Shown here piece after piece: positions 1 to 53,112 of a stretch of 53,112 nt of DNA. Numbering within the stretch: the first letter of the stretch is position 1; every line of letters begins with the position of its first letter. Both the position numbers and the translations under genes were made by a program. The notes under the pieces are model-generated. The model made no database searches, was not told where the DNA came from, and saw only the letters and a program-made list of their open reading frames with translations. Where the stretch lies: positions 1-53,112 of IMG/VR virus record IMGVR_UViG_3300016667_000843. The stretch is one strand, 5' to 3'. Origin of the DNA: a virus. Its lineage: Duplodnaviria > Caudoviricetes.

Positions 1-483
1 CCACCAGATCGTCAAGTTAAGGCGATGTTGAACTTGTGGAAGAACTATGGCTCTGAATATGTTAAGAGCTTATATGCTGAAAAATGTAAAAGTTGCAGTT
101 CAACTGCTGGAGATACGGCAAAGCAGCTTGTAGATGTGTGGGATGCAAATAAGATTCCTGTAGCTGGCGGAGTTCCGGAAAATATAGTTCAGCAATCAAT
201 GCAAATCATTGGCAGTCAGCCGCTATCTGCCCATCAAAATGGTGATGCTTTAGATTATGGAACCAGAACAAATCCTGGCGATAATATTAAAAGAATGGTT
301 GATTATATAGGCGATAACAACTATGCAACATATGAGTTAATTGATGAAACTCAAGGTGCTGCACCTCATTGGCATATAAGTGTTTATTCTATAACTCCGC
401 AAGGAATGAAATTTTTGCAAACGCCAAATAAACAGATTAACGAAGTCAATGTTTCCAGACTTTTATCTTATCTACTTTCATAA
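1..483 (+). CDS. Peptidase M15-like zinc peptidase (possible endolysin/cell-wall peptidase), 5'-truncated by the window edge
   Basis: The frame is open from base 1 (PPDRQVKAM...). SAHQNGDALD (SxH-x6-D) and PHWHIS (HxH) match the M15/LAS zinc-ligand pattern. Confidence 0.6.
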   Translation, partial: PPDRQVKAMLNLWKNYGSEYVKSLYAEKCKSCSSTAGDTAKQLVDVWDANKIPVAGGVPENIVQQSMQIIGSQPLSAHQNGDALDYGTRTNPGDNIKRMVDYIGDNNYATYELIDETQGAAPHWHISVYSITPQGMKFLQTPNKQINEVNVSRLLSYLLS

Positions 484-490
484 TATCTTC

Positions 491-784
491 ATGGAAAAGA
501 AGATAGAAAGTTTACATGACGGCAAGATTGTAGTTGTTAAGCCAACTGATACAAGCAATATAGTTCCCCTGTTTTGTCAGCTCTGTTGTTATTCAATGAA
601 AACAATTGAGGATAGTATTTCTTATCGTAAAATAGGAGTATGTTCTCATTGCGATTTAAGATGGACAGGTGACAAAAGGATTGAATGGTTATCAGAAAAA
701 TATCCAAACAAGGATTGGGAAGAGTGGGCTGAATATATACAAATAAGAGCAGTTAGTGCTTGTTCAACAGTACGTTTCTATTGA
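491..784 (+). CDS. Hypothetical protein with two CxxC pairs
   Basis: ATG at 491; CQLC and CSHC; tightly packed in the operon. Confidence 0.55.
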   Translation: MEKKIESLHDGKIVVVKPTDTSNIVPLFCQLCCYSMKTIEDSISYRKIGVCSHCDLRWTGDKRIEWLSEKYPNKDWEEWAEYIQIRAVSACSTVRFY

Positions 785-815
785 AAGGACTCTAATTAGC
801 AAAAGAGGCAAAAAT

Positions 816-1226
816 ATGCTTGTTAAAGATTATCAAAAGTTCATTAACCTTTCAAAGCTCTTGAATACCAGCTTTGGCGCAGATACCAGCAATTACAATC
901 GTGTTTATCAAACTCAATCTGTTAAGTTTGATTTGTTAGATGAAGGTGCTCTTAAAATCCGTTATCTCTGCATCGTTAACTTTGGTTCCGATACAATGAT
1001 GCGTGAACTTATGCGACGCTACAGAGACGAAGCAACAAGTTTTATTGAAGCGGCTCTTAAACAACTAAAAGAACAATACAAGGAAAAGTATCCTGGTTTA
1101 CCGGTTCCAAACTTTACTCTTCAAGAAGAAACAGTTGGAGAAGATATAGAATATATCTCGTATTATAACTATACTGGTAATCGTAAGGCATATTATCGTT
1201 TTGGTTGCCTTGTAGAAATTGACTGA
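816..1226 (+). CDS. Hypothetical protein
   Basis: ATG at 816 preceded by GAGG and a TAATTA motif. Confidence 0.6.
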   Translation: MLVKDYQKFINLSKLLNTSFGADTSNYNRVYQTQSVKFDLLDEGALKIRYLCIVNFGSDTMMRELMRRYRDEATSFIEAALKQLKEQYKEKYPGLPVPNFTLQEETVGEDIEYISYYNYTGNRKAYYRFGCLVEID

Positions 1227-1227
1227 T

Positions 1228-1737
1228 ATGAATTGGTATGTTTGGTTACTTTGGATATTAGAAATACCATTGGCTTGGTTTCTATGGACTGCCTTACATG
1301 AAACATCTCATGTTATTGCTGCACATAGTTTTGCTAAACTAACAGATATTAAATGGTGGCTATATCCGCACCGAGATGAAGCCGGAAACTTTTATTTTGC
1401 AAAAGTTCAATGGAACTGGAACGCAGAACCGGCATCTCCAATACATAATGCAATCATATATCTCGCTCCCAGAGTAATGGACATTCTGGCTGCTATAGCC
1501 CTTCCATTTGCCGTTTTATTTTCTGTCCCTTGGATGATTGCATGGATTATATTTTGGGGATCCGGAATAGTTGATTTCATAGTCGGCTCATTAGGTATTT
1601 CAGAATATTCTGATTTAAAAAGGGCTGCAACACATTTGACCATAGATCCAAACATAATAAGAATTATTGGATTTGCAATCATATCAATATCCATAGTTCT
1701 ATGTTTTGCATTAATAGGTTTCAAATATGCCAGCTAA
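1228..1737 (+). CDS. Membrane protein with HExxH motif (M50/zincin-like membrane metalloprotease)
   Basis: ALHETSH lies in a hydrophobic segment; several TM helices; later AP and SD motifs. Confidence 0.6.
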   Translation: MNWYVWLLWILEIPLAWFLWTALHETSHVIAAHSFAKLTDIKWWLYPHRDEAGNFYFAKVQWNWNAEPASPIHNAIIYLAPRVMDILAAIALPFAVLFSVPWMIAWIIFWGSGIVDFIVGSLGISEYSDLKRAATHLTIDPNIIRIIGFAIISISIVLCFALIGFKYAS

Positions 1738-3463
1738 AAAGAATTTGACTTTAGGAACTGTTCCAAATCGTGCCGCACAAATGAAAGAAATCATGCGCTG
1801 TGGAACAGATGCATCCTATTTCATTTCAAAATACGTTAAAATCTCCCATCCAGTTAAGGGTCCAATACCATTTGAAACATTCCCTTATCAGGATAACTGC
1901 TTAAGAGCATTCCAAAAACATCGCTTCGTTATTACAAATAAAAGCCGTCAGTTAGGTCTTTCTACCTTATCTGCGGCTTATTCGCTTTGGATGGCTCTAT
2001 TCCAGCGTGAAAAAAATATTCTTGTTATCGCTACCCGTCTTGAAGTTGCAAAGAATTTCATTAAGAAGGTAAACGGAATGTATGATAACTTGCCAAAATG
2101 GCTTGTAATGCCTCAAATTAAAGCCCGTTCCGTTCGTTATCTTGAATTCTCTAATGGATCTAAAGTTCAAGCTGTTCCAACTGGCACCGATGCCGGTCGT
2201 TCTGAAGCTCTATCTTTGCTAATCATTGACGAAGCTGCCCACGTTGATGGTATTGATGAATTATGGCTTGGTTTGTGGCCTACTCTATCTACCGGTGGTA
2301 ATGCTATTCTAATCTCTTCTCCATCTGGCGTAGGAACCTTATTCCATAAGATTTGGGTTGGCGCTAAAGAAGGCGAAGACGGAGAAGGAAATCCAAATCC
2401 CGGCAAAGGACAAAACAACTTCTATCGTATTGAACTTCCTTGGACAGTTCATCCAGAAAGAGACAAGGATTGGTTTGAAGCCCAGAGAGCAGAGATTTTA
2501 CCAGCCAAAGGTGAGCGGGGCGTAGCACAAGAACTTTTGTGCAGCTTTGCTGCTTCTGGCGAAAACTTCTTATCTGGTGATGTTATAGAAGATATGGAAC
2601 ATCAAATAAAAGTTCCTGTCGCCACATATGGTGACAGAGGCGACGTATGGATTTGGAAATATGCTGAACCAAATCACAAATACATTATCTCTGCTGACGT
2701 ATCCCGTGGCGACGCAGATGATTATTCAACTATACACGTTATTGACACAAATAGCGATGAAGTTGTTTGCGAATATCAAGGTAAATGTCCGCCAGAAAAA
2801 CTTGCTGAACTTATGATGGACCTGGGCTTCAAATATAATCAAGCTCTCCTATGCCCAGAGTTAAACTCATTCGGTCTTATCGTTGCTACTGACATTAAGA
2901 AGGCACAATATCCAAACATATATTATGAGCGTATTCATCGTAGCAATGCCTATATGGCGTATACAACAGCAGATATTGCAAATGATCTTCCTGGATTTAC
3001 AACCGGTCCAAAGAACCGTGATGAAATTCTTGCAAAGCTTGAAACCGTAATAAGAACTCGGCGTCTTAAAATATATTCATCCAGAACCGTAGAAGAATTT
3101 AAAACATTCGTCTGGAAGAATAATAAAGCGCAGGCAATGAAAAGCTATAATGATGATTTGATTATGGCTTTAGCTATTGGAAATTCTCTATATGAAGCTG
3201 CTGGCGTTAATGCTTGGGATGATAAAGCAGTCACAATGGCAATGATAGCTGGAATGAGTAAAACAAATACTACTATGAATGGAATTGGAAGTCAATTTGG
3301 AGAACAAAATAAATATATGCCTCCAATTATGACTTCAGATGGTGTAAAAGAACACGCACAGTTCCAAGATATGAAAAATAGGCACGATGCACATAAACAT
3401 GGTGCCGGAGGTCAAGATTTCAGAAATCCTTATTGGAAACAATGGGAATGGGTTATAAAATAG
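1727..3463 (+). CDS. terL: Terminase large subunit (T4 gp17-like)
   Basis: YQ adenine-binding motif, Walker A KSRQLGLS, Walker B LLIIDEAAH, coupling motif ISSPSG, nuclease ADVSRGDADDYS and NDDLIMALA. Confidence 0.96.
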   Translation: MPAKKNLTLGTVPNRAAQMKEIMRCGTDASYFISKYVKISHPVKGPIPFETFPYQDNCLRAFQKHRFVITNKSRQLGLSTLSAAYSLWMALFQREKNILVIATRLEVAKNFIKKVNGMYDNLPKWLVMPQIKARSVRYLEFSNGSKVQAVPTGTDAGRSEALSLLIIDEAAHVDGIDELWLGLWPTLSTGGNAILISSPSGVGTLFHKIWVGAKEGEDGEGNPNPGKGQNNFYRIELPWTVHPERDKDWFEAQRAEILPAKGERGVAQELLCSFAASGENFLSGDVIEDMEHQIKVPVATYGDRGDVWIWKYAEPNHKYIISADVSRGDADDYSTIHVIDTNSDEVVCEYQGKCPPEKLAELMMDLGFKYNQALLCPELNSFGLIVATDIKKAQYPNIYYERIHRSNAYMAYTTADIANDLPGFTTGPKNRDEILAKLETVIRTRRLKIYSSRTVEEFKTFVWKNNKAQAMKSYNDDLIMALAIGNSLYEAAGVNAWDDKAVTMAMIAGMSKTNTTMNGIGSQFGEQNKYMPPIMTSDGVKEHAQFQDMKNRHDAHKHGAGGQDFRNPYWKQWEWVIK

Positions 3464-3489
3464 AGAAAAACTGCCACCTGTTTTATTGG

Positions 3490-3524
3490 TTTAAAATAAC
3501 TTTATAATAGGTTATTATACCTCT
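3490..3524 (+). promoter_or_regulatory. Sigma70-like early promoter, leaderless arrangement
   Basis: TTTAAA-17nt-TATTAT-6nt-ATG(3525). Confidence 0.6.
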
Positions 3525-3965
3525 ATGCACAGATATCTACGCCTTGCAATGCAGTATGCCAACGAGAAGCAGTATAGTAATCAGATTGATTACCATCTTT
3601 GCGCTATTATTGTTCGTGGCGGATCTGTAATTTCAGTAGGTTTCAATAAGCATAATACTAATGCTTTTGTTGAGCATTATGCTGACATTGCTCGTGGTAG
3701 GGGCAGGGATTTTTGTCTCTCAACCCACGCCGAGCAGGACGCTATTCTCAAGGCACGCAACAAGGTTGATCTGCGTGGTTGTAAGATTTTTGTTGCTCGT
3801 CGTCTACGGCTTAATGGAAAGCCTGGAATGGCTCGCCCGTGCCCGATCTGCGAGAATGCTTTGAACAGTTATGGAATTCGTAAGGCATACTATACGATTA
3901 ATGAGCACCAGTTTGGCAAGATGATCATTAAGCCTAATGGTGATACTACGGATATTGTTTACTGA
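3525..3965 (+). CDS. Cytidine/dCMP deaminase-family zinc protein
   Basis: HAE ... PCPIC zinc-binding motifs. Confidence 0.85.
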   Translation: MHRYLRLAMQYANEKQYSNQIDYHLCAIIVRGGSVISVGFNKHNTNAFVEHYADIARGRGRDFCLSTHAEQDAILKARNKVDLRGCKIFVARRLRLNGKPGMARPCPICENALNSYGIRKAYYTINEHQFGKMIIKPNGDTTDIVY

Positions 3966-4432
3966 TGTTACATTGGTTCAGAAAGAAGGAACATACTTGT
4001 CAGCTTTGTTTTCGTGATAAGCGAAAGACAAATGCTGCTCCTCAATTTTCTGAACATATCTGTTGGGAGTGTTGGAACTCGGAAAGATTAAGGCTACGTT
4101 CTAACAATCGTTCCAAAAGAAATAAAAGATACCCTACTGGTCGCATTTCTACACGTCAATGGTTGACGGTATTAGAAGCCTCCAAGTGGGGTTGTGTTGT
4201 TTGTGGCACCCGAGGTCGCCATAAGCTGACTCTTGATCACATTCAACCCATTAATGCTGGGGGTACTAACACGCATGACAATATTCAGCCGCTTTGTGTG
4301 CCTTGTCACGAAAAGAAGGATGGATACCAACGCAGACCATTGTGGTGGGTCCGCAGAATATTGCGAAAGTGGCGCAGATTTGTATGGCGCAAATGTGGCA
4401 TTTCGCTACAAAAAATAAGGGTTTTAGAATAA
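3965..4432 (+). CDS. HNH endonuclease
   Basis: CVVC..LTLDHIQPINAGGTN...NIQPLCVPCH. Confidence 0.9.
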   Translation: MLHWFRKKEHTCQLCFRDKRKTNAAPQFSEHICWECWNSERLRLRSNNRSKRNKRYPTGRISTRQWLTVLEASKWGCVVCGTRGRHKLTLDHIQPINAGGTNTHDNIQPLCVPCHEKKDGYQRRPLWWVRRILRKWRRFVWRKCGISLQKIRVLE

Positions 4433-4523
4433 TTTTATATTAACGGATTGGCACTACTTATTCCAAGAATGATATCGTTACGTAACTTTATGTCACGATA
4501 TTACAAATGGTGTCAGCAGTATT

Positions 4524-4898
4524 ATGCCAAGAAAAAAAGTAGACTATAAAATTCCATTCATCAAGGAGAATGATAAAATAAATAATCTTCCAGCCGGGAG
4601 TGTGCCTCACCAAATTGGTCTTTATGAAATGCGTAAACCTAATTGGGAGCAGAAATATGACTGGCGTGAGAATGTTAAATTTGATGCCAACCTAAAGTTT
4701 ATCAATATGTATTATGGTGGTAAGATACTTTGGGAAGACACGGAAACGGGAGCAAGATACTGGATGAACCAGAGTGGTCTTGCCGCTGTATTAAAATCTA
4801 AATCAGTAGTTTATGGAACTGTATTGGGAACATGGATCTTCAAGAAACATGGAACCACTTATAGTATTTTTCCATACATGGAAAAGAGAAGGGGATAA
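4524..4898 (+). CDS. Hypothetical protein
   Basis: 124-aa ORF whose stop codon overlaps the tmRNA 5' end. Confidence 0.6.
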   Translation: MPRKKVDYKIPFIKENDKINNLPAGSVPHQIGLYEMRKPNWEQKYDWRENVKFDANLKFINMYYGGKILWEDTETGARYWMNQSGLAAVLKSKSVVYGTVLGTWIFKKHGTTYSIFPYMEKRRG

Positions 4899-5244
4899 AT
4901 TTGGTTTCGACAGGGGAGTTGAAGATTGATTTGCATAGCAGCGGGCGTTTATGACCGCTTAAAACCGTAAACAACAGTAAGTGCAAACGATAGCTCTTAC
5001 GCTCTTGCTGCTTGAAAGCAAGCGATTTAAAAGATACGCCGTTTGAGGATCCTTAAATCGTCATTAAACAAACTCGACCTTGTAGGGATAGTTCCTACTG
5101 CCAAGGTTTAAATTTTGGAACCATATCATACACAACCTGCTCTTTGGTCAAGTATATGATGGGTAATAAATAAAAGAGCTATGCCATGTGACAACAGATC
5201 TTTTGGATCTCTTCTGGACTCGGGTTCAACTCCCGATATCTCCA
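4891..5244 (+). ncRNA. ssrA: tmRNA; tag (A)ANDSSYALAA
   Basis: 5' GGGGATA pairs with 3' TATCTCC-A including G3.U70; 5' GGTTTCGAC motif; T-arm TCGGG-TTCAACT-CCCGA; tag ORF 4983-5015 GCA AAC GAT AGC TCT TAC GCT CTT GCT GCT TGA. Confidence 0.95.
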
Positions 5245-5247
5245 TTT

Positions 5248-5309
5248 CCCTTAAAAATAAGGGTTTTTATTTACTTGAAATATCAAAATATTTGTGTTAT
5301 TCTATTAGC
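5248..5309 (+). promoter_or_regulatory. CCCTTA-N4-TAAGGG palindrome plus leaderless sigma70-like promoter
   Basis: Palindrome at 5248-5263; TTGAAA(5275)-17nt-TATTCT-6nt-ATG(5310). Confidence 0.65.
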
Positions 5310-5786
5310 ATGAATAAGATCGAAACCATTGATCAGTTTGCAAGCGTTCTCACCGATAATCTCGCTGCGCTCCGTGAGATCGGTGATGTGTCTCTTCCGT
5401 GCCCTGCACCGCAGCCGTGGAGTAATGTCAATTTTATCCGTGGTTTCTCTGCTCCCAAGGTCGGCGCACGTCGTCCTGACTGGAAGTTTTCCTCTAATCC
5501 TTCCTATGCCCGTGATTCGTCGGATTTGAGTATTAATCGCTTTGTCGGAATTCAGATTACTGTGATTGTTGCTGACGCCACCATGTATGGTGCATCGAAG
5601 ACTGTCATGGTGTCCACTCCGGAGGAGATTGTTTCTGGGCTTGCTACTCTGGATGCCTTCCGTAGCGAGCGGCTTAATAGTTGCCGTCACTTCAATCATC
5701 GTTTTGTCGCTAACCTTGGTCGTTCCTATAATCGTTATGAGTGCAAGGATTGTGGCGTGAAGTTTGAGATTGATAGCGGTGACTGA
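5310..5786 (+). CDS. Hypothetical early protein with C-terminal zinc-ribbon-like motif
   Basis: ATG at 5310 behind the promoter; C-x-H...CKDC; GC-richer codons. The longer ORF-track start lies inside the tmRNA. Confidence 0.65.
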   Translation: MNKIETIDQFASVLTDNLAALREIGDVSLPCPAPQPWSNVNFIRGFSAPKVGARRPDWKFSSNPSYARDSSDLSINRFVGIQITVIVADATMYGASKTVMVSTPEEIVSGLATLDAFRSERLNSCRHFNHRFVANLGRSYNRYECKDCGVKFEIDSGD

Positions 5787-5787
5787 T

Positions 5788-5868
5788 ATGGGATTTTTTC
5801 TTATCTTCGGTTCATTTACGTTTTTCGGAATTGTTTTGGAGATTGTGAAGTATGACTTTCGCCGCTGA
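5788..5868 (+). CDS. Small hydrophobic peptide (26 aa, MGFFLIFGSFTFFGIVLEIVKYDFRR)
   Basis: TGA-T-ATG coupling to the upstream gene; one TM segment; fills the gap between genes. Confidence 0.4.
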   Translation: MGFFLIFGSFTFFGIVLEIVKYDFRR

Positions 5869-6295
5869 TTATCCTGGCTCGCTGGAAGAGGTCATTAAGG
5901 ACGTTAAGTATAAGACCGAAACCCTTGATGCTCTAAACCGTTTCAAGCGTTCTAATCCGTGGCGTGGTGCTCTGCCTCTTCGTATGGCAAAGTTCCAGCG
6001 TCTACATAATGATCTTTGCGAGATTTACGGGGTTGATTATCAGCTTCGTTTTGATCCAAGCGTTATGCTTAATGAGGGTAGCGGTAGGTCTAACGTTAGT
6101 TTTGTTTCTCACACTATTACGCTTCATGGGAAGCTTTCGGTTCTAACTTTTCTACACGAATGGGGTCATGTTCTTAAGGGATCAAGCGAGCGGCAAGCGT
6201 GCATTTGGAGCGTTAATCTTTTTCGTAGAGTGTTTCCCGATAATTTTAATCGTTTGCGGGATAATGCAAGGGGTCATTTCCTTACTGCTGGCTGA
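5852..6295 (+). CDS. Zincin-like metallopeptidase domain protein
   Basis: LTFLHEWGH (HExxH) followed by a downstream E. Confidence 0.6.
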   Translation: MTFAADYPGSLEEVIKDVKYKTETLDALNRFKRSNPWRGALPLRMAKFQRLHNDLCEIYGVDYQLRFDPSVMLNEGSGRSNVSFVSHTITLHGKLSVLTFLHEWGHVLKGSSERQACIWSVNLFRRVFPDNFNRLRDNARGHFLTAG

Positions 6296-6318
6296 ATAAA
6301 AAGTTTATAATCTAAACG

Positions 6319-6346
6319 GACCCTGCTATGCTTGTAGCAGGGTTTT
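6319..6346 (+). terminator. Intrinsic terminator-like hairpin
   Basis: GACCCTGCTA/TAGCAGGGTT stem followed by a short T tract. Confidence 0.55.
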
Positions 6347-6362
6347 AACGTTTTAAGGACAT

Positions 6363-7676
6363 ATGTTTTCTAATACACAAGATCAATCATTCGCCCGTCA
6401 TATTCCAAGCTATTTGGATGGAACTCCTGTTCATATTATTGGCAGGGTTCTTTCTTATCGTAAGATGGGCGGCGTTGCTTTCGGTCATATCTCCGATAAT
6501 AGCGATGCAAAGATCCAGTTTGCTTTCAATAAGAAGATGATGGATGAAGCCAACTTTAAGGAATGGTCTGTTATCCCGCATATTGGAGATATTGTTGCCG
6601 TTATTGGTGAGGTATGGACTACCTCTACCGGAGAAAAGACTGTATTGGTCAATAAGGGCTTCCAGAGGCTCCAGAAGGCTTCTGTAGGCTTCCCTGACAA
6701 GTGGCATGGCATGACAGATCCAGAGCTTGTAAGGCGCAAGAGGTGGCTGGAATGCGCTACCAATCCAGAGAGCCGCAAGCTATATCGGAATAGGAGCAAG
6801 CTAATCAATATTATTCGCAACTTCCTTGATGAACAAGATTTCATGGAAGTTGAAACTCCGACACTTACTCCGCAAGCAAGTGGTGCTTTGGCTCGTCCAT
6901 TCGTAACCCATCATAATGCTCTTGATGCGGATTTTTATCTTCGTATTGCGCCCGAGACTTATCTTAAGCGTATGACTGCTGCTGGATTTGATCGTGTATT
7001 TGAGATTGGCAAGCAGTTCCGTAATGAAGGTATTGACCCTTCCCATCTACAGGAGTTTACTTCTCTTGAGTGGTATGCATCATATTGGGATTATTGCGAT
7101 AACATGAAGCTTTTCCGAAATATGCTTTATTATCTTTGGAAGAACTTTGATAGAACAGAAAAGGATATCCTCGCCAAGCTTGAAAGTTGGGCACAAGCAC
7201 CAGTTGTAGAATATCGTCAACTATTCATGGAGCATACTGGACGTAATCCGGATGATATGAGTGCAAAGGAAGCGGATCTATTGTTTAAGACGGCAGTTCG
7301 TCCAAAGCTTATTGATCCAGTATTCATCACAGATTATCCGGCTCATATGTCGCCAATGGCTGCAAGGCATCCCCATGACCCTAATACGGTTCAGCAATGG
7401 CAGTTCATTGTAGACGGGTGGGAGTTGGTTAAGTGTTATACGGAGCTTACTGATCCTGTTCTACAGCGTCAGCTACTTGAGCAGCAGATGCAAGAGCGAG
7501 CGAATGGTGATGATGAAGCCATGATGATTGAGGAAGATTTCCTTGAATGCATGGAGCATGGTATGCCTCCGCAGAGTGGTTGTGGCGTTGGAATTGATCG
7601 TTTGGTATCTCTTCTATGTGGCGTTCCGAACCTACGTGATGTAGTATTCTTCCCTACACTAAAGGCAAATAGCTGA
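6363..7676 (+). CDS. lysS: Lysyl-tRNA synthetase, class II (compact form)
   Basis: OB-fold anticodon domain; FMEVETP, GALARPF, YLRIAPE, FRNEGID, HLQEFT and GMPP..GCGVGIDRL motifs. Confidence 0.95.
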   Translation: MFSNTQDQSFARHIPSYLDGTPVHIIGRVLSYRKMGGVAFGHISDNSDAKIQFAFNKKMMDEANFKEWSVIPHIGDIVAVIGEVWTTSTGEKTVLVNKGFQRLQKASVGFPDKWHGMTDPELVRRKRWLECATNPESRKLYRNRSKLINIIRNFLDEQDFMEVETPTLTPQASGALARPFVTHHNALDADFYLRIAPETYLKRMTAAGFDRVFEIGKQFRNEGIDPSHLQEFTSLEWYASYWDYCDNMKLFRNMLYYLWKNFDRTEKDILAKLESWAQAPVVEYRQLFMEHTGRNPDDMSAKEADLLFKTAVRPKLIDPVFITDYPAHMSPMAARHPHDPNTVQQWQFIVDGWELVKCYTELTDPVLQRQLLEQQMQERANGDDEAMMIEEDFLECMEHGMPPQSGCGVGIDRLVSLLCGVPNLRDVVFFPTLKANS

Positions 7677-7714
7677 TGATGGGATATACTTAAATTTAAC
7701 CAACAAACGGCAGG

Positions 7715-7756
7715 AAGCGGGCTAACCCTTAAAAGTAGCCTGTTTTTTGCTTTTTT
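7715..7756 (+). terminator. Intrinsic terminator-like hairpin
   Basis: GCGGGCTA...TAGCCTGT stem followed by T tracts. Confidence 0.5.
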
Positions 7757-7769
7757 AGGAGAAAAGAAT

Positions 7770-8423
7770 ATGAGAAAATTATTTTATCCCCTCATAGCTT
7801 TGTTAGTTCTTACAGGTGCAACTTCAATGCACGATCCAAATAATGTAAGACCACCGAGCGAAATGCTAAACCCAACAACGGTTTCATGCATGGATAACTC
7901 AAATGACGTAAGCTATGATCCAAGTTTAGAAGCAATAACACCAGAACCAGAACCAGAGATAATACCAAGGAGAGATATACAACTGGCTCTTGCACGTATC
8001 TGTGTTAGCGAATCCGGATTTCAAGTTAGAACAAATGATTGTAACATGATTTATCATGCGCTTCGCACACGCAGCAGCACTGGTGATATAACCATGGGCA
8101 TTATGAGAGCCTATGCGCCATTATCTTTCAATCTTAATAGAACAGACAACCACAGATGGGTTGCTCACCTACGTTCAGATTTCAGAGAACCTAAAGGATG
8201 GTCAGAAGTGATCAGATTACCTTGGTCTACAAGAAGAGAAGGTTTCCGACAAGTTTATGAGCACGTTGGAATGTTATTAAGAACCAGACCAGAAAACCCA
8301 TGTGGTATCCGCATAGACCATTGGGGAGCCAGATATTTCCGTAGAAATACTCTTTTAAGAAGAGGCTGGACACCTATAGAATGCGGCGAAACTTTAAATC
8401 AATTCTGGAGTATGCCTGACTGA
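7770..8423 (+). CDS. Secreted protein, possible SleB-like cell-wall hydrolase
   Basis: Signal peptide; PEPEPE linker; D..LALARICVSESG resembles the SleB catalytic-Glu helix. Confidence 0.45.
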   Translation: MRKLFYPLIALLVLTGATSMHDPNNVRPPSEMLNPTTVSCMDNSNDVSYDPSLEAITPEPEPEIIPRRDIQLALARICVSESGFQVRTNDCNMIYHALRTRSSTGDITMGIMRAYAPLSFNLNRTDNHRWVAHLRSDFREPKGWSEVIRLPWSTRREGFRQVYEHVGMLLRTRPENPCGIRIDHWGARYFRRNTLLRRGWTPIECGETLNQFWSMPD

Positions 8424-8496
8424 TTAAGTTTTAATGATGATTGAATAAAATTGAGTTTACATTTCTGAAACTACTTGTTATATTTAATCATCACCT

Positions 8497-8568
8497 GGCT
8501 CCATCGTCTAACGGTTAGGACTCAGCCCTTTCACGGCTGCTACCGGGGTTCAAATCCCCGTGGAGTCA
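8497..8568 (+). tRNA. tRNA-Glu(UUC)
   Basis: GGCTCCA/TGGAGTC acceptor; CAGCC-CTTTCAC-GGCTG anticodon arm; GGTTCAAATCC T-arm; no encoded CCA. Confidence 0.95.
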
Positions 8569-8727
8569 ATGTTGTATCTCTTATCAACGCTTCTTATGTT
8601 TATAACCTTTCCATTCGCTTGGGGAGGTTATTTTCTTGTTAAGTCCAAATATTCATGGATCCGATGGTTAGGATTTTTTATGCTTTATCCTTTTTGCATT
8701 GTTTCCATGTTTGGATTTGAAGACTGA
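8569..8727 (+). CDS. Small two-TM membrane protein (52 aa), not in the ORF track
   Basis: MLYLLSTLLMFITFPFAWGGYFLVKSKYSWIRWLGFFMLYPFCIVSMFGFED; ATG directly follows the tRNA discriminator base. Confidence 0.5.
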   Translation: MLYLLSTLLMFITFPFAWGGYFLVKSKYSWIRWLGFFMLYPFCIVSMFGFED

Positions 8728-8732
8728 TTTTA

Positions 8733-8783
8733 TAAGGGAAAATATTAGTTTAAATTTGTTTGCGGTTATGATATATTGATGAT
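8733..8783 (+). promoter_or_regulatory. TAAGGG half-site plus leaderless sigma70-like promoter
   Basis: TAAGGG-10nt-TTTAAA(8749)-17nt-TATATT-6nt-ATG(8784). Confidence 0.6.
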
Positions 8784-8936
8784 ATGTCTAACAAGCGTAA
8801 GCAGAATGAGCCGAAGCGCCGCTCCGCTATCACGGAGTTTATGCTTTTCAATCTTAAGGGTGGGACGATGCGTGATCGTCGGTTCCGCCGTGAGAAGGCA
8901 AAGAAGCACGAATATCGCAATTCCGATAACTGGTGA
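8784..8936 (+). CDS. Small basic protein (50 aa), possibly ArfA-like; not in the ORF track
   Basis: MSNKRKQNEPKRRSAITEFMLFNLKGGTMRDRRFRREKAKKHEYRNSDNW; begins exactly at a leaderless promoter; early-type codon usage. Confidence 0.6.
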   Translation: MSNKRKQNEPKRRSAITEFMLFNLKGGTMRDRRFRREKAKKHEYRNSDNW

Positions 8937-8941
8937 TCCAT

Positions 8942-9373
8942 ATGGACAGTCCTATCATTAAAGCTGCAAAGCTTCCTCAACGTGGGCAATTGGCTCATGT
9001 TGATCATATTCCAGGCGGTAAGCGTTTCTGGAAGGTAGGACGCCTTTATCAGCTTACAGAATTCGTTATGCTATATAGCCAAAAAACCGATTTGGTTGAG
9101 GTTAAGCAAAAGACGCACCGACGTAATAATAGCCGTTGGCAGAATAATAACCTGTTCAATCCTTTTATTCCGGGGCACGAGCCACGGCATCGTCTTGAAA
9201 AGGGTAGTATTTTTATGCTACTTGCAAAGCCGGATTATAAGACCGTTATCGGTAATCCAAGCGACACTCTTACTGGATCGTATCAGTTGAATATTCTTTG
9301 CAACGAAAAGAGTGGTTGGATCCATCTTTCACATCGCCTTAGTCCCCGTTATTATTGTTGCCCCATTAAGTGA
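8942..9373 (+). CDS. Hypothetical protein
   Basis: ATG 5 nt after the upstream stop; its stop overlaps the next start (GTGA). Confidence 0.65.
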   Translation: MDSPIIKAAKLPQRGQLAHVDHIPGGKRFWKVGRLYQLTEFVMLYSQKTDLVEVKQKTHRRNNSRWQNNNLFNPFIPGHEPRHRLEKGSIFMLLAKPDYKTVIGNPSDTLTGSYQLNILCNEKSGWIHLSHRLSPRYYCCPIK

Positions 9374-10212
9374 AGAAGAAAGAAAATAAAATGCCTCGTT
9401 CAAACTCTGTATTTACTATCAGTTCCAGCCGTCTACTTGACAGTATTTGTTCAGAAGAAAAGTTCACGTCAAAGACCGGTCTGGAACAGATTGAGTATCT
9501 AAACAAGTATCGTTCCCGCCGTGGTCTATATCGCTGGGGTCGTAATAGCATCATGGATAACGTTATTGATGATCAGCCTGGAAAGACCGTAACATTTAAT
9601 CCTATTCGTTGGAAGGGACAGCCATGCAATCCCATTACGTTTCGGTATGTAGGTGGCGATATTGAATATAGTATCCGATATCCGGTGCAGAGCCGTCACG
9701 GTTTGGATCCGGATAGCATTAATGGCGTTATCTATGATTTTATGCCTAATGGCGATGCCTATATTGAGCGTGGTATCAAGAGATTTCTTCGTCATGGTGT
9801 GCATAGTCAATGGGGCAGTAATGACGAGCATGATAAGCTTTTCAGATATCTATTCAAGCAGTATGAAAATGCATGGCTTGATCTAAAGCGCCGTAAGGTT
9901 GCAGAGATTAAGGCTACTCTTGATACTGATAGTGTTAATGAGTTTGTAGCAGCAAAGCGTGCCCAGCATACCCAGGCTATCATGGATATTGCAATGTCTG
10001 TTGGCAATCTAACTGCAAAGCTTGAAACCTATCGTAATCGTATCGGCAGCGTTAATACTGCATATGAAGCAGAGAAGATGTTTGAGGAAGTAGAAATGGC
10101 ATTCCGAAACTTCAACTATGTTCAGGATCGTAATCAGAAGCGTCTAAATAAGAATGTTCGGCTTCCTGGCGGTAAGAACGTTAAGAAGCTTGCAGAAAAT
10201 AATCCGGAGTGA
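9370..10212 (+). CDS. Hypothetical protein with C-terminal coiled coil
   Basis: 280-aa ORF with consistent codon usage; alternative ATG at 9391. Confidence 0.7.
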   Translation: MKKKENKMPRSNSVFTISSSRLLDSICSEEKFTSKTGLEQIEYLNKYRSRRGLYRWGRNSIMDNVIDDQPGKTVTFNPIRWKGQPCNPITFRYVGGDIEYSIRYPVQSRHGLDPDSINGVIYDFMPNGDAYIERGIKRFLRHGVHSQWGSNDEHDKLFRYLFKQYENAWLDLKRRKVAEIKATLDTDSVNEFVAAKRAQHTQAIMDIAMSVGNLTAKLETYRNRIGSVNTAYEAEKMFEEVEMAFRNFNYVQDRNQKRLNKNVRLPGGKNVKKLAENNPE

Positions 10213-10266
10213 AAAAATAGTTTACAAAGTTAACTTGCTCCACTATATTTAAAGAGTGAGTTAGAT

Positions 10267-10339
10267 GGGCGTGTAGCTCAATTGGGAGAGCACCGGCTTT
10301 GCAAGCCGGGGGTCATCGGTTCGACCCCGATCATGTCCA
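10267..10339 (+). tRNA. tRNA-Ala(UGC)
   Basis: GGGCGTG/CATGTCC acceptor with G3.U70; CCGGC-TTTGCAA-GCCGG anticodon arm. Confidence 0.96.
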
Positions 10340-10344
10340 CTTCG

Positions 10345-10759
10345 TATCTTGATAACTTAATATTTAGATCCTATCCGATGGACCGTTCATCGTCTTTGAG
10401 GTCCGATAAGGCAATGGGATTAAAGGAGCCGTAAGTAGCCGCCAGCGCACTAATGTTAAGATTATTATTGGGTATAATGCTGGTTGGGGAAAATCAAGAG
10501 CAATCTTGTAAATCGGAAATAATATTATATGTAACTCTAACATGATGATTAGAGATAGTCAGAAGCGACCTGACTAGCCGTGAAGACCAAGGTATTCCTT
10601 TCTTGGTAATAATGGTGACAAAGCCCCTTCTCGGGAAAGAGAACGCAGATAGAAGCGTTAAGCAAGCAAGCCTACTTTATAATGTTTATGGAACTTGTAT
10701 CTATCATTTTTATGAACTCGGTATATTGTATGTGCGATGTATGATATGCTGGGTTTATA
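10345..10759 (+). ncRNA. Candidate large structured non-coding RNA
   Basis: No credible ORF; at least eight helices, including a GCAA tetraloop and a G.U-rich 22-bp hairpin; lies between tRNA genes. Confidence 0.55.
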
Positions 10760-10774
10760 TTCCGCTTTAGCTCA
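10757..10774 (+). repeat. 18-bp direct repeat ATATTCCGCTTTAGCTCA (copy 1; copy 2 at 11186-11203 includes the tRNA-Asn 5' end)
   Basis: Exact match at both positions, flanking the HNH gene. Confidence 0.9.
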
Positions 10775-10836
10775 AGTTTGTGAGCTAACTCATATAACGG
10801 CATAGCATTTTGTGTTATGCCGTTATATTTATTTGT

Positions 10837-11199
10837 ATGAACAAATATGAAACAAAAGTTTGTGTTAAGCATGGAGAAACAGCCTTTGTATTAGAAGGCA
10901 GAGGTTATTATCGTTGCACTAAATGTCGTTCCGAAAAAGTGCAAAACTATCGTGATAATCTTAAAATAAAAGCCGTTGAGTATAAGGGTGGCAAATGCGA
11001 ATGTTGTGGATATAATAAATGCATATCCGCATTAGAGTTTCACCATAAAGAACCAAATGAAAAAGATTTTGCAATAAGTCATAAAGGGTATACAAGAAGC
11101 TGGGAAGTTGTTAGATTAGAGTTAGATAAGTGCTTGATGCTATGTGCAAACTGCCATAGAGAAAAGCATGAAGAAATGAAAACAAATATTCCGCTTTAG
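10837..11199 (+). mobile_element. Free-standing HNH homing endonuclease inserted at a tRNA gene
   Basis: YKGGKCECCGY...LEFHH...ELDKCLMLCANCHRE; flanked by the duplicated tRNA 5' end; its stop codon lies inside the tRNA. Confidence 0.85.
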
Positions 11200-11310
11200 C
11201 TCAGTTGGTAGAGCGTTCGGCTGTGGAGGTTGAATACGTGTTCTGTTGGTGCAAACCCAAAAACCTCAAGGATAACCGGATGGTCCCTGGTTCGAGTCCA
11301 GGAGGCGGAG
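11190..11310 (+). tRNA. tRNA-Asn(GUU) interrupted by a 48-nt insert (11225-11272) in the anticodon
   Basis: TCCGCTT/AGGCGGA-G73 acceptor, GCTC/GAGC D-arm, TTCGG/CCGGA anticodon stem, CCTGG-TTCGAGT-CCAGG T-arm. Removing the insert restores the loop CT-GTT-AA. Confidence 0.8.
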
Positions 11311-11332
11311 TTTTTAGTAAAGTAAATTTTTA

Positions 11333-11369
11333 GACCCTGATGTTTAATGCATCAGGGTTTTTTCTTTTT
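11333..11369 (+). terminator. Intrinsic terminator
   Basis: GACCCTGATG/CATCAGGGTT stem followed by a long T tract. Confidence 0.8.
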
Positions 11370-11380
11370 AAGCTATAGTC

Positions 11381-11818
11381 ATGGGAATAGAAAATCAAAT
11401 AATAGCGTTATCTGGTGGTTTTGATATTATTCACCCTGGTCATATCCGAATGATCAAGGGTGCTCAAAACTTTGGGCGTGTTATGATAATCCTTAACAGC
11501 GACAAATGGGTTTTAAAGAAAAGGGGTATTGTAATGATGCCCTGGGATGAACGTAAAGAAATCTTATTGTCTATAAAGGGTGTAGACAGCGTAGAACGTG
11601 TAGATGATAGTGATGGAACAGTCTGCGAAGCTCTGAAAAGATTACGCCCTAATGTATTTGGTAATGGTGGTATTCGTGGACAGAGGAACACTCCAGAACG
11701 TCAATTGTGTAATGAGTTAGGTATTGCTTGTATTTGGGGAATAGGCGGTGGAGAGCGTGATGTTTATAGCAATGATATTCTCGAGAAGATATATTCTGCC
11801 AAACGACCCAATATTTAA
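11381..11818 (+). CDS. Cytidylyltransferase-family (HIGH) nucleotidyltransferase, RfaE/TagD/RibL-like
   Basis: SGGFDIIHPGH, NSDKW, ERKEIL...VDSV. Confidence 0.88.
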   Translation: MGIENQIIALSGGFDIIHPGHIRMIKGAQNFGRVMIILNSDKWVLKKRGIVMMPWDERKEILLSIKGVDSVERVDDSDGTVCEALKRLRPNVFGNGGIRGQRNTPERQLCNELGIACIWGIGGGERDVYSNDILEKIYSAKRPNI

Positions 11819-12360
11819 TGGTTATGAATAAAAAGTTATTAAGAGAATATATTGAACTAGTAGTTGCAAAAGCTTTAATGGAGGCGGGTACTATTGGTAC
11901 AATATCATCCAGAAGCACTTCATCTGCTATTTCAACTAGTTCAACGCTTGGTAGCACTTCTACTACAAGTTCTGAAAAGACTAAAAGTAGTGGAAAAGAT
12001 ACAACTAGCAGTTCTGACAATGAAGATACAATATCAAATATTGAAGATATGGTTAAATCTAATACAGAAGAAATTAAAGATAATAAAAAATCTATTAATA
12101 CCGCAGCTCATAATATGGCATCATATACCAACAATATGATATCGGCTACAAATAAAACCGCAGATGGCTTAAATAAAGCGGCTCAAGCAACGAAAGATTT
12201 AAATCGTCCTAATAATTCAAAAGACGATATAAGAAATGCAATTGATCAGCAGGAAAAGTCTTTTACAACTGCGGCAACTGGAACCAAACAAAATTCCGGA
12301 GAATTACAGAAAACTTTAACTACATTACAAACACTAGACGGCGCAACAAAAACAAAGTGA
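11818..12360 (+). CDS. Ser/Thr-rich hypothetical protein with LLREYI N-terminal motif (candidate internal head protein)
   Basis: KKLLREYIELVV...LMEA, then low-complexity and coiled-coil sequence. Confidence 0.6.
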   Translation: MVMNKKLLREYIELVVAKALMEAGTIGTISSRSTSSAISTSSTLGSTSTTSSEKTKSSGKDTTSSSDNEDTISNIEDMVKSNTEEIKDNKKSINTAAHNMASYTNNMISATNKTADGLNKAAQATKDLNRPNNSKDDIRNAIDQQEKSFTTAATGTKQNSGELQKTLTTLQTLDGATKTK

Positions 12361-12404
12361 TATTTTTTAAACTTTTGTAGTTTCGTTATGTAGTCTATAT
12401 GAAT

Positions 12405-12478
12405 CGGAGTATAGCTCAGTCTGGTAGAGCGCCGCATTTGGGATGCGGAAGTCACAAGTTCGAATCCTGTTACTCCGA
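12405..12478 (+). tRNA. tRNA-Pro(UGG)
   Basis: CGGAGTA/TACTCCG acceptor; CCGCA-TTTGGGA-TGCGG anticodon arm. Confidence 0.95.
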
Positions 12479-12492
12479 CTACTTATAAGCAT

Positions 12493-12687
12493 ATGTTAAC
12501 AACAAAAAATATTCGCAAGCTATTAAAAGACACAGAAGGTCTATCAACAGTTGAGTATATTATCATTCTTTGTTTGATAGCCGTTGTTTGTTTTGCCATC
12601 TGGAGACAGTTTGGTGAGACTGTAAAGAGCAAAGTTCAAGGTGCAGATAACCTTGTAGGAACTTTGCCAACAGAATCATCACCCTGA
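12493..12687 (+). CDS. flp: Flp/Fap family (Tad) pilin
   Basis: Basic leader LLKDTEG, then LSTVEY (G-x4-EY prepilin motif), a hydrophobic helix and FGETV; 64 aa. Confidence 0.85.
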   Translation: MLTTKNIRKLLKDTEGLSTVEYIIILCLIAVVCFAIWRQFGETVKSKVQGADNLVGTLPTESSP

Positions 12688-12729
12688 TTACAGTTTAAAC
12701 ATCATATTGTGTTCATGTATCTTTAGAGC

Positions 12730-13749
12730 ATGAATACTAATATTAAGATTGATGTTGTAATAGATTTAGCTCACGGCGATAGCGGTAAAGGTAAAGTATC
12801 TCATGCCTTGCTTGCCAAACGTGAATATACACATTGTTTAAGGTTTAATGGCGGCGGCAATGCTGGTCATACCATTTACCATGAAGGAAAGAAGTTTGTA
12901 ACCCATCTTATTCCTTCCGGCGTATTTCATGGTATCCGTTCCGTAATCGGTCCCGGTTGTGTTGCCAGAACTTCAAAACTTCTTGAAGAAATAAAGTATC
13001 TTGAGGATAATCTTGGCAAGAAGATTAATGTTGGTATTGCTAATAACGTTCATCTTGTTACAGAGGAACATTTAACAGAGGATAGCGGCGATACACGTAT
13101 TGGAACAACCAAAACAGGTAACGGTCCCGCTTATTCTGCAAAATATTCTCGTAGAGGCGTAAGAGCAGAAACCGATCCTGTTCTTAAATCTTACGTTACC
13201 GATATGTATCAAGAGTTTTATACTGGTAAACCAGTTAGGATTTTAGCAGAAGGCGCACAATCATTTAACTTGGATATTGATTGGGGCGATTATCCTTATG
13301 TTACCAGTAGTCATTGTGGTGTAGGCGGTTTGCTTAACAACGGCTTTAATCATAAGCACTTAAGAAACGTTTATGGTGTTGTAAAGGCTTACGATACGTA
13401 TGTAGGAGCCAAGCAGTTCCAGCCCGCAGGAGACGTTTTTAACCGCATTCAAGAGACAGGACAGGAGTTTGGTGCGACCACAGGCAGAAAGCGTCAGGTT
13501 AACTGGCTTAACTGGAATATTATTGAACGTGGAATTCGTATGAATGGGGTTAACACGTTGATTGTTAATAAGGGTGATGTGTTAGATCAAGTTGGAGCTT
13601 GGGGAATTATTGAAAACGGAGAGACAATCCAGTTTCAATCCAAGGAATTATTCCAAAAATGGTTGGACGATAAGACATATGCATTGGATATGAATCATAT
13701 TGTTTTTTCAGAAGGCGCAGACGATTTAACCTTTGTTGATCGTTTGTAG
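12730..13749 (+). CDS. purA: Adenylosuccinate synthetase (short form)
   Basis: GDSGKGK, GGGNAGHT, IGTTKTGNGPAY, EGAQ, DWGDYPYVTSS, EFGATTGRKR; leaderless promoter TTTAAA-18nt-TATCTT-6nt-ATG. Confidence 0.93.
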   Translation: MNTNIKIDVVIDLAHGDSGKGKVSHALLAKREYTHCLRFNGGGNAGHTIYHEGKKFVTHLIPSGVFHGIRSVIGPGCVARTSKLLEEIKYLEDNLGKKINVGIANNVHLVTEEHLTEDSGDTRIGTTKTGNGPAYSAKYSRRGVRAETDPVLKSYVTDMYQEFYTGKPVRILAEGAQSFNLDIDWGDYPYVTSSHCGVGGLLNNGFNHKHLRNVYGVVKAYDTYVGAKQFQPAGDVFNRIQETGQEFGATTGRKRQVNWLNWNIIERGIRMNGVNTLIVNKGDVLDQVGAWGIIENGETIQFQSKELFQKWLDDKTYALDMNHIVFSEGADDLTFVDRL

Positions 13750-13772
13750 GATATAGCTGTATATTTACCCAC

Positions 13773-14144
13773 ATGGCAAAAACAAAAGAAGTAAAAAAAG
13801 AAGTTGCTGTAATAGTCAGAGAAGAAAGACCTTGGGGTTGGTTTGAAACAATCCAAGAAGGCGAGAAGTATAAAGTTAAGCGTCTTTTTATAAAAAAAGG
13901 TTGCAGACTATCATTACAATCGCATGATCAACGTGATGAACATTGGATTGTTATTAGTGGCTTTGGAAATGTTGAAATAGAAGAAGCTGAACGCTTTATT
14001 GGAATTGGCGGGCATATCTTTATTCCAAAGCGTCACAAACATAGAATTACTGCAACCAAAGATATGGAAATCATAGAAGTTCAAATGGGCGTCTGTGATG
14101 AAAAAGATATAAAAAGATACGAAGACGATTACGGTCGGGCTTGA
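13773..14144 (+). CDS. Mannose-6-phosphate isomerase type II-like cupin
   Basis: ERPWGWF...LSLQSH..RDEHW...HRI...EVQMG...EKDIKRYEDDYGR. Confidence 0.88.
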   Translation: MAKTKEVKKEVAVIVREERPWGWFETIQEGEKYKVKRLFIKKGCRLSLQSHDQRDEHWIVISGFGNVEIEEAERFIGIGGHIFIPKRHKHRITATKDMEIIEVQMGVCDEKDIKRYEDDYGRA

Positions 14145-14175
14145 ACAAAAAGATAGACTTGATCTATCTTATCAT

Positions 14176-14247
14176 AGCGGGTTGGAGAAGTAGTAACTCA
14201 TCTGGCTCATAATCAGAAGATCGATGGTGCAAATCCGTCACCCGCAA
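14176..14247 (+). tRNA. tRNA-Met(CAU), initiator-like but atypical
   Basis: A1:A72 mismatch, GCGGGT/ACCCGC acceptor, CTCATAA loop; T-loop TGCAAAT; anticodon stem lacks the three G-C pairs. Confidence 0.8.
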
Positions 14248-14259
14248 TTTAAGTGTTCT

Positions 14260-14331
14260 GCGGAAATAGCTCAATGGTAGAGTCCGAGTTTTCCAAACTC
14301 GTTGTTGTCGGTTCGAGTCCGATTTTCCGCT
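14260..14331 (+). tRNA. tRNA-Gly(UCC)
   Basis: GCGGAAA/TTTCCGC-U73; CGAGT-TTTCCAA-ACTCG anticodon arm. Confidence 0.95.
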
Positions 14332-14334
14332 CTT

Positions 14335-14535
14335 ATGCACATAGTTCAGTTAAACCCTCCTATACCGTTAACAACGCCGAAAGGAAAAGGTTTAGCTCAC
14401 ATGGTAATAGATTACGGAATAGAGCATGAACTTTGTTGGGTCGTCTTTATAGATGAAACCGGCGAATGTTGGACCTATCGTAACTCCGAAATACGTGCTC
14501 AAAAAAATTTAACTTATGGCAGAACATTAGGTTGA
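14335..14535 (+). CDS. Small hypothetical phage protein
   Basis: MHIVQLNPPIPL.TPKGKG.A..VIDYG.EH...WVVF...GECWT; ATG 3 nt after tRNA-Gly. Confidence 0.7.
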   Translation: MHIVQLNPPIPLTTPKGKGLAHMVIDYGIEHELCWVVFIDETGECWTYRNSEIRAQKNLTYGRTLG

Positions 14536-14555
14536 TACCTAAAAATCTCCATTTT

Positions 14556-14629
14556 CCCTTATAAAATAAGGGTAAAAAAATTATTTTTAATACCTTTAAA
14601 AAATCTGATACACCTGCTATTCTGTATAC
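14556..14629 (+). promoter_or_regulatory. CCCTTA-N5-TAAGGG palindrome plus leaderless sigma70-like promoter
   Basis: Palindrome at 14556-14572; TTTAAA(14595)-17nt-TATTCT-6nt-ATG(14630). Confidence 0.65.
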
Positions 14630-15712
14630 ATGATGACGAATCGGACGTTTGGTGTGGAGATCGAGTGCATCGGGATTACGCAGGATGCGGCTTGCGAGGC
14701 TATCCGTGCGGCTGGTCTGGTCTGCGAGATCGAAGGCTACAACCACGCCACCCGTAACCATTGGAAGATCGTCACGGATGCGTCTGTTCGTGATAACCGT
14801 GGCAATCCCGGTATCGAGGTTGTTTCTCCCATTCTCCGTGGGACTGCGGGCATGACGGCGCTTAAGAAGGTTGCCGATGCGCTTAACGCTGCGGGCGCTA
14901 CTGCGAATAAGACCTGTGGGCTTCACGTTCACGTCGGAGCGCAGGATCTTAACATTGACGAGATCAAGATGATTGTTAAGCGTTACGCCGAGCATGAGAG
15001 TACGATCGATAACTTCATGTCGGTGAGCCGTCGACGGGATAATAATCATATGCTTAAGAGCATGGGTTACTGGATGAACACCTATGCGTCGCAGCTTGCG
15101 GCTTGCACGAATACGTCTGCGATTCTCGGTCGTTCGTGGGATCGATACTACAAGGTTAACCTCGCTGCTTACGTTCGTCAGAACACGATTGAATTTCGTC
15201 AGCATAGCGGCACGGTTAGCAGCGCCAAGATTGAGAATTGGGTTCTCTTCGTTCTTAACTTTGTTGAGGTGAGCCGTCAGCTTGTGGCGTCGGTTAACCC
15301 GGCTCCGGTGGCTCGTCGTCGTGGGCGCCCTGCGGGTCGCACGAATGCCCGTGATAAGGGTCTTTTCAAGATTCTTAACGCTCTTTACAATGATTACCCG
15401 AGCCTTAGCCCGAGCCGTCTTGCGGAGATTTCGGGTTATTCGGTGGCGAGCATCCCGGCGTGCATGAGTGAGATTCGTCGCAAGTGGGGGATCACCGTTC
15501 GTAAGAGCCGTATTTGGAACACGTATCGTGTGAGCATCACCGCCGAGCGTTTCCTTGAGATCCAGGCGCAGGTGCAGAGCGGGACGCCGGTTGGTGGTGT
15601 TCAGTCGGTTGCTACCATGCCCTGCGTTCCGTCCGATGATTCTGCGTTCCGTGGTCTGTCGGCTGGTGTGGTTAGCTACTTTGAGGAGCGTACTGCGGAG
15701 CTTTCGGCGTGA
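14630..15712 (+). CDS. Putative amidoligase (COOH-NH2 ligase family) with a C-terminal HTH-like extension
   Basis: FGVEIE, WKIVTDAS, EVVSPIL, TCGLHVHVG, RYYKVNL, TIEFRQHSGT. Confidence 0.88.
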   Translation: MMTNRTFGVEIECIGITQDAACEAIRAAGLVCEIEGYNHATRNHWKIVTDASVRDNRGNPGIEVVSPILRGTAGMTALKKVADALNAAGATANKTCGLHVHVGAQDLNIDEIKMIVKRYAEHESTIDNFMSVSRRRDNNHMLKSMGYWMNTYASQLAACTNTSAILGRSWDRYYKVNLAAYVRQNTIEFRQHSGTVSSAKIENWVLFVLNFVEVSRQLVASVNPAPVARRRGRPAGRTNARDKGLFKILNALYNDYPSLSPSRLAEISGYSVASIPACMSEIRRKWGITVRKSRIWNTYRVSITAERFLEIQAQVQSGTPVGGVQSVATMPCVPSDDSAFRGLSAGVVSYFEERTAELSA

Positions 15713-15945
15713 TTTACCGATTCTTTCATTGGAATATTCGGGCTTCTAATCACCGGGAGTTTGTTGAGCGTCTTTGGCTGGATAGTCTAACGAACGCTCC
15801 GAGCGCCAGGGTCTATATGGAGGAAGTGGCAGAAAGGGCTTATAAGGCTTTTGGAGACTATCTTCGCACCACTAATCCAAAGACTTTTGTTAATGATATG
15901 ATTAGGGCGGGTTATCTTAAGATTGAATCCTGCCAGGAGAATTGA
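15709..15945 (+). CDS. Hypothetical protein
   Basis: GTGA overlap with the amidoligase stop. Confidence 0.6.
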   Translation: MIYRFFHWNIRASNHREFVERLWLDSLTNAPSARVYMEEVAERAYKAFGDYLRTTNPKTFVNDMIRAGYLKIESCQEN

Positions 15946-15946
15946 A

Positions 15947-16327
15947 ATGCACAGAGTTTTTGTTTATGGCAGTTTGAAGCGGGGCTTTCATAATAACGCT
16001 TTATTGTATCAGTCTCGTTTTATTGGGGAGCGTATTACCCAGGATAAAACGTGGATAATGCGTTCCCTCGGAGGGTTCCCAGGAGTGGTTAGAAAGCTTC
16101 ATGGAGGTATGAGTGCTTCTATATTTGGGGATCTTTACGAAGTAGATGATATGACGCTGGCTCGCCTGGATAGGCTTGAGAACAATGGTCATTTTTATTC
16201 TCGTGAGCTTGTGAAACTTCGTGATGAAAATGAGACAGCTTGGATGTATGTTTTGAAGAATGAACACTCATATGGTCGTGATATGCAGCCATTTTTTGAG
16301 GGTGAAAACTTTATTTATCGTTGGTGA
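15947..16327 (+). CDS. Gamma-glutamylcyclotransferase (AIG2-like)
   Basis: VFVYGSLKRG..N, G.LYEV, LDRLE...Y.R, AWMY. Confidence 0.92.
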   Translation: MHRVFVYGSLKRGFHNNALLYQSRFIGERITQDKTWIMRSLGGFPGVVRKLHGGMSASIFGDLYEVDDMTLARLDRLENNGHFYSRELVKLRDENETAWMYVLKNEHSYGRDMQPFFEGENFIYRW

Positions 16328-16375
16328 AATAAATAGTTTATACACTTGATAGGACATGATATATTAAGTGTATGG

Positions 16376-16449
16376 GTTCCTGTAGCTCAGATGGATAGAG
16401 CCACGAGCTTCTACCTCGTTGGTCGCAGGTTCGACTCCTGCCGGGAACG
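16376..16449 (+). tRNA. tRNA-Arg(UCU)
   Basis: GTTCCTG/CGGGAAC acceptor; ACGAG-CTTCTAC-CTCGT anticodon arm. Confidence 0.93.
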
Positions 16450-16494
16450 TTTCTGATACTAAACAAAAAGAAAGATAGAAAAGGTATATAGCTA

Positions 16495-16812
16495 ATGACA
16501 GATCGTATGGAATTGATTGGTGTGGTTTTGGATCATTCACGGGATATTTTCCGTGTTCGTGTAGATGGCACCGATCAGATTGTAACTGCAAAGCTTTCTG
16601 GTAAGATGCGTCAGAATAAGATTGATTTGCAGGTAGGGGACCGTGTTAAGATGGAAGTGTCTCCTTATGATACGAGCATGGGTCGCATTACTTTCCGTAT
16701 TAGTAGCAGCCGAGAGCAGTATGTTCATAGTGACGATGGTGAGGACCGTCGTGTAGGCGATAATCGTAAGCGTAAGCCTATGCGTCCTCGGACTCGTAGT
16801 GACGAAGACTGA
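16495..16812 (+). CDS. infA: Translation initiation factor IF-1 with a charged C-terminal extension
   Basis: FRV...AKLSGKMRQNKI....GDRVKMEVSPYD...GRITFR. Confidence 0.92.
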   Translation: MTDRMELIGVVLDHSRDIFRVRVDGTDQIVTAKLSGKMRQNKIDLQVGDRVKMEVSPYDTSMGRITFRISSSREQYVHSDDGEDRRVGDNRKRKPMRPRTRSDED

Positions 16813-16846
16813 ACTATATAGTAACTTATATTTGTAAGACAAAGAT

Positions 16847-17368
16847 ATGTCAATCGGACCTGATCTTTCGGGATTTACCCGTGATGAAATTTGTGATGCT
16901 TTGGATGAAGTGCGGCAGCCTGTAAGCATTGCGATTTATGGTTCCAAGAATGAGTTTAATATTGGTGGTATGATTAGAACCGCCCATAACTTCCTTGTGC
17001 GAGATATTCATCTTGTAGAGGTTGAGTGGTTTTATGAGAAGGGTGCGCTATCTACTCTACGATTTGAGAAGCGGCATCTTAAGCGTTGGTCTACGCTTGA
17101 TAGTTTCCTTCACGGAATGAAGAACAGGAATATTGTTTCTTTTGAGAAGCGAGATAATCTAAAGTCTTACGATATTCGTTCTTATCGATATCCAGACAAT
17201 CCTATTCTATTTTTTGGTAGTGAGAAGACAGGTGTTCCTGATTCTATTCTGGAAGCTTCTCATAGCGTTGTTACCATTCCTATTCTTGGATTGAATAACG
17301 ATCACAATGTAAGCATTAGTTGTGGGATTGCTCTATACGATTGGTTTGCAAAGAACTGTAAGGTGTGA
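16847..17368 (+). CDS. SpoU/TrmH (SPOUT) RNA 2'-O-methyltransferase
   Basis: NIGGMIRTA, FFGSEKTGV, IPILG...NVSISCGIALY. Confidence 0.88.
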   Translation: MSIGPDLSGFTRDEICDALDEVRQPVSIAIYGSKNEFNIGGMIRTAHNFLVRDIHLVEVEWFYEKGALSTLRFEKRHLKRWSTLDSFLHGMKNRNIVSFEKRDNLKSYDIRSYRYPDNPILFFGSEKTGVPDSILEASHSVVTIPILGLNNDHNVSISCGIALYDWFAKNCKV

Positions 17369-17400
17369 TTTAGCTCTCCTATTTATAATAGGAGGGTATT

Positions 17401-17640
17401 ATGAGCGAGGAAACGCCAGAATTCTGGGAGTGGGTTAAGAATAAGATACGAGAACGTGAACAGCAACAGCCTCTACAAATAGAGATACAGTTGCCCATCC
17501 CAAGCAATCCTTCTTCAGTAGTCCCCACCAATGGTTCTTACGATATATATGAAGAAGTAGACCACGAAATAAAAAGCGACATATATCAGATGAAAGCCAC
17601 CTCTATGGTGGCTTTTTCTTTTGTGAATTCAACTATTTAG
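17401..17640 (+). CDS. Hypothetical protein
   Basis: Strong SD (GGAGG) held in a hairpin; 79 aa. Confidence 0.55.
   Translation: MSEETPEFWEWVKNKIREREQQQPLQIEIQLPIPSNPSSVVPTNGSYDIYEEVDHEIKSDIYQMKATSMVAFSFVNSTI
17593..17622 (+). terminator. Intrinsic terminator-like hairpin
   Basis: AAAGCCACC/GGTGGCTTT stem plus T tract; overlaps the 3' end of the ORF. Confidence 0.6.
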
Positions 17641-17660
17641 TATTATATTATGAGCGCAGT

Positions 17661-18029
17661 ATGAGCTTTGACGCATTAACAAAAAAAGAAATTGTAGTCC
17701 TGCTGAAAAAAGTGCAGGATATAGCGGCAATGCTCAAAGACATTAATGAAATAATAAACTCGGAATCACGTGATCCAAGTGATCCGGAAGAGAACATTAT
17801 TCAAATAATTCCTGGGGTCTTAAAACAATTTGAGAGAAATCAAAAGACCCCGATGAATATTGTTAACATAGTCACGTTATATGAAAACTGGACACAAGAA
17901 CTCTATTCAGCTACAATTACAAATAAAGGTCATATGCGAAACAAAGCAATCAAGCGTCATATAGGTGAAGCTTATAACATTTGTAAAAGCGTGGAGAACG
18001 TGTTAAAACGGTTAATAGAGAATAATTAA
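17661..18029 (+). CDS. Hypothetical protein
   Basis: 122-aa helical ORF. Confidence 0.6.
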   Translation: MSFDALTKKEIVVLLKKVQDIAAMLKDINEIINSESRDPSDPEENIIQIIPGVLKQFERNQKTPMNIVNIVTLYENWTQELYSATITNKGHMRNKAIKRHIGEAYNICKSVENVLKRLIENN

Positions 18030-18048
18030 CCCAAAAGGATAATAGACA

Positions 18049-18546
18049 ATGCTTAAACTAGAAGACTTATTCATGACTTATGGCGATGCAAAGTATGCTG
18101 AACTCGGCGTATTCATTGACTTACTTCGTGCTCTTTCCCTATTGCACCATACTCACCATTGGCAAACCATGGGTTCACAATTCTACGGAGATCATCTCCT
18201 CTATCAAAGATTATATGAGTTGGCTGATGGTCAGATTGATGGCGTTGGTGAAAAGGCAGTAGGACTTGGTTCTCCAGAACTAGTGGCATCAAAACATTCA
18301 TTAGAGAATATGCGCCGTTATATTGAAGCAATTGAAGATACAGATATGATGGATGCACCAGCTCTTAAAATGGCAAAAAGATCTCTCCTTGCAGAGAAAT
18401 CTTTTATTACAGCCGGTGAGAAACTAATGGATCAACTCAAGAGCAAAGGTTTACTTACAAGAGGAGTTGAACAACTATTGGGAACAATCCTTGACACTCA
18501 TGAAGGCGTTTTGTTCCTTCTTAAGCAAAGAGTTGCTGGCGCTTGA
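18049..18546 (+). CDS. Ferritin/Dps-like protein
   Basis: HHTHHWQTMG..FYGDHLLYQRLY...ID.VGEK, a Dps-type ferroxidase pattern. Confidence 0.8.
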   Translation: MLKLEDLFMTYGDAKYAELGVFIDLLRALSLLHHTHHWQTMGSQFYGDHLLYQRLYELADGQIDGVGEKAVGLGSPELVASKHSLENMRRYIEAIEDTDMMDAPALKMAKRSLLAEKSFITAGEKLMDQLKSKGLLTRGVEQLLGTILDTHEGVLFLLKQRVAGA

Positions 18547-18906
18547 TCAGCGTAACACGTCGCCAGATACAATTTTAATATGTTCTGATGGGAACCAGCC
18601 AACTTGCTGATAATAATCTAGGAATACAGGGAACATATTGACGAAATCATTTGTTCCTCCTAGAGCAGCGGTGGCTGGTACGTTTTGCAGATGTAAAAGC
18701 TGCGATCTGTGAATTTTAAGGGGTGGACCTTGAATAGTACCAGTAGTGCCGGATTTGACACCACCTAACCTTTGAAACTCATATGAACCATCATAACTTT
18801 CTTTAAGTTGACCATTTCCAAGTTTTGATGGACTATATACCGGCAAAACTTCATCTGCTGTATTAATCATTAAACCTGATTTAATTTGAACTCTATCACC
18901 TTTCAT
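18547..18906 (-). CDS. Hypothetical protein coupled to groEL
   Basis: ATG 1 nt after the groEL TGA. Confidence 0.65.
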   Translation of the reverse strand: MKGDRVQIKSGLMINTADEVLPVYSPSKLGNGQLKESYDGSYEFQRLGGVKSGTTGTIQGPPLKIHRSQLLHLQNVPATAALGGTNDFVNMFPVFLDYYQQVGWFPSEHIKIVSGDVLR

Positions 18907-18907
18907 A

Positions 18908-20656
18908 TCAATTCTCCTCTTCATTTACTATTACGGAGTTACAGGATAGAGTTAAGCCAATAACGCTGACTGCGTGCTCAAGTGCATATCTTGTAACCTT
19001 AACTGGATCTATTATACCTTCTGCTACCAAGTCTCCATACGTGCCTTTAGCAGCATTATAACCAAAACGTTTATCTTCTTTTTTAACGTTTTCTTTACTC
19101 TTAAAATGTCTGACGGCAGAAACCAAGTCCTCAACATCAGCATTCTCGATATCTACAAACAAAGTTTTATAACCGGTTTGATTTTGCTTTAGTCTTTCTT
19201 TAATAACATCTGATGAAGCACCTGTGTTATTGACAATTGTATTAAGTGGATACTCGCATACATTTGCAATGATTTCTACGCCAGCAAGTTCATCTTGATT
19301 AAACTTGGAGAAGTTACCCAATCCAGCTAGCTTGTCTCCGATTATAAGTTCCCGGAGATGTTGAGCAGCGTAAAAGAGAGCAGTACCGCCCCCAGGAACA
19401 ATACCTTCTTGCGTAGCGGCCAATGTCGCATTTACAGCATCCTCCACTCTATCTTTCTTTTCCAAAATCTCTACTTCAGTAGAACCACCTACCTTGATTA
19501 CTGCAACGCCACCAGAGAGCCTTGCAAGCCTTTTACGATATTTGTCAACGTGTAGGGCGTCCAAGGTCTTATCTTCAATCAAAGACGTTCTTAAAGCCTT
19601 TATACGGTCTTCTAGAGCGGTCTTACGTTCACCATCTAGATCGCTGATGATAGTAGTTGTATTACGCCCTATAATAACCTTTTTAGCTGAACCAAGATGA
19701 TTAAGATTTGCCTTTTTAAGAGTCAAATCAGTTGTGGCATTAAATACGGTGCCGCCTGTTAAGGTTTGAATATCTGAAAGGATATCAGCACGATGTTCAC
19801 CATAGCTTGGAGCCTTAATAGCACAAACCTTTACAACACCCTTTGTCTTATTGACGATAAGAGTGTGAAGTGCTTCGCCTTCTACATCATCTGCGACAAT
19901 AAGAAGTGGACGTGAAGTTTTAAGAACGCCTTCCAACAATCCAATAATATCCTGTATAGAGGATATCTTGTTAGGTGTCATTAGAATATATGGGTTCTCG
20001 AGCTCGCAAGTTGCACGTTCTGAATTTGTAATAAAGAATGGTGAAACGTAGCCGCTATCTAATTGCATACCTTCAACGATATCGAGTGTTGTTTCAACGC
20101 TCTTTGCTGGTTCTACTGTTATGATGCCGTCGTTACCGACACGCTCAATTGCAGTAGCTAATAGTTCGCCAATAGAACGATCGCCATTGGCAGAAATGGT
20201 TCCAACGTTTACAATATCTTCTTTTGAAGAAAGAGGAATAGCAGTCTGTTTAAGATGTTTTACAACAATATCAACCGCATAGTCCATTCCTTTTTTGATA
20301 TCGATAGCAGAACGTCCTGTAGAGATCATCTTAAGACCTTCTGTAAAGATAGCATGACCTAATACAGTAGCAGTAGTAGTTCCATCACCTGCAATATCAT
20401 TTGTTTTAGAAGCAACTTCCTTAAGGAGTTCAGCTCCCATAGACTGAAGCTTGTCTTTAAGATTTATTGATTTAGCTACAGTTACTCCGTCTTTTGTTAT
20501 AAGTGGAGGTCCGGTTTCCATATCGATAATGACAGAGTGACCGGATGGACCCATTGTAGAAGCTACAGCATTCGCAAGGACTGTAGCTCCTTTATATAGT
20601 TCTTCATGGGCTTTAGGAAAGAAAACAACTCGTTGACTGGGAGGTTGATTGCTCAT
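18908..20656 (-). CDS. groEL: Chaperonin GroEL
   Basis: TMGPSG, ITKDGVTVAK, AGDGTTTATV, EGMQLDSGY, LARLSGGVAVIKVGG, EGIVPGGG, GIIDPVKV. Confidence 0.97.
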   Translation of the reverse strand: MSNQPPSQRVVFFPKAHEELYKGATVLANAVASTMGPSGHSVIIDMETGPPLITKDGVTVAKSINLKDKLQSMGAELLKEVASKTNDIAGDGTTTATVLGHAIFTEGLKMISTGRSAIDIKKGMDYAVDIVVKHLKQTAIPLSSKEDIVNVGTISANGDRSIGELLATAIERVGNDGIITVEPAKSVETTLDIVEGMQLDSGYVSPFFITNSERATCELENPYILMTPNKISSIQDIIGLLEGVLKTSRPLLIVADDVEGEALHTLIVNKTKGVVKVCAIKAPSYGEHRADILSDIQTLTGGTVFNATTDLTLKKANLNHLGSAKKVIIGRNTTTIISDLDGERKTALEDRIKALRTSLIEDKTLDALHVDKYRKRLARLSGGVAVIKVGGSTEVEILEKKDRVEDAVNATLAATQEGIVPGGGTALFYAAQHLRELIIGDKLAGLGNFSKFNQDELAGVEIIANVCEYPLNTIVNNTGASSDVIKERLKQNQTGYKTLFVDIENADVEDLVSAVRHFKSKENVKKEDKRFGYNAAKGTYGDLVAEGIIDPVKVTRYALEHAVSVIGLTLSCNSVIVNEEEN

Positions 20657-21225
20657 GTTCTAATATTGACCTTTACTACTTGACCACCAGGCAATTGGAT
20701 TTCTTCTTGATCGATTAGTTCGCCTGGATTATTTTGTTCTTCAGACATTGCAGCTATGAGCTTATTACGTGCTTCTTTAGCAGCTTGTGCTTTTGACAAA
20801 CCAGAAGCTTTTTTCTTTGGCTCTGGTGAATTAGAGGAAGTTATATCTTCTTCTATTAAAGAGTTTGGATCAATTTTATCTTCTTCACGATATTGTTCAG
20901 CTATTTTTGTTTTTGAACCATACCATACAGCGGCTCTTTTTTCCGCATCTTCAACTATAGCATTAACAAATTGATCTAATCTTTGTTTCAGGACAGACTG
21001 AACTTCATCTAATGTTGCATAGAGTTCGCCATCTAGACGTTTTGAATCAATTATCTTTTCTTTTCCTGTTGGTCCAACAGAAACTTTCCAAGAAGTTTCG
21101 TTGCCATCAAGTTTTTTTATTGTAACTTCTTCTACAACAATAGCTGGAATAATCTTTTGTGCCTTATTTGAAAGCACATAGATTATTTGACCTATTTGTA
21201 GGGTACTATTTTGTCCAATTGGCAT
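20653..21225 (-). CDS. Hypothetical protein
   Basis: ATGA overlap with the groEL start. Confidence 0.7.
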   Translation of the reverse strand: MPIGQNSTLQIGQIIYVLSNKAQKIIPAIVVEEVTIKKLDGNETSWKVSVGPTGKEKIIDSKRLDGELYATLDEVQSVLKQRLDQFVNAIVEDAEKRAAVWYGSKTKIAEQYREEDKIDPNSLIEEDITSSNSPEPKKKASGLSKAQAAKEARNKLIAAMSEEQNNPGELIDQEEIQLPGGQVVKVNIRT

Positions 21226-21234
21226 TTAATCAAC

Positions 21235-21423
21235 TCACTTGCGAACTGCTTTAATCATTTCTTCCGTAAGAACTAAAACAACATCTTGCTCTCCGGTTTT
21301 GCGTTCATAGGCTGAAAGATCTAGGTTTTGTAACTGTGTACGTAATTTTAGATTATTAACGTGACCACCATAGTTTTCATATATGTTGATTAGTTTTTCA
21401 ATAACGTTTGGATGTAACTTCAT
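21235..21423 (-). CDS. Hypothetical protein
   Basis: Coupled in the minus-strand operon. Confidence 0.6.
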   Translation of the reverse strand: MKLHPNVIEKLINIYENYGGHVNNLKLRTQLQNLDLSAYERKTGEQDVVLVLTEEMIKAVRK

Positions 21424-21878
21424 TGCATCTTCTCCTTTGTCTTCTTTTCTAATTCTTGAGCTACAAGCTCTCTCTTCTCTATCTTCTCTTTTTCGGCTTC
21501 GTCCTTGATGATAGAAACCTGGAACATTACTTTGTCCAAAATCTTTTGACCTTCTTGTTTTGCAACTTGAAGTGGTTTCATACCAAGCGCAACACGAATT
21601 TGATCATTTAATTCTGGTGAGAGTCTATCTTTAAGATATTCCATATCAACATACTTGTGTGGAATTTGATCAACGATTGCAACTTCTCTTCCACGATCAT
21701 CTGGCTCTGTCTCTCCGGTGTGCTTGTATTCAAAAATGAAAAGCATTGGAGGCATCTGTCCTTCTTTTTGAACTTCAATGTATGGCATTGAAATGCCCTT
21801 GTCATTCTTACCAGAAGGTTCTTCATAAAGAATAACTGGTAACTGTGGTTGCTTATTTACTGCTTTAGCTGTGCTCAT
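21420..21878 (-). CDS. Hypothetical protein
   Basis: Coupled in the minus-strand operon. Confidence 0.7.
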   Translation of the reverse strand: MSTAKAVNKQPQLPVILYEEPSGKNDKGISMPYIEVQKEGQMPPMLFIFEYKHTGETEPDDRGREVAIVDQIPHKYVDMEYLKDRLSPELNDQIRVALGMKPLQVAKQEGQKILDKVMFQVSIIKDEAEKEKIEKRELVAQELEKKTKEKMQ

Positions 21879-22144
21879 ATACTTTCTTTCTCTTCCAAGA
21901 TATCAACGAACGTATCGAAGGTATCCTTATAGGAAACCTTCTTCTTGATCTTAACAGTTCTCATAGCCGCCTGTAAGGTCTTTACATCAAGGCGGTCACT
22001 ATACTCTTCAAGTAGCTCTTTCTGGCTTTCTTTGAGAAGAGTAATCTCGTTTTCTATATTCTTAAAACGGTCAACAAACTCCGAGACAAGTGCGGTAAGC
22101 GCACCAATTTCATCGGGTTGACGTTCTGCTCCATCTAATGCCAT
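21875..22144 (-). CDS. GapR/DUF2312- or T4 DsbA-like small dsDNA-binding protein
   Basis: FVDRFKNIENEI..LKE..KELLEE...LDVKTL..AMR; 89 aa; SD GGAG. Confidence 0.65.
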   Translation of the reverse strand: MALDGAERQPDEIGALTALVSEFVDRFKNIENEITLLKESQKELLEEYSDRLDVKTLQAAMRTVKIKKKVSYKDTFDTFVDILEEKESI

Positions 22145-22217
22145 ATAATATCACTCCTTTTTTGAAAGAGGATAATAGCATCTTATTTATTTGGATGAAA
22201 AAACAGAGTTATGGTTT

Positions 22218-23507
22218 TCAAGATGCCATAGCTTCAATTCGCTTTTTACTTTGATTAACAATAGCCTTAAGTCCAGTAGGATTCATCTTTTCTAATTGTT
22301 CTAACTGTTCTATATAAGGTTTTTTAACGATTGAACGTAAGGTACCTGTTATCTCTTTAGCGCCTTCCGGATCATTTAACATTTTTTCTTTTTCAACAGG
22401 ATCTTTAATCCCCTTCTCTTCCATGAATTTGTCTATTTGCGGTTTGAAGTTTGTTTTCAAATAATTCATATCAAATTTCGAAATAGCTTTGGCGGCGGCG
22501 TCAACAATTTCAGTTGCCAAAACTAGTTGTCCAGATTTTGCTTTTGGACTATTATTCATTTTCTGCTGTGCAATAGAACTGGATAGGTATGCCTTAAGTC
22601 CGTTGATGTTATTAACAAAGCTACTTGCCCAATTTGCACCTTCTTTTGTCTGCATGAAGGTTTTTACTTTAACATCTAATGGATCAATCTGTTGTTGTGG
22701 TTGTTGTGGTTGTTGTTGTTGTTCTCTTAAAGTTTCTGATACTACTTCACTGACAACTGAATTGAGTTCATTTTCTGTAAGTCCAGGGAATTGACCTTGC
22801 AGTTCTTTAAATAATGATTTGCGAATTCTTTTTAAATCTTCTGGGTTTTCCGGATTTAAACCAAACCCTGGCATTAGATTTTTAAAAAGTTCGTCTGCTT
22901 TTCTATTGTAAGATTTTTTTTGATTATCAGTTGGTACTAAAGCGTCATATACATTTGAAGCTCCTGCTAAACTTTTATCAACAAGTTCTGTACCAACTAC
23001 TAAACCTGGAGCTGCAAGAAATAAAGCAAAGTTAAAGTCTGGACCTTCGAATATTTCTTCATTGTTTTTAATAACATCAGAATAAGTGCTGTCTAATTTT
23101 TCAAGCTTATTTTCTATTTTTTCTCTATCGCTATCTGCCATCTCTAATATGTTATCATAATCGTCTGGCTTTATGAATGGAACAATTGTCCATAATAAGC
23201 TTTTCCAAAACAGCTTATGCTCTCCACCTATTTTTGTTCCTATGCTGCGTAATCCATAAACTGCTGTATCGACTGCATTCTTAACCGAATCAAAACCAAA
23301 CAATCTAGCAAAGTCTGATTTAGTTAAAAAATCTGTCATGCTTTTTGATGGTGCTCCTGGTTCTGAATATCCTCCAACCATTACACCGGCATCACTATAA
23401 TCACCATAATCATCCTGTTCTTTAAGAACTTTTGACAGATGGAGATTGATATATTCTCTTAAGAGAGCTCGTTCACGTATCTTCTTTATTTTTTCTTTTG
23501 AGTGCAT
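22218..23507 (-). CDS. Hypothetical protein with LLREYI motif and Q/P repeat (candidate internal head protein)
   Basis: ALLREYINLHL..VLKEQ; LREQQQQPQQPQQQ. Confidence 0.7.
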   Translation of the reverse strand: MHSKEKIKKIRERALLREYINLHLSKVLKEQDDYGDYSDAGVMVGGYSEPGAPSKSMTDFLTKSDFARLFGFDSVKNAVDTAVYGLRSIGTKIGGEHKLFWKSLLWTIVPFIKPDDYDNILEMADSDREKIENKLEKLDSTYSDVIKNNEEIFEGPDFNFALFLAAPGLVVGTELVDKSLAGASNVYDALVPTDNQKKSYNRKADELFKNLMPGFGLNPENPEDLKRIRKSLFKELQGQFPGLTENELNSVVSEVVSETLREQQQQPQQPQQQIDPLDVKVKTFMQTKEGANWASSFVNNINGLKAYLSSSIAQQKMNNSPKAKSGQLVLATEIVDAAAKAISKFDMNYLKTNFKPQIDKFMEEKGIKDPVEKEKMLNDPEGAKEITGTLRSIVKKPYIEQLEQLEKMNPTGLKAIVNQSKKRIEAMAS

Positions 23508-23847
23508 TTTTTTGTCTCTCTTTATTGTATTTCTTAAGACCCCAACCCCTACGGTGTCTTACCCATTCCGGATTGTGTATAAGGTTATCAGATATTCTTA
23601 ACTCTTTGCCTGTCTCGGTCTTCCAATACTCTATCACGAGTTTTTCAAAATCATTTAGGGAATGTTTCTTTGTTGAATAATGCCTGCGGGAGAAATAATG
23701 CCGATATTCATTTGTTAATAACCACAATATTTCTTTTTTAACTGCCAACCAATCCTCGGACTCATTGGCATATTGCATTACATAATTAATCACTTCCCAA
23801 ATCTTATCCGGTATTGCCTCATATTTATTCGTGTTCGTAATATCCAT
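23473..23847 (-). CDS. Hypothetical protein
   Basis: ATG at 23847; overlaps the next ORF. Confidence 0.6.
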   Translation of the reverse strand: MDITNTNKYEAIPDKIWEVINYVMQYANESEDWLAVKKEILWLLTNEYRHYFSRRHYSTKKHSLNDFEKLVIEYWKTETGKELRISDNLIHNPEWVRHRRGWGLKKYNKERQKNALKRKNKEDT

Positions 23848-23887
23848 AAATAGTTTGTGGAACCCTACCAATTAGAGAAGGTTATAC

Positions 23888-24448
23888 ATGAAAAGTGCTC
23901 GTAGAACAATTGGTCTTATTGCTGGCGGATTCAAACCCTTTACTGCTGGTCATTATAATTTAGTTCAAAAAGCCTCAAGTGAATGTGACGAGGTTAAACT
24001 TTTTGTTTCAGTTGGAGATAGAAAGCGTGAAGGAGAACTTCCTCTTACCTGGGCACAGATGCAACCGGTTTGGAATGAATACCTTGAGCCTGCGATTACA
24101 AAGCTTGGTAACGTTGATGTTGTATATGTTCGAACACCAATACGTTCTATCATGGAACTATTAATTGATGCAAATGCAGATACAAGCAATTATAACAGTT
24201 ATTATGTTTATTCAGATCCGGAAGATGCAGAAAGCAACTATTCTGAACAAAGTCAAATGAGATATTGGCCTCGTCTTGCAGAGAATGATCAATTTGAAAT
24301 AAAGATCGTTGATCGTGGTGAGACAGGCGGTATCTCTGGAACTGTTATGCGTAAAGCCTTGGCTCAAGGCAAAAAGAAAGCATTTATAGCGGGATTACCA
24401 GAGCCAGTTAGACTCTATGGTCCCGCCATATTCGATATGCTTACTTGA
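23888..24448 (+). CDS. Cytidylyltransferase-like (HIGH superfamily) protein
   Basis: GGFKPFTAGH and ISGTVMRKAL motifs. Confidence 0.8.
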   Translation: MKSARRTIGLIAGGFKPFTAGHYNLVQKASSECDEVKLFVSVGDRKREGELPLTWAQMQPVWNEYLEPAITKLGNVDVVYVRTPIRSIMELLIDANADTSNYNSYYVYSDPEDAESNYSEQSQMRYWPRLAENDQFEIKIVDRGETGGISGTVMRKALAQGKKKAFIAGLPEPVRLYGPAIFDMLT

Positions 24449-24463
24449 TATACAAGTTTAACT

Positions 24464-25729
24464 TCATTCGTTTGGAGCAAACTCCGGAGCGTCTACTATC
24501 TTCGAACTTTCTCCTTCAGTAACTTCAACGTTATCTAATTGAAATTGTTCTATTTCGGAGCCTATTTCTTGCGTTTCGGTTTCTTCTAGTAGATATGTTA
24601 AGATTTTTGTGAGATTAGAATTCATATTATTTTCTTTAAGCTTTATTTTGTTTTCTGCTTCTGCTTCTGCTTGTATTCCGGCGATCATATCTTCACGTGA
24701 AGCCCAATAATCAAGTGGTAAATTGTTAACATCATAAAAATTGTAGTAAGATGAAGCTAATGCCATGACACCTTCTTTGGAATCAATACTGTGCATGGTT
24801 TCTGGCAAATTTGTTTTAGATTGAAAGCGAAGTCTGCCTTGAGCCCGAATTCCAATTCCTTTTCTTCCACTTTTACTGCCCCCTGCTCCTGGTCGGATCT
24901 CAATGGTGTATTTTGCTTTTATTTTATGCAAAGCGGATTTATCGATAATGGATACTCCAATGTTGCTTAAACCATATGGATCTTCAGTTCCTAAACAATA
25001 TAGTCCGCCACCAGAAGCTGTTCCATCATTAGCAACATCTGGACCAATTTGTACATAGTAAACGTTTTTATTGTTATAGAAGCTTGTCCAAATTGTTACA
25101 TCGGCATCGATTTTTGCATTCAATGGTCTGATCAAATTTTGTTTTTGAGCCTCTGTCCAAGCTTCTTTTGTGCAATTTAAAGGAAACTTTTTTTCTGGAG
25201 CGTTGAACCCTAACGCTTTTTCTTTTTCGATAATAAAATTGAAAAGTTTATCCCATGGTGAATCTGCTGCACCAGGACCACTTTCAATAAACCATTTGCT
25301 TATAAGTTTTTTAATAGCGTTAATGATTTTATTATCCATTCCGGATGCATCTTTAATGACTTTGATTTGATCAACAGAACCGCCAGCTACTGAAAATGAA
25401 GTTCCTCCTAATTGTGCAGCTCTGTTTAGTTTTGCTTCGACATTTATTGGACCGACAAGTCCAACAATTTTTTTATTCTTTCTAACTGGCAAAACAAGAT
25501 CAGCATCTGCCCGAGAACTATCATTTCCAGCCGGGGTTGTATATAAACCTTGTAAACTTAATCCACCAAAGTTTGCTGCTGCGATTGAATTGAATATTTT
25601 AAGTTCATATTCTTTTCCTTTGTCGCCCCCGCCTGCTTCTTGAATGCCGTCTACTTCTAATATGTTTTCAAAAAGTAACTTTTCTAAATTTGACTTTTTA
25701 TTCACTTTGGACACTCCACTCATTTTCAC
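24464..25729 (-). CDS. Putative PD-(D/E)xK nuclease-fold protein
   Basis: G..YE...ADADL...NVEAK pattern; acidic termini with LxE motifs. Confidence 0.5.
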   Translation of the reverse strand: MKMSGVSKVNKKSNLEKLLFENILEVDGIQEAGGGDKGKEYELKIFNSIAAANFGGLSLQGLYTTPAGNDSSRADADLVLPVRKNKKIVGLVGPINVEAKLNRAAQLGGTSFSVAGGSVDQIKVIKDASGMDNKIINAIKKLISKWFIESGPGAADSPWDKLFNFIIEKEKALGFNAPEKKFPLNCTKEAWTEAQKQNLIRPLNAKIDADVTIWTSFYNNKNVYYVQIGPDVANDGTASGGGLYCLGTEDPYGLSNIGVSIIDKSALHKIKAKYTIEIRPGAGGSKSGRKGIGIRAQGRLRFQSKTNLPETMHSIDSKEGVMALASSYYNFYDVNNLPLDYWASREDMIAGIQAEAEAENKIKLKENNMNSNLTKILTYLLEETETQEIGSEIEQFQLDNVEVTEGESSKIVDAPEFAPNE

Positions 25730-25762
25730 TCAATAATTACAATCACGAAGAGGTAAATCACA

Positions 25763-27886
25763 TTGGCCAATCGAAATGATCCATTTTTCTCCAGACTAAC
25801 CAAATTATTCCGGTCTGGACCCGCAATTCAACGTCGTGTCAAAGGATATGACTATAAGAGCTATTACGACAATCAGCTTGTCCGTGGTAATCTAGGTTAT
25901 CGTGGACCATTCCCATTTGGTCGTGAAAGTTCTCCCTTCTCTGTTCTCGGAGCATACGGCATTCTTGACCGCATGGCTCGTTACTCTGAATTCGCAGAAA
26001 TGGAATATCAGCCAGAGATTGCTGCTGCTTTAAATATCTTTGCCGATGAAACTGCTGCTGGAGACGAAAAGGGCAAGGCTTTCCATTTATATTCCAAGAA
26101 TCCCGAAGTCAAGAAAGCTCTTGAAGAGTTGTTCTATGATATTCTTAATATAGACTTTAATCTTCGTCCTTGGATCCGTAACTTGGTCAAGTATGGTGAT
26201 TTCTTCCTCTATAACGAAGTTATCCCAGATATTGGTATTGTTAACGTTCAACCAATTCCTGTAAACGAACTAGAAAGAGAAGAAGGGTTTGATCAATATG
26301 ACCCTTATGCAGTTCGTTATAAGTGGCTTACAAGAGGCAATAGATACCTTGAGAACTGGCAGATTACTCATATGCGTGTTCTTGGCAACGATCTATTCCT
26401 TCCATATGGAACTTCCATACTTGAGCCCGCCAGAAGAATTTGGCGCCAATTAGTAATGATGGAAGACAGCATGTTGGTTTATCGTGTTGTTCGTTCGCCA
26501 GAACGTCGTGTATTTTATATTGACGTTGGCAACGTAGCTCCTAATGATGTTCCTTCTTACATGGAAGCTGTAAAGCAGACCATGCGCTCAAGAGACGTTA
26601 TCGATAGAACGTCTGGTAGAATGGATCAACGTTATAATCCATTAAGCATTGACGAAGATTATTTCATTCCTGTTCGTGGTGGTTCTACCGGAACAAAGAT
26701 TGAAACTCTTGCTGGCGGTCAGAATGCCACAGCAGTAGACGACGTAAAGTATCTTCAGCAGAAGTTATTTGCCGCTATCCAGGTTCCAAAGCCTTATTTG
26801 AACTTTGACGAAAACCTTTCTGCCAAGGCATCTCTTGCCCAGCAGGACGTTAGGTTCTCGAGAACAATATCAGTTCTTCAGAGAGTTATTATTAGCGAAC
26901 TTAATAAGATGGCAATGATTCATCTCTATTCAAAAGGATTTGATGGAGAAGATCTTATATCATTTGAACTTAAGTTGAGCAATCCTTCAACTGTAGCAAT
27001 GCAACAGAAGTTGGAAGCAATGTCTACAAAGTTTGATATTGCTGGCAAGGCAAAAGAAACCAAGCTTGTTGATCAAGACTGGATTCAAAAGAAGATTCTC
27101 GATCTTACAGATGATGATATTATTAAGATTGAAGCCGGTATTCGTAGAGATAAGATTCGTGAAGTTGAGATTGAAGCTGTTGCAGTAAAGGAAAATCTTC
27201 CACAAAAGAATACAACAACAGATCCATTTGATCCAAGCAACTATGTAATGCCTGGAGCCGATGTTAAAAAGAATGCTCCAATTGGTCAAGGTATCGATGG
27301 AAATGCAAATACTCCAATACAGCCAGTTAATATGTCCACAAATATGCAAGCTGTTGCAACCAGTGGAGTTTCTGTAGCTGGACAACCTTCTGCTTCTCCG
27401 GATGCGGCGCCTGCTGGAATGCCAATTAAAGCAACGCCATATCTTTCTGCCGCCAAACACAATGAGCGTAGAAGAGTTGGAATGGCTGGAAGAGGCAATC
27501 TATCAATGCCAGACTTTAAAGACATGTTGTCTGGAAATAACAAATACATGACAGATATTAACGACAAAGAAACGTTAAATCTTAAAAGCCAGTTTACTCT
27601 TTCAGAGAAAAAAGACTTTGGTGATGTTGATATTGAGTATAAGCCACCCCCAGTTGTTTCTCGTGATATGAAATATCTAATGAGTAAACTTGATGATCAT
27701 TTTGAGAAGTCTGGTGGTCGCAAAAATCGTAAGATACTAACAGAAAATGAAGTTAAGCTTGATGATTTAAGAGATGAACCACTTTTCGAGATGGATATGA
27801 TTGGTGACGAGATACTGATAGAAAATACAGATAAAAATAAAAAAGTGGAAGAAAACGAAGAATTAGATTTAAGCAATCTAGAATGA
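25763..27886 (+). CDS. Portal protein (T4 gp20-like)
   Basis: PEIAAAL, MEDSMLVYRVVRSPERRVFYIDVGN, EDYFIPVRGG, IETLAGGQN, DDVKYLQ; TTG start with GAGG. Confidence 0.96.
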   Translation: MANRNDPFFSRLTKLFRSGPAIQRRVKGYDYKSYYDNQLVRGNLGYRGPFPFGRESSPFSVLGAYGILDRMARYSEFAEMEYQPEIAAALNIFADETAAGDEKGKAFHLYSKNPEVKKALEELFYDILNIDFNLRPWIRNLVKYGDFFLYNEVIPDIGIVNVQPIPVNELEREEGFDQYDPYAVRYKWLTRGNRYLENWQITHMRVLGNDLFLPYGTSILEPARRIWRQLVMMEDSMLVYRVVRSPERRVFYIDVGNVAPNDVPSYMEAVKQTMRSRDVIDRTSGRMDQRYNPLSIDEDYFIPVRGGSTGTKIETLAGGQNATAVDDVKYLQQKLFAAIQVPKPYLNFDENLSAKASLAQQDVRFSRTISVLQRVIISELNKMAMIHLYSKGFDGEDLISFELKLSNPSTVAMQQKLEAMSTKFDIAGKAKETKLVDQDWIQKKILDLTDDDIIKIEAGIRRDKIREVEIEAVAVKENLPQKNTTTDPFDPSNYVMPGADVKKNAPIGQGIDGNANTPIQPVNMSTNMQAVATSGVSVAGQPSASPDAAPAGMPIKATPYLSAAKHNERRRVGMAGRGNLSMPDFKDMLSGNNKYMTDINDKETLNLKSQFTLSEKKDFGDVDIEYKPPPVVSRDMKYLMSKLDDHFEKSGGRKNRKILTENEVKLDDLRDEPLFEMDMIGDEILIENTDKNKKVEENEELDLSNLE

Positions 27887-27955
27887 TTTGAAATTTACTA
27901 TAGTTCTTCCCTATTTATATCAGGAATTGACCTATAAGAGAATGGGTAATTTGAG

Positions 27956-28819
27956 ATGGAATTTAAACATAACAAAAAACGTAATATTGGTTTGATTAGT
28001 GAATTCTTTTCACGTTATATCGCTGAAGCCTTTATCGATGAACGTCATGATGACATTGCCAAAGCTCGTCAGCTTTGGGAAAAACATGTTCATCCAAAGT
28101 CTGCTACATATGCAGAGTTGCAAATCTTTAATGCATTACACGAAAGTAATCTTAACTCAAAAGAGATAGCTTTCTCAATGCTTGAAAAAGCAAAAACGTT
28201 TTGCAAAAAACAGTCCCAACAAAAGTTGGATGAAGAGAAAGCAACTCTTATTAACGAAATAAGTTCCGTTTTGGGTGATAAATCATTCTTTGATCGTTCT
28301 GTTCCAGATTACAAATCATATGCTTCAGTTCAGGTTTTGATGAATGCTTGGAGAGGAATTGGTTTTAAAGGTTCCATCTCTGAAATGGCTCAACTTGAAG
28401 AGATGATTTTAGAACACATATTAACCAAAAAGACAAAGCCAGAAATCGATGCATCTGGTGTAACAACATCTGAAGTCAATAGTCTTGTTGTTAAGATTAT
28501 GACAGAAAAGTTTAATGCAAAGTACAATGGCTTATTGAACGATGCACAGAAAGAGATTGTTAATCTTTATATGTTAAGCCATGACAATAAAGATAATAAG
28601 GATCGTTTGGTTGCATTACTTGAAGGCTTAAAAGTAAGCACTTTAAAGGCATTAAAATCTCCAGTAATGACTGAAGGTTTGGATAGAATTCTTAAAAGTA
28701 AATTGGGAGAAGTTGTTTCTTTGCTTGAAAGTAGTGATTTGACTAATGTAACCGATGAAACAATTACATTCTATATGTCAGTTGCAAAATTAAAGGAAGA
28801 AATGGAGAATAAATCATGA
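27956..28819 (+). CDS. Head-module hypothetical protein (possible prohead core component)
   Basis: Lies between portal and protease; KHNKKRNIG N-terminus; helical. Confidence 0.65.
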   Translation: MEFKHNKKRNIGLISEFFSRYIAEAFIDERHDDIAKARQLWEKHVHPKSATYAELQIFNALHESNLNSKEIAFSMLEKAKTFCKKQSQQKLDEEKATLINEISSVLGDKSFFDRSVPDYKSYASVQVLMNAWRGIGFKGSISEMAQLEEMILEHILTKKTKPEIDASGVTTSEVNSLVVKIMTEKFNAKYNGLLNDAQKEIVNLYMLSHDNKDNKDRLVALLEGLKVSTLKALKSPVMTEGLDRILKSKLGEVVSLLESSDLTNVTDETITFYMSVAKLKEEMENKS

Positions 28820-29421
28820 AACTCCTAAAAGAATTCAAAGAATTTAACTACGAAATAATCAAAGAAGATGCATCTGAAGGAAAGCCAGGAAAGCTTTTCG
28901 TTAAGGGCGTCATTCAACGTGCAGATACACTAAATCAAAATGGTCGTATCTATCCAAAAGATATTCTCTTCAAGGAAGTAGAGAACTATAAAAAGGTTGT
29001 TATGGAACGTCGTGCAATGGGTGAACTTGATCACGCCGACGATCCAGTTGTAAATCTCAAAAACGTTTCCCATCTTATTACAGATATTTGGGCAGATGAT
29101 GAAGTTATCTTTGGAAAGATTGAAATCCTTCCAACTCCAATGGGCAATATTGCACGCAATCTTATCGAAAGCAATGTTAAGATTGGTATTTCATCTCGTG
29201 CTCTTGGTTCTGTAAGAAGCCGTGGAGACGCAGATATCGTTCAAGACGACCTTCATCTTATTTGCTGGGACTTGGTTTCAGAACCATCAACTCCAGGTGC
29301 ATACATGATGCGTGAGGCAAAAGAAGTAGATCCTCGTATCCTTAACAAGATATTTTCCAAGAGTGATCGTCTAGACCGCATTGCAAACGATATTCTTGGA
29401 ATCAAAAAGGGTCGTGTATGA
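28816..29421 (+). CDS. Prohead protease (T4 gp21-like)
   Basis: NQNGRIYP, GELDH, VSHLI, GISSRALGS, DLVSEPSTPGA. Confidence 0.95.
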   Translation: MKLLKEFKEFNYEIIKEDASEGKPGKLFVKGVIQRADTLNQNGRIYPKDILFKEVENYKKVVMERRAMGELDHADDPVVNLKNVSHLITDIWADDEVIFGKIEILPTPMGNIARNLIESNVKIGISSRALGSVRSRGDADIVQDDLHLICWDLVSEPSTPGAYMMREAKEVDPRILNKIFSKSDRLDRIANDILGIKKGRV

Positions 29422-29963
29422 AAATGACAAAAAACGATTTCAAGGGTTTGATTAAAGAGTGTATCCGTGAACTTATCAAAGAGGGTGCCTTCAACGAAGT
29501 TGCTAACGTAATGTCAGAAAATGCAAGACCGACCAGCTCCGTAAGAACTGCTGCTCGTGATATGGTTAATCAAAAAAATCCTGTTGATACAGCCCGTGCT
29601 CGTGCTTTAGCAGCTCGTATGGCTGGATATGATGATGTTAATACAGATACCGACAATACATCAACTTCAGTTCCAATGAACCAAAATCTTTTAAAGTTAG
29701 TCGAAGCTACTTCTAATCAAATGAGCAAAGGCGATAATAAAATGGCTAATGCATATGCTGCTATTCTTGCAGATACGGCAATGCATACTCTTCCACAACA
29801 AATGGCACAAGATCCATCAAGAAATAGTGGATATGGAGCTATGGCTGCTGCTGGTATGCAAGGCGCTCAAGAAAAGGTTGCTCCACAAGAATTACAAGCA
29901 ATTGCTCCATCAGGTGATGTTTCCCATTGGGCTAAATTGGCATTTGGAAATTATAATAAATGA
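29418..29963 (+). CDS. Head-module hypothetical protein (candidate core protein)
   Basis: LIKECIRELIKEG N-terminus; C-terminal HWAKLAF. Confidence 0.7.
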   Translation: MKMTKNDFKGLIKECIRELIKEGAFNEVANVMSENARPTSSVRTAARDMVNQKNPVDTARARALAARMAGYDDVNTDTDNTSTSVPMNQNLLKLVEATSNQMSKGDNKMANAYAAILADTAMHTLPQQMAQDPSRNSGYGAMAAAGMQGAQEKVAPQELQAIAPSGDVSHWAKLAFGNYNK

Positions 29964-30024
29964 ATATTGTGATGTGACTACTTATATTTGCAACATATTT
30001 AGTTGTTAGTAAAGGATTTGAATT

Positions 30025-30510
30025 ATGCCAGCACGTAGACAAATAATGGTTCAACCACCGGCAGATAGAATGACAGGCGGCGCAGGAAAATCAGATATTG
30101 CTGTATTGCAAAGATCTTTTCCAGGCTCCCCAGTATACTCTGGAGAGTTAACAGATGCAGTAGCCACAGAACAATATATGAGCATTGTAACAAATGCTGT
30201 TGTTAATGATGGTGGACACACATTTGGTACGGTTGACTTGAACTATACCGGAGCTCCAAACCTCGCTGATGTAGTAACTGGCGGCGGTGGTCTTCCAGGT
30301 TCTCCATATGCACCAAATATAGCTTCACCTCCAAGCGGACAAAATCCAGCAGATATTCCAGAGTCTGGTGTCGAAGCTGCTGAACGTGCTCGTGGTTCCG
30401 GCGGCGCATTTACAGGCGACGGACTTGCATCTCCAAGCAGCACCGCAGCAGTAATTGCTAGACAAACTGTTGGCTCATTAACTAAAGGCACTTCAACTCC
30501 AACTGGATGA
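30025..30510 (+). CDS. Gly/Pro-rich putative virion protein
   Basis: Located in the head module; GGGGLPGSPYAPN. Confidence 0.6.
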   Translation: MPARRQIMVQPPADRMTGGAGKSDIAVLQRSFPGSPVYSGELTDAVATEQYMSIVTNAVVNDGGHTFGTVDLNYTGAPNLADVVTGGGGLPGSPYAPNIASPPSGQNPADIPESGVEAAERARGSGGAFTGDGLASPSSTAAVIARQTVGSLTKGTSTPTG

Positions 30511-30528
30511 TATATAAGGATATAACCC

Positions 30529-32496
30529 ATGAGTGATTTATATAAAGAAGCACTAGCTGACGCAGCAAAAATTCGTGAGATAGCAGAGCAAGATGCTCGT
30601 AATACTATCCTTGAAAAAATTTCTCCTTACATCAAACAAATGATTGCAAAGGAGTCATCTAATATACTTTTGCTTGAACAAGAAGATACTGGTGCTTCTC
30701 CTGTGGAAACCCCAGAAACATCTGATACAACTGTTTCTCCTGAAATGCCAATACAAGCATCAGGAGATGCAAACGTTGTTAACGTTCCAATGCCAACTGG
30801 AACAGATGGTAAAATAACATTAAACTTTGACGACCTCTTTTCAAAGAGCGGCGAAGATATTATTAATCCAACAGACGTGTCTCAAGGTTCCTCTATGGAA
30901 GTTGCAACAGCAACTCCTGCTGTTTCGGAGCCAGCACCAGAAGCTCCAGCTCCTGCTGCCGTAGCAGAACCAGAAGCTGCACCAGCCGCTCCAGAAGCCG
31001 CAGCAGCAGTACCTGCTGAAGCTGGACCAACACCAGCCCCAGAAACTGCTGGCGCAGCAGCAGAAGAAGAAGCCGCACCTGCACCTGCACCACTTGCAGA
31101 GGCAAAAACGGTAAAACAATTTGAACGTCAACTTGCTGAAATGGCAGTTAAGATTGATCGTATGTATTCTACAAAAGTTTCGGCTCTTACACAAGATGCC
31201 TATAAAACCAAGCTTTTTTCACTATTAGAGCAGCTTGATAAACTTGCTGCGAACAAGGCAATAACGCCAAGACAAGCCCAATTGAACGAAAATAGATTAG
31301 AATTTTTGTTCTTGCATTTGAAAGAAGCAAATTTGAACAATAGTTATAACACAAAGGACAAGGACACAACTATGACAACTCTTAAAGAATTCGCAGCAAA
31401 ACTTTTTGAAAGCGCCGATGACGAGCGTCTTGGTCAAGACAGCAAGACATCCGGAGAAACTGGTCTTCCAGTTCACAAAAAAGCAACCGCTCATGCACAA
31501 AGCGTAGACGGCGTACAAGCTGATCTATTTGGCGGTGGAAAAAAGACACTTGAAGCTCGCCACGCAGCCGCTGGTTCAGTAGATGCTGACGAACTCGAAG
31601 GTCTTGAAGGTGAAGAAGGACCATGGGAAGAAGCTCTACTTGAAGAAGTAGAAGCAGCACTTCGTGATGAACTAGATGCACACGAGGAACGCCCAGAAGA
31701 AGTACCAGGCGCAGTTAAAGATTCTGGCTACTTCGAAATTAGCGAAGCAGCTCTTAAAGAAGCAATTGCTAAAATCCGCAAGGAATCTGCTGGCAAAAAG
31801 GCAGCACTTCGTGAACAAGCAGAAGGCATGGAAGAAGATATGGTTCTTTCCGTTGAACTTCCAGACGAAGTTGAAGAACAACTTGCTGACGAAGATCTAG
31901 ATGTTGATCTTATGTTCTCTGGCGAAGAAGAAGAAGGCGAAGAAGTAGTCGATCTTGATATGTCCGACGAAGGCGGTTCAGAAGAAGAAGAAATGCTTCT
32001 TACCGACGAAGAAGGCGAAGAAGAAGCTGCTTCCCCAATGATGGAATCTCGTCGTGTTCGCCGTGCCCTTCTAGAAGCACGTACCCGTGAAGTCAAAGCA
32101 CGTCGTCTTGCAGAAGCAAAGCGTGCAGAAGCTGCCACACTTAAGAAGGAAATGGCAGAGACAAACCTTTTCCTCTCCAAGCTTGTTTACCTTAACAAGT
32201 TCCTTGTGAGAGAAGATCTTAGCCGCAAGGTTAAGCAACAAATCGTAGAGCACCTTGATCGTGCTTCCACAATCGCAGAAGCCAAGGAAATCTACGGAAA
32301 GATTGTTAAAAAGCTTGATGAAGCAGCAGCAGCGCAAACTGCTCCTGTAGTTGGTTCGGCATCAAAGCCAACGACTGCTGGCAGCGCACGTCTCAATGAG
32401 AGCGTAACAAGAGCTGCATCTACGAATGGTTCTGAACCAGTAATCGGAACGTTTGAGAAATGGCAGATCCTAGCTAACATCAAGAAAAATGGTTGA
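30529..32496 (+). CDS. Prohead core scaffold protein (T4 gp22-like)
   Basis: Directly upstream of the capsid gene; acidic and coiled-coil; many LxE sites; C-terminal EKWQILANIK. Confidence 0.82.
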   Translation: MSDLYKEALADAAKIREIAEQDARNTILEKISPYIKQMIAKESSNILLLEQEDTGASPVETPETSDTTVSPEMPIQASGDANVVNVPMPTGTDGKITLNFDDLFSKSGEDIINPTDVSQGSSMEVATATPAVSEPAPEAPAPAAVAEPEAAPAAPEAAAAVPAEAGPTPAPETAGAAAEEEAAPAPAPLAEAKTVKQFERQLAEMAVKIDRMYSTKVSALTQDAYKTKLFSLLEQLDKLAANKAITPRQAQLNENRLEFLFLHLKEANLNNSYNTKDKDTTMTTLKEFAAKLFESADDERLGQDSKTSGETGLPVHKKATAHAQSVDGVQADLFGGGKKTLEARHAAAGSVDADELEGLEGEEGPWEEALLEEVEAALRDELDAHEERPEEVPGAVKDSGYFEISEAALKEAIAKIRKESAGKKAALREQAEGMEEDMVLSVELPDEVEEQLADEDLDVDLMFSGEEEEGEEVVDLDMSDEGGSEEEEMLLTDEEGEEEAASPMMESRRVRRALLEARTREVKARRLAEAKRAEAATLKKEMAETNLFLSKLVYLNKFLVREDLSRKVKQQIVEHLDRASTIAEAKEIYGKIVKKLDEAAAAQTAPVVGSASKPTTAGSARLNESVTRAASTNGSEPVIGTFEKWQILANIKKNG

Positions 32497-32544
32497 AAAA
32501 TCAAAGCCGAATAAAACTAAAAAAACTATACAGGAGTATTTAAA

Positions 32545-34470
32545 ATGAAGTCTTTTACATTATCACAGTTAGCTGAAGGCGTTCACCGCCGTTCCCTCGG
32601 TGCAGACGCTCCACGTCTTATGAAGAAGTGGCAAGCAACCGGCCTTCTTGAAGGTCTTAAGGGAGTTGCCAAGGACAATATGGCTCGTCTTCTTGAAAAC
32701 CAAGCAGCCGAGATTCTTAAAGAAAATGCAAACGCACTTTCCACAGGCGGCGCAAACCTCGCTTCCTCTGGTCAAGTAGTTGGTTTCACAAACGTTGCAT
32801 TCCCAATCGTTCGTAGAGTATTCGCTGGTCTTATCGCTAACGAGATCGTCTCCGTTCAGCCAATGAGCCTTCCAGCCGGTCTACTCTTCTACCTCGATTA
32901 CACCTACGGTAACAACGTTGGTGGCGATGCAGGAGTAAACCTCTCTTCTGGCGCAACAAGCTCAACATACACAACAGGTCAATCAGTATACAATAACCCA
33001 GCAGGCGCAGGCATCCGTTCCGGATCTCTTGCAACCGGCGGTCTATACGATCTCGTTGGTACCGGCTACTCCAAAGTTCACAAGAACTTCACCACACTTT
33101 CTGCTTCTAACGCAGACGTTGGTGCATGGGGCGCAGCAGGAACAACCTGGACACCAGCAGACAAAGTTGCATCAGCAGCAGAGTTCGTTGGTTTCAACGC
33201 ACGTTACGTCAACTACGATGGCAAGATCGAAAACGATCTTACAGACAACTTGCTTGATTACTGTTTCCTTTTCGTATCCGCTTCACAATTTACCTTCACC
33301 GGTTCACCATCCAGCGCAGGTAACTACTTCGCCGCTGACTTGAATGCTCTTGATCAAATCGCAATCACAGCATTCCCAACAAACAACGGCGCAACAGCAT
33401 GGGGCGAGCAATACCAAGGCGGTACCGGCGTACTCAACCTTCGTAAGCTTAATAAGCGTGGTAACTGGAATGGATCCGTATTCACACCAGACCCACTTAA
33501 CGGCTCCCACGTTCTATTCGTAGTTCGCCTTGGACCAACAGGACTTGTACCAGCAGTAGATACAGCAGCAATCTCCGGTTCAGTTGCACTCGCAGATCGT
33601 CAACTTGTAAACAGCGACGGCGCTTCCCTTACAATCCCATCTTTCGAGTCTGATTTCTCCGGAAATTGGCCAGCATCTCCAGTTATCCCAGAAGTTGATA
33701 TCCGTATCGAATCAACCTCCGTAACTGCAACAACCCGCAAGCTTCGTGCTCGCTGGTCCCCAGAGATGGCTCAAGACCTTACAGCCTTCTACTCAATCGA
33801 TATCGAAGTCGAACTTACAAACATTCTCTCCGAGATGATCACACTCGAAATCGACCGTGAAATCCTTCAAGACCTTCTTACACAAGCTGGCGCAGCAAAC
33901 CTTTACTGGTCCCGTGCCCCAGGTAAGATCGTCAACAAGTACACTGGTGCAGAAGCTCTACAAAGCTCAATGCTTTCTCCTGGACCAATGGCATTCACAA
34001 ACATCCAAGAGTGGTACCAAACCCTTATTGAGACAATCTCCGACGTTGCAAACACAATCTACAAGAAGACCCTCCGTGGTTCTGCAAACTTCCTCGTCAC
34101 ATCACCAGACGTTTGCACAATCCTCGAGCATCTTGTAACCTACAAGCCAGCTTACCGCCTTGACTCTGATGGTCAAGTTCGTGACAGCATGACCGTAGGC
34201 GCAGAAGCAGTCGGTACACTCAATAACCGTTACACAGTCTATAAGGATCCATACTTCCCAACAAACAAGATCCTCGTCGGTCTTAAGGGAAATACCTTCC
34301 TTGAGTCTGGTTACATCTACGCTCCATACGTTCCACTCATCCTTACACCAGTCATCTACGCACAAGAAGACTTCACACCACGTAAGGGCGTAATGACACG
34401 TTACGGCAAGAGAATGGTTCGTAACGACTTCTACGGAACAGTTACAGTCCTAGACATGAACCTTATCTGA
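32545..34470 (+). CDS. Major capsid protein (T4 gp23-like) with a large insertion
   Basis: KKW..TGLLEG, LLENQ, FPIVRRVF, VSVQPM, TRKLRARWSPEMAQDL, EIDREI, YAPYVPL, FTPRKGVMTRYG. Confidence 0.97.
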   Translation: MKSFTLSQLAEGVHRRSLGADAPRLMKKWQATGLLEGLKGVAKDNMARLLENQAAEILKENANALSTGGANLASSGQVVGFTNVAFPIVRRVFAGLIANEIVSVQPMSLPAGLLFYLDYTYGNNVGGDAGVNLSSGATSSTYTTGQSVYNNPAGAGIRSGSLATGGLYDLVGTGYSKVHKNFTTLSASNADVGAWGAAGTTWTPADKVASAAEFVGFNARYVNYDGKIENDLTDNLLDYCFLFVSASQFTFTGSPSSAGNYFAADLNALDQIAITAFPTNNGATAWGEQYQGGTGVLNLRKLNKRGNWNGSVFTPDPLNGSHVLFVVRLGPTGLVPAVDTAAISGSVALADRQLVNSDGASLTIPSFESDFSGNWPASPVIPEVDIRIESTSVTATTRKLRARWSPEMAQDLTAFYSIDIEVELTNILSEMITLEIDREILQDLLTQAGAANLYWSRAPGKIVNKYTGAEALQSSMLSPGPMAFTNIQEWYQTLIETISDVANTIYKKTLRGSANFLVTSPDVCTILEHLVTYKPAYRLDSDGQVRDSMTVGAEAVGTLNNRYTVYKDPYFPTNKILVGLKGNTFLESGYIYAPYVPLILTPVIYAQEDFTPRKGVMTRYGKRMVRNDFYGTVTVLDMNLI

Positions 34471-34491
34471 TAAAAATCAGAAACTAATCTG

Positions 34492-34523
34492 AAGAGGGAC
34501 CGGCAGAAATGTCGGTCCTTTTT
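34492..34523 (+). terminator. Intrinsic terminator after the capsid gene
   Basis: GGGACCGGCA-GAAA-TGTCGGTCCT plus T tract. Confidence 0.85.
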
Positions 34524-34571
34524 CTATTAATATACAATAGAAAATTAATTTGTTACGATTACTTAACGCTA

Positions 34572-34919
34572 ATGGGTAAGCTCTTTAAGATAAGACGTGC
34601 AAATCGGTATCATCCATTTGATGTTCCTGCTCCATATGGATTTCTTGTTAAAAAAACAGAAAAAGGAGAATGGGCAAGCATTTGTTATGATGAAAGTTCC
34701 GGTCTTAACATAAGAGATAATCAGCCAGATTTAGAAGAATATTCTTTCCTTGAACCTAACTCTGTTGTTCTTCAACTTGAAGAAAGCGTTATAGGAAAAG
34801 AATTAGAATGCTTTAGTAAAACAGTAAAAGGAAAGTATGTTCCAGATGGAAACTATATTCCTTGTCTACTTGATGAACGGTTATTGCTTATTAAGGCAGA
34901 GTTCCTAAAACCTATATGA
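34572..34919 (+). CDS. Hypothetical protein
   Basis: ATG 6 nt after TACTTA. Confidence 0.6.
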   Translation: MGKLFKIRRANRYHPFDVPAPYGFLVKKTEKGEWASICYDESSGLNIRDNQPDLEEYSFLEPNSVVLQLEESVIGKELECFSKTVKGKYVPDGNYIPCLLDERLLLIKAEFLKPI

Positions 34920-34921
34920 TA

Positions 34922-34972
34922 TAAGGGAAATAAATAGTTGATATTCAATATCCTTTATGTTAAGATTAAGGT
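34922..34972 (+). promoter_or_regulatory. TAAGGG half-site plus leaderless sigma70-like promoter
   Basis: TAAGGG-10nt-TTGATA-17nt-TAAGAT-6nt-ATG(34973). Confidence 0.65.
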
Positions 34973-35644
34973 ATGAATTGCAATCGTCCCCATCATCGTT
35001 TTGATACTTCTACAGGCTTCCATGTTTTTGCAGAGAAGCCCGATACCGAGACTATCTATGGCACTTATCGTTTTAAGTGGACAGTAATCCCGCCCCTTGA
35101 ACAAGGATATTATGCTCGTAATCGTGTTCATCTTTCTGTTGATGATGGACAGACTTGGCTAGAAGAAAATAGTATTTGGTCCCTGCATTCCACTAATTAC
35201 AAGCTAATCGGCAACTATCACGATACCAATAGCGATCTTAATAAGGCTCTTATCGCAGCCCGTGAGGAGTGGAAGGTTGCCAGGCGTAAGAAGCTTGATC
35301 GTGAGCGTCGTGAGGAGTTTAATGCCCTTCCTCCGGATCAGCGTGCTCTAATCAAGACAGCCCGTTCGGAGGCATGGAAGCTTCGTAAGCAGAAGGCAGA
35401 GGAGCGCCGGATGGAGCGTACTGCACAGATTATGAGCCAGATGCTTCAAATTGGACCCGAGCTTGTTCGTTTGAAGGAAGACATTGAACAAATGTTGGCT
35501 CTAATGGCAAAGGGTGGAATGGATCGTTCTTTTCCTTATTATGGAAGTCGTCGGAGATATCTTCGGACGGCGAGTTGGACCGTTAATGATATGAAGCGTC
35601 ATATTGAAAACGCACATAAGCGAGCAGAAGATAAGAGTCGCTGA
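34973..35644 (+). CDS. Hypothetical early protein with coiled coil
   Basis: 223-aa ORF with early-type codons. Confidence 0.7.
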   Translation: MNCNRPHHRFDTSTGFHVFAEKPDTETIYGTYRFKWTVIPPLEQGYYARNRVHLSVDDGQTWLEENSIWSLHSTNYKLIGNYHDTNSDLNKALIAAREEWKVARRKKLDRERREEFNALPPDQRALIKTARSEAWKLRKQKAEERRMERTAQIMSQMLQIGPELVRLKEDIEQMLALMAKGGMDRSFPYYGSRRRYLRTASWTVNDMKRHIENAHKRAEDKSR

Positions 35645-35689
35645 ATATTCGCTTATAAATTTAAATGAACCTGTCTCATTATAATCGCT

Positions 35690-36910
35690 ATGAGACAGGT
35701 TTTAATATTTTTAGCGGTTTTGCTTATTGGTTGTACCGACAGAACAACTGAACTTGTAGATGCAGGAATTCCAGATAGCGGTATTGAAGAACCGGTCTGT
35801 TCTCCGGATGCCGGTATAGAAAATGATATTAATAACTGCGGTGCTTGTGGTTATTCTTGTCCTTCTTTTATAACTGATAGATGTGTAGAGAATCTATGTC
35901 TTTGTGGCAATTCTCCAACTTGTGATGCTGCTACAGAAGAGTGTCGTTTTGGAGTATGTAGACCATCAGATCCAACAGGTGATGTTTGTGAGTTTGATGG
36001 TGAATGTGGTTATCCAGAATCAGGATATGGTTGCATTATAGGTCATTGTTCACGAATAGAATGTGTCCCAGAGATTTGTGATAATCTTGATAATGACTGT
36101 GATGGAACAATAGATGGAGATAGTAGAGGTCCGGTATCTCGTTGGTGCTATGATAGAGATTTAGGCGCTACAGAAGTATTGCATCCTCCATGTGAACGTG
36201 GTGTTCAAGTATGTTATGGAGGCTATTGGGATGATTGCATAGGAGCAGTCGCTCCTCGTTCAGAAGCAGGAACTTTTGCTTGTGATGGAATTGATAACGA
36301 TTGTGACGGCTGTATAGATTCCGTATTTTATGATGGAACGTGTCATGCGGCTCCTACAAACGGATTTGACGTTGTTTATGCTATAGATACGTCTGGTAGC
36401 ATGGCTTCAAGAATAGAGGCGGTTAAACAAGCTACGGCAGAGTTTACATCTACATTTAGCGGTAATCCTGCATTTAGATTTGGACTTGTTTTGGTTCCTG
36501 GCGCTATAGATGAAAGAGTTCAAGTTGTTAGCTCTCTTGTTCCATTCACAACATTCAGTTCGGTATTGAATAGTAGTATGTTAGGTATTGGGGGAGGTAG
36601 CGAACCTTCATATGATGCAATCTATCTTCTTGGAACAGATGATTTAAGAATTGGTTGGCGCCGTGATACTGTAAGAATTATAATTCTATTCACGGATGAA
36701 GCTGGGCAAAGTTATCTATCTCCACGTATAACAAATCAAACAGCCTGTGATTCATTAACGCATGGTGAAGTGTTTGCCTATGTTACTGATCCATTTCTTG
36801 CCAGAACATTCAATGCTTGTGGACAATTTTTTGAGCTTACAAGTGATCCTATTGCAATGGCAGAAGCATTAAGAACTATTATTCAAAATCCATGCTCGCC
36901 CGCCCCTTGA
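35690..36910 (+). CDS. Lipoprotein with Cys-rich metal-binding repeats and a vWA domain
   Basis: Lipobox LLIGC; EICDNLDNDCDG and CDGIDNDCDG repeats; MIDAS DTSGSM ... LFTDE. Confidence 0.85.
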   Translation: MRQVLIFLAVLLIGCTDRTTELVDAGIPDSGIEEPVCSPDAGIENDINNCGACGYSCPSFITDRCVENLCLCGNSPTCDAATEECRFGVCRPSDPTGDVCEFDGECGYPESGYGCIIGHCSRIECVPEICDNLDNDCDGTIDGDSRGPVSRWCYDRDLGATEVLHPPCERGVQVCYGGYWDDCIGAVAPRSEAGTFACDGIDNDCDGCIDSVFYDGTCHAAPTNGFDVVYAIDTSGSMASRIEAVKQATAEFTSTFSGNPAFRFGLVLVPGAIDERVQVVSSLVPFTTFSSVLNSSMLGIGGGSEPSYDAIYLLGTDDLRIGWRRDTVRIIILFTDEAGQSYLSPRITNQTACDSLTHGEVFAYVTDPFLARTFNACGQFFELTSDPIAMAEALRTIIQNPCSPAP

Positions 36911-36931
36911 TAATATTGAAAAATTAATACC

Positions 36932-36966
36932 TTGAAATATTCTGTTATTCGTGTTATGCTGATAAT
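36932..36966 (+). promoter_or_regulatory. Leaderless sigma70-like promoter
   Basis: TTGAAA-17nt-TATGCT-6nt-ATG(36967). Confidence 0.65.
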
Positions 36967-37206
36967 ATGAAGAACGTCAAGGTTGGTTCGTGGGTCGAGG
37001 TTCGTGTTTGGCGTGCTGCCGATGATAGCGGTAGCATGACGCTTTCTCCGAAGGATCCTCGGAGTGCTACGCTTCCCCTGGTACGTGCCCGTGTTACGGC
37101 TATTAACGTGTGCGGTGTGAAGGGCTGTATGTCCCTTGCATACGAGGATGGATCGCATATCGGTCTGCCCTTCTATCATAGCGATCTTGTGTCGGTGGAG
37201 GGCTGA
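36967..37206 (+). CDS. Small hypothetical early protein
   Basis: Starts at the promoter; GC-rich codons. Confidence 0.65.
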   Translation: MKNVKVGSWVEVRVWRAADDSGSMTLSPKDPRSATLPLVRARVTAINVCGVKGCMSLAYEDGSHIGLPFYHSDLVSVEG

Positions 37207-37207
37207 T

Positions 37208-37411
37208 ATGAATACGTTTTATCTTTCGTTCGGGTCCGTGAAGGTAGGCGAGCGGTTTCGTTTTGTGAATCCGTATATTCCTGCCGATGCCCAGGATTGG
37301 ACGTATCGTAAGGTTTCGCCCCGCAAGTATCGTTGTGAGTGCGGTCCTAATGCTGGACGGGATTATCAGACGAGCGGGCGTGTTGCTGTTGCTATTGTGT
37401 ATGAGGACTGA
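37208..37411 (+). CDS. Small hypothetical early protein
   Basis: TGA-T-ATG coupling. Confidence 0.6.
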   Translation: MNTFYLSFGSVKVGERFRFVNPYIPADAQDWTYRKVSPRKYRCECGPNAGRDYQTSGRVAVAIVYED

Positions 37412-37412
37412 T

Positions 37413-37574
37413 ATGGTTCGTGATCGTCGCAATCGTCGCATTGGGGATATTCAGCGTGATCTTCGTCCCGATCAGGGTGGTGAAGTTTTGAGTGAGTTTA
37501 TGCTTGAGGTTGTTTGGCCTGTCGCTACCTTTGTTGTTCTAATGGCTTTGGTTATCTTGGTGGTATTTCTATGA
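37413..37574 (+). CDS. Small membrane protein (C-terminal TM)
   Basis: TGA-T-ATG coupling; hydrophobic C-terminus. Confidence 0.55.
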   Translation: MVRDRRNRRIGDIQRDLRPDQGGEVLSEFMLEVVWPVATFVVLMALVILVVFL

Positions 37575-37747
37575 TTAAGCCGCTTAATACGGAACTTAAT
37601 AGAACGCTATTAGCCACAAAGGTTATTAATAACTTTACCGAAGAAGAAGTAAGAGAATTCGCAATCTTTATTTTGGCGGCGTCCTATGATAAGGATGCCA
37701 CTTACTTTTTTTCTGATTGGGAAAGATATAACAGCGAAGATGAATGA
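37571..37747 (+). CDS. Small hypothetical protein
   Basis: ATGA overlap. Confidence 0.55.
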   Translation: MIKPLNTELNRTLLATKVINNFTEEEVREFAIFILAASYDKDATYFFSDWERYNSEDE

Positions 37748-38039
37748 TCTCCGTGTGGGCGGCATGGTAAGGCTGGTTAATCCTTCCGGCAGCAATGAGT
37801 GGAACGTAAGCGTTTATTTTCGTCAGGAGGATCAGACTTTGGAGCATGGTCGGCTTCCTGTTAATTCTATTGGTATGATTATTGACGAAAGTTGTCATGC
37901 AGGAGTATATACGGTTCTATTTGGTGATAGGACTATTATAACGTCGGATACGTATATTAAAGCTTATCACGGTGAGGAACTATTTATGCCATATGCAGAG
38001 TATGAAGGATATATTTCGGATATGGAATCAAGCGAGTAA
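37740..38039 (+). CDS. Hypothetical protein
   Basis: ATG at 37740 overlaps the previous gene end. Confidence 0.55.
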   Translation: MNDLRVGGMVRLVNPSGSNEWNVSVYFRQEDQTLEHGRLPVNSIGMIIDESCHAGVYTVLFGDRTIITSDTYIKAYHGEELFMPYAEYEGYISDMESSE

Positions 38040-38382
38040 TTGTGAAGCTACTCTTGGAGGCATTCCATTGCGCTTAAGAGTCTTAACAGAGCCAGAAGAA
38101 CAACAAAAGGGATTTATGTTTGAGCCGGAACCTGATGATGGGTTCGGGCTTTTTTTCGTTTATCCAGAACCAAGAGAGTTAGGTTTCTGGATGCGTAATG
38201 TCCCATTTGATTTGGATCTTATAGCTTTAGATGAAGATATGAGAGTGCTTGGAGTTCATAGGCTAAAAGCAGACGATGAAAGGACTTGCAAGATTAAGCG
38301 TCCTTGTCGTTATGTTCTTGAATTAGCTGGTGGATGGTGTGAACGCAATAGAATAAACAGGGGCACCAAGTTAGAAATTTAA
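38002..38382 (+). CDS. DUF192 family protein
   Basis: KGFMF...GLFFVY...FWMRNVPFDLD...YVLELAGG. Confidence 0.85.
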   Translation: MKDIFRIWNQASNCEATLGGIPLRLRVLTEPEEQQKGFMFEPEPDDGFGLFFVYPEPRELGFWMRNVPFDLDLIALDEDMRVLGVHRLKADDERTCKIKRPCRYVLELAGGWCERNRINRGTKLEI

Positions 38383-38424
38383 AAAAGGTTAAACTATTTA
38401 ACAAAGTATAATTGAAAGGTATTA

Positions 38425-39624
38425 ATGATGAATAATAGAAGATACACAGGTCGTCCTTCTCTTAAATGGCTATTTGAACAAGCTGAACCGCCAGCCGCTG
38501 ATGCTGGTTCTAAAGAAGAAGCTCCAAATCCAGAATTAGCAAAAGAAATTGAAGCGTTATGGAAATTGCCATATGAGGCATTTGTTGAAAAACTAAAAGT
38601 TGTTGCCAAAGATCCAAAGCTTCGTGCCTTCCTCGCTGCTGGAAGAAAAGATGGTCAACCAGGTGATGAAGGTGTTACTGTTGCTGCAAAAACAATTGCT
38701 GGAAGTGCTTTAAGTCCAACTCAAAGCGAAATTGATCTTTCAAATTCTGTAGCTTGGCCATTTAAAAACCCTGATTCAATTGCAGCATTTTATGCTGGTC
38801 CATGGAAAGGCGGCGACCCAATTATAACTGCTGGTGGTAAATGGGTTATCGACGGTCATCACCGATGGTCATCTGCCATGGTTTTCAATCCAAATGTTCA
38901 ACTGCTATGCATCGATATTGGCATTTCAGATCCAGAAATGGCTCTTAAAATGACTCAAGCAGCAATTGCCACAACAAAAGGAAATGTGCCGACACAAGCT
39001 GTTAAAGCAGGAATGAACATATATGGAATGAGCGCAGTTGATATTGTCAATAAATTTACTGGTGGTTCTACATTTTTATCTGATGAAGTTGTGGAAGCAT
39101 TAAAAAATAAATTAGAGGTTTCTGCTCAACCACAAGAAATTGAAGTTGCAAAACAAATTGCTAGTAAACAACCATGGGCTACGGATGCATTAGAGCGTAT
39201 GGGTGTCGGAGCCAATCAAGTTGCAAATAGACAACAGGCAACAGCCACAAACCAAGAAAATCCAGGAGAACAAGATTTCGGTGGAATGGGTCGAGGCACA
39301 GATAGCGGCGGAGCAATTGGTGGCGGTTATTTAGAAGAAGCATTGCTCGGCGCTGCCGGTGCAACAGATTATGTTGGCGTTTGGTCTGAATGTGCTGCAT
39401 CATTAGCTCACAATTGTAAAACGCTACCAGCAGCAGGACAATTCCGACGTACAATCATGCCTCAAACTGGAACTGGCGATGGTGGTCCAGGACCAGAAGG
39501 TCTTAGTAAAGAGCTTCAAAGTGGCGATATCAATTCAAAGCCTGGATACGATGTTGTAAAAGAAGGCGTTAGTTTTGATTTGAATCGTTGGCAGGTTTTA
39601 GCAGGAATTAAAAATAGAGGTTGA
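38425..39624 (+). CDS. ParB/Sulfiredoxin-like domain protein with scaffold-like C-terminal tag
   Basis: LSPTQSEID and VIDGHHRW; N-terminal GRPSLKWLFEQ; C-terminal LNRWQVLAGIK. Confidence 0.75.
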   Translation: MMNNRRYTGRPSLKWLFEQAEPPAADAGSKEEAPNPELAKEIEALWKLPYEAFVEKLKVVAKDPKLRAFLAAGRKDGQPGDEGVTVAAKTIAGSALSPTQSEIDLSNSVAWPFKNPDSIAAFYAGPWKGGDPIITAGGKWVIDGHHRWSSAMVFNPNVQLLCIDIGISDPEMALKMTQAAIATTKGNVPTQAVKAGMNIYGMSAVDIVNKFTGGSTFLSDEVVEALKNKLEVSAQPQEIEVAKQIASKQPWATDALERMGVGANQVANRQQATATNQENPGEQDFGGMGRGTDSGGAIGGGYLEEALLGAAGATDYVGVWSECAASLAHNCKTLPAAGQFRRTIMPQTGTGDGGPGPEGLSKELQSGDINSKPGYDVVKEGVSFDLNRWQVLAGIKNRG

Positions 39625-39625
39625 T

Positions 39626-40753
39626 ATGAGAAATTTATCTATTAAATCTGTTCTAAAAGAGTTATATGAGCAAGATGCTGCTCCAGCACCAGAAGCTTCT
39701 TCTAAACCAGAAGAAAAAGGTGTTGTAACATCTGGTGATCCTCAACCGGGCGATGCGCCTCCAAATAAGCAATTACACGTTTTCGACTTTGACGATACTA
39801 TCGGAGTAACGCAAGATGCTAACGGGTTAATGGTTTATAAAGATGGTGTTCCTCTTAAGACCCCACAGGAAATGGAGCAATGGCTTACAAGCAAAGGTAT
39901 TGGTGCCAATTATATGTTAAAGGGTCCAAAGGGATCATCAATCGAGCAACCTGATGGAGTAGAAGGTGTTGCAGCATATATTAATTCTGCTGGCTTGGCA
40001 AAAGCACGTGAAGGTTTAGGTAAAGATCAGATTAAAGTTTCTCCTGCCAAACCAACACCGGGCGATCCTAAATCTGCTGGAGAAGTTATAGTTGCAGACT
40101 ATAGCCCATCTGCAACAGCCAAAGCTGCGGTACCAATTGAGTCAACGTTGGATAAGATTAAAAGTTTGCCTGCTGGAGCTACAAGTCAAATTATTACAGC
40201 CCGTACCGGTGAGAGTAAAGTTGCTTCTGCCGCTGCTGAAGGTCAAGATAGAACTCCAAAAGATTTCTCTGGAAAGGCTCACCCACCTTCCGTCGAGGCT
40301 GATTTGAAAGCTTTCATGGATCAACAAGGCGCTAAATTAACAAATGGCGTTAAAGGTTTAGGAGGCGGCGACAAAGGTGAAGCTATTAAAAAGCTTTACT
40401 TTGACGGTAAACCACCAGAACAACAACCGGATGAAGTTCATTTCTATGACGACGACTCAAAGAATATATCTGACGTTCAAAATGCATTAGCTGGTAAAGT
40501 TCCGGCAGAAGTTTTCTTATATGGACCTGGAGAGTTTGCTCATGGAGCAGCAAATCCAGAAAATCCAAACAAAGAATTCCCTGCTGCTTCAGAAGAAGTA
40601 GTAAAAGAATACAGATTAAGAAAACTTAATCACATGTTAAGAGAAGCAAAAGAAGAAAAGCTTAAGCGTGTTATTAAGCGTTTAATCAACGAAGAATATG
40701 AAAAAGTTTCTATTAATCGTTGGCAATTGCTTGCTGGCATGAAAAAGCGTTGA
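39626..40753 (+). CDS. HAD-superfamily phosphatase (RNA-repair-like HAD) with scaffold-like C-terminal tag
   Basis: VFDFDDT, IITAR, K, FYDDD..N motifs; C-terminal INRWQLLAGMK. Confidence 0.8.
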   Translation: MRNLSIKSVLKELYEQDAAPAPEASSKPEEKGVVTSGDPQPGDAPPNKQLHVFDFDDTIGVTQDANGLMVYKDGVPLKTPQEMEQWLTSKGIGANYMLKGPKGSSIEQPDGVEGVAAYINSAGLAKAREGLGKDQIKVSPAKPTPGDPKSAGEVIVADYSPSATAKAAVPIESTLDKIKSLPAGATSQIITARTGESKVASAAAEGQDRTPKDFSGKAHPPSVEADLKAFMDQQGAKLTNGVKGLGGGDKGEAIKKLYFDGKPPEQQPDEVHFYDDDSKNISDVQNALAGKVPAEVFLYGPGEFAHGAANPENPNKEFPAASEEVVKEYRLRKLNHMLREAKEEKLKRVIKRLINEEYEKVSINRWQLLAGMKKR

Positions 40754-40779
40754 TATATTAAAATATACAGAGAGGTTTT

Positions 40780-41856
40780 ATGAACAAAAGATATATAGGT
40801 CGTCCATCCCTTAAATGGCTATTTGAACAAGCGGCTCCAGCCCCGGCGCCTGCTAATGCTGGTGCTGCGCCAGGACAAGAAGCCGCCGCCCCAAAAATAG
40901 CTGATATTAATTCTATTACAAAAGATACTAACATTGCAGATGTAGATCCAAAAGCTGTAGTTGCAGCAATGCAAAATCCAGAAGCAAATCCAAATATAGT
41001 AAAAGTTATAGGTAAACCCCCAGAAGAAATAAAAGCTTTTGTAGCTAAAATCGGACCTGATGTATTAGCTCAACGCATTGGAGAAGTAGGAAAGAAATTG
41101 CCAGCAACTGGTCTTCCAAAAAGTGAAATGCCTTTCTTGCCAGCAAGTGATATTCAAGATTGGAATGATGCGGCTGATGTTGCAAAAATGATCGATGCAG
41201 TTAGTCCTGGTGGCAAATATCAAGTTGATTTTAACCAGCCATATGCCAAAGAAGGCGAGGCTGAAACAGTCAAGGAAAATGTAGCTCATAAAATGCTTGA
41301 AGCAGGTGTTAAAAGACTTGCAGAAATATTGAATGAGGAAGAAGGACCAGCCTCCGTAGGTCTTAATACATTAAATTCTGATCCGGGTGCCGCAGAAAAA
41401 TGGCTCACCGCCGGAAATAATGATGGCAAGTCTGGTGATGATGAACCAGCGGTTTCATATCAGGACCAGGCACCAATTACAATTGCTAGCATGGTGCCAA
41501 CACAAAAAAACGTTTTAATCGGTAAAAGTTTAAATTTTGCTGTTGGAGGATTCCCATCAGAAGGTAAACCATTAGGTGCTTACGTAGTAGATGCCGGTAA
41601 TGGCACAGAAATATTGGATGGTCATCATCGTTGGTCGGCTGGATATTTGATCGATCCTAATATGAAATTATCCGGTCATTTATTTAAATCTTCTATACCA
41701 ACAAGCAAATTGTTGCCAATATTAACACGTTTAGGTAACGCATTAGGAAAACCAACCAAAACAAACGAATCACGTCGTAGCAACGGAAACGTTATAAGTG
41801 AAGGTGCTTGGAGTGTAGACCGTTGGCAGGTTCTTGCAGGAATCAGAAAACGCTGA
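40780..41856 (+). CDS. Second ParB/Sulfiredoxin-like domain protein with scaffold-like C-terminal tag
   Basis: MVPTQKNV and ILDGHHRW; N-terminal GRPSLKWLFEQ; C-terminal VDRWQVLAGIR. Confidence 0.75.
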   Translation: MNKRYIGRPSLKWLFEQAAPAPAPANAGAAPGQEAAAPKIADINSITKDTNIADVDPKAVVAAMQNPEANPNIVKVIGKPPEEIKAFVAKIGPDVLAQRIGEVGKKLPATGLPKSEMPFLPASDIQDWNDAADVAKMIDAVSPGGKYQVDFNQPYAKEGEAETVKENVAHKMLEAGVKRLAEILNEEEGPASVGLNTLNSDPGAAEKWLTAGNNDGKSGDDEPAVSYQDQAPITIASMVPTQKNVLIGKSLNFAVGGFPSEGKPLGAYVVDAGNGTEILDGHHRWSAGYLIDPNMKLSGHLFKSSIPTSKLLPILTRLGNALGKPTKTNESRRSNGNVISEGAWSVDRWQVLAGIRKR

Positions 41857-41877
41857 TATAACCCAACTCTGAATAAG

Positions 41878-41904
41878 AAAAAGGAGCCGAAAGGCTCCTT
41901 TTTT
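41878..41904. terminator. Bidirectional intrinsic terminator
   Basis: AAAAAGGAGCC-GAAA-GGCTCCTTTTT between convergent genes. Confidence 0.9.
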
Positions 41905-42455
41905 CATTTAATCAATCTTGCTATTATTTTGACGCCTGGAACTTTGAGTCTTTGAACGGCGGCTATATTCTTTGGGCTATCGTCAAAGAATTCAATTTCT
42001 TTATAGCCAAACTTTAAAGCAACCCATTTAATCCATTGCGCTTTCATTTCCGGATCGCTATTGCCTAATGCAACAACAGGAATTTCTGGGATTTTATTAA
42101 TACGGAAGAATTCACGAGCGGGTTCTTCATTGCCTCTTGCGGTAAGAATTACAGCCGCATCTGTTCCATGTTTGTTAACAACTCTTTTAAGAATTGTTGT
42201 TGTCCAGCCTATAGCTTTTGGGCTTACTAAACCTTCAAAATCGCTGTAATCAAATTCATCTCCAGGCTCCTTTTCATAAACTGCATATTCTGCTGGAGTA
42301 AGATGCATTACTTCTCCAGAAGCCTTTGAAACATGAACTTTGCTGCTTGTTTTCACAAGAGTGTCATCAAGATCAAAAACACGAAGCTTCTTTTCCGCTT
42401 GTAAACTTTCTTTGATGATTTCACGTATATAAGTTTTTAATAGTTGGTTGGACAT
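41904..42455 (-). CDS. HAD-superfamily phosphatase (RNA-repair-like HAD)
   Basis: VFDLDDTL, ILTARG, K, FFDDSPKN; N-terminal LLKTYIREIIKE. Confidence 0.85.
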   Translation of the reverse strand: MSNQLLKTYIREIIKESLQAEKKLRVFDLDDTLVKTSSKVHVSKASGEVMHLTPAEYAVYEKEPGDEFDYSDFEGLVSPKAIGWTTTILKRVVNKHGTDAAVILTARGNEEPAREFFRINKIPEIPVVALGNSDPEMKAQWIKWVALKFGYKEIEFFDDSPKNIAAVQRLKVPGVKIIARLIK

Positions 42456-42476
42456 ATTCTCATACTAATTAGCTAC

Positions 42477-43748
42477 ATGAGCACGTTTAATACCACAATG
42501 AACCCAACTCCGTTTGGATATTTTGATTCTGATCCAGCTTTCCAAAGTGATGCAGATAAAATAGTCACTTTCGTTTTAAGAAAACTTGGAGAAGACGTAT
42601 TAAGCGTTGAATTAACAAAAAAGATGATATGGGCTTGTTTTGAAGAGGCTACTCTTTATTTCAATGCTGTAATGATTGAATATCAGGCTAAATCAAACTT
42701 ATCTTATCTCCTTGGTTCTCCAACCGGTTCTATAGATCCTACTACTGGCAAATATCAACTTAATCTTATTAACAATTACGTTCAGCCTAATCTTGAATAT
42801 CTTGTAAGACAAGCAGAGCCGTATGCTTCCGAAGTAGGTTATGGTCAATCTCTTCAATCTTATTCCGGTTCTATTAAACTGGAGATGGGAAGACAAGATT
42901 ATGACCTTTATACCGAATTAAAGGATAGTGCAGGCAATCTCCTATCTTCATATATGGGAACTGGCTCTCTTGATGTTCGTGGTAGAATGAAGGTATTTGA
43001 AGTTTATCATTATGCCCCAGTTCAATATGTCTTTAACTCAAATCTTGCATCTAACTTCATAGCTACGGGTTTACCAGTAGAAAGCTATATTCCGGATACA
43101 CGTTTCTATGTTCTTCCATTATTTGAAGACGTATTGAGAGCTGGAATGTTGGACGCAGCATCCCGTGTAAGACGTTCTCATTATTCTTATAAGCTTGCCG
43201 GTACAGCTATTCGATTATTCCCAACTCCAAATAATCTTATTCCATTCTATAATGATAGATTGTGGATAAGAGTTGGTTTCCCTCCTTCGGCTTATCCTGG
43301 CATCATGGGAACTTATTTTAGCGGTTCATTAGAGGCGTCTGGAAGCCTTCAGAACCCTGCCACCCCATCCTCTGTGATATTCGGTGTCAACAGCCCTGCA
43401 AACCTTCCTATGGGCTTTATAGCGTATTCTTCCCTCAACCCATGGAGCAGAAACTGGATTATTCTTTATACTCTAGCTCTATGCAAAGAACTTCTTGGTT
43501 TGATAAGAAGTAAGATGAAGAGTATTCCAATCCCAGGAGCAGAATTGCAGCTTAACGGTGAAGACCTTATTTCTCAAGGAAGAGAAGACAAGAAAGATTT
43601 GTTAACTGGTGATACAGGCATTATAACAAAACTTGATGCTCTTACTTATGATAAGCTTTCGGAGATACAGGCTAATAAAGCCGAGAATGAAATGAAATTG
43701 TTGCAGCATCTGCCAATGCCAGCGAAGTATAACTTATTCGTGGGTTGA
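42477..43748 (+). CDS. Neck protein (T4 gp13-like)
   Basis: LRKLG...VELT; WI..YTLAL.KE.LG.IRSK...IPG...LNG; C-terminal P...FVG. Confidence 0.8.
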   Translation: MSTFNTTMNPTPFGYFDSDPAFQSDADKIVTFVLRKLGEDVLSVELTKKMIWACFEEATLYFNAVMIEYQAKSNLSYLLGSPTGSIDPTTGKYQLNLINNYVQPNLEYLVRQAEPYASEVGYGQSLQSYSGSIKLEMGRQDYDLYTELKDSAGNLLSSYMGTGSLDVRGRMKVFEVYHYAPVQYVFNSNLASNFIATGLPVESYIPDTRFYVLPLFEDVLRAGMLDAASRVRRSHYSYKLAGTAIRLFPTPNNLIPFYNDRLWIRVGFPPSAYPGIMGTYFSGSLEASGSLQNPATPSSVIFGVNSPANLPMGFIAYSSLNPWSRNWIILYTLALCKELLGLIRSKMKSIPIPGAELQLNGEDLISQGREDKKDLLTGDTGIITKLDALTYDKLSEIQANKAENEMKLLQHLPMPAKYNLFVG

Positions 43749-43799
43749 TTGACCAAAACGTGCCCTCTGATGTATACTTATCATAAGAGAGGTAAGTAT

Positions 43800-44768
43800 A
43801 TGGAATATAAATTTGAAGGCAAATCATTAAAAAGCGGCATTTATAAGATAACAAATAAAATCAATGGCAGAATTTATATTGGGTCTGCAAAAAGATTTAA
43901 AACACGTTGGAGCCAACACGCAGCCTCATTGAAGGCAAACAAGCATCAAAATAAGTTTCTCCAAGCAGATTATAACAAATGTGGCGCTGATGCATTTATA
44001 TTTGAGATTGTAGAAACTACTGAAGGCGATAAGAACGAACGTCTTTTGATAGAGGAGCGTTATATTAAAGAACATTATGACAATGGAAAAGATTGTTATA
44101 ACTTGTGTAATAGGGCAGTTAGTAGAGAAGGATATAGGGCAAAGCTCCCAGAAGAAACAAAGAAGAGAATATCCGCTGCCTCAAAGAAGAACTGGGAGGA
44201 TCCCCAGTTTAGAGAGAAGAGAGAGAAAGCTTTAAAGGAAGTTCTTTCAGATCCGGAAGTTAAAGAGAGGAAGCGTTTAGGTCATATACGTTCTTGGGAT
44301 GGGAATGAAGAACGCAAGGAGAAGCAATCTCGTGTTTTTAAGGATTTGATGTTGGACGCCGAATATAAAGATAATATTGTTAAAAATCTATTGGAGCATC
44401 AGCCAAAAGGACGTGAGACATTTCGTAAGAGAATGGAAGAGGACGTTGCATTAAAAGAGAAATATCAAACGGATGGTAAAATAAAGGCGGATATTATTAA
44501 CAAAAGATATTTGGAAGATCCGGATTTTAAAAAGAAGATGGATGAAGCAAGCGTTCGGAATATACAAGAATATAACAAGCGTAAGATGGAAGAGATGGAA
44601 GTAAAAGCTCCACTAATATCTCCAGATGGAGTTGTATATGATCAGATTAAGAACTTGAATGAGTTTGCCAAAGAGCATGGGTTAGATAGTAGTAGTTTAT
44701 ACAAGGTATATAAGGGCAAACTTAAGAGTGTTCGTGGTTGGAAACTATTTATTGATTGTTCCCCCTGA
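43800..44768 (+). mobile_element. Free-standing GIY-YIG homing endonuclease (Seg-like)
   Basis: SGIYKI.N...IYIGSA...RW..H...H.N..LQ; C-terminal NUMOD-like HTH. Confidence 0.9.
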
Positions 44769-44809
44769 TTTGTTTGATAAATGGAACGCTACCAATTAAA
44801 GAAGCACAT

Positions 44810-45892
44810 ATGAACTTATTAAAAGAATATATCCGCCTTATAATCAAGGAAGAGTTAGAAGAAGATATTGATATCCAAAAACTATCTCCTAACATGGTTG
44901 GGATATATTCTTTTGCTCAAGCTATAAACAAGCTGATATATGAAGGCAACGCTTTGCCTGGAGCTGTTCCTATTGATATTATAGATGCCGGTGAACAACT
45001 AAAATCTGTTCCAATGACAACAGATACAGAGCGTAAAGGCGGAATGAGTTTTCAATATAGCGGCAATAGCTTCAAACTATATCTTAATCCAACAACAGAG
45101 TATCCAGGCATGAGTGGTAGCGACGAAACTCATGACATTGTTCATGCTTTCACAGCTAATATTGCCAAAGCTTTTGGAAGAAGAAGGCAGTCGGTTGAGA
45201 AGACCGGTCAATATAAAATATCTCCATCAAGATTTAATAAAATAACCATTGATCACAAAGTAAAGGATCAAATCAATAGTGCTTTCCAAAAAGAATTTGG
45301 TTTTCGTTTACCGGAAGAAGCATTTACTCTACCTTTCAAGATGAATGCGCAGGATTATCTGGAATGGTTCAAAGAAAATTTCATGGAAGCTATGCTTGCA
45401 AAAACCAATCACGCTACGGTTCGGCAGACAGCTTATGATTTGTATCATGCAGTTACCGGCACGGAGTTCGCACCTGGATTGATTGGTAAAAAATATTACG
45501 CAAGATATCCGGATATTGAAAGAGCTTTTAGCTTTGCTTCTTATCACAGAAAAGATTATTCGTTTAATGTTGTTCCTGGTAAACCAAAATATAAACAATC
45601 TGCCGAGGATGAAGAAGAACTTGGGAACAAAATGAATGACAACATTTCATTGAAAGTCTCCAAAGGATTGCCAATTGAAAATCCAGAGAAAATAGCAGAT
45701 AGAATATTGGAAGAATATGAAGAATCTGTTGGATTAAGCGATATAGAATATTATGAATTTAAACATCGGTTTGCTACACCAGAAGTTAGATCATCAATGA
45801 TAAGATTATTCCAGATTTACAACAGCTTGTTGCAAAGATATAACAAAGCAAAAGAATACGGCGATAAAAAACAGTTCCCAGGCGTAAAGTGA
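44810..45892 (+). CDS. Hypothetical protein with LLKEYI N-terminal motif (candidate internal head protein)
   Basis: MNLLKEYIRLIIKEELEE; HDIVH zincin-like variant. Confidence 0.65.
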   Translation: MNLLKEYIRLIIKEELEEDIDIQKLSPNMVGIYSFAQAINKLIYEGNALPGAVPIDIIDAGEQLKSVPMTTDTERKGGMSFQYSGNSFKLYLNPTTEYPGMSGSDETHDIVHAFTANIAKAFGRRRQSVEKTGQYKISPSRFNKITIDHKVKDQINSAFQKEFGFRLPEEAFTLPFKMNAQDYLEWFKENFMEAMLAKTNHATVRQTAYDLYHAVTGTEFAPGLIGKKYYARYPDIERAFSFASYHRKDYSFNVVPGKPKYKQSAEDEEELGNKMNDNISLKVSKGLPIENPEKIADRILEEYEESVGLSDIEYYEFKHRFATPEVRSSMIRLFQIYNSLLQRYNKAKEYGDKKQFPGVK

Positions 45893-45896
45893 AAAT

Positions 45897-46637
45897 ATGT
45901 CAAGATTATTCATAACAAGTAGAGAGATACAGTTCATTAACGACATTACCAAAGAGGTAGTGAAAGACGTTATTGGTCAACAGATCATCTATTATCCAAT
46001 CTCTACAATGAAAACCCAGGTTCACCCAGTTTACGAAGAAGCTATAGAGAAGATATTTGAAAATCCTATCAGATTGGACGTATTGGCTGGTCAACCTAAC
46101 TGGGAAACAAAATGGAATCAGTTTGGTAATGAACAAGTCAACAAGTTTGAGCTGTTTGTTCAAGCTCGTGATCTTCTGGACAAGGGCTATAACCTCAATG
46201 AAGGCGATTTCTTCCTTTATGGCGACCAACTATACGAATTAGTGACATTCGTGCCTATTAACAACATATACGGGCAAGTAGAGTATACAACCGGCTATAA
46301 GTTAGAAGGTAAAGTAGCTCGCAAAGGACAATTTGACGTTAATATCTTTAAACAGATGCTTAAAGACCAAGGCGTCAAATATATGGACAGTAATGTCACA
46401 AAAGTTTGGCAGCAGCAACGTGGTCTTAATGAGAACATTGAGGGAGAAACCCTTGATCGTCGTCAGATGCGTGATAGATTGGCAGAGGATATGGCACCTA
46501 TTGCATTAGCAGAGGGCGCCCGCATTATTAACGTAGATTCCGATCCAGATCCAACGCATAAGCCAGAGGAAGCATCTTCTTTTGATAATAATAGCCCAAC
46601 TTACGTGGAACCGGTAGATATCTATAATGAAGACTGA
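45897..46637 (+). CDS. Head-closure/neck protein (T4 gp14-like)
   Basis: Position after the gp13-like gene; Y.E...K.F..P, FG, EGDF..YG pattern. Confidence 0.65.
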   Translation: MSRLFITSREIQFINDITKEVVKDVIGQQIIYYPISTMKTQVHPVYEEAIEKIFENPIRLDVLAGQPNWETKWNQFGNEQVNKFELFVQARDLLDKGYNLNEGDFFLYGDQLYELVTFVPINNIYGQVEYTTGYKLEGKVARKGQFDVNIFKQMLKDQGVKYMDSNVTKVWQQQRGLNENIEGETLDRRQMRDRLAEDMAPIALAEGARIINVDSDPDPTHKPEEASSFDNNSPTYVEPVDIYNED

Positions 46638-46648
46638 TATTTAGATAT

Positions 46649-47878
46649 ATGGCTGATGCAAAAGAGAACGTAACACGGCAAAACATACCACAAGATCCAA
46701 GAAATCCTAAAGATCATCTTGATAGTGGATATGAAAATCAGCCTAGTTTGGATTTTACAATACCGCCGGTTGGTATTGAAGATATAGACATAGCCATACA
46801 TCGTTTATTTGACAAGACTATTGGTTTCAACACTTATATAGTTAGTGCAGCCAAAGGTCCACAAAATATAAAGAAACCATATGTTATCTTTGCTACTGGC
46901 GAAAGATTTGCGCTAGCAAAAAGATTGAAGCCGCCTCGGGATAAGAATAAAGTTCTTATATTGCCAGCGATATCAATAAGAAGAACGTCAATAGAACAAA
47001 CACCTGACGACATTTATACAAGAGGCATGAATGGAAGAACCGGGGTTTTGACAATTAAAAGAAAACTATCTCCAGAGGATAGAGATTATCAAAATCTTGT
47101 TAATAAACAAGGTTTGAAGCACCTACAGAATGTTCTTTCTGGTTTACCAAGTTCTACAAGACCTACTGGAGATGATGCAACTAGTTTAGAAGTAGTTCAA
47201 GGCGGACTATTAGAAAACACAATTTCAAATAACAACATATATGAAGTTATAACAATACCGCAACCACAGTTTTTTACAGCGAAGTATGAGATAGTATTTT
47301 GGACTAGTTATACCCAGCATATGACGTATCTTATGCAAACATATATGACTTCATTTCTTCCGCAGTTCAGAGGTCATAAGCTCGAGACAGATAAAGGTTA
47401 TTGGTTCCTTGCATATACAGAGGATACTTTTAATAACGGAGAGAATATAGATCAGTTTGAAGGAGAGGAACGCCTCATAAAATATACTTTTAACATTACA
47501 GTAAAAGGATATTTATTAGCAGCTCAAGCTCCTACAAATGCTGTTCCTGTAAGAAGATGGATAAGTTGTCCAAATATAGTTTTTGATGTGGCTATAGCAG
47601 GAGACATACAGCCCAAAGAACATTTAGAAAGACCTCCGCAAAAAGACACAGTTCATGACGGATTTACACTCACAGATATTAATATTAATCCTGAAACGAA
47701 ACAGACGCCAACGACACAACAAAAATTTGCAGTAAACAAAACGTTATTTGATCCAATAACAGGAAAAAAGAAACGCAAGTACGTATCTATTTTAGATAGC
47801 AATCAAAAGAAGGGCGAAACTGTGTTCAACGCATCAGATGTTAAAACCCTAGAAGAATATTTAATATCACCAAAATAA
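46649..47878 (+). CDS. Tail completion/sheath terminator (T4 gp15-like)
   Basis: Directly before the sheath; LPAISIRRT, P.P......Y.I.FWT, F...VKGYL. Confidence 0.65.
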   Translation: MADAKENVTRQNIPQDPRNPKDHLDSGYENQPSLDFTIPPVGIEDIDIAIHRLFDKTIGFNTYIVSAAKGPQNIKKPYVIFATGERFALAKRLKPPRDKNKVLILPAISIRRTSIEQTPDDIYTRGMNGRTGVLTIKRKLSPEDRDYQNLVNKQGLKHLQNVLSGLPSSTRPTGDDATSLEVVQGGLLENTISNNNIYEVITIPQPQFFTAKYEIVFWTSYTQHMTYLMQTYMTSFLPQFRGHKLETDKGYWFLAYTEDTFNNGENIDQFEGEERLIKYTFNITVKGYLLAAQAPTNAVPVRRWISCPNIVFDVAIAGDIQPKEHLERPPQKDTVHDGFTLTDININPETKQTPTTQQKFAVNKTLFDPITGKKKRKYVSILDSNQKKGETVFNASDVKTLEEYLISPK

Positions 47879-47927
47879 AGAAATACGAGATTAGCGGCTC
47901 TAATTAGAAAAGAAAAGGATATAGCAA

Positions 47928-50900
47928 ATGCCAGAACAAGTTTTTAATTTTCCAGGCTATTTTGATCGTGAAATCGATCTAACCGCAAGAACTGTTACAC
48001 CAGTTGGTGTTCCTGCTGGTGTAGTAGGTGCTTCTGTAAAGGGGCCAGCATTCGTTCCATATACAGTTGGTTCGTTTTCTGATTTTCAAACAAAGTTTGG
48101 AGGTTATGATCCAAAGCTACCAGCACCATATGCTGTAGAAAAGTTTTTGCAAAATCGTTCTGCCCTCACTTTCTTAAGAGTACTCGGAGCTGGCGCAAAT
48201 ACAACTCAAAACGACATTAACGATACCTTTACAAAAGGAATTGTCAAAAACGCTGGATTTAAAGTAAGCGGCGTAGTTGGTACTGATAACGGTGATCGTG
48301 GAGTTGGAGCAGTACAATTCTTGGTTGCACGTCACCAAATTCAATCTGGAGAAAGTGCTCCTTCCGGTTTCCCAATGTTTACCGACAACAATAGCTTTGC
48401 CGGAGATCCAGGATATGCAAATCTTGTTCGTGGCGTAATCTTTACAGCTTCTGGTTCTCGTGTAATGGTAATGTCTGGCTCCGGAGAATCTTTCGATCCA
48501 CTTCTAGACGACGTTGCAGTATATTCAACGCCATCCGATAGTGAAGAACCATACTTCAAAATCGTAATTTCTACTTCTCTTGGTGCAACATTTGGAACTG
48601 CTGATGGTTTGGTTGGTATCAAAATACTATCTGCATCATTTAATCCAACATCTGATTTGTACTATGCAAAGCTTCTTAACACAGACCCATCAAAGTTCGA
48701 ACAAGAACAACATTTCTTATATGCAGATTTCGCAGTAGATGATGAAGTTGCAACAGTTGTTCAAAATACCGTATCCGGCGTATTAATCGCTTCCGGTTCA
48801 GAAAACACATCTGCAACATCAGGACTAGATACCACTCCGTTCCTAGAGCTTTTTGGTCGTTTTGACACACGTTATACAACTCCAAGAACACCAGGATTTA
48901 TTTCACAACCTTTCGGATCTACAGAATATGATCTATTCCATCTCGAAACAATCGATGATGGACAATATGCAAATGATAAGGTTAAAGTCTCTGTTCTCAA
49001 TCTACAGGCTTCAACAAATCCAGCATATCCATATGGAACATTCTCATTGATCGTCAGAGAGTTTACCGATAACGACGTTAACATGAAAGTTATCGAACAG
49101 TTCAATGATATGTCTCTAGACCCAGCAGCAGACAACTATGTTGCCAAAGTAATCGGTGATGCAAAAGCCTACTACAACTTTGACGTTGCAAATCCAGATG
49201 ACCGCCGCATTGTTCGTTCTGGCAAGTATGCAAATCGTTCCAACTACATTCGTGTAGTAATGAATCAAATGGTTGAAGAGAAGAAAACTCCACCAACTGC
49301 TCTACCATTCGGTTTCCATGGTATAGACGTTATTAATACCAATCCAACCTTTACAGATATATCTGGTTCTTCCGGTGAGCTTCGTCTTGGCGGCAGCGGA
49401 TCAGTTGATACATTTGGCTGTGAAGGAGCAATCGTCCCACCAGTTCCATATCGTTACAAAGTAACACGCAACTCTGGCTCCCTTGAAATAAGCGACGCCC
49501 GTCTATACTGGGGCGTTAAGTTTGAACGTAACAACAATAACGTAGAAAATGTTAACGTCAACAACGAAATTAACAACTATGTTTATTCAATGACAAAGTT
49601 TGCTGGTATTGAAAAGCTTGACGTACTAGTCACAGGTTCTTCAAAAGATACTTTCAATAACAACAAGTTCACATTAGCTCGAGTTGCTATTAGCGGCGTT
49701 AGCGATATCAATAATCTAACTGGCACAGTTGCTAAACAAATGAGAAAAGCAATGTACGTCCGTAACGGCGTTGTAGATCCATCTACATATGCTATTAATG
49801 GAGACATTACTCTTGCAACTCTTATTCAAGACATTCCACAACCATTAACATTCAACAAGTATAATAACTTTGCCAAGTTTACAACTGTATTCTATGGCGG
49901 ATTTGATGGTGTAAATATTCTTGATAAGCACGCTTATAGATTTGATGATCGTTCTACATCAAGCGAATCTGGCGGCGGCTCAAACGGAGTATATACAAGC
50001 CCAGGATTTAACTTCAATCAGAACGGCATTGGTATTGCAAATAATCAAATAAACTCTTACAGAGTTGCAACAGATATCATTACTGACTCAATTGCTTCAA
50101 ACATCAACGTATTGGCAATCCCAGGTCAACGTGAGCCATTCGTAACTGATTATGCTTCTGATGCAGCAACAACATTTGGTTTAGCTCTATATCTTATGGA
50201 TATTCCAAACTATAACTCTGCTGGAGAAAGAATATTCGATGGCGAAGTTTCTGGAACTTCATCATATATCGATGTACAGCAAACCGCAGATAACTTTGAT
50301 GCACGCTCTCTTAACAACACATACGTAGCATCTTATTTCCCTGATATCATTATGAATGATCCATCAAACGGAAAGAAAGTAACTGTACCATCCACAGTAG
50401 CTGCTCTAGCTGCAATCGGATACAATGATAAGGTTGCTTACCCATGGTTTGCTCCAGCCGGTTTCAATCGTGCTGCTCTTAACTTCGTATCTCTAACAAG
50501 AACAAGAGTTAATCAAGCAGAGCGTGAGAAGCTATATGCTGTAAGAGTAAATCCAGTAGTTAAGTTCCCAAATGAAGGTTACGTAATCTTTGCACAAAAG
50601 ACACTTGATGCTGCGCAAACATCTCTTGATAGCATCAACGTTCAGCGCATGGTTATGGACGTACAACGTCAAGTAATCGATGTTGGAAACAGAATAATCT
50701 GGCAACAGCTTACACCAGCTCTTTATCAGGAATTTGTTTCCAGAGTTAGCCCAATCCTAGCTCTAGTTCAAAATCGTGGTGGTTTGAGACAGTTCAAAGT
50801 TGTATGCGATGAAACCAATAATACAGCTCTTGATCGTGAAAACAACAGAATGAACGCAAAGATTTACTTGCTTCCAGTTAAGGCAGTAGAATTCATCGCT

Positions 50901-50942
50901 CTAGATTTCATAATCACAAGAGAAGGTGTGCAATTCGGTTGA
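47928..50942 (+). CDS. Tail sheath protein 1 (T4 gp18-like)
   Basis: FPG...REID, GPAFVP, FLRVLG; C-terminal PWFAPAGFNR, VNPV, INVQR, CDETNNT, PVKAVEFI. Confidence 0.96.
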   Translation: MPEQVFNFPGYFDREIDLTARTVTPVGVPAGVVGASVKGPAFVPYTVGSFSDFQTKFGGYDPKLPAPYAVEKFLQNRSALTFLRVLGAGANTTQNDINDTFTKGIVKNAGFKVSGVVGTDNGDRGVGAVQFLVARHQIQSGESAPSGFPMFTDNNSFAGDPGYANLVRGVIFTASGSRVMVMSGSGESFDPLLDDVAVYSTPSDSEEPYFKIVISTSLGATFGTADGLVGIKILSASFNPTSDLYYAKLLNTDPSKFEQEQHFLYADFAVDDEVATVVQNTVSGVLIASGSENTSATSGLDTTPFLELFGRFDTRYTTPRTPGFISQPFGSTEYDLFHLETIDDGQYANDKVKVSVLNLQASTNPAYPYGTFSLIVREFTDNDVNMKVIEQFNDMSLDPAADNYVAKVIGDAKAYYNFDVANPDDRRIVRSGKYANRSNYIRVVMNQMVEEKKTPPTALPFGFHGIDVINTNPTFTDISGSSGELRLGGSGSVDTFGCEGAIVPPVPYRYKVTRNSGSLEISDARLYWGVKFERNNNNVENVNVNNEINNYVYSMTKFAGIEKLDVLVTGSSKDTFNNNKFTLARVAISGVSDINNLTGTVAKQMRKAMYVRNGVVDPSTYAINGDITLATLIQDIPQPLTFNKYNNFAKFTTVFYGGFDGVNILDKHAYRFDDRSTSSESGGGSNGVYTSPGFNFNQNGIGIANNQINSYRVATDIITDSIASNINVLAIPGQREPFVTDYASDAATTFGLALYLMDIPNYNSAGERIFDGEVSGTSSYIDVQQTADNFDARSLNNTYVASYFPDIIMNDPSNGKKVTVPSTVAALAAIGYNDKVAYPWFAPAGFNRAALNFVSLTRTRVNQAEREKLYAVRVNPVVKFPNEGYVIFAQKTLDAAQTSLDSINVQRMVMDVQRQVIDVGNRIIWQQLTPALYQEFVSRVSPILALVQNRGGLRQFKVVCDETNNTALDRENNRMNAKIYLLPVKAVEFIALDFIITREGVQFG

Positions 50943-50992
50943 TAAGAATAGTTATAAACAATAGCTAATCAAATAGAAAAGGCAAATAAAAA

Positions 50993-53112
50993 ATGACTCA
51001 AATATCCTTCAAATCAGCAGGCGTTTCAGCACGAGTAATAAACCTAACTGGTCCAACAGCAATCCAACCAACCGGTATACCAGCCGGAGTTATCGGTACG
51101 GCTATCGCTGGTCCTGCATTCGTTCCAACAACTGTTGCAACCTATAATGATTTTCAAGCAACATTTGGTGAAACTTCAAATGATGTGTACAATGGTCCTC
51201 TTGCAGTATCTGAATGGCTTCGAAATGCACAAGCAGCAACTTTCATAAGAGTACTTGGTGCTGGTGATGGAAATAAAAGAGTAACAAACGGATTGAATAG
51301 AGGTCGAGTCAATAATGCTGGTTTCGTAGTTGGTGGTCAAATACCACAATATTGGAACGGATTTGCTGGTGAGTTAACCGCTTCTCAATATGCTACAATA
51401 GGAAACGCACCAGGAAGAACCTACTTCCTTGGTGCTGTAATGAGTGAATACGAATTGTCAGGTTCTAGTACAATCGTAAGTTCTTCAGTATTCACAGATG
51501 CCGGATTAGCTTCTGCTGCTGTTCCTGTAGTACGTGGTATTCTATTTGCCGCTTCCGGAACATTACTTACTTTATCATCTTCACTTACTCCAACAAATGC
51601 TGTTGATACAGACACAACAACTCCTGGTGGCGCCGTAACCGGTTCAGTTAATCTAAATGGTGGTTTACAAGAGTTCGTTATGTTGGTTAACGGTCTTACA
51701 AACACAGACCCATCTTACCCAACCGTTATAACAGCATCTTTTGACGTAGAAGCTCCAAACTACTTTGGATTAATCTTTAATAGAGATCCACTTAAACTTG
51801 AACAAGCTGGATATGTTCTTCAAACAGATTGGGTTATCCACCCAACATTTGCAGTAGCTACAGGTTCAGGCTTCATTAAAGATGGAGTAGCAGCAGTTGA
51901 CGCTCTAAGAGCTGATGGATTTGAAAACGTTGCATTCCTTATTACTGGATCACAAGCAAGAAATAGCGGTTCTTTGACTGCTCCTAACTACGAAAACTTC
52001 GAAGATCGTTATCGCACACCAAAGAGCCCATGGATTACATCTCAAAAGTTCGGCGGCAAGCCAGTTAACCTCTTCCGTATTCATTCTCTAGATGATGGTA
52101 TTTACGCAAATACAAAAGTTAAAATCTCTATTGAAGGAATTACTCCAAGTCTTTCTGATGTTTATCTATATGGTAAGTTCGATCTTCTTGTAAGAGATTT
52201 CAACGACAGCGACAAATCTAAAATAGTTCTAGAGAAATATGTTGGTTTGACATTAGATCCAACCTCACCAAACTATATTGCACGTGTTATCGGTGATTAT
52301 AATACCTTCTATAATTTCGATGCTGAAGAGGGTTCTTCAAAGCTTATTACAGTAGGAAACTATCCAAATAACTCAAAATATATTCGTGTAGAAGTAGCTG
52401 ATTCTGTAGATTCACAAGATGTAGATCCAAGTGCTCTACCAATGGGATTCCGTGGACCAGCCCACTTAATGACTTCTGGTTCTGCACCACTTGCAGCATT
52501 TAATGATACTGCAACATTAGACGTAGCAAATCCATTCCAGAATACTGTTCAAATGCCAGTTCCATTCCGTGAAAACCTTACAAATGGAATAGCTCCAAAT
52601 CAAACAGCAGATAGAGGATTGTACTGGGGTGTTCAAACGAGCCGTAAAACATCAGCTCTAGAACCAAATAAGAGCGCCCTTCTATTCGAATCATCAATCG
52701 CAAGCTTCGCATCCTACTTCCCAGATTTCCAACTTGATTGGCAAAATGTGGTTGTAATGGATAACGAAGGAACATTGGATACTGCTGCAAATGGTATAAT
52801 TGATGCAGACAGATTTAACAACAATGCATTCTCTCTTGAAAACGTTTTGGTTCAATATGCTGGTGCTTCAATAGCAACATCACAACCAGATACAAATCAA
52901 GATGCTCTAATCAACTGGAGATATGTTCGTGGCGGAAACATCACCCCAGATACTGTTAATCAAACAAGAGGTTTGTCAGTAGCAGATTTGGCTTTGTTCA
53001 ATGTACGTCAACTTGCAAAGTTTACAATATATCTACAAGGCGGATTTGATGGCGTTAATGTCTTCAACTATGATGAACGTTATCTAACAAATAGAGCAGT
53101 ATATGAAGAACT
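50993..53112 (+). CDS. Tail sheath protein 2 (paralog), 3'-truncated; not in the ORF track
   Basis: MTQISFKSAGVSARVINLT...GPAFVPT...TFG...FIRVLGAG; later LYWGV and GGFDGVN as in sheath 1; runs off the window. Confidence 0.92.
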   Translation, partial: MTQISFKSAGVSARVINLTGPTAIQPTGIPAGVIGTAIAGPAFVPTTVATYNDFQATFGETSNDVYNGPLAVSEWLRNAQAATFIRVLGAGDGNKRVTNGLNRGRVNNAGFVVGGQIPQYWNGFAGELTASQYATIGNAPGRTYFLGAVMSEYELSGSSTIVSSSVFTDAGLASAAVPVVRGILFAASGTLLTLSSSLTPTNAVDTDTTTPGGAVTGSVNLNGGLQEFVMLVNGLTNTDPSYPTVITASFDVEAPNYFGLIFNRDPLKLEQAGYVLQTDWVIHPTFAVATGSGFIKDGVAAVDALRADGFENVAFLITGSQARNSGSLTAPNYENFEDRYRTPKSPWITSQKFGGKPVNLFRIHSLDDGIYANTKVKISIEGITPSLSDVYLYGKFDLLVRDFNDSDKSKIVLEKYVGLTLDPTSPNYIARVIGDYNTFYNFDAEEGSSKLITVGNYPNNSKYIRVEVADSVDSQDVDPSALPMGFRGPAHLMTSGSAPLAAFNDTATLDVANPFQNTVQMPVPFRENLTNGIAPNQTADRGLYWGVQTSRKTSALEPNKSALLFESSIASFASYFPDFQLDWQNVVVMDNEGTLDTAANGIIDADRFNNNAFSLENVLVQYAGASIATSQPDTNQDALINWRYVRGGNITPDTVNQTRGLSVADLALFNVRQLAKFTIYLQGGFDGVNVFNYDERYLTNRAVYEE

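What the first reader, a model, noticed from the sequence alone, without database searches (positions are those of the whole stretch)
10345..10680. ORF-free multi-hairpin RNA downstream of tRNA-Ala
Seen: in a gene-dense genome, more than 300 nt lack an ORF and contain serial helices at 10367-10374/10414-10421, 10441-10447/10478-10484, CAAGA-GCAA-TCTTG (10495-10508), 10535-10554, TAGTCAG/CTGACTA (10556-10576), 10586-10607 and 10628-10643. GGACC (10380) and GGTCC (10400) could form an alternative pairing or pseudoknot. It opens with ATCTTGATAACTTAATA, which resembles the boxA element after rRNA-spacer tRNA-Ala. Known: large ncRNAs such as GOLLD and ROOL occur beside phage tRNAs. I cannot assign it to a known family, so it may be a new class.
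Basis: partly seen in the sequence, partly recalled or inferred. Interest (0 to 1): 0.75.

Follow-up and report, generated by a model that had tools for sequence, protein, structure and literature searches.

The report
New pseudoknotted RNA in phage tRNA cluster
The gene-free stretch after tRNA-Ala encodes a real, roughly 340-base, heavily folded RNA that is conserved in a group of large freshwater phages and matches no catalogued RNA family, so it is a good candidate for a new kind of phage RNA machine whose job is still unknown.

Summary
Window 10367-10706 (+ strand) is the core of a conserved structured non-coding RNA. It has an optional 3' hairpin at 10711-10759.

- **Family:** I found 16 distinct homologous loci, 2 of them partial, in uncultivated viral and metagenome contigs. 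Nearly all lie between tRNA-Ala(UGC) and tRNA-Asn(GUU).
All seven helices, and the GGACC/GGTCC pairing, coincide with helices supported by covariation.
- **Covariation:** On a 14-sequence alignment, 82 proposed pairs are 92.3% canonical, against 32-45% when the partners are slid. Forty pairs change on both sides, against 7-20 slid, and 0 of 500 shuffles reach that number.
- **Tertiary pairings:**
  - a junction-to-loop pseudoknot, strongly covarying;
  - a loop-loop kiss, mostly invariant;
  - a loop-to-3'-tail pairing, mostly invariant.
- **Conservation:** The RNA is more conserved than the neighbouring gene.
- **No known family:** No Rfam 15 family matches it in 6 members scanned. No GenBank phage record matches it. 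No ORF is conserved.
- **Weak points:** Single-sequence folding energy is not better than shuffles. I obtained no expression evidence.

Best reading: a trans-acting, compact RNA released from a tRNA transcript. By genomic setting it resembles ROOL/GOLLD and T4 RNAC/RNAD, but it is not a member of those families. Its function is unknown. The boxA resemblance is weak in the window but strong in relatives.

The parts
10221..10249 (+). Promoter-like site TTTACA-N17-TATATT upstream of tRNA-Ala
   Evidence: Found by the consensus scan. The same extended motif stands before tRNA-Glu and tRNA-Arg. It also stands before tRNA-Ala in L003, L004 and L005, and directly before the RNA in L088. Function is inferred.
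10267..10340 (+). tRNA-Ala(UGC), the 5' neighbour of the RNA
   Evidence: ARAGORN; Rfam tRNA 66.6 bits.
10341..10366 (+). AU-rich leader; degenerate boxA-like position
   Evidence: The window matches 7 of 12 positions of the E. coli rrnH spacer 12-mer, which is chance level. L004, L062, L011 and L005 match 11 of 12; L008 and L039 match 10 of 12. In all of these the match sits 3-4 nt after tRNA-Ala.
10367..10421 (+). 5' domain. H1 is 10367-76 with 10410-21 and has a CA bulge. H2 is 10380-84 with 10400-04 and has a 15-nt loop.
   Evidence: Same fold as the MFE structure in 6 of 6 clades. H1 has 4 of 10 pairs changed on both sides; H2 has 1 of 5.
10422..10428 (+). PK1 5' strand (AAAGGAG), pairing with the H8 loop at 10595-10601
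   Evidence: 7 pairs, 98% paired, 6 of 7 changed on both sides. L005, L014 and L088 carry different complementary sequences.
10429..10437 (+). Invariant single-stranded CCGUAAGUA
   Evidence: Invariant in 14 of 14 rows of A3 and in L061.
10442..10483 (+). H3, a long hairpin whose apical part varies in length and sequence
   Evidence: The closing helix forms in the MFE fold of 14 of 15 members. 3 of 5 aligned pairs change on both sides, despite MAFFT misalignment.
10495..10508 (+). H4 hairpin (GCAA loop in the window; the loop is not conserved)
   Evidence: The hairpin is present in 15 of 15 MFE folds. The stem sequence differs between clades.
10513..10516 (+). Invariant UCGG
   Evidence: Invariant in alignments A2 and A3. 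Its proposed pairing with 10403-07 is not supported: 179 of 500 shuffles do as well.
10535..10554 (+). H5 hairpin, loop CAUGAUGA. The loop bases 10542-48 form PK3 with the H2 loop at 10387-93.
   Evidence: H5 is 100% paired and 4 of 6 pairs change on both sides. PK3 is 99% paired: 5 pairs never vary and 2 vary on one side only.
10556..10576 (+). H6 hairpin with conserved loop AAGCGAC
   Evidence: 98% paired; 4 of 7 pairs change on both sides.
10577..10616 (+). H7 (10577-81 with 10612-16) enclosing H8 (10586-91 with 10602-07). The H8 loop carries the PK1 3' strand.
   Evidence: H7 has 4 of 5 pairs changed on both sides; H8 has 6 of 6.
10617..10628 (+). Near-invariant single strand GACAAAGCCCCU
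   Evidence: A possible 3-bp pairing of CCC with the GGG of the H9 loop is untestable because all positions are invariant.
10629..10658 (+). H9 (10629-32 with 10639-42, loop GGGAAA) and H10 (10643-46 with 10655-58, loop AGAUAGAA)
   Evidence: 100% and 98% paired. 2 of 4 pairs in each change on both sides, in L014 and L088.
10662..10698 (+). H11 (10662-66 with 10694-98) enclosing a variable segment
   Evidence: 100% paired. One pair splits 7 A-U to 7 G-C.
10700..10706 (+). 3' tail UCUAUCA. Bases 10700-05 form PK2 with the H10 loop at 10648-53.
   Evidence: 6 pairs, 100% paired. 5 are invariant and 1 switches A-U to U-A in L006 and L076. In L005, L039, L014 and L061, tRNA-Asn begins 1-5 nt after this tail.
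10711..10759 (+). Optional 3' hairpin (H13)
   Evidence: RNAalifold predicts it in the 10 rows that have it. It is absent in L005, L039, L014 and L061. L088 has a hairpin of different sequence at the same place.
10757..10790 (+). Duplicated 5' fragment of tRNA-Asn, left by the HNH cassette insertion
   Evidence: An 18-nt exact direct repeat stands at 10757-74 and 11186-11203. A contig in run X18 joins 10756 to 11186.
10792..10828 (+). Terminator-like hairpin followed by a T run, the probable 3' end of the transcript in this phage
   Evidence: 17-pair stem plus T-rich tail. L008 has an equivalent hairpin of different sequence before its HNH gene. Function is inferred.

Best explanation
Window 10367-10706 (+ strand) encodes a stand-alone, compactly folded non-coding RNA of about 340 nt. 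It belongs to a previously uncatalogued family carried by a lineage of large T4-like freshwater phages.

**Shown**
- The sequence and about 14 helices are conserved.
- The helices are locked together by at least one strongly covarying pseudoknot: the junction at 10422-28 pairs with the H8 loop.
- Two further complementary pairings are mostly invariant: H2 loop with H5 loop, and H10 loop with the 3' tail.
- The + strand is the functional one.

**Inferred**
- The RNA is transcribed from the phage's tRNA-type promoter together with tRNA-Ala.
- In relatives a boxA-like element may protect this long untranslated transcript from termination.
- The RNA is cut free by the enzymes that mature the flanking tRNAs. 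RNase P acting at the tRNA-Asn 5' end would define the 3' end in relatives. In this window an inserted HNH cassette supplies a terminator instead.
- It then acts in trans as a folded RNA particle. Its invariant unpaired segments (CCGUAAGUA, UCGG, AAGCGAC, GACAAAGCCCCU, GGGAAA) would contact a partner. That partner is most likely a component of translation or tRNA metabolism, or further copies of the RNA itself, as in ROOL and GOLLD.
For: **Homologues**
- 16 distinct loci, 2 of them partial, were recovered by neighbour-gene synteny and by motif scans.
- In most members with both flanks in view the RNA lies between tRNA-Ala(UGC) and tRNA-Asn(GUU). In L006 and L076 ARAGORN calls no tRNA-Ala, but L006 shows a tRNA-like UGC sequence there. 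L088 is the exception.

**Conservation.** RNA core identity against flanking-gene DNA identity:

| Relative | RNA core | Flanking gene |
|---|---|---|
| L003 | 95% | 92% |
| L004 | 91% | 72% |
| L005 | 70% | 62% |
| L006 | 68% | 58% |
| L014 | 65% | 55% |

**Structure**
- 82 pairs are 92.3% canonical, against 32-45% when slid. Forty pairs change on both sides, against 7-20 slid. 0 of 500 shuffles reach this.
- PK1 has 6 of 7 pairs changed on both sides.
- The 5' domain folds the same way in 6 of 6 clades.

**Strand.** Many conserved G-U pairs, for example GU in 12 of 14 rows at columns 327/371, would be C-A on the other strand.

**Not coding.** No frame is conserved.

**Transcription signals**
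- A promoter-like motif is shared with other tRNA genes.
- In L088 the same motif sits directly upstream of the RNA, with no tRNA-Ala before it.
- A terminator-like hairpin stands at 10792-10828.
- A boxA-like 12-mer matches 10-11 of 12 positions in 6 of 14 members. At least 10 of 12 occurs in 0.3% of random windows.

**Not tied in cis to tRNA-Asn.** In the window, L006, L008 and L088, endonuclease cassettes separate the RNA from tRNA-Asn.
Against: - Folding energy of the whole window sequence is no better than shuffles, with z -0.66.
- I saw no evidence of a transcript. The only clearly RNA-derived run (X20) covered just generic tRNA-Ala sequence and a low-depth piece of the upstream gene. 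All runs were assembled contigs, which cannot show RNA ends.
- The 14 aligned sequences fall into only about 6-7 clades, so counts are not independent. The shuffle control is not a probability.
- PK2 and PK3 rest mainly on invariant complementary bases. 5 of 6 and 5 of 7 pairs never vary, and PK3 has no pair changed on both sides in the alignment.
- Trans action, the partner and the processing route are all inferred.
- The family is narrow: 9 IMG/VR contigs including the window, and no GenBank phage.
Confidence: 0.6

Rival explanations
1. It is a ribozyme. It might be a divergent or reduced tRNA-processing catalyst (RNase P-like), or a new self-processing RNA that trims the tRNA precursor in which it is embedded.
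For: - Its size of about 340 nt, its multiple pseudoknots and its long invariant single-stranded segments are typical of large ribozymes.
- It is embedded between tRNAs.
Against: - No RNase P, group I, group II or small self-cleaver model matches at E<=10 in 6 members.
- The group I model does detect the intron in the neighbouring tRNA-Asn of L088 at 62.3 bits, so the search works in this sequence context.
- The order of helices does not resemble RNase P as I recall it. That comparison was not tested.
Confidence: 0.15
2. It is a cis-acting leader of tRNA-Asn. It would control read-through, processing or folding of the downstream tRNA, with the optional 3' hairpin acting as an attenuator.
For: - In 4 members (L005, L039, L014, L061) the RNA ends 1-5 nt before tRNA-Asn.
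- A hairpin followed by a U-rich stretch precedes the tRNA in 10 members.
- In L088 the RNA has lost tRNA-Ala but is still upstream of tRNA-Asn.
Against: - About 340 nt with more than 14 helices is far beyond known leaders.
- The hairpin is absent in 4 members.
- In the window, L006, L008 and L088, an endonuclease cassette lies between the RNA and the intact tRNA-Asn, yet the RNA stays conserved. In the window a strong terminator-like hairpin lies there as well.
Confidence: 0.1
3. It is a mimic or remnant of ribosomal RNA, for example a decoy for an rRNA-binding factor. The arrangement tRNA-Ala, boxA-like element, structured RNA recalls an rRNA operon spacer.
For: - A boxA-like 12-mer stands directly after tRNA-Ala in relatives, matching 10-11 of 12 positions of the E. 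coli rrnH spacer sequence.
- Several short words are shared with E. coli rRNA, for example an 11-mer in 16S.
Against: - The family profile finds nothing in the E. coli rrnH operon, even with all filters off and E<=1000.
- Shared 8-mers and 9-mers are not above shuffles. There are 36 against 29.5 +/- 6.8, and 14 against 7.8 +/- 3.7, with 33 and 17 of 200 shuffles reaching the observed counts. Shared 7-mers are marginally high, at 122 against 104 +/- 10, with 6 of 200 shuffles reaching it.
- No Rfam rRNA model matches.
- Only E. coli rRNA was compared, and it is not the unknown host's.
Confidence: 0.03
4. It has no function of its own. It would be a slowly decaying spacer, a pseudogene or a homing-endonuclease target region, kept similar by recent common descent.
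For: - The family is narrow and many blocks are simply invariant.
- The site next to it is a hot spot for endonuclease cassettes.
- Folding energy is unremarkable.
Against: - It is more conserved than the adjacent protein gene at every distance sampled.
- 40 pairs show changes on both sides that keep pairing, including complete sequence swaps in PK1.
- Length variation is confined to hairpin tips.
Confidence: 0.03

Closest known systems
ROOL and GOLLD RNAs (large ornate RNAs of phages and prophages)
   Same: - They are encoded in phages and prophages, often near tRNA islands.
- They are highly complex, with multiple pseudoknots and kissing loops.
- Their function is unknown.
- They have a poorly conserved internal segment.

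These points come from passages of PMC12286853 read. The RNA here likewise sits inside a phage tRNA cluster and has at least three tertiary pairings. Its H3 tip is hypervariable.
   Different: - The Rfam ROOL and GOLLD models were among the 4227 scanned and gave no match.
- This RNA is about 340 nt. GOLLD often exceeds 800 nt, and ROOL is about 580 nt as I recall.
- The helices and conserved sequences are unrelated.
- Multimer formation is untested here.
Phage T4 RNAC and RNAD
   Same: They are small stable RNAs transcribed from the tRNA region of a T4-type phage, with unknown roles. The sources are a passage of PMC3014915 and a passage of PMC9697503. The window is also from a T4-type phage, with terminase and portal matches.
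   Different: - blastn finds no match between the RNA and any of 50,697 GenBank phage records, a set I assume includes T4.
- This RNA is much larger and more elaborately folded. The T4 RNA sizes of about 120-140 nt are recalled, not checked.
Bacterial RNase P RNA
   Same: It has a similar size, a pseudoknotted core with invariant single-stranded joints, and a functional link to tRNA precursors.
   Different: No Rfam RNase P model matches at E<=10 in 6 members. I found no counterpart of the conserved catalytic-core pairing by eye, and that comparison rests on recall.
Group I intron
   Same: It has a similar size, and it lies next to a tRNA-Asn that carries a true group I intron in relatives.
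   Different: It lies between two complete tRNA genes rather than inside one. The Rfam group I model does not match it, while the same scan scores the neighbouring intron at 62.3 bits.

Membership tests
ROOL / GOLLD | Match to the Rfam covariance model of the family | tested here: not met
   No hit at gathering score or at E<=10 in the window, L020, L011, L061, L019 or L088.
ROOL / GOLLD | Encoded in phage or prophage near tRNA islands | tested here: met
   The RNA lies between tRNA-Ala and tRNA-Asn in a T4-like phage contig with 8 tRNAs and a tmRNA. The feature is as described in PMC12286853.
ROOL / GOLLD | Assembly into RNA-only multimeric cages | not testable with these tools
   This needs native gels, SEC or cryo-EM of the transcript.
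RNase P RNA | Match to Rfam RNase P models | tested here: not met
   No RNase P hit at E<=10 in 6 members.
RNase P RNA | Cleaves pre-tRNA 5' leaders | not testable with these tools
   A biochemical assay is required.
Group I intron | Match to Rfam Intron_gpI and insertion within a host gene with splice sites | tested here: not met
   No hit in the RNA. The same model scores 62.3 bits (gathering score 50) on the tRNA-Asn intron in L088, which serves as a positive control. The RNA lies between two intact tRNAs.
T4 RNAC / RNAD | Sequence similarity to the T4 tRNA-region RNAs | tested here: not met
   blastn in distant mode found no match between window 10345-10712 and 50,697 phage records.
boxA antitermination element (leader, 10341-10366) | Close match to a bacterial rRNA-spacer boxA sequence just downstream of tRNA-Ala | tested here: inconclusive
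   The window matches 7 of 12 positions, which is chance level. Six of 14 relatives match 10-11 of 12 at the same position, and at least 10 of 12 occurs in 0.3% of random windows. That the E. coli 12-mer is boxA is recalled; it is not annotated in the record. NusB/NusE binding is untested.
Protein-coding gene | An open frame conserved among homologues | tested here: not met
   The longest stop-free runs are 13-84 codons, in different frames in different members. Alternative stop readings do not help.

The most novel reading that the evidence does not exclude
This is a new class of large ornate phage RNA. One possibility is that it self-assembles into an RNA-only multimer: the invariant UCAUC/GAUGA loop-loop pairing would then form between molecules, as happened with kissing loops first read as tertiary contacts in ROOL. 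The other is that it is a new ribozyme acting on tRNA precursors or on the translation apparatus of the infected cell.
Probability: 0.25. Interest if true: 0.9.

Novelty: new member of a known kind. Interest (0 to 1): 0.72.

Why it matters
Large, intricately folded RNAs without a known function are rare; only about a dozen classes are known. Each one solved so far has revealed unexpected biology, either catalysis or giant RNA-only cages.

- **What this candidate offers.** It is compact, at about 340 nt, so it is easy to transcribe for probing or cryo-EM. It has at least one well-proven pseudoknot. It sits in the tRNA cluster of large phages that also carry a tmRNA, a tRNA synthetase homologue and RNA methylase genes.
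- **What it could help answer.** It gives a tractable entry to an old question: why phages place stable RNAs of unknown function among their tRNA genes. That question has been open since T4 RNAC and RNAD.
- **Practical use.** It would add a family for annotating freshwater viral metagenomes.

Tried and rejected
1. **Rfam 15.** The gathering scan of the whole window and E<=10 scans of the region and of 5 other members gave nothing inside the RNA. The only exceptions are a 13.7-bit snoRNA match and a 22.9-bit minus-strand match at E 7.5-9.7.
2. **Folding energy.** It was not significant for the whole RNA on either strand.
3. **Recoded stops (TAG=Q, TGA=W).** No conserved frame appeared.
4. **Sequencing runs.**
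   - Twenty runs from 13 studies hold part of window 9400-11900.
   - Four were laid and all are contigs.
   - The one clearly RNA-derived run (X20) covered only generic tRNA-Ala sequence and a depth-2 piece of the upstream gene. The lack of cover on the RNA shows nothing.
   - X18 and X19 are probably DNA.
5. **rRNA mimicry.** The profile search of the E. coli rrnH operon found nothing. Shared 8-mers and 9-mers were not above shuffles. Shared 7-mers were only marginally high, with 6 of 200 shuffles reaching the observed count.
6. **Pairing of UCGG (10512-16) with 10403-07.** 179 of 500 shuffles do as well, and it clashes with H2.
7. **Complements of invariant loops elsewhere in the window.** The complements of AAGCGAC and CCGUAAGUA occur at or below chance.
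8. **Neighbouring proteins as clues.** The 280-aa, 146-aa, 217-aa and 180-aa neighbours have no Pfam or PHROG family. The atlas search gave no usable hit. The class II synthetase homologue is LysRS-like, not AsnRS.
9. **Wider motif scans.**
   - 65 of 73 metagenome matches were non-members by nhmmer, mostly one coding gene in gut samples by eye.
   - 5 of 5 matches in 185,579 species genomes were chance.
   - A relaxed scan of viral contigs gave 8 known members and 8 non-members.
10. **GenBank phages.** No match.
12. **Scripts.** The script machine was lost. The planned per-sequence folding of the 5' domain was done with strand folding instead.
13. **Resemblances recalled from memory.** Likenesses to RNase P, 5S rRNA, SRP RNA and group II domain 5 motifs were considered. 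I dropped them because no model or profile search supports them.
Full report
**Setting**

The window is a complete IMG/VR viral contig of 53,112 bases, judged 14% complete. It comes from a T4-type phage:
- Terminase and portal match T4-like Pfam families.
- It carries a tmRNA and eight tRNA genes. Seven RNA genes were found by ARAGORN, and Rfam adds an interrupted tRNA at 11190-11310.

The finding lies between tRNA-Ala(UGC) at 10267-10340 and an HNH endonuclease ORF at 10837-11199.

**Is the region free of genes?**

Yes.
- Only short ORFs of 30-66 aa overlap it.
- Reading TAG or TGA as sense codons opens nothing convincing.
- In 15 homologues, the longest stop-free runs are 13-84 codons and fall in different frames.

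**Is it a known RNA?**

No.
- No Rfam 15 family matches inside it at gathering thresholds.
- At E<=10 the only matches inside it are at chance level. The window has a 13.7-bit snoRNA match at E 7.5. L088 has a 22.9-bit minus-strand match at E 9.7. L020, L011, L061 and L019 have none.
- The scan is sensitive in this context. It scores the group I intron in the neighbouring tRNA-Asn of L088 at 62.3 bits.
- blastn against 50,697 GenBank phage records finds nothing.

**Does it fold better than chance?**

Not by energy alone.
- The whole RNA has z -0.66 on the + strand and -0.80 on the - strand.
- The 5' domain alone gives z -1.6 to -2.5 in six clades.

**Homologues**

- Searching with the upstream 280-aa protein gave four related viral contigs. 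Three have the order tRNA-Ala, a 350-420 nt spacer, then tRNA-Asn(GUU).
- The spacer aligned with long identical blocks and obvious compensatory changes.
- Motif scans and an nhmmer profile then raised the family to 16 distinct loci (window, L003, L004, L005, L006, L008, L011, L014, L019, L020, L039, L061, L062, L074, L076, L088). L061 and L074 are partial.
- Many scan hits were not members:
  - 1 of 7.
  - 65 of 73 in the metagenome scan, mostly one coding gene.
  - 5 of 5 in the genome collection.
  - 8 of 16 in a relaxed viral scan.
- The family is therefore narrow. It comprises 9 IMG/VR contigs including the window, plus 7 metagenome-only contigs, and I found it in no isolate phage and no cellular genome.
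- An independent aquatic metagenome (run X2) holds a 467-base contig covering 10349-10774 with 3 differences.

**Conservation**

RNA core identity to the window exceeds the DNA identity of the adjacent gene at every distance sampled:

| Relative | RNA core | Adjacent gene |
|---|---|---|
| L003 | 95% | 92% |
| L004 | 91% | 72% |
| L005 | 70% | 62% |
| L006 | 68% | 58% |
| L014 | 65% | 55% |

**Structure**

On a 14-sequence MAFFT alignment (A3) I wrote a structure derived from the window and the comparative pattern.
- The 69 pairs of H1-H11 plus PK1 are 90.9% canonical, against 33-43% with partners slid by 1-3 columns.
- 39 pairs show changes on both sides, against 7-20 slid and 18.9 +/- 2.7 in shuffles. 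0 of 500 shuffles reach the observed values.
- Adding PK2 and PK3 gives 82 pairs, 92.3% paired, with 40 pairs changed on both sides.
- The lower figures for H3, H4 and H8 (71-84% paired) come mainly from MAFFT misalignment of variable hairpins and of the L006/L076 5' domain.
- Folded one at a time, 14 of 15 members close H3 at the same place and 15 of 15 form H4. The 5' domain has the same shape in 6 of 6 clades.
- Abundant conserved G-U pairs fix the + strand as the functional one.

**Tertiary pairings**

- **PK1** pairs 10422-28 with the H8 loop at 10595-10601. It is the best proven: 6 of 7 pairs change on both sides, and whole-sequence swaps occur in L005/L039, L014 and L088.
- **PK3** pairs the H2 loop (10387-93) with the H5 loop (10542-48).
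  - Five pairs are invariant and two vary while staying paired.
  - The alignment shows one-sided changes only.
  - Read by eye from the sequences, some members show what look like two-sided changes at the last two pairs. A gap column in A3 makes this uncertain.
- **PK2** pairs the H10 loop (10648-53) with the 3' tail (10700-05). Five pairs are invariant and one switches A-U to U-A in L006/L076.
- A possible small pairing of CCC (10625-27) with the GGG of the H9 loop is invariant, so it is untestable.
- A proposed pairing of UCGG with 10403-07 is not supported.

**Transcription and processing (inferred)**

- *Promoter.* A promoter-like TTTACA-N17-TATATT with a conserved upstream extension precedes tRNA-Glu, tRNA-Ala and tRNA-Arg in the window. 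It also precedes tRNA-Ala in relatives.
- *Independent unit in L088.* There the RNA follows a protein gene instead of tRNA-Ala, and the same motif stands about 50-60 nt upstream of the RNA. This argues for an independently transcribed unit on the + strand.
- *3' end.* In L005, L039, L014 and L061, tRNA-Asn starts 1-5 nt after the PK2 tail. RNase P cleavage would therefore define the RNA's 3' end there.
- *HNH cassette in the window.*
  - An HNH cassette has inserted with an 18-nt duplication of the tRNA-Asn 5' end.
  - It brings a terminator-like hairpin at 10792-10828.
  - A contig in run X18 joins 10756 to 11186, which is an allele without the cassette.
- *boxA-like element.*
  - The leader after tRNA-Ala resembles the E. 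coli rrnH spacer 12-mer only weakly in the window, at 7 of 12.
  - It matches 10-11 of 12 in six relatives at the same position.
  - At least 10 of 12 occurs in 0.3% of random windows.
  - That this E. coli sequence is boxA is my recollection.

**What it is like**

- By setting and complexity, the closest analogues are ROOL and GOLLD. They are phage and prophage RNAs near tRNA islands, with multiple pseudoknots and kissing loops and no known function (passages of PMC12286853).
- T4 RNAC and RNAD are the other analogues (passages of PMC3014915 and PMC9697503).
- It is not a member of any of these by sequence or model.
- RNase P-like, group I, rRNA-mimic and cis-leader readings were considered., and the endonuclease-cassette argument, speak against them.

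**Novelty caveat**

A catalogue of 8,495 candidate structured RNAs predicted from IMG/VR exists (PMC10690425). I read its abstract and passages. Three literature searches found no description of it.

**Verdict**

This is a genuine, strongly supported structured RNA family that is new to Rfam. It is best filed as a new member of the small group of large phage tRNA-island RNAs of unknown function. Expression, partner and activity remain to be shown.

Noticed in passing
window 10837-11199, repeats at 10757-10774 and 11186-11203: An HNH homing-endonuclease gene (PHROG HNH, E 3.5e-31) is inserted just upstream of tRNA-Asn. The insertion carries an exact 18-nt duplication of the tRNA 5' end. A contig in run X18 joins the two repeat copies, which is an allele without the cassette. 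L006, L008 and L088 carry intact or decayed endonuclease cassettes at the same site.
   Followed up: partly
window 11190-11310; L003; L014 3169-3440; L088 9876-10150: tRNA-Asn(GUU) is interrupted in its anticodon loop by a hairpin-forming insertion of about 48-51 nt in the window and L003. At the same site L088 has a true group I intron (RF00028, 62.3 bits). L014 has a near-identical insertion of about 230 nt. Contigs in runs X18 and X2 skip exactly 48 nt (11224 to 11273), which is an uninterrupted allele. Whether the short insertion is spliced is unknown.
   Followed up: partly
window 4891-5247: The phage encodes a tmRNA (Rfam 128.8 bits; tag peptide ANDSSYALAA).
   Followed up: no
window 8456-8484, 10221-10249, about 16328-16360; L088 9262-9290: A promoter-like motif recurs (TAGTTTACA, 17 nt, TATATT). 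It stands before tRNA-Glu, tRNA-Ala and tRNA-Arg, and before the RNA itself in L088. It is probably the phage's promoter for stable-RNA genes.
   Followed up: partly
L039 12468-12548; L076 3990-4071; L088 7560-7641: ARAGORN reports a tRNA-like gene with a four-base anticodon (ttta) in three related contigs. It could be a frameshift-suppressor-type or otherwise unusual tRNA. None was reported in the window.
   Followed up: no
window 6363-7676, 16847-17368, 18908-20656: The phage carries a LysRS-like class II tRNA synthetase homologue, which scores just under NCBIfam cut-offs. It also carries a SpoU-family RNA 2'-O-methyltransferase and a Cpn60-type chaperonin.
   Followed up: partly
L006 4955-5030: ARAGORN calls no tRNA-Ala upstream of the RNA in L006 or L076. 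The L006 sequence nevertheless shows a tRNA-like gene with a UGC anticodon and an unusual T arm.
   Followed up: no

Follow-up and report, generated by a model that had tools for sequence, protein, structure and literature searches.

A conserved structured insert in the anticodon loop of a phage tRNA-Asn gene, and related inserts in tRNA genes of other large phages

The window (the whole stretch of 53,112 nucleotides of viral DNA that was analysed) carries on its + strand, at 11190..11310, a tRNA gene whose anticodon loop reads CTGT-[48 nt, 11225-11272]-TAA. The 5' exon (11190..11224, +, tRNA positions 1-35) comprises the 5' strand of the acceptor stem, the D-arm, the 5' strand of the anticodon stem and the loop nucleotides CUGU. 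The 3' exon (11273..11310, +, positions 36-73) begins with UAA, continues with the 3' strand of the anticodon stem, the variable loop, the T-arm and the 3' strand of the acceptor stem, and ends at G73, CCA not being encoded. The 5' end of the tRNA gene is overlapped by a free-standing HNH endonuclease gene (10837..11199, +; 120 aa from ATG; phrog_2255, E 2.2e-31; no Pfam match at E 0.01), the stop codon of which falls inside the acceptor stem and D-arm of the tRNA. Upstream of this gene lies a degenerate duplicate of the tRNA 5' end (10757..10785, +), of which 18 nt (10757-10774) repeat 11186-11203 exactly. Consensus scans gave a terminator-like long hairpin with a T-rich run at 10792..10828 (+), between the duplicate and the HNH start, and an intrinsic-terminator-like hairpin followed by a T run at 11332..11370 (+), 21 nt 3' of the tRNA. 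The setting is that of a bacterial phage: the window contains a tmRNA gene, and one carrier of the same kind of insert infects Agrobacterium.

The Rfam tRNA model RF00005 matched 11190-11310 (+) over its whole length (model positions 1-71), with 51.4 bits against a gathering threshold of 29 (E 4.5e-10) and approximately 51 nt inserted in the anticodon loop, which places the locus in the tRNA class. With default settings, ARAGORN made no call on this gene; in intron mode it reported Ile(GAT), the length of the insert being again 48 nt. The window sequence taken by itself leaves the junction ambiguous, as Ile(GAT) or His(GTG) could also be read. The boundaries of the insert are fixed by the DNA of close relatives, in whose metagenome contigs 11224 is joined directly and unambiguously to 11273, giving the loop CTGTTAA. 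This insert-less joint was seen in X2 and X4, which are DNA runs, and in X20. No run on record as RNA was found for 9000-14500 of the window; the contigs of X19 and X20 are labelled RNA-Seq but probably derive from DNA, and the X20 joint was read as a DNA allele; in record 17 of X20, the left side is phage-specific (10500-10756, 4 differences). When the anticodon loop was masked, the five tRNAs nearest to the body were all Asn (5/5). The body also shows U1-A72 and G73, which are typical of bacterial tRNA-Asn. The insert-less allele and the nearest neighbours of the masked body together settle the Asn(GUU) identity. We therefore regard it as confirmed that 11190-11310 is a full-length tRNA-Asn(GUU) gene with 48 nt placed between anticodon positions 35 and 36. 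An initial sequence-only reading had proposed an intact Asn-type body whose loop would return to CU-GUU-AA on removal of 11225-11272; the full-model match and the masked body agree with the first proposal, and the natural allele displays the second. Among cultured phages, the only matches to the window region were to intact Asn genes of four Synechococcus phages and were confined to the 5' half of these genes, and the interrupted gene of a further locus (L119) had no match.

The insert itself (11225..11272, +), a putative 'mini-tRNA intron', occurs once in the window. It starts with G1' (11225, +), followed by the 5' strand of a closing helix, P1 (GAGGTT, 11226-11231, pairing with AACCTC, 11262-11267, +), and by a linker (11232-11245, +). 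A T-arm-like hairpin, TTGG-UGCAAAC-CCAA, comes next, with a 4-bp stem (11246-11249 / 11257-11260, +) and a 7-nt loop of the T-loop type (11250-11256, +); the remaining nucleotides are a spacer (11261, +), position 72' (11268, +) and the tail AGGA (11269-11272, +). The closing helix is stacked on the hairpin. These helices were assigned by covariation; the folding energy of the single sequence is not unusual (MFE z = -1.06), so that the support for the insert comes from comparison and not from thermodynamics. The P1 pairing had been noticed from the sequence alone and is upheld by covariation. The inner hairpin had at the same time been drawn as TTGGT-GCAA-ACCCAA, a bulged stem with a GNRA (GCAA) tetraloop; we abandoned this drawing because it is inconsistent across the family described below, in which only the 7-nt T-loop reading holds throughout. 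A 4-bp helix of positions 32-35 with 73'-76' was likewise rejected, because position 34 would be mismatched in Asn and Lys genes alike, the facing nucleotide being A in the former and C in the latter.

Pattern scans and model searches retrieved the same module from 24 distinct genes, located on contigs of large phages from freshwater, soil and animal-associated samples. Most are Asn and Lys genes, with single Gln, Val-like and Ile-like genes. Left out of the family were L120, which consists of two adjacent tRNAs, false pattern matches, and five loci in giant-virus MAGs (L121, L163, L176, L187 and L192), where the inserts are unrelated. The pattern was also hit by 47 loci of cellular genomes, the majority of them archaeal; among the others, the module was present only in L223 and L244, which are identical in sequence and come from two bacterial MAGs bearing different names. 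The inserts are 35-71 nt long and share linker and tail motifs, and the window insert scored 56.3 bits with the covariance model R1. The split loops always rejoin as a proper 7-nt anticodon loop that fits the isotype of the body, and this holds for five isotypes and two junction positions. For L266 and L006, the junction expected from the ends of the insert is 34/35, with UAC and UAU as the predicted anticodons; once the loop was masked, the two bodies came closest to Val(UAC) and to CAT-type tRNAs, Thr being absent from the top 8, although ARAGORN calls both of them Thr.

Covariation was assessed on an unfitted MAFFT alignment of 17 sequences; an unanchored MAFFT alignment of the inserts (A2), in which P1 was mis-registered, had been discarded. 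The two insert helices were paired in 90.1% of 172 cells, compared to 57.0% in shuffles and 30-48% when the strands were slid. The covariation score was 0.749, against 0.193, and none of 500 shuffles reached 0.749. Changes on both sides were found for 6/6 pairs of P1 and 4/5 pairs of the second insert helix, P3. Both insert helices are maintained by compensatory changes. The helices of the tRNA itself were paired in 99-100% of cells across the 17 homologues and covary as well; with every tRNA helix kept, the exons of the interrupted genes look functional. With 23 further homologous inserts in distinct genes and with covarying helices, the single insert of the window is, by this comparison, not a chance feature. 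Since relatives keep both the place and the fold of the insert, the view that the locus is a pseudo-tRNA is not sustained, and the alignments support a conserved, structured and non-canonical insert inside an otherwise intact Asn tRNA.

The T-loop consensus is a 7-nt U-(U/G)-C-R-A-N-N closed by a G-C pair. The hairpins of the 17 aligned inserts bear this signature: the closing G-C is present in 17/17, the loop has 7 nt, its A at position 5 never varies, and its U at position 1 and C at position 3 hardly do; L117 is an exception, its T-loop hairpin being absent. From the hairpin loop to nucleotide 1', a script counted 12 stacked layers in 16 of the 24 members, and two more were recognised by eye; in several members, the window among them, one or two unpaired spacer nucleotides enter this count as layers, and position 1':72' enters it even where mismatched. 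Twelve is also the number of layers in the acceptor plus T stem of a tRNA. Minihelices are model substrates of RNase P, and a minihelix for RNase P and RNase Z has some 12 stacked pairs between the T-loop and +1, U at -1, G at +1, and a discriminator followed by a CCA-type tail. Position 1' is G in 22/24 members. All 24 have U at -1, which was partly forced by the search patterns, as were the CUNU/UAA flanks. The tail is 4 nt long in 21/24 and 1 nt long in 3/24; it reads N-CCA in five members, AAAG in six and ACCG in one. On the best reading of these alignments, the insert in its entirety resembles the acceptor/T-arm half of a tRNA, and would thus be a tRNA within a tRNA. Signals of this kind are known elsewhere: in the MALAT1 mascRNA and in the t-elements of plant mitochondria, tRNA-like signals are cut by RNase P and RNase Z, and there too a partial tRNA mimic, an acceptor-like stem on a T-arm, marks cut sites in a longer RNA. 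In these cases, however, the ends are released and nothing is rejoined, whereas the phage mimic lies inside another tRNA, so that the flanks of the mimic would have to be ligated.

We consider it probable that the insert is spliced out by some route. The earlier proposal of a non-canonical intron removed by cutting and ligation holds as far as a conserved non-canonical insert is concerned; the mini-ribozyme that was offered as one way of doing so is made less attractive by the tRNA mimicry. A very small self-splicing or self-cleaving ribozyme would have a compact and conserved structure, which is what is found; in addition, U is the last nucleotide of the 5' exon, and G is that of many inserts (AAAG, ACAG, ACCG). 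This terminal G is missing in the window and in other members, however, and within their 35-71 nt the inserts hold no conserved unpaired nucleotides beyond the T-loop. Rfam searches of 10900-11600 with E up to 10 returned 13 matches, none to a self-cleaving ribozyme or intron family, and several near-misses map to the 11332..11370 hairpin only; the covariance models of hammerhead, twister, pistol, hatchet and HDV-like ribozymes had no match in the same interval. A ribozyme is in our view most improbable. The 48 nt of the insert are indeed far too few for a group I or II intron, as had been remarked from its length, and it gave no Rfam intron match at E up to 10. A bulge-helix-bulge consists of two 3-nt bulges on either side of a 4-bp helix and holds the splice sites. 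The statement that no canonical one can be drawn was also verified by hand: at the 35/36 junction, the top of the anticodon stem would need to be unpaired. As the insert mimics the acceptor/T-arm half, tRNA end-processing nucleases together with a ligase are favoured over a mini-ribozyme.

The reading that we prefer, with slightly less than even confidence, is that of a mini-tRNA intron cut by tRNA end-processing nucleases and sealed by an ATP-dependent RNA ligase. In this scheme the end-maturation nucleases of the cell would cut the pre-tRNA at both ends of the mimic. RNase P would cut 5' of the first nucleotide of the insert, after U35, and an RNase Z-type activity after position 76' of the mimic (73' in one subgroup). 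The cuts would leave a 3'-OH and a 5'-phosphate, kept side by side by the tRNA body, and a phage ligase, Rnl1-like or Rnl2-like, would restore the loop CU-GUU-AA by joining them. The usual cut of RNase Z lies 3' of position 73; in the 21 members whose tail has 4 nt, it would leave three nucleotides too many. A precedent for cleavage exactly 3' of A76 is the tRNase Z of T. maritima (PMC1540738). Several observations speak against the RNase P/RNase Z route: most tails are not CCA, 1':72' is mismatched in 17/24 members (usually G.A), the window linker lacks a GG mimicking the D-loop, L117 has no T-loop hairpin, one genome keeps an intact Asn gene (see below), and ligases are not enriched.

This last point, and the presence of repair and splicing genes at large, which the sequence-only reading had named as a check, was addressed by protein searches. 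A ligase (PF09414 or PF09511) was found in 10/10 carrier records at least 90% complete. Among control large-phage records of at least 90% completeness, which themselves carry other tRNA inserts and are thus imperfect controls, a ligase was found in 5/6; ligase presence was therefore dropped as evidence for splicing. Atu_ph07 (MF403008.1), a cultured phage of Agrobacterium, has a ligase gene (CDS 66519-67163) approximately 1 kb from an interrupted tRNA-Lys, and the window's own record, 14% complete, has no ligase gene. RtcB was found in 0/12 phage records, and the splicing endonuclease PF01974 in 0/14 carrier phage records, in a search whose control detects it in 4 archaea. An RNase Z-like protein was encoded in only 1/14 carrier records, so that host enzymes must be assumed for the proposed route. 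Sealing of this type has a parallel in phage T4, where Pnkp and Rnl1 repair an anticodon-loop break made in tRNA-Lys by a host defence nuclease (a review is PMC3400036). In both situations an ATP-dependent phage ligase would seal a break in the anticodon loop, with the halves held by the tRNA body; in T4, however, the break is made by the host nuclease and is not encoded in the tRNA gene.

The same data bear on a genuine intron of another kind, in which a dedicated phage or host endonuclease would recognise the T-loop hairpin and the helix and make both cuts. The ends might then be 2',3'-cyclic phosphate and 5'-OH, to be sealed by a T4-like Pnkp plus Rnl1 or by host RtcB. The fold is conserved, and the non-CCA tails and the usual 1':72' mismatch fit such bespoke recognition better; moreover, 6/10 complete carriers have Rnl1-type ligases, and HNH genes adjoin several members. 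The searches made brought up no candidate nuclease common to the carriers; the absence of RtcB and splicing endonuclease from the records searched also argues the other way, and the 12-layer geometry and the N-CCA tails would be left unexplained. We consider this alternative unlikely.

The tRNA gene sets of carriers were then compared. Atu_ph07 is itself a carrier, with one interrupted Asn gene (323905-324023 of MF403008.1) and one interrupted Lys gene (68159-68280). In three of the five genomes surveyed (G002, G005 and G007, all complete), the sole Asn gene is the interrupted one; these three otherwise hold near-full tRNA sets, and in G002 and G005 the His, Tyr and Ile genes are intact. In G003, an intact Asn gene stands beside the interrupted one. 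Cellular tRNA-Lys is the target of PrrC, and GUN anticodons are the targets of colicin E5. It could thus be imagined that the RNA of about 120 nt stays unspliced and acts in its own right as a decoy or regulator of tRNA shape, which might titrate host anticodon nucleases or tRNA-binding enzymes, or offer a second elbow to a partner. That the carriers are Asn and Lys tRNAs, with cellular counterparts attacked by such nucleases, and that G003 retains an intact gene would suit a decoy. It is harder to reconcile with genomes in which the interrupted gene is the only one for Asn, with split loops that always recombine to legitimate 7-nt loops matching the body, and with an insert-less allele that circulates in the same phage population. 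Decoy function, or masking of the anticodon as had been suggested initially, is disfavoured because of the three complete genomes, and we hold it to be fairly improbable.

Evidence for mobility at the DNA level came from the flanks. In contigs of relatives, a 429-nt joint connects 10756 to 11186, with 18 letters fitting either side, and L125 aligns to both copies of the duplicated tRNA 5' end; by these alignments, the duplicate at 10757..10785 marks the left edge of an HNH cassette. The HNH gene of the window is 53% identical to the one located 47 nt downstream of the interrupted tRNA-Asn of L115. Its presence varies, as it is found neither in L125 nor in the metagenome contigs of relatives, one of which is without both the HNH gene and the insert. 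Besides the window and L115, an endonuclease gene adjoins the interrupted tRNA in Atu_ph07 (Lys gene, 67 nt), in L118 (approximately 0.7 kb) and, with a weak match, in L116. The remaining members examined have no endonuclease gene within approximately 1.3 kb (10 chosen flanking ORFs scanned). The tRNA and its insert are identical (128/128) between the window and L125, compared to 88-91% identity in the flanks. The best reading is that the insert is mobile, and that the interrupted allele spreads by recombination, at times together with a neighbouring free-standing HNH gene. Free-standing homing endonucleases beside introns or in tRNA clusters are known from collaborative homing at cyanophage psbA and from T4 SegB; likewise, an HNH gene here stands beside an insert-bearing gene, both are variably present, and the allele is identical across diverged flanks. 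The difference is that most family members are without an endonuclease gene nearby.

This arrangement also raises the possibility that a tRNA gene which the phage can do without was inactivated by the insertion of selfish DNA, for instance by a scar or immunity insert destroying the HNH target site, the tRNA likeness stemming only from a tRNA fragment copied during repair. The HNH cassette does abut the gene and is bounded by the duplicated 5' end, one contig lacks cassette and insert together, and the host presumably supplies tRNA-Asn. Inactivation would not, however, account for compensatory changes that keep both helices, for the linker and tail motifs shared between inserts, or for exons that are still perfect tRNAs; moreover, L125 and most members carry the insert with no HNH gene adjacent. 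We judge such an insertion decidedly improbable.

Known tRNA introns are explained by two mechanisms, self-splicing of group I introns and protein splicing at bulge-helix-bulge motifs, and we know of no case of the latter in bacteria. Group I introns, one of which lies in the anticodon loop of cyanobacterial tRNA-Leu, resemble the phage insert in that they interrupt the anticodon loop of a bacterial-type tRNA after a 5' exon ending in U; they differ by a length of more than 200 nt and a catalytic core (P3-P9), as opposed to 48 nt and no Rfam group I match. The bacterial group I introns found in anticodon loops include that of Azoarcus pre-tRNA-Ile (PMC13168695). Archaeal and eukaryal tRNA introns (a review is PMC4090602), protein-spliced at a bulge-helix-bulge and ligase-sealed, are also short, situated in or near the anticodon loop, and variable in position. 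In contrast to these, the phage insert forms no bulge-helix-bulge at 35/36, and the carriers are without splicing endonuclease (0/14) or RtcB (0/12). The nearest published case is that of the Lak megaphages, whose tRNA introns were called enigmatic and vary in presence from one related genome to the next (Devoto et al. 2019, PMC6784885). Of one, located in a tRNA assigned to Thr(TGT), these authors write that it 'may itself encode a tRNA', and no mechanism is given in their passages on these introns. The likeness, which is one of description, lies in short, polymorphic inserts in the tRNAs of huge phages; the Lak phages infect gut Prevotella, use an alternative code, and have other isotypes named, and none of the loci retrieved here was recognised as part of a Lak genome. 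The same passages contain no T-arm/12-layer/N-CCA architecture, Asn/Lys carriers, HNH linkage or cultured carrier. In the open literature searched, neither a T-arm or minihelix intron in phage tRNAs nor a mechanism for the Lak introns was found.

The family of mini-tRNA inserts fits neither of the two established mechanisms, and its recurrence in many giant phages suggests a candidate way of splicing tRNAs in bacteria. That this would be a third route in bacteria and phages, with a mini-tRNA intron excised by RNase P and an RNase Z-type activity and the exons joined by a T4-type ligase, is a possibility that we put forward with considerable doubt. Standard annotation misses the interrupted genes. 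In the Atu_ph07 paper, Asn and Thr are the only amino acids for which no tRNA is reported, and this phage was published without a tRNA-Asn though its genome carries the interrupted gene. Counts of tRNA genes in viral metagenomics are probably too low. The architecture of the insert leads to a concrete hypothesis (RNase P, RNase Z, ligase), and a laboratory pair exists in Atu_ph07 and its host. The finding also bears on the travel of homing endonucleases and inserts through phage tRNA clusters, and on why large phages so often retain RNA ligases. If the hypothesis is true, these ligases would gain a housekeeping role beyond damage repair, and excision would set free a minihelix RNA ending in CCA, perhaps with its own function.

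The gene at 11190-11310(+) aligns to the full length of the Rfam tRNA model (51.4 bits, E = 4.5e-10), apart from an insertion of about 51 nt in the anticodon loop. Its sequence gives an acceptor stem TCCGCTT/AGGCGGA with discriminator G73, normal D and T arms, an anticodon stem TTCGG/CCGGA, and a loop reading CTGT-[48 nt]-TAA, the insert occupying 11225-11272. The intact tRNA body with a split anticodon proposed in the sequence-only reading was thus confirmed. ARAGORN in default mode missed this gene, although it called a tmRNA and six further tRNAs in the window. From the window sequence alone the junction is ambiguous: ARAGORN's intron mode returned Ile(GAT) with a 48-nt intron, and His(GTG) could be drawn too. 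Folding energy for the gene as a whole was ordinary (z = -1.06), and no repeat of the insert was found elsewhere in the window.

The window record (53 kb) is estimated to be 14% complete, so it represents one piece of a very large phage. Eleven studies of freshwater, estuary and reservoir metagenomes contributed 20 public runs in which the region was present; four of these runs were compared against window positions 10500-12500. In one contig each of runs X2 and X4, both DNA runs, and X20, position 11224 was joined straight to 11273, with zero letters fitting either side. Record 17 of X20 (353 nt) follows 10500-10756 (4 differences), continues with 11186-11224 and has 32 letters past the joint; this layout indicates a close relative of the window phage lacking both the 48 nt and 10757-11185. 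The loop of the insert-free allele is CTGTTAA, hence Asn(GUU), and when the anticodon loop of the window body was masked, the five tRNAs closest to it, out of 725 distinct uninterrupted ones, were all Asn. Both results bear out the earlier claim that removing 11225-11272 restores Asn(GUU). Synechococcus phage MA01 has an uninterrupted Asn gene very similar to that of the window; in this phage, about 270 nt of unannotated, G+C-rich sequence (L001:3090-3360) lie between the intact tRNA-Asn and an HNH endonuclease gene.

An HNH endonuclease ORF at 10837-11199(+) (phrog_2255, E = 2e-31; no Pfam match) has its stop codon inside the tRNA. An exact 18-nt repeat, covering the tRNA's first 14 nt, borders the 429 nt absent from the relative's contig. 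In a second related phage (locus L125) the HNH cassette is absent, and the tRNA with its insert is identical to the window over 128/128 positions within flanks of 88-91% identity. Three haplotypes are therefore present: HNH+/insert+, HNH-/insert+ and HNH-/insert-. Recent gene conversion or transfer is suggested by the occurrence of one identical allele within diverged flanks. Among other family members, an HNH gene 53% identical to that of the window lies 47 nt downstream of the interrupted gene of L115, and one of another family about 0.7 kb from that of L118. The interrupted Lys gene of Agrobacterium phage Atu_ph07 has a Pfam HNH gene 67 nt away and an RNA ligase about 1 kb off on the opposite side. 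No HNH gene was found near the remaining members examined, for which 10 chosen flanking ORFs were scanned.

In the window, metabolic genes (adenylosuccinate synthetase, amidoligase, GGACT, a cupin/mannose-6-phosphate isomerase domain and cytidylyltransferase) lie among six tRNA genes of ordinary form (Glu, Ala, Pro, Met, Gly, Arg) at 8496-16449, and a tmRNA gene (4891-5244; tag peptide ANDSSYALAA) stands 6 kb upstream of the tRNA cluster. As a speculation, RNase P acting at the tRNA 5' end would strip the stop codon from an HNH-tRNA co-transcript and leave a non-stop mRNA.

IMG/VR was scanned for the window body pattern with CTGT, 30-60 nt and TAA, and 21 loci matched. Two were dropped: L120, a false match, and L121, a giant-virus MAG with an unrelated insert. 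The remaining 19 loci, on contigs of up to 490 kb, represent 12 distinct Asn-type sequences. The family was enlarged by looser Asn, Lys and Thr-style patterns and by a covariance model built on 13 members and run over all loci collected, to a total of 24 distinct genes. By reading, 16 of these are Asn(GUU) and four Lys(UUU); the others are a Gln(UUG) with a body typical of Gln, a Val-like (UAC), an Ile-like (UAU) and an ambiguous gene with a class II body. The latter (L178:1952-2090) directly follows an interrupted Asn gene and has a long variable arm; with its insert removed, ARAGORN gives GUU, which is odd with such a body, and the script parsed it ambiguously. Two differently named bacterial MAGs of one project (L223, L244) share the same contig segment, which bears two interrupted tRNAs (Asn, Gln); it is probably phage DNA misplaced by coverage-based binning.

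Five carrier genomes were surveyed for tRNAs (in G009, all tRNAs but one). The interrupted gene is the sole Asn gene in G002 (34 tRNAs), G005 (34) and G007 (14), all of which additionally carry an interrupted Lys(UUU) gene, while G003 has one intact and one interrupted Asn gene. Intact His, Tyr and Ile genes, corresponding to ARAGORN's alternative readings, are present in G002 and G005.

Other tRNA-like genes also occurred among the collected loci. L133:4666-4787 (in G007; class II, Leu-like) and L146:2161-2266 (in G003; G3:U70, Ala-type) have simple long-hairpin anticodon-loop inserts of about 30-40 nt without a T-loop, representing further types of short insert in these genomes. A tRNA-Lys(TTT) on a 106-kb contig (L059) is interrupted by 25 nt immediately 3' of the anticodon, close to the canonical site at 37/38. 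A large separate phage family (L004, L017, L019 and many more, many from one metagenome) has a 45-55-nt insert after the D-arm, with a hairpin followed by a conserved ACAGCAA and not a T-loop module. Another (L013, L027, L036, L038, L042, L045 and others) has CCTCCCTCA.GG..AAGG.CCAAAA between the D and T arms.

G002 corresponds to a cultured phage: by BLAST, Atu_ph07 (MF403008.1) carries the interrupted genes at the G002 coordinates. Neither is annotated in its record, and the available text of the Atu_ph07 paper mentions no intron, ligase or HNH. Regions 322300-325600 and 66300-70000 of MF403008.1 have zero tRNA features in GenBank, yet ARAGORN finds intact His and Ser genes there. In the portions available, Devoto et al. 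(2019) describe 'enigmatic' introns in Lak megaphage tRNAs, state that phage tRNA introns were previously unreported, and note that their presence varies between genomes and that one 'may itself encode a tRNA'; our comparison with the Lak introns is at the level of this description. A literature search found no structural definition or mechanism for such phage tRNA inserts.

With tRNA-style numbering (primed), all inserts except that of L117 share the plan 1' - P1 - linker - P3 - 72' - tail. Position 1' is G in 22/24, the closing helix P1 has 4-7 bp, and the linker forms a small additional hairpin in some members. P3 has 4-5 bp and a 7-nt loop (UUCGAUU, UUCAAAU, UGCAACU and similar; UGCAAAC in the window), and its 3' strand connects to that of P1 through 0-2 spacer nt. 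The loop is closed by G-C in 17/17 aligned members, with U at position 1, C at 3 and A at 5. A tRNA T-arm has this signature, and the GNRA (GCAA) loop described in the sequence-only reading is therefore not the conserved form. Counting 1':72', P1, spacer and P3, the script found 12 stacked layers in 16/24 members, the number in the acceptor plus T stems of a tRNA; L223b and L266 also have 12 by eye, four members have 11, and the pattern does not hold for L117 or the second L178 copy. The tail is 4 nt long in 21/24 and, in the L048 group of three, a single nucleotide; it is N-CCA in five (ACCA in L154 and L266, UCCA in L223a, L223b and L006), ACCG in one, AAAG in six and AGGA in the window. L154 and L266 are complete mimics: their stem has 7 bp, G1'-C72' among them, their T stem has 5 bp, and both have a T-loop and end in ACCA.

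To assess selection on this fold, pairs were counted across 17 members in an unfitted MAFFT alignment. Standard pairs filled 90.1% of the 172 P1 and P3 cells, compared to 57.0% after shuffling and 30-48% with slid partners, and the covariation score (0.749 compared to 0.193) was reached in 0/500 shuffles. Changes on both sides were seen at 6/6 pairs of P1 and 4/5 of P3. Both insert helices thus covary among relatives, a result that stands despite P1 being out of register in the three L048-group rows. P1 also differs (GAAGCT, GATGCT, AGAGGC, GATACT) among members with common linker and tail motifs (AAAGGUAA..., AAAAG), which indicates compensatory changes inside one homologous element. The tRNA's own helices were paired in 99-100% of cells, with covariation as well, which makes it unlikely that these genes are pseudogenes.

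In the window's insert-free allele, the ends of the missing stretch coincide with 1' and 76'. ARAGORN called both L266 and L006 Thr(TGT). If their inserts are taken from G1' to the A of CCA, the junction moves to 34/35, and the loops become CUU|ACAA (UAC, Val) and CUU|AUAA (UAU), respectively. With the loop masked, the nearest body to L266 was Val(UAC), by a narrow margin, and those nearest to L006 were CAT-type tRNAs, a class that includes Ile2; Thr was absent from the top eight neighbours of either. This agreement with the window allele argues modestly for a junction defined by the mimic's ends.

RNase P and RNase Z recognize the acceptor/T-arm minihelix of their substrates, and U is favoured at position -1. 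All 24 members have U as the last nucleotide of the 5' exon, although this was partly forced by the search patterns. Thermotoga maritima tRNase Z is described as cutting CCA-containing precursors precisely after A76 (PMC1540738). The minihelix mimic in the pre-tRNA would be cut at its ends by RNase P and RNase Z, giving a 3'-OH and a 5'-phosphate, the substrate of ATP-dependent RNA ligases. Weak points of this route are the non-CCA tails and the frequent 1':72' mismatch (17/24, mostly G.A). Among the enzyme genes that the sequence-only reading had proposed to look for, ligases (PF09414 or PF09511) were found in 10/10 carrier records at least 90% complete, six with the Rnl1 type, whereas RtcB was found in 0/12 carrier records and splicing endonuclease in 0/14. 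A ligase was present in 5/6 comparable control records as well, so that the carrier ligases show capacity only. An RNase Z-like protein was encoded in 1/14 carrier records, so the cuts would need host enzymes.

The insert is conserved, has an insert-free allele and sits in a functional-looking tRNA. The non-canonical intron first proposed is a plausible reading of it, with splicing predicted. The new lead is that the insert mimics the top half of a tRNA, which is testable.
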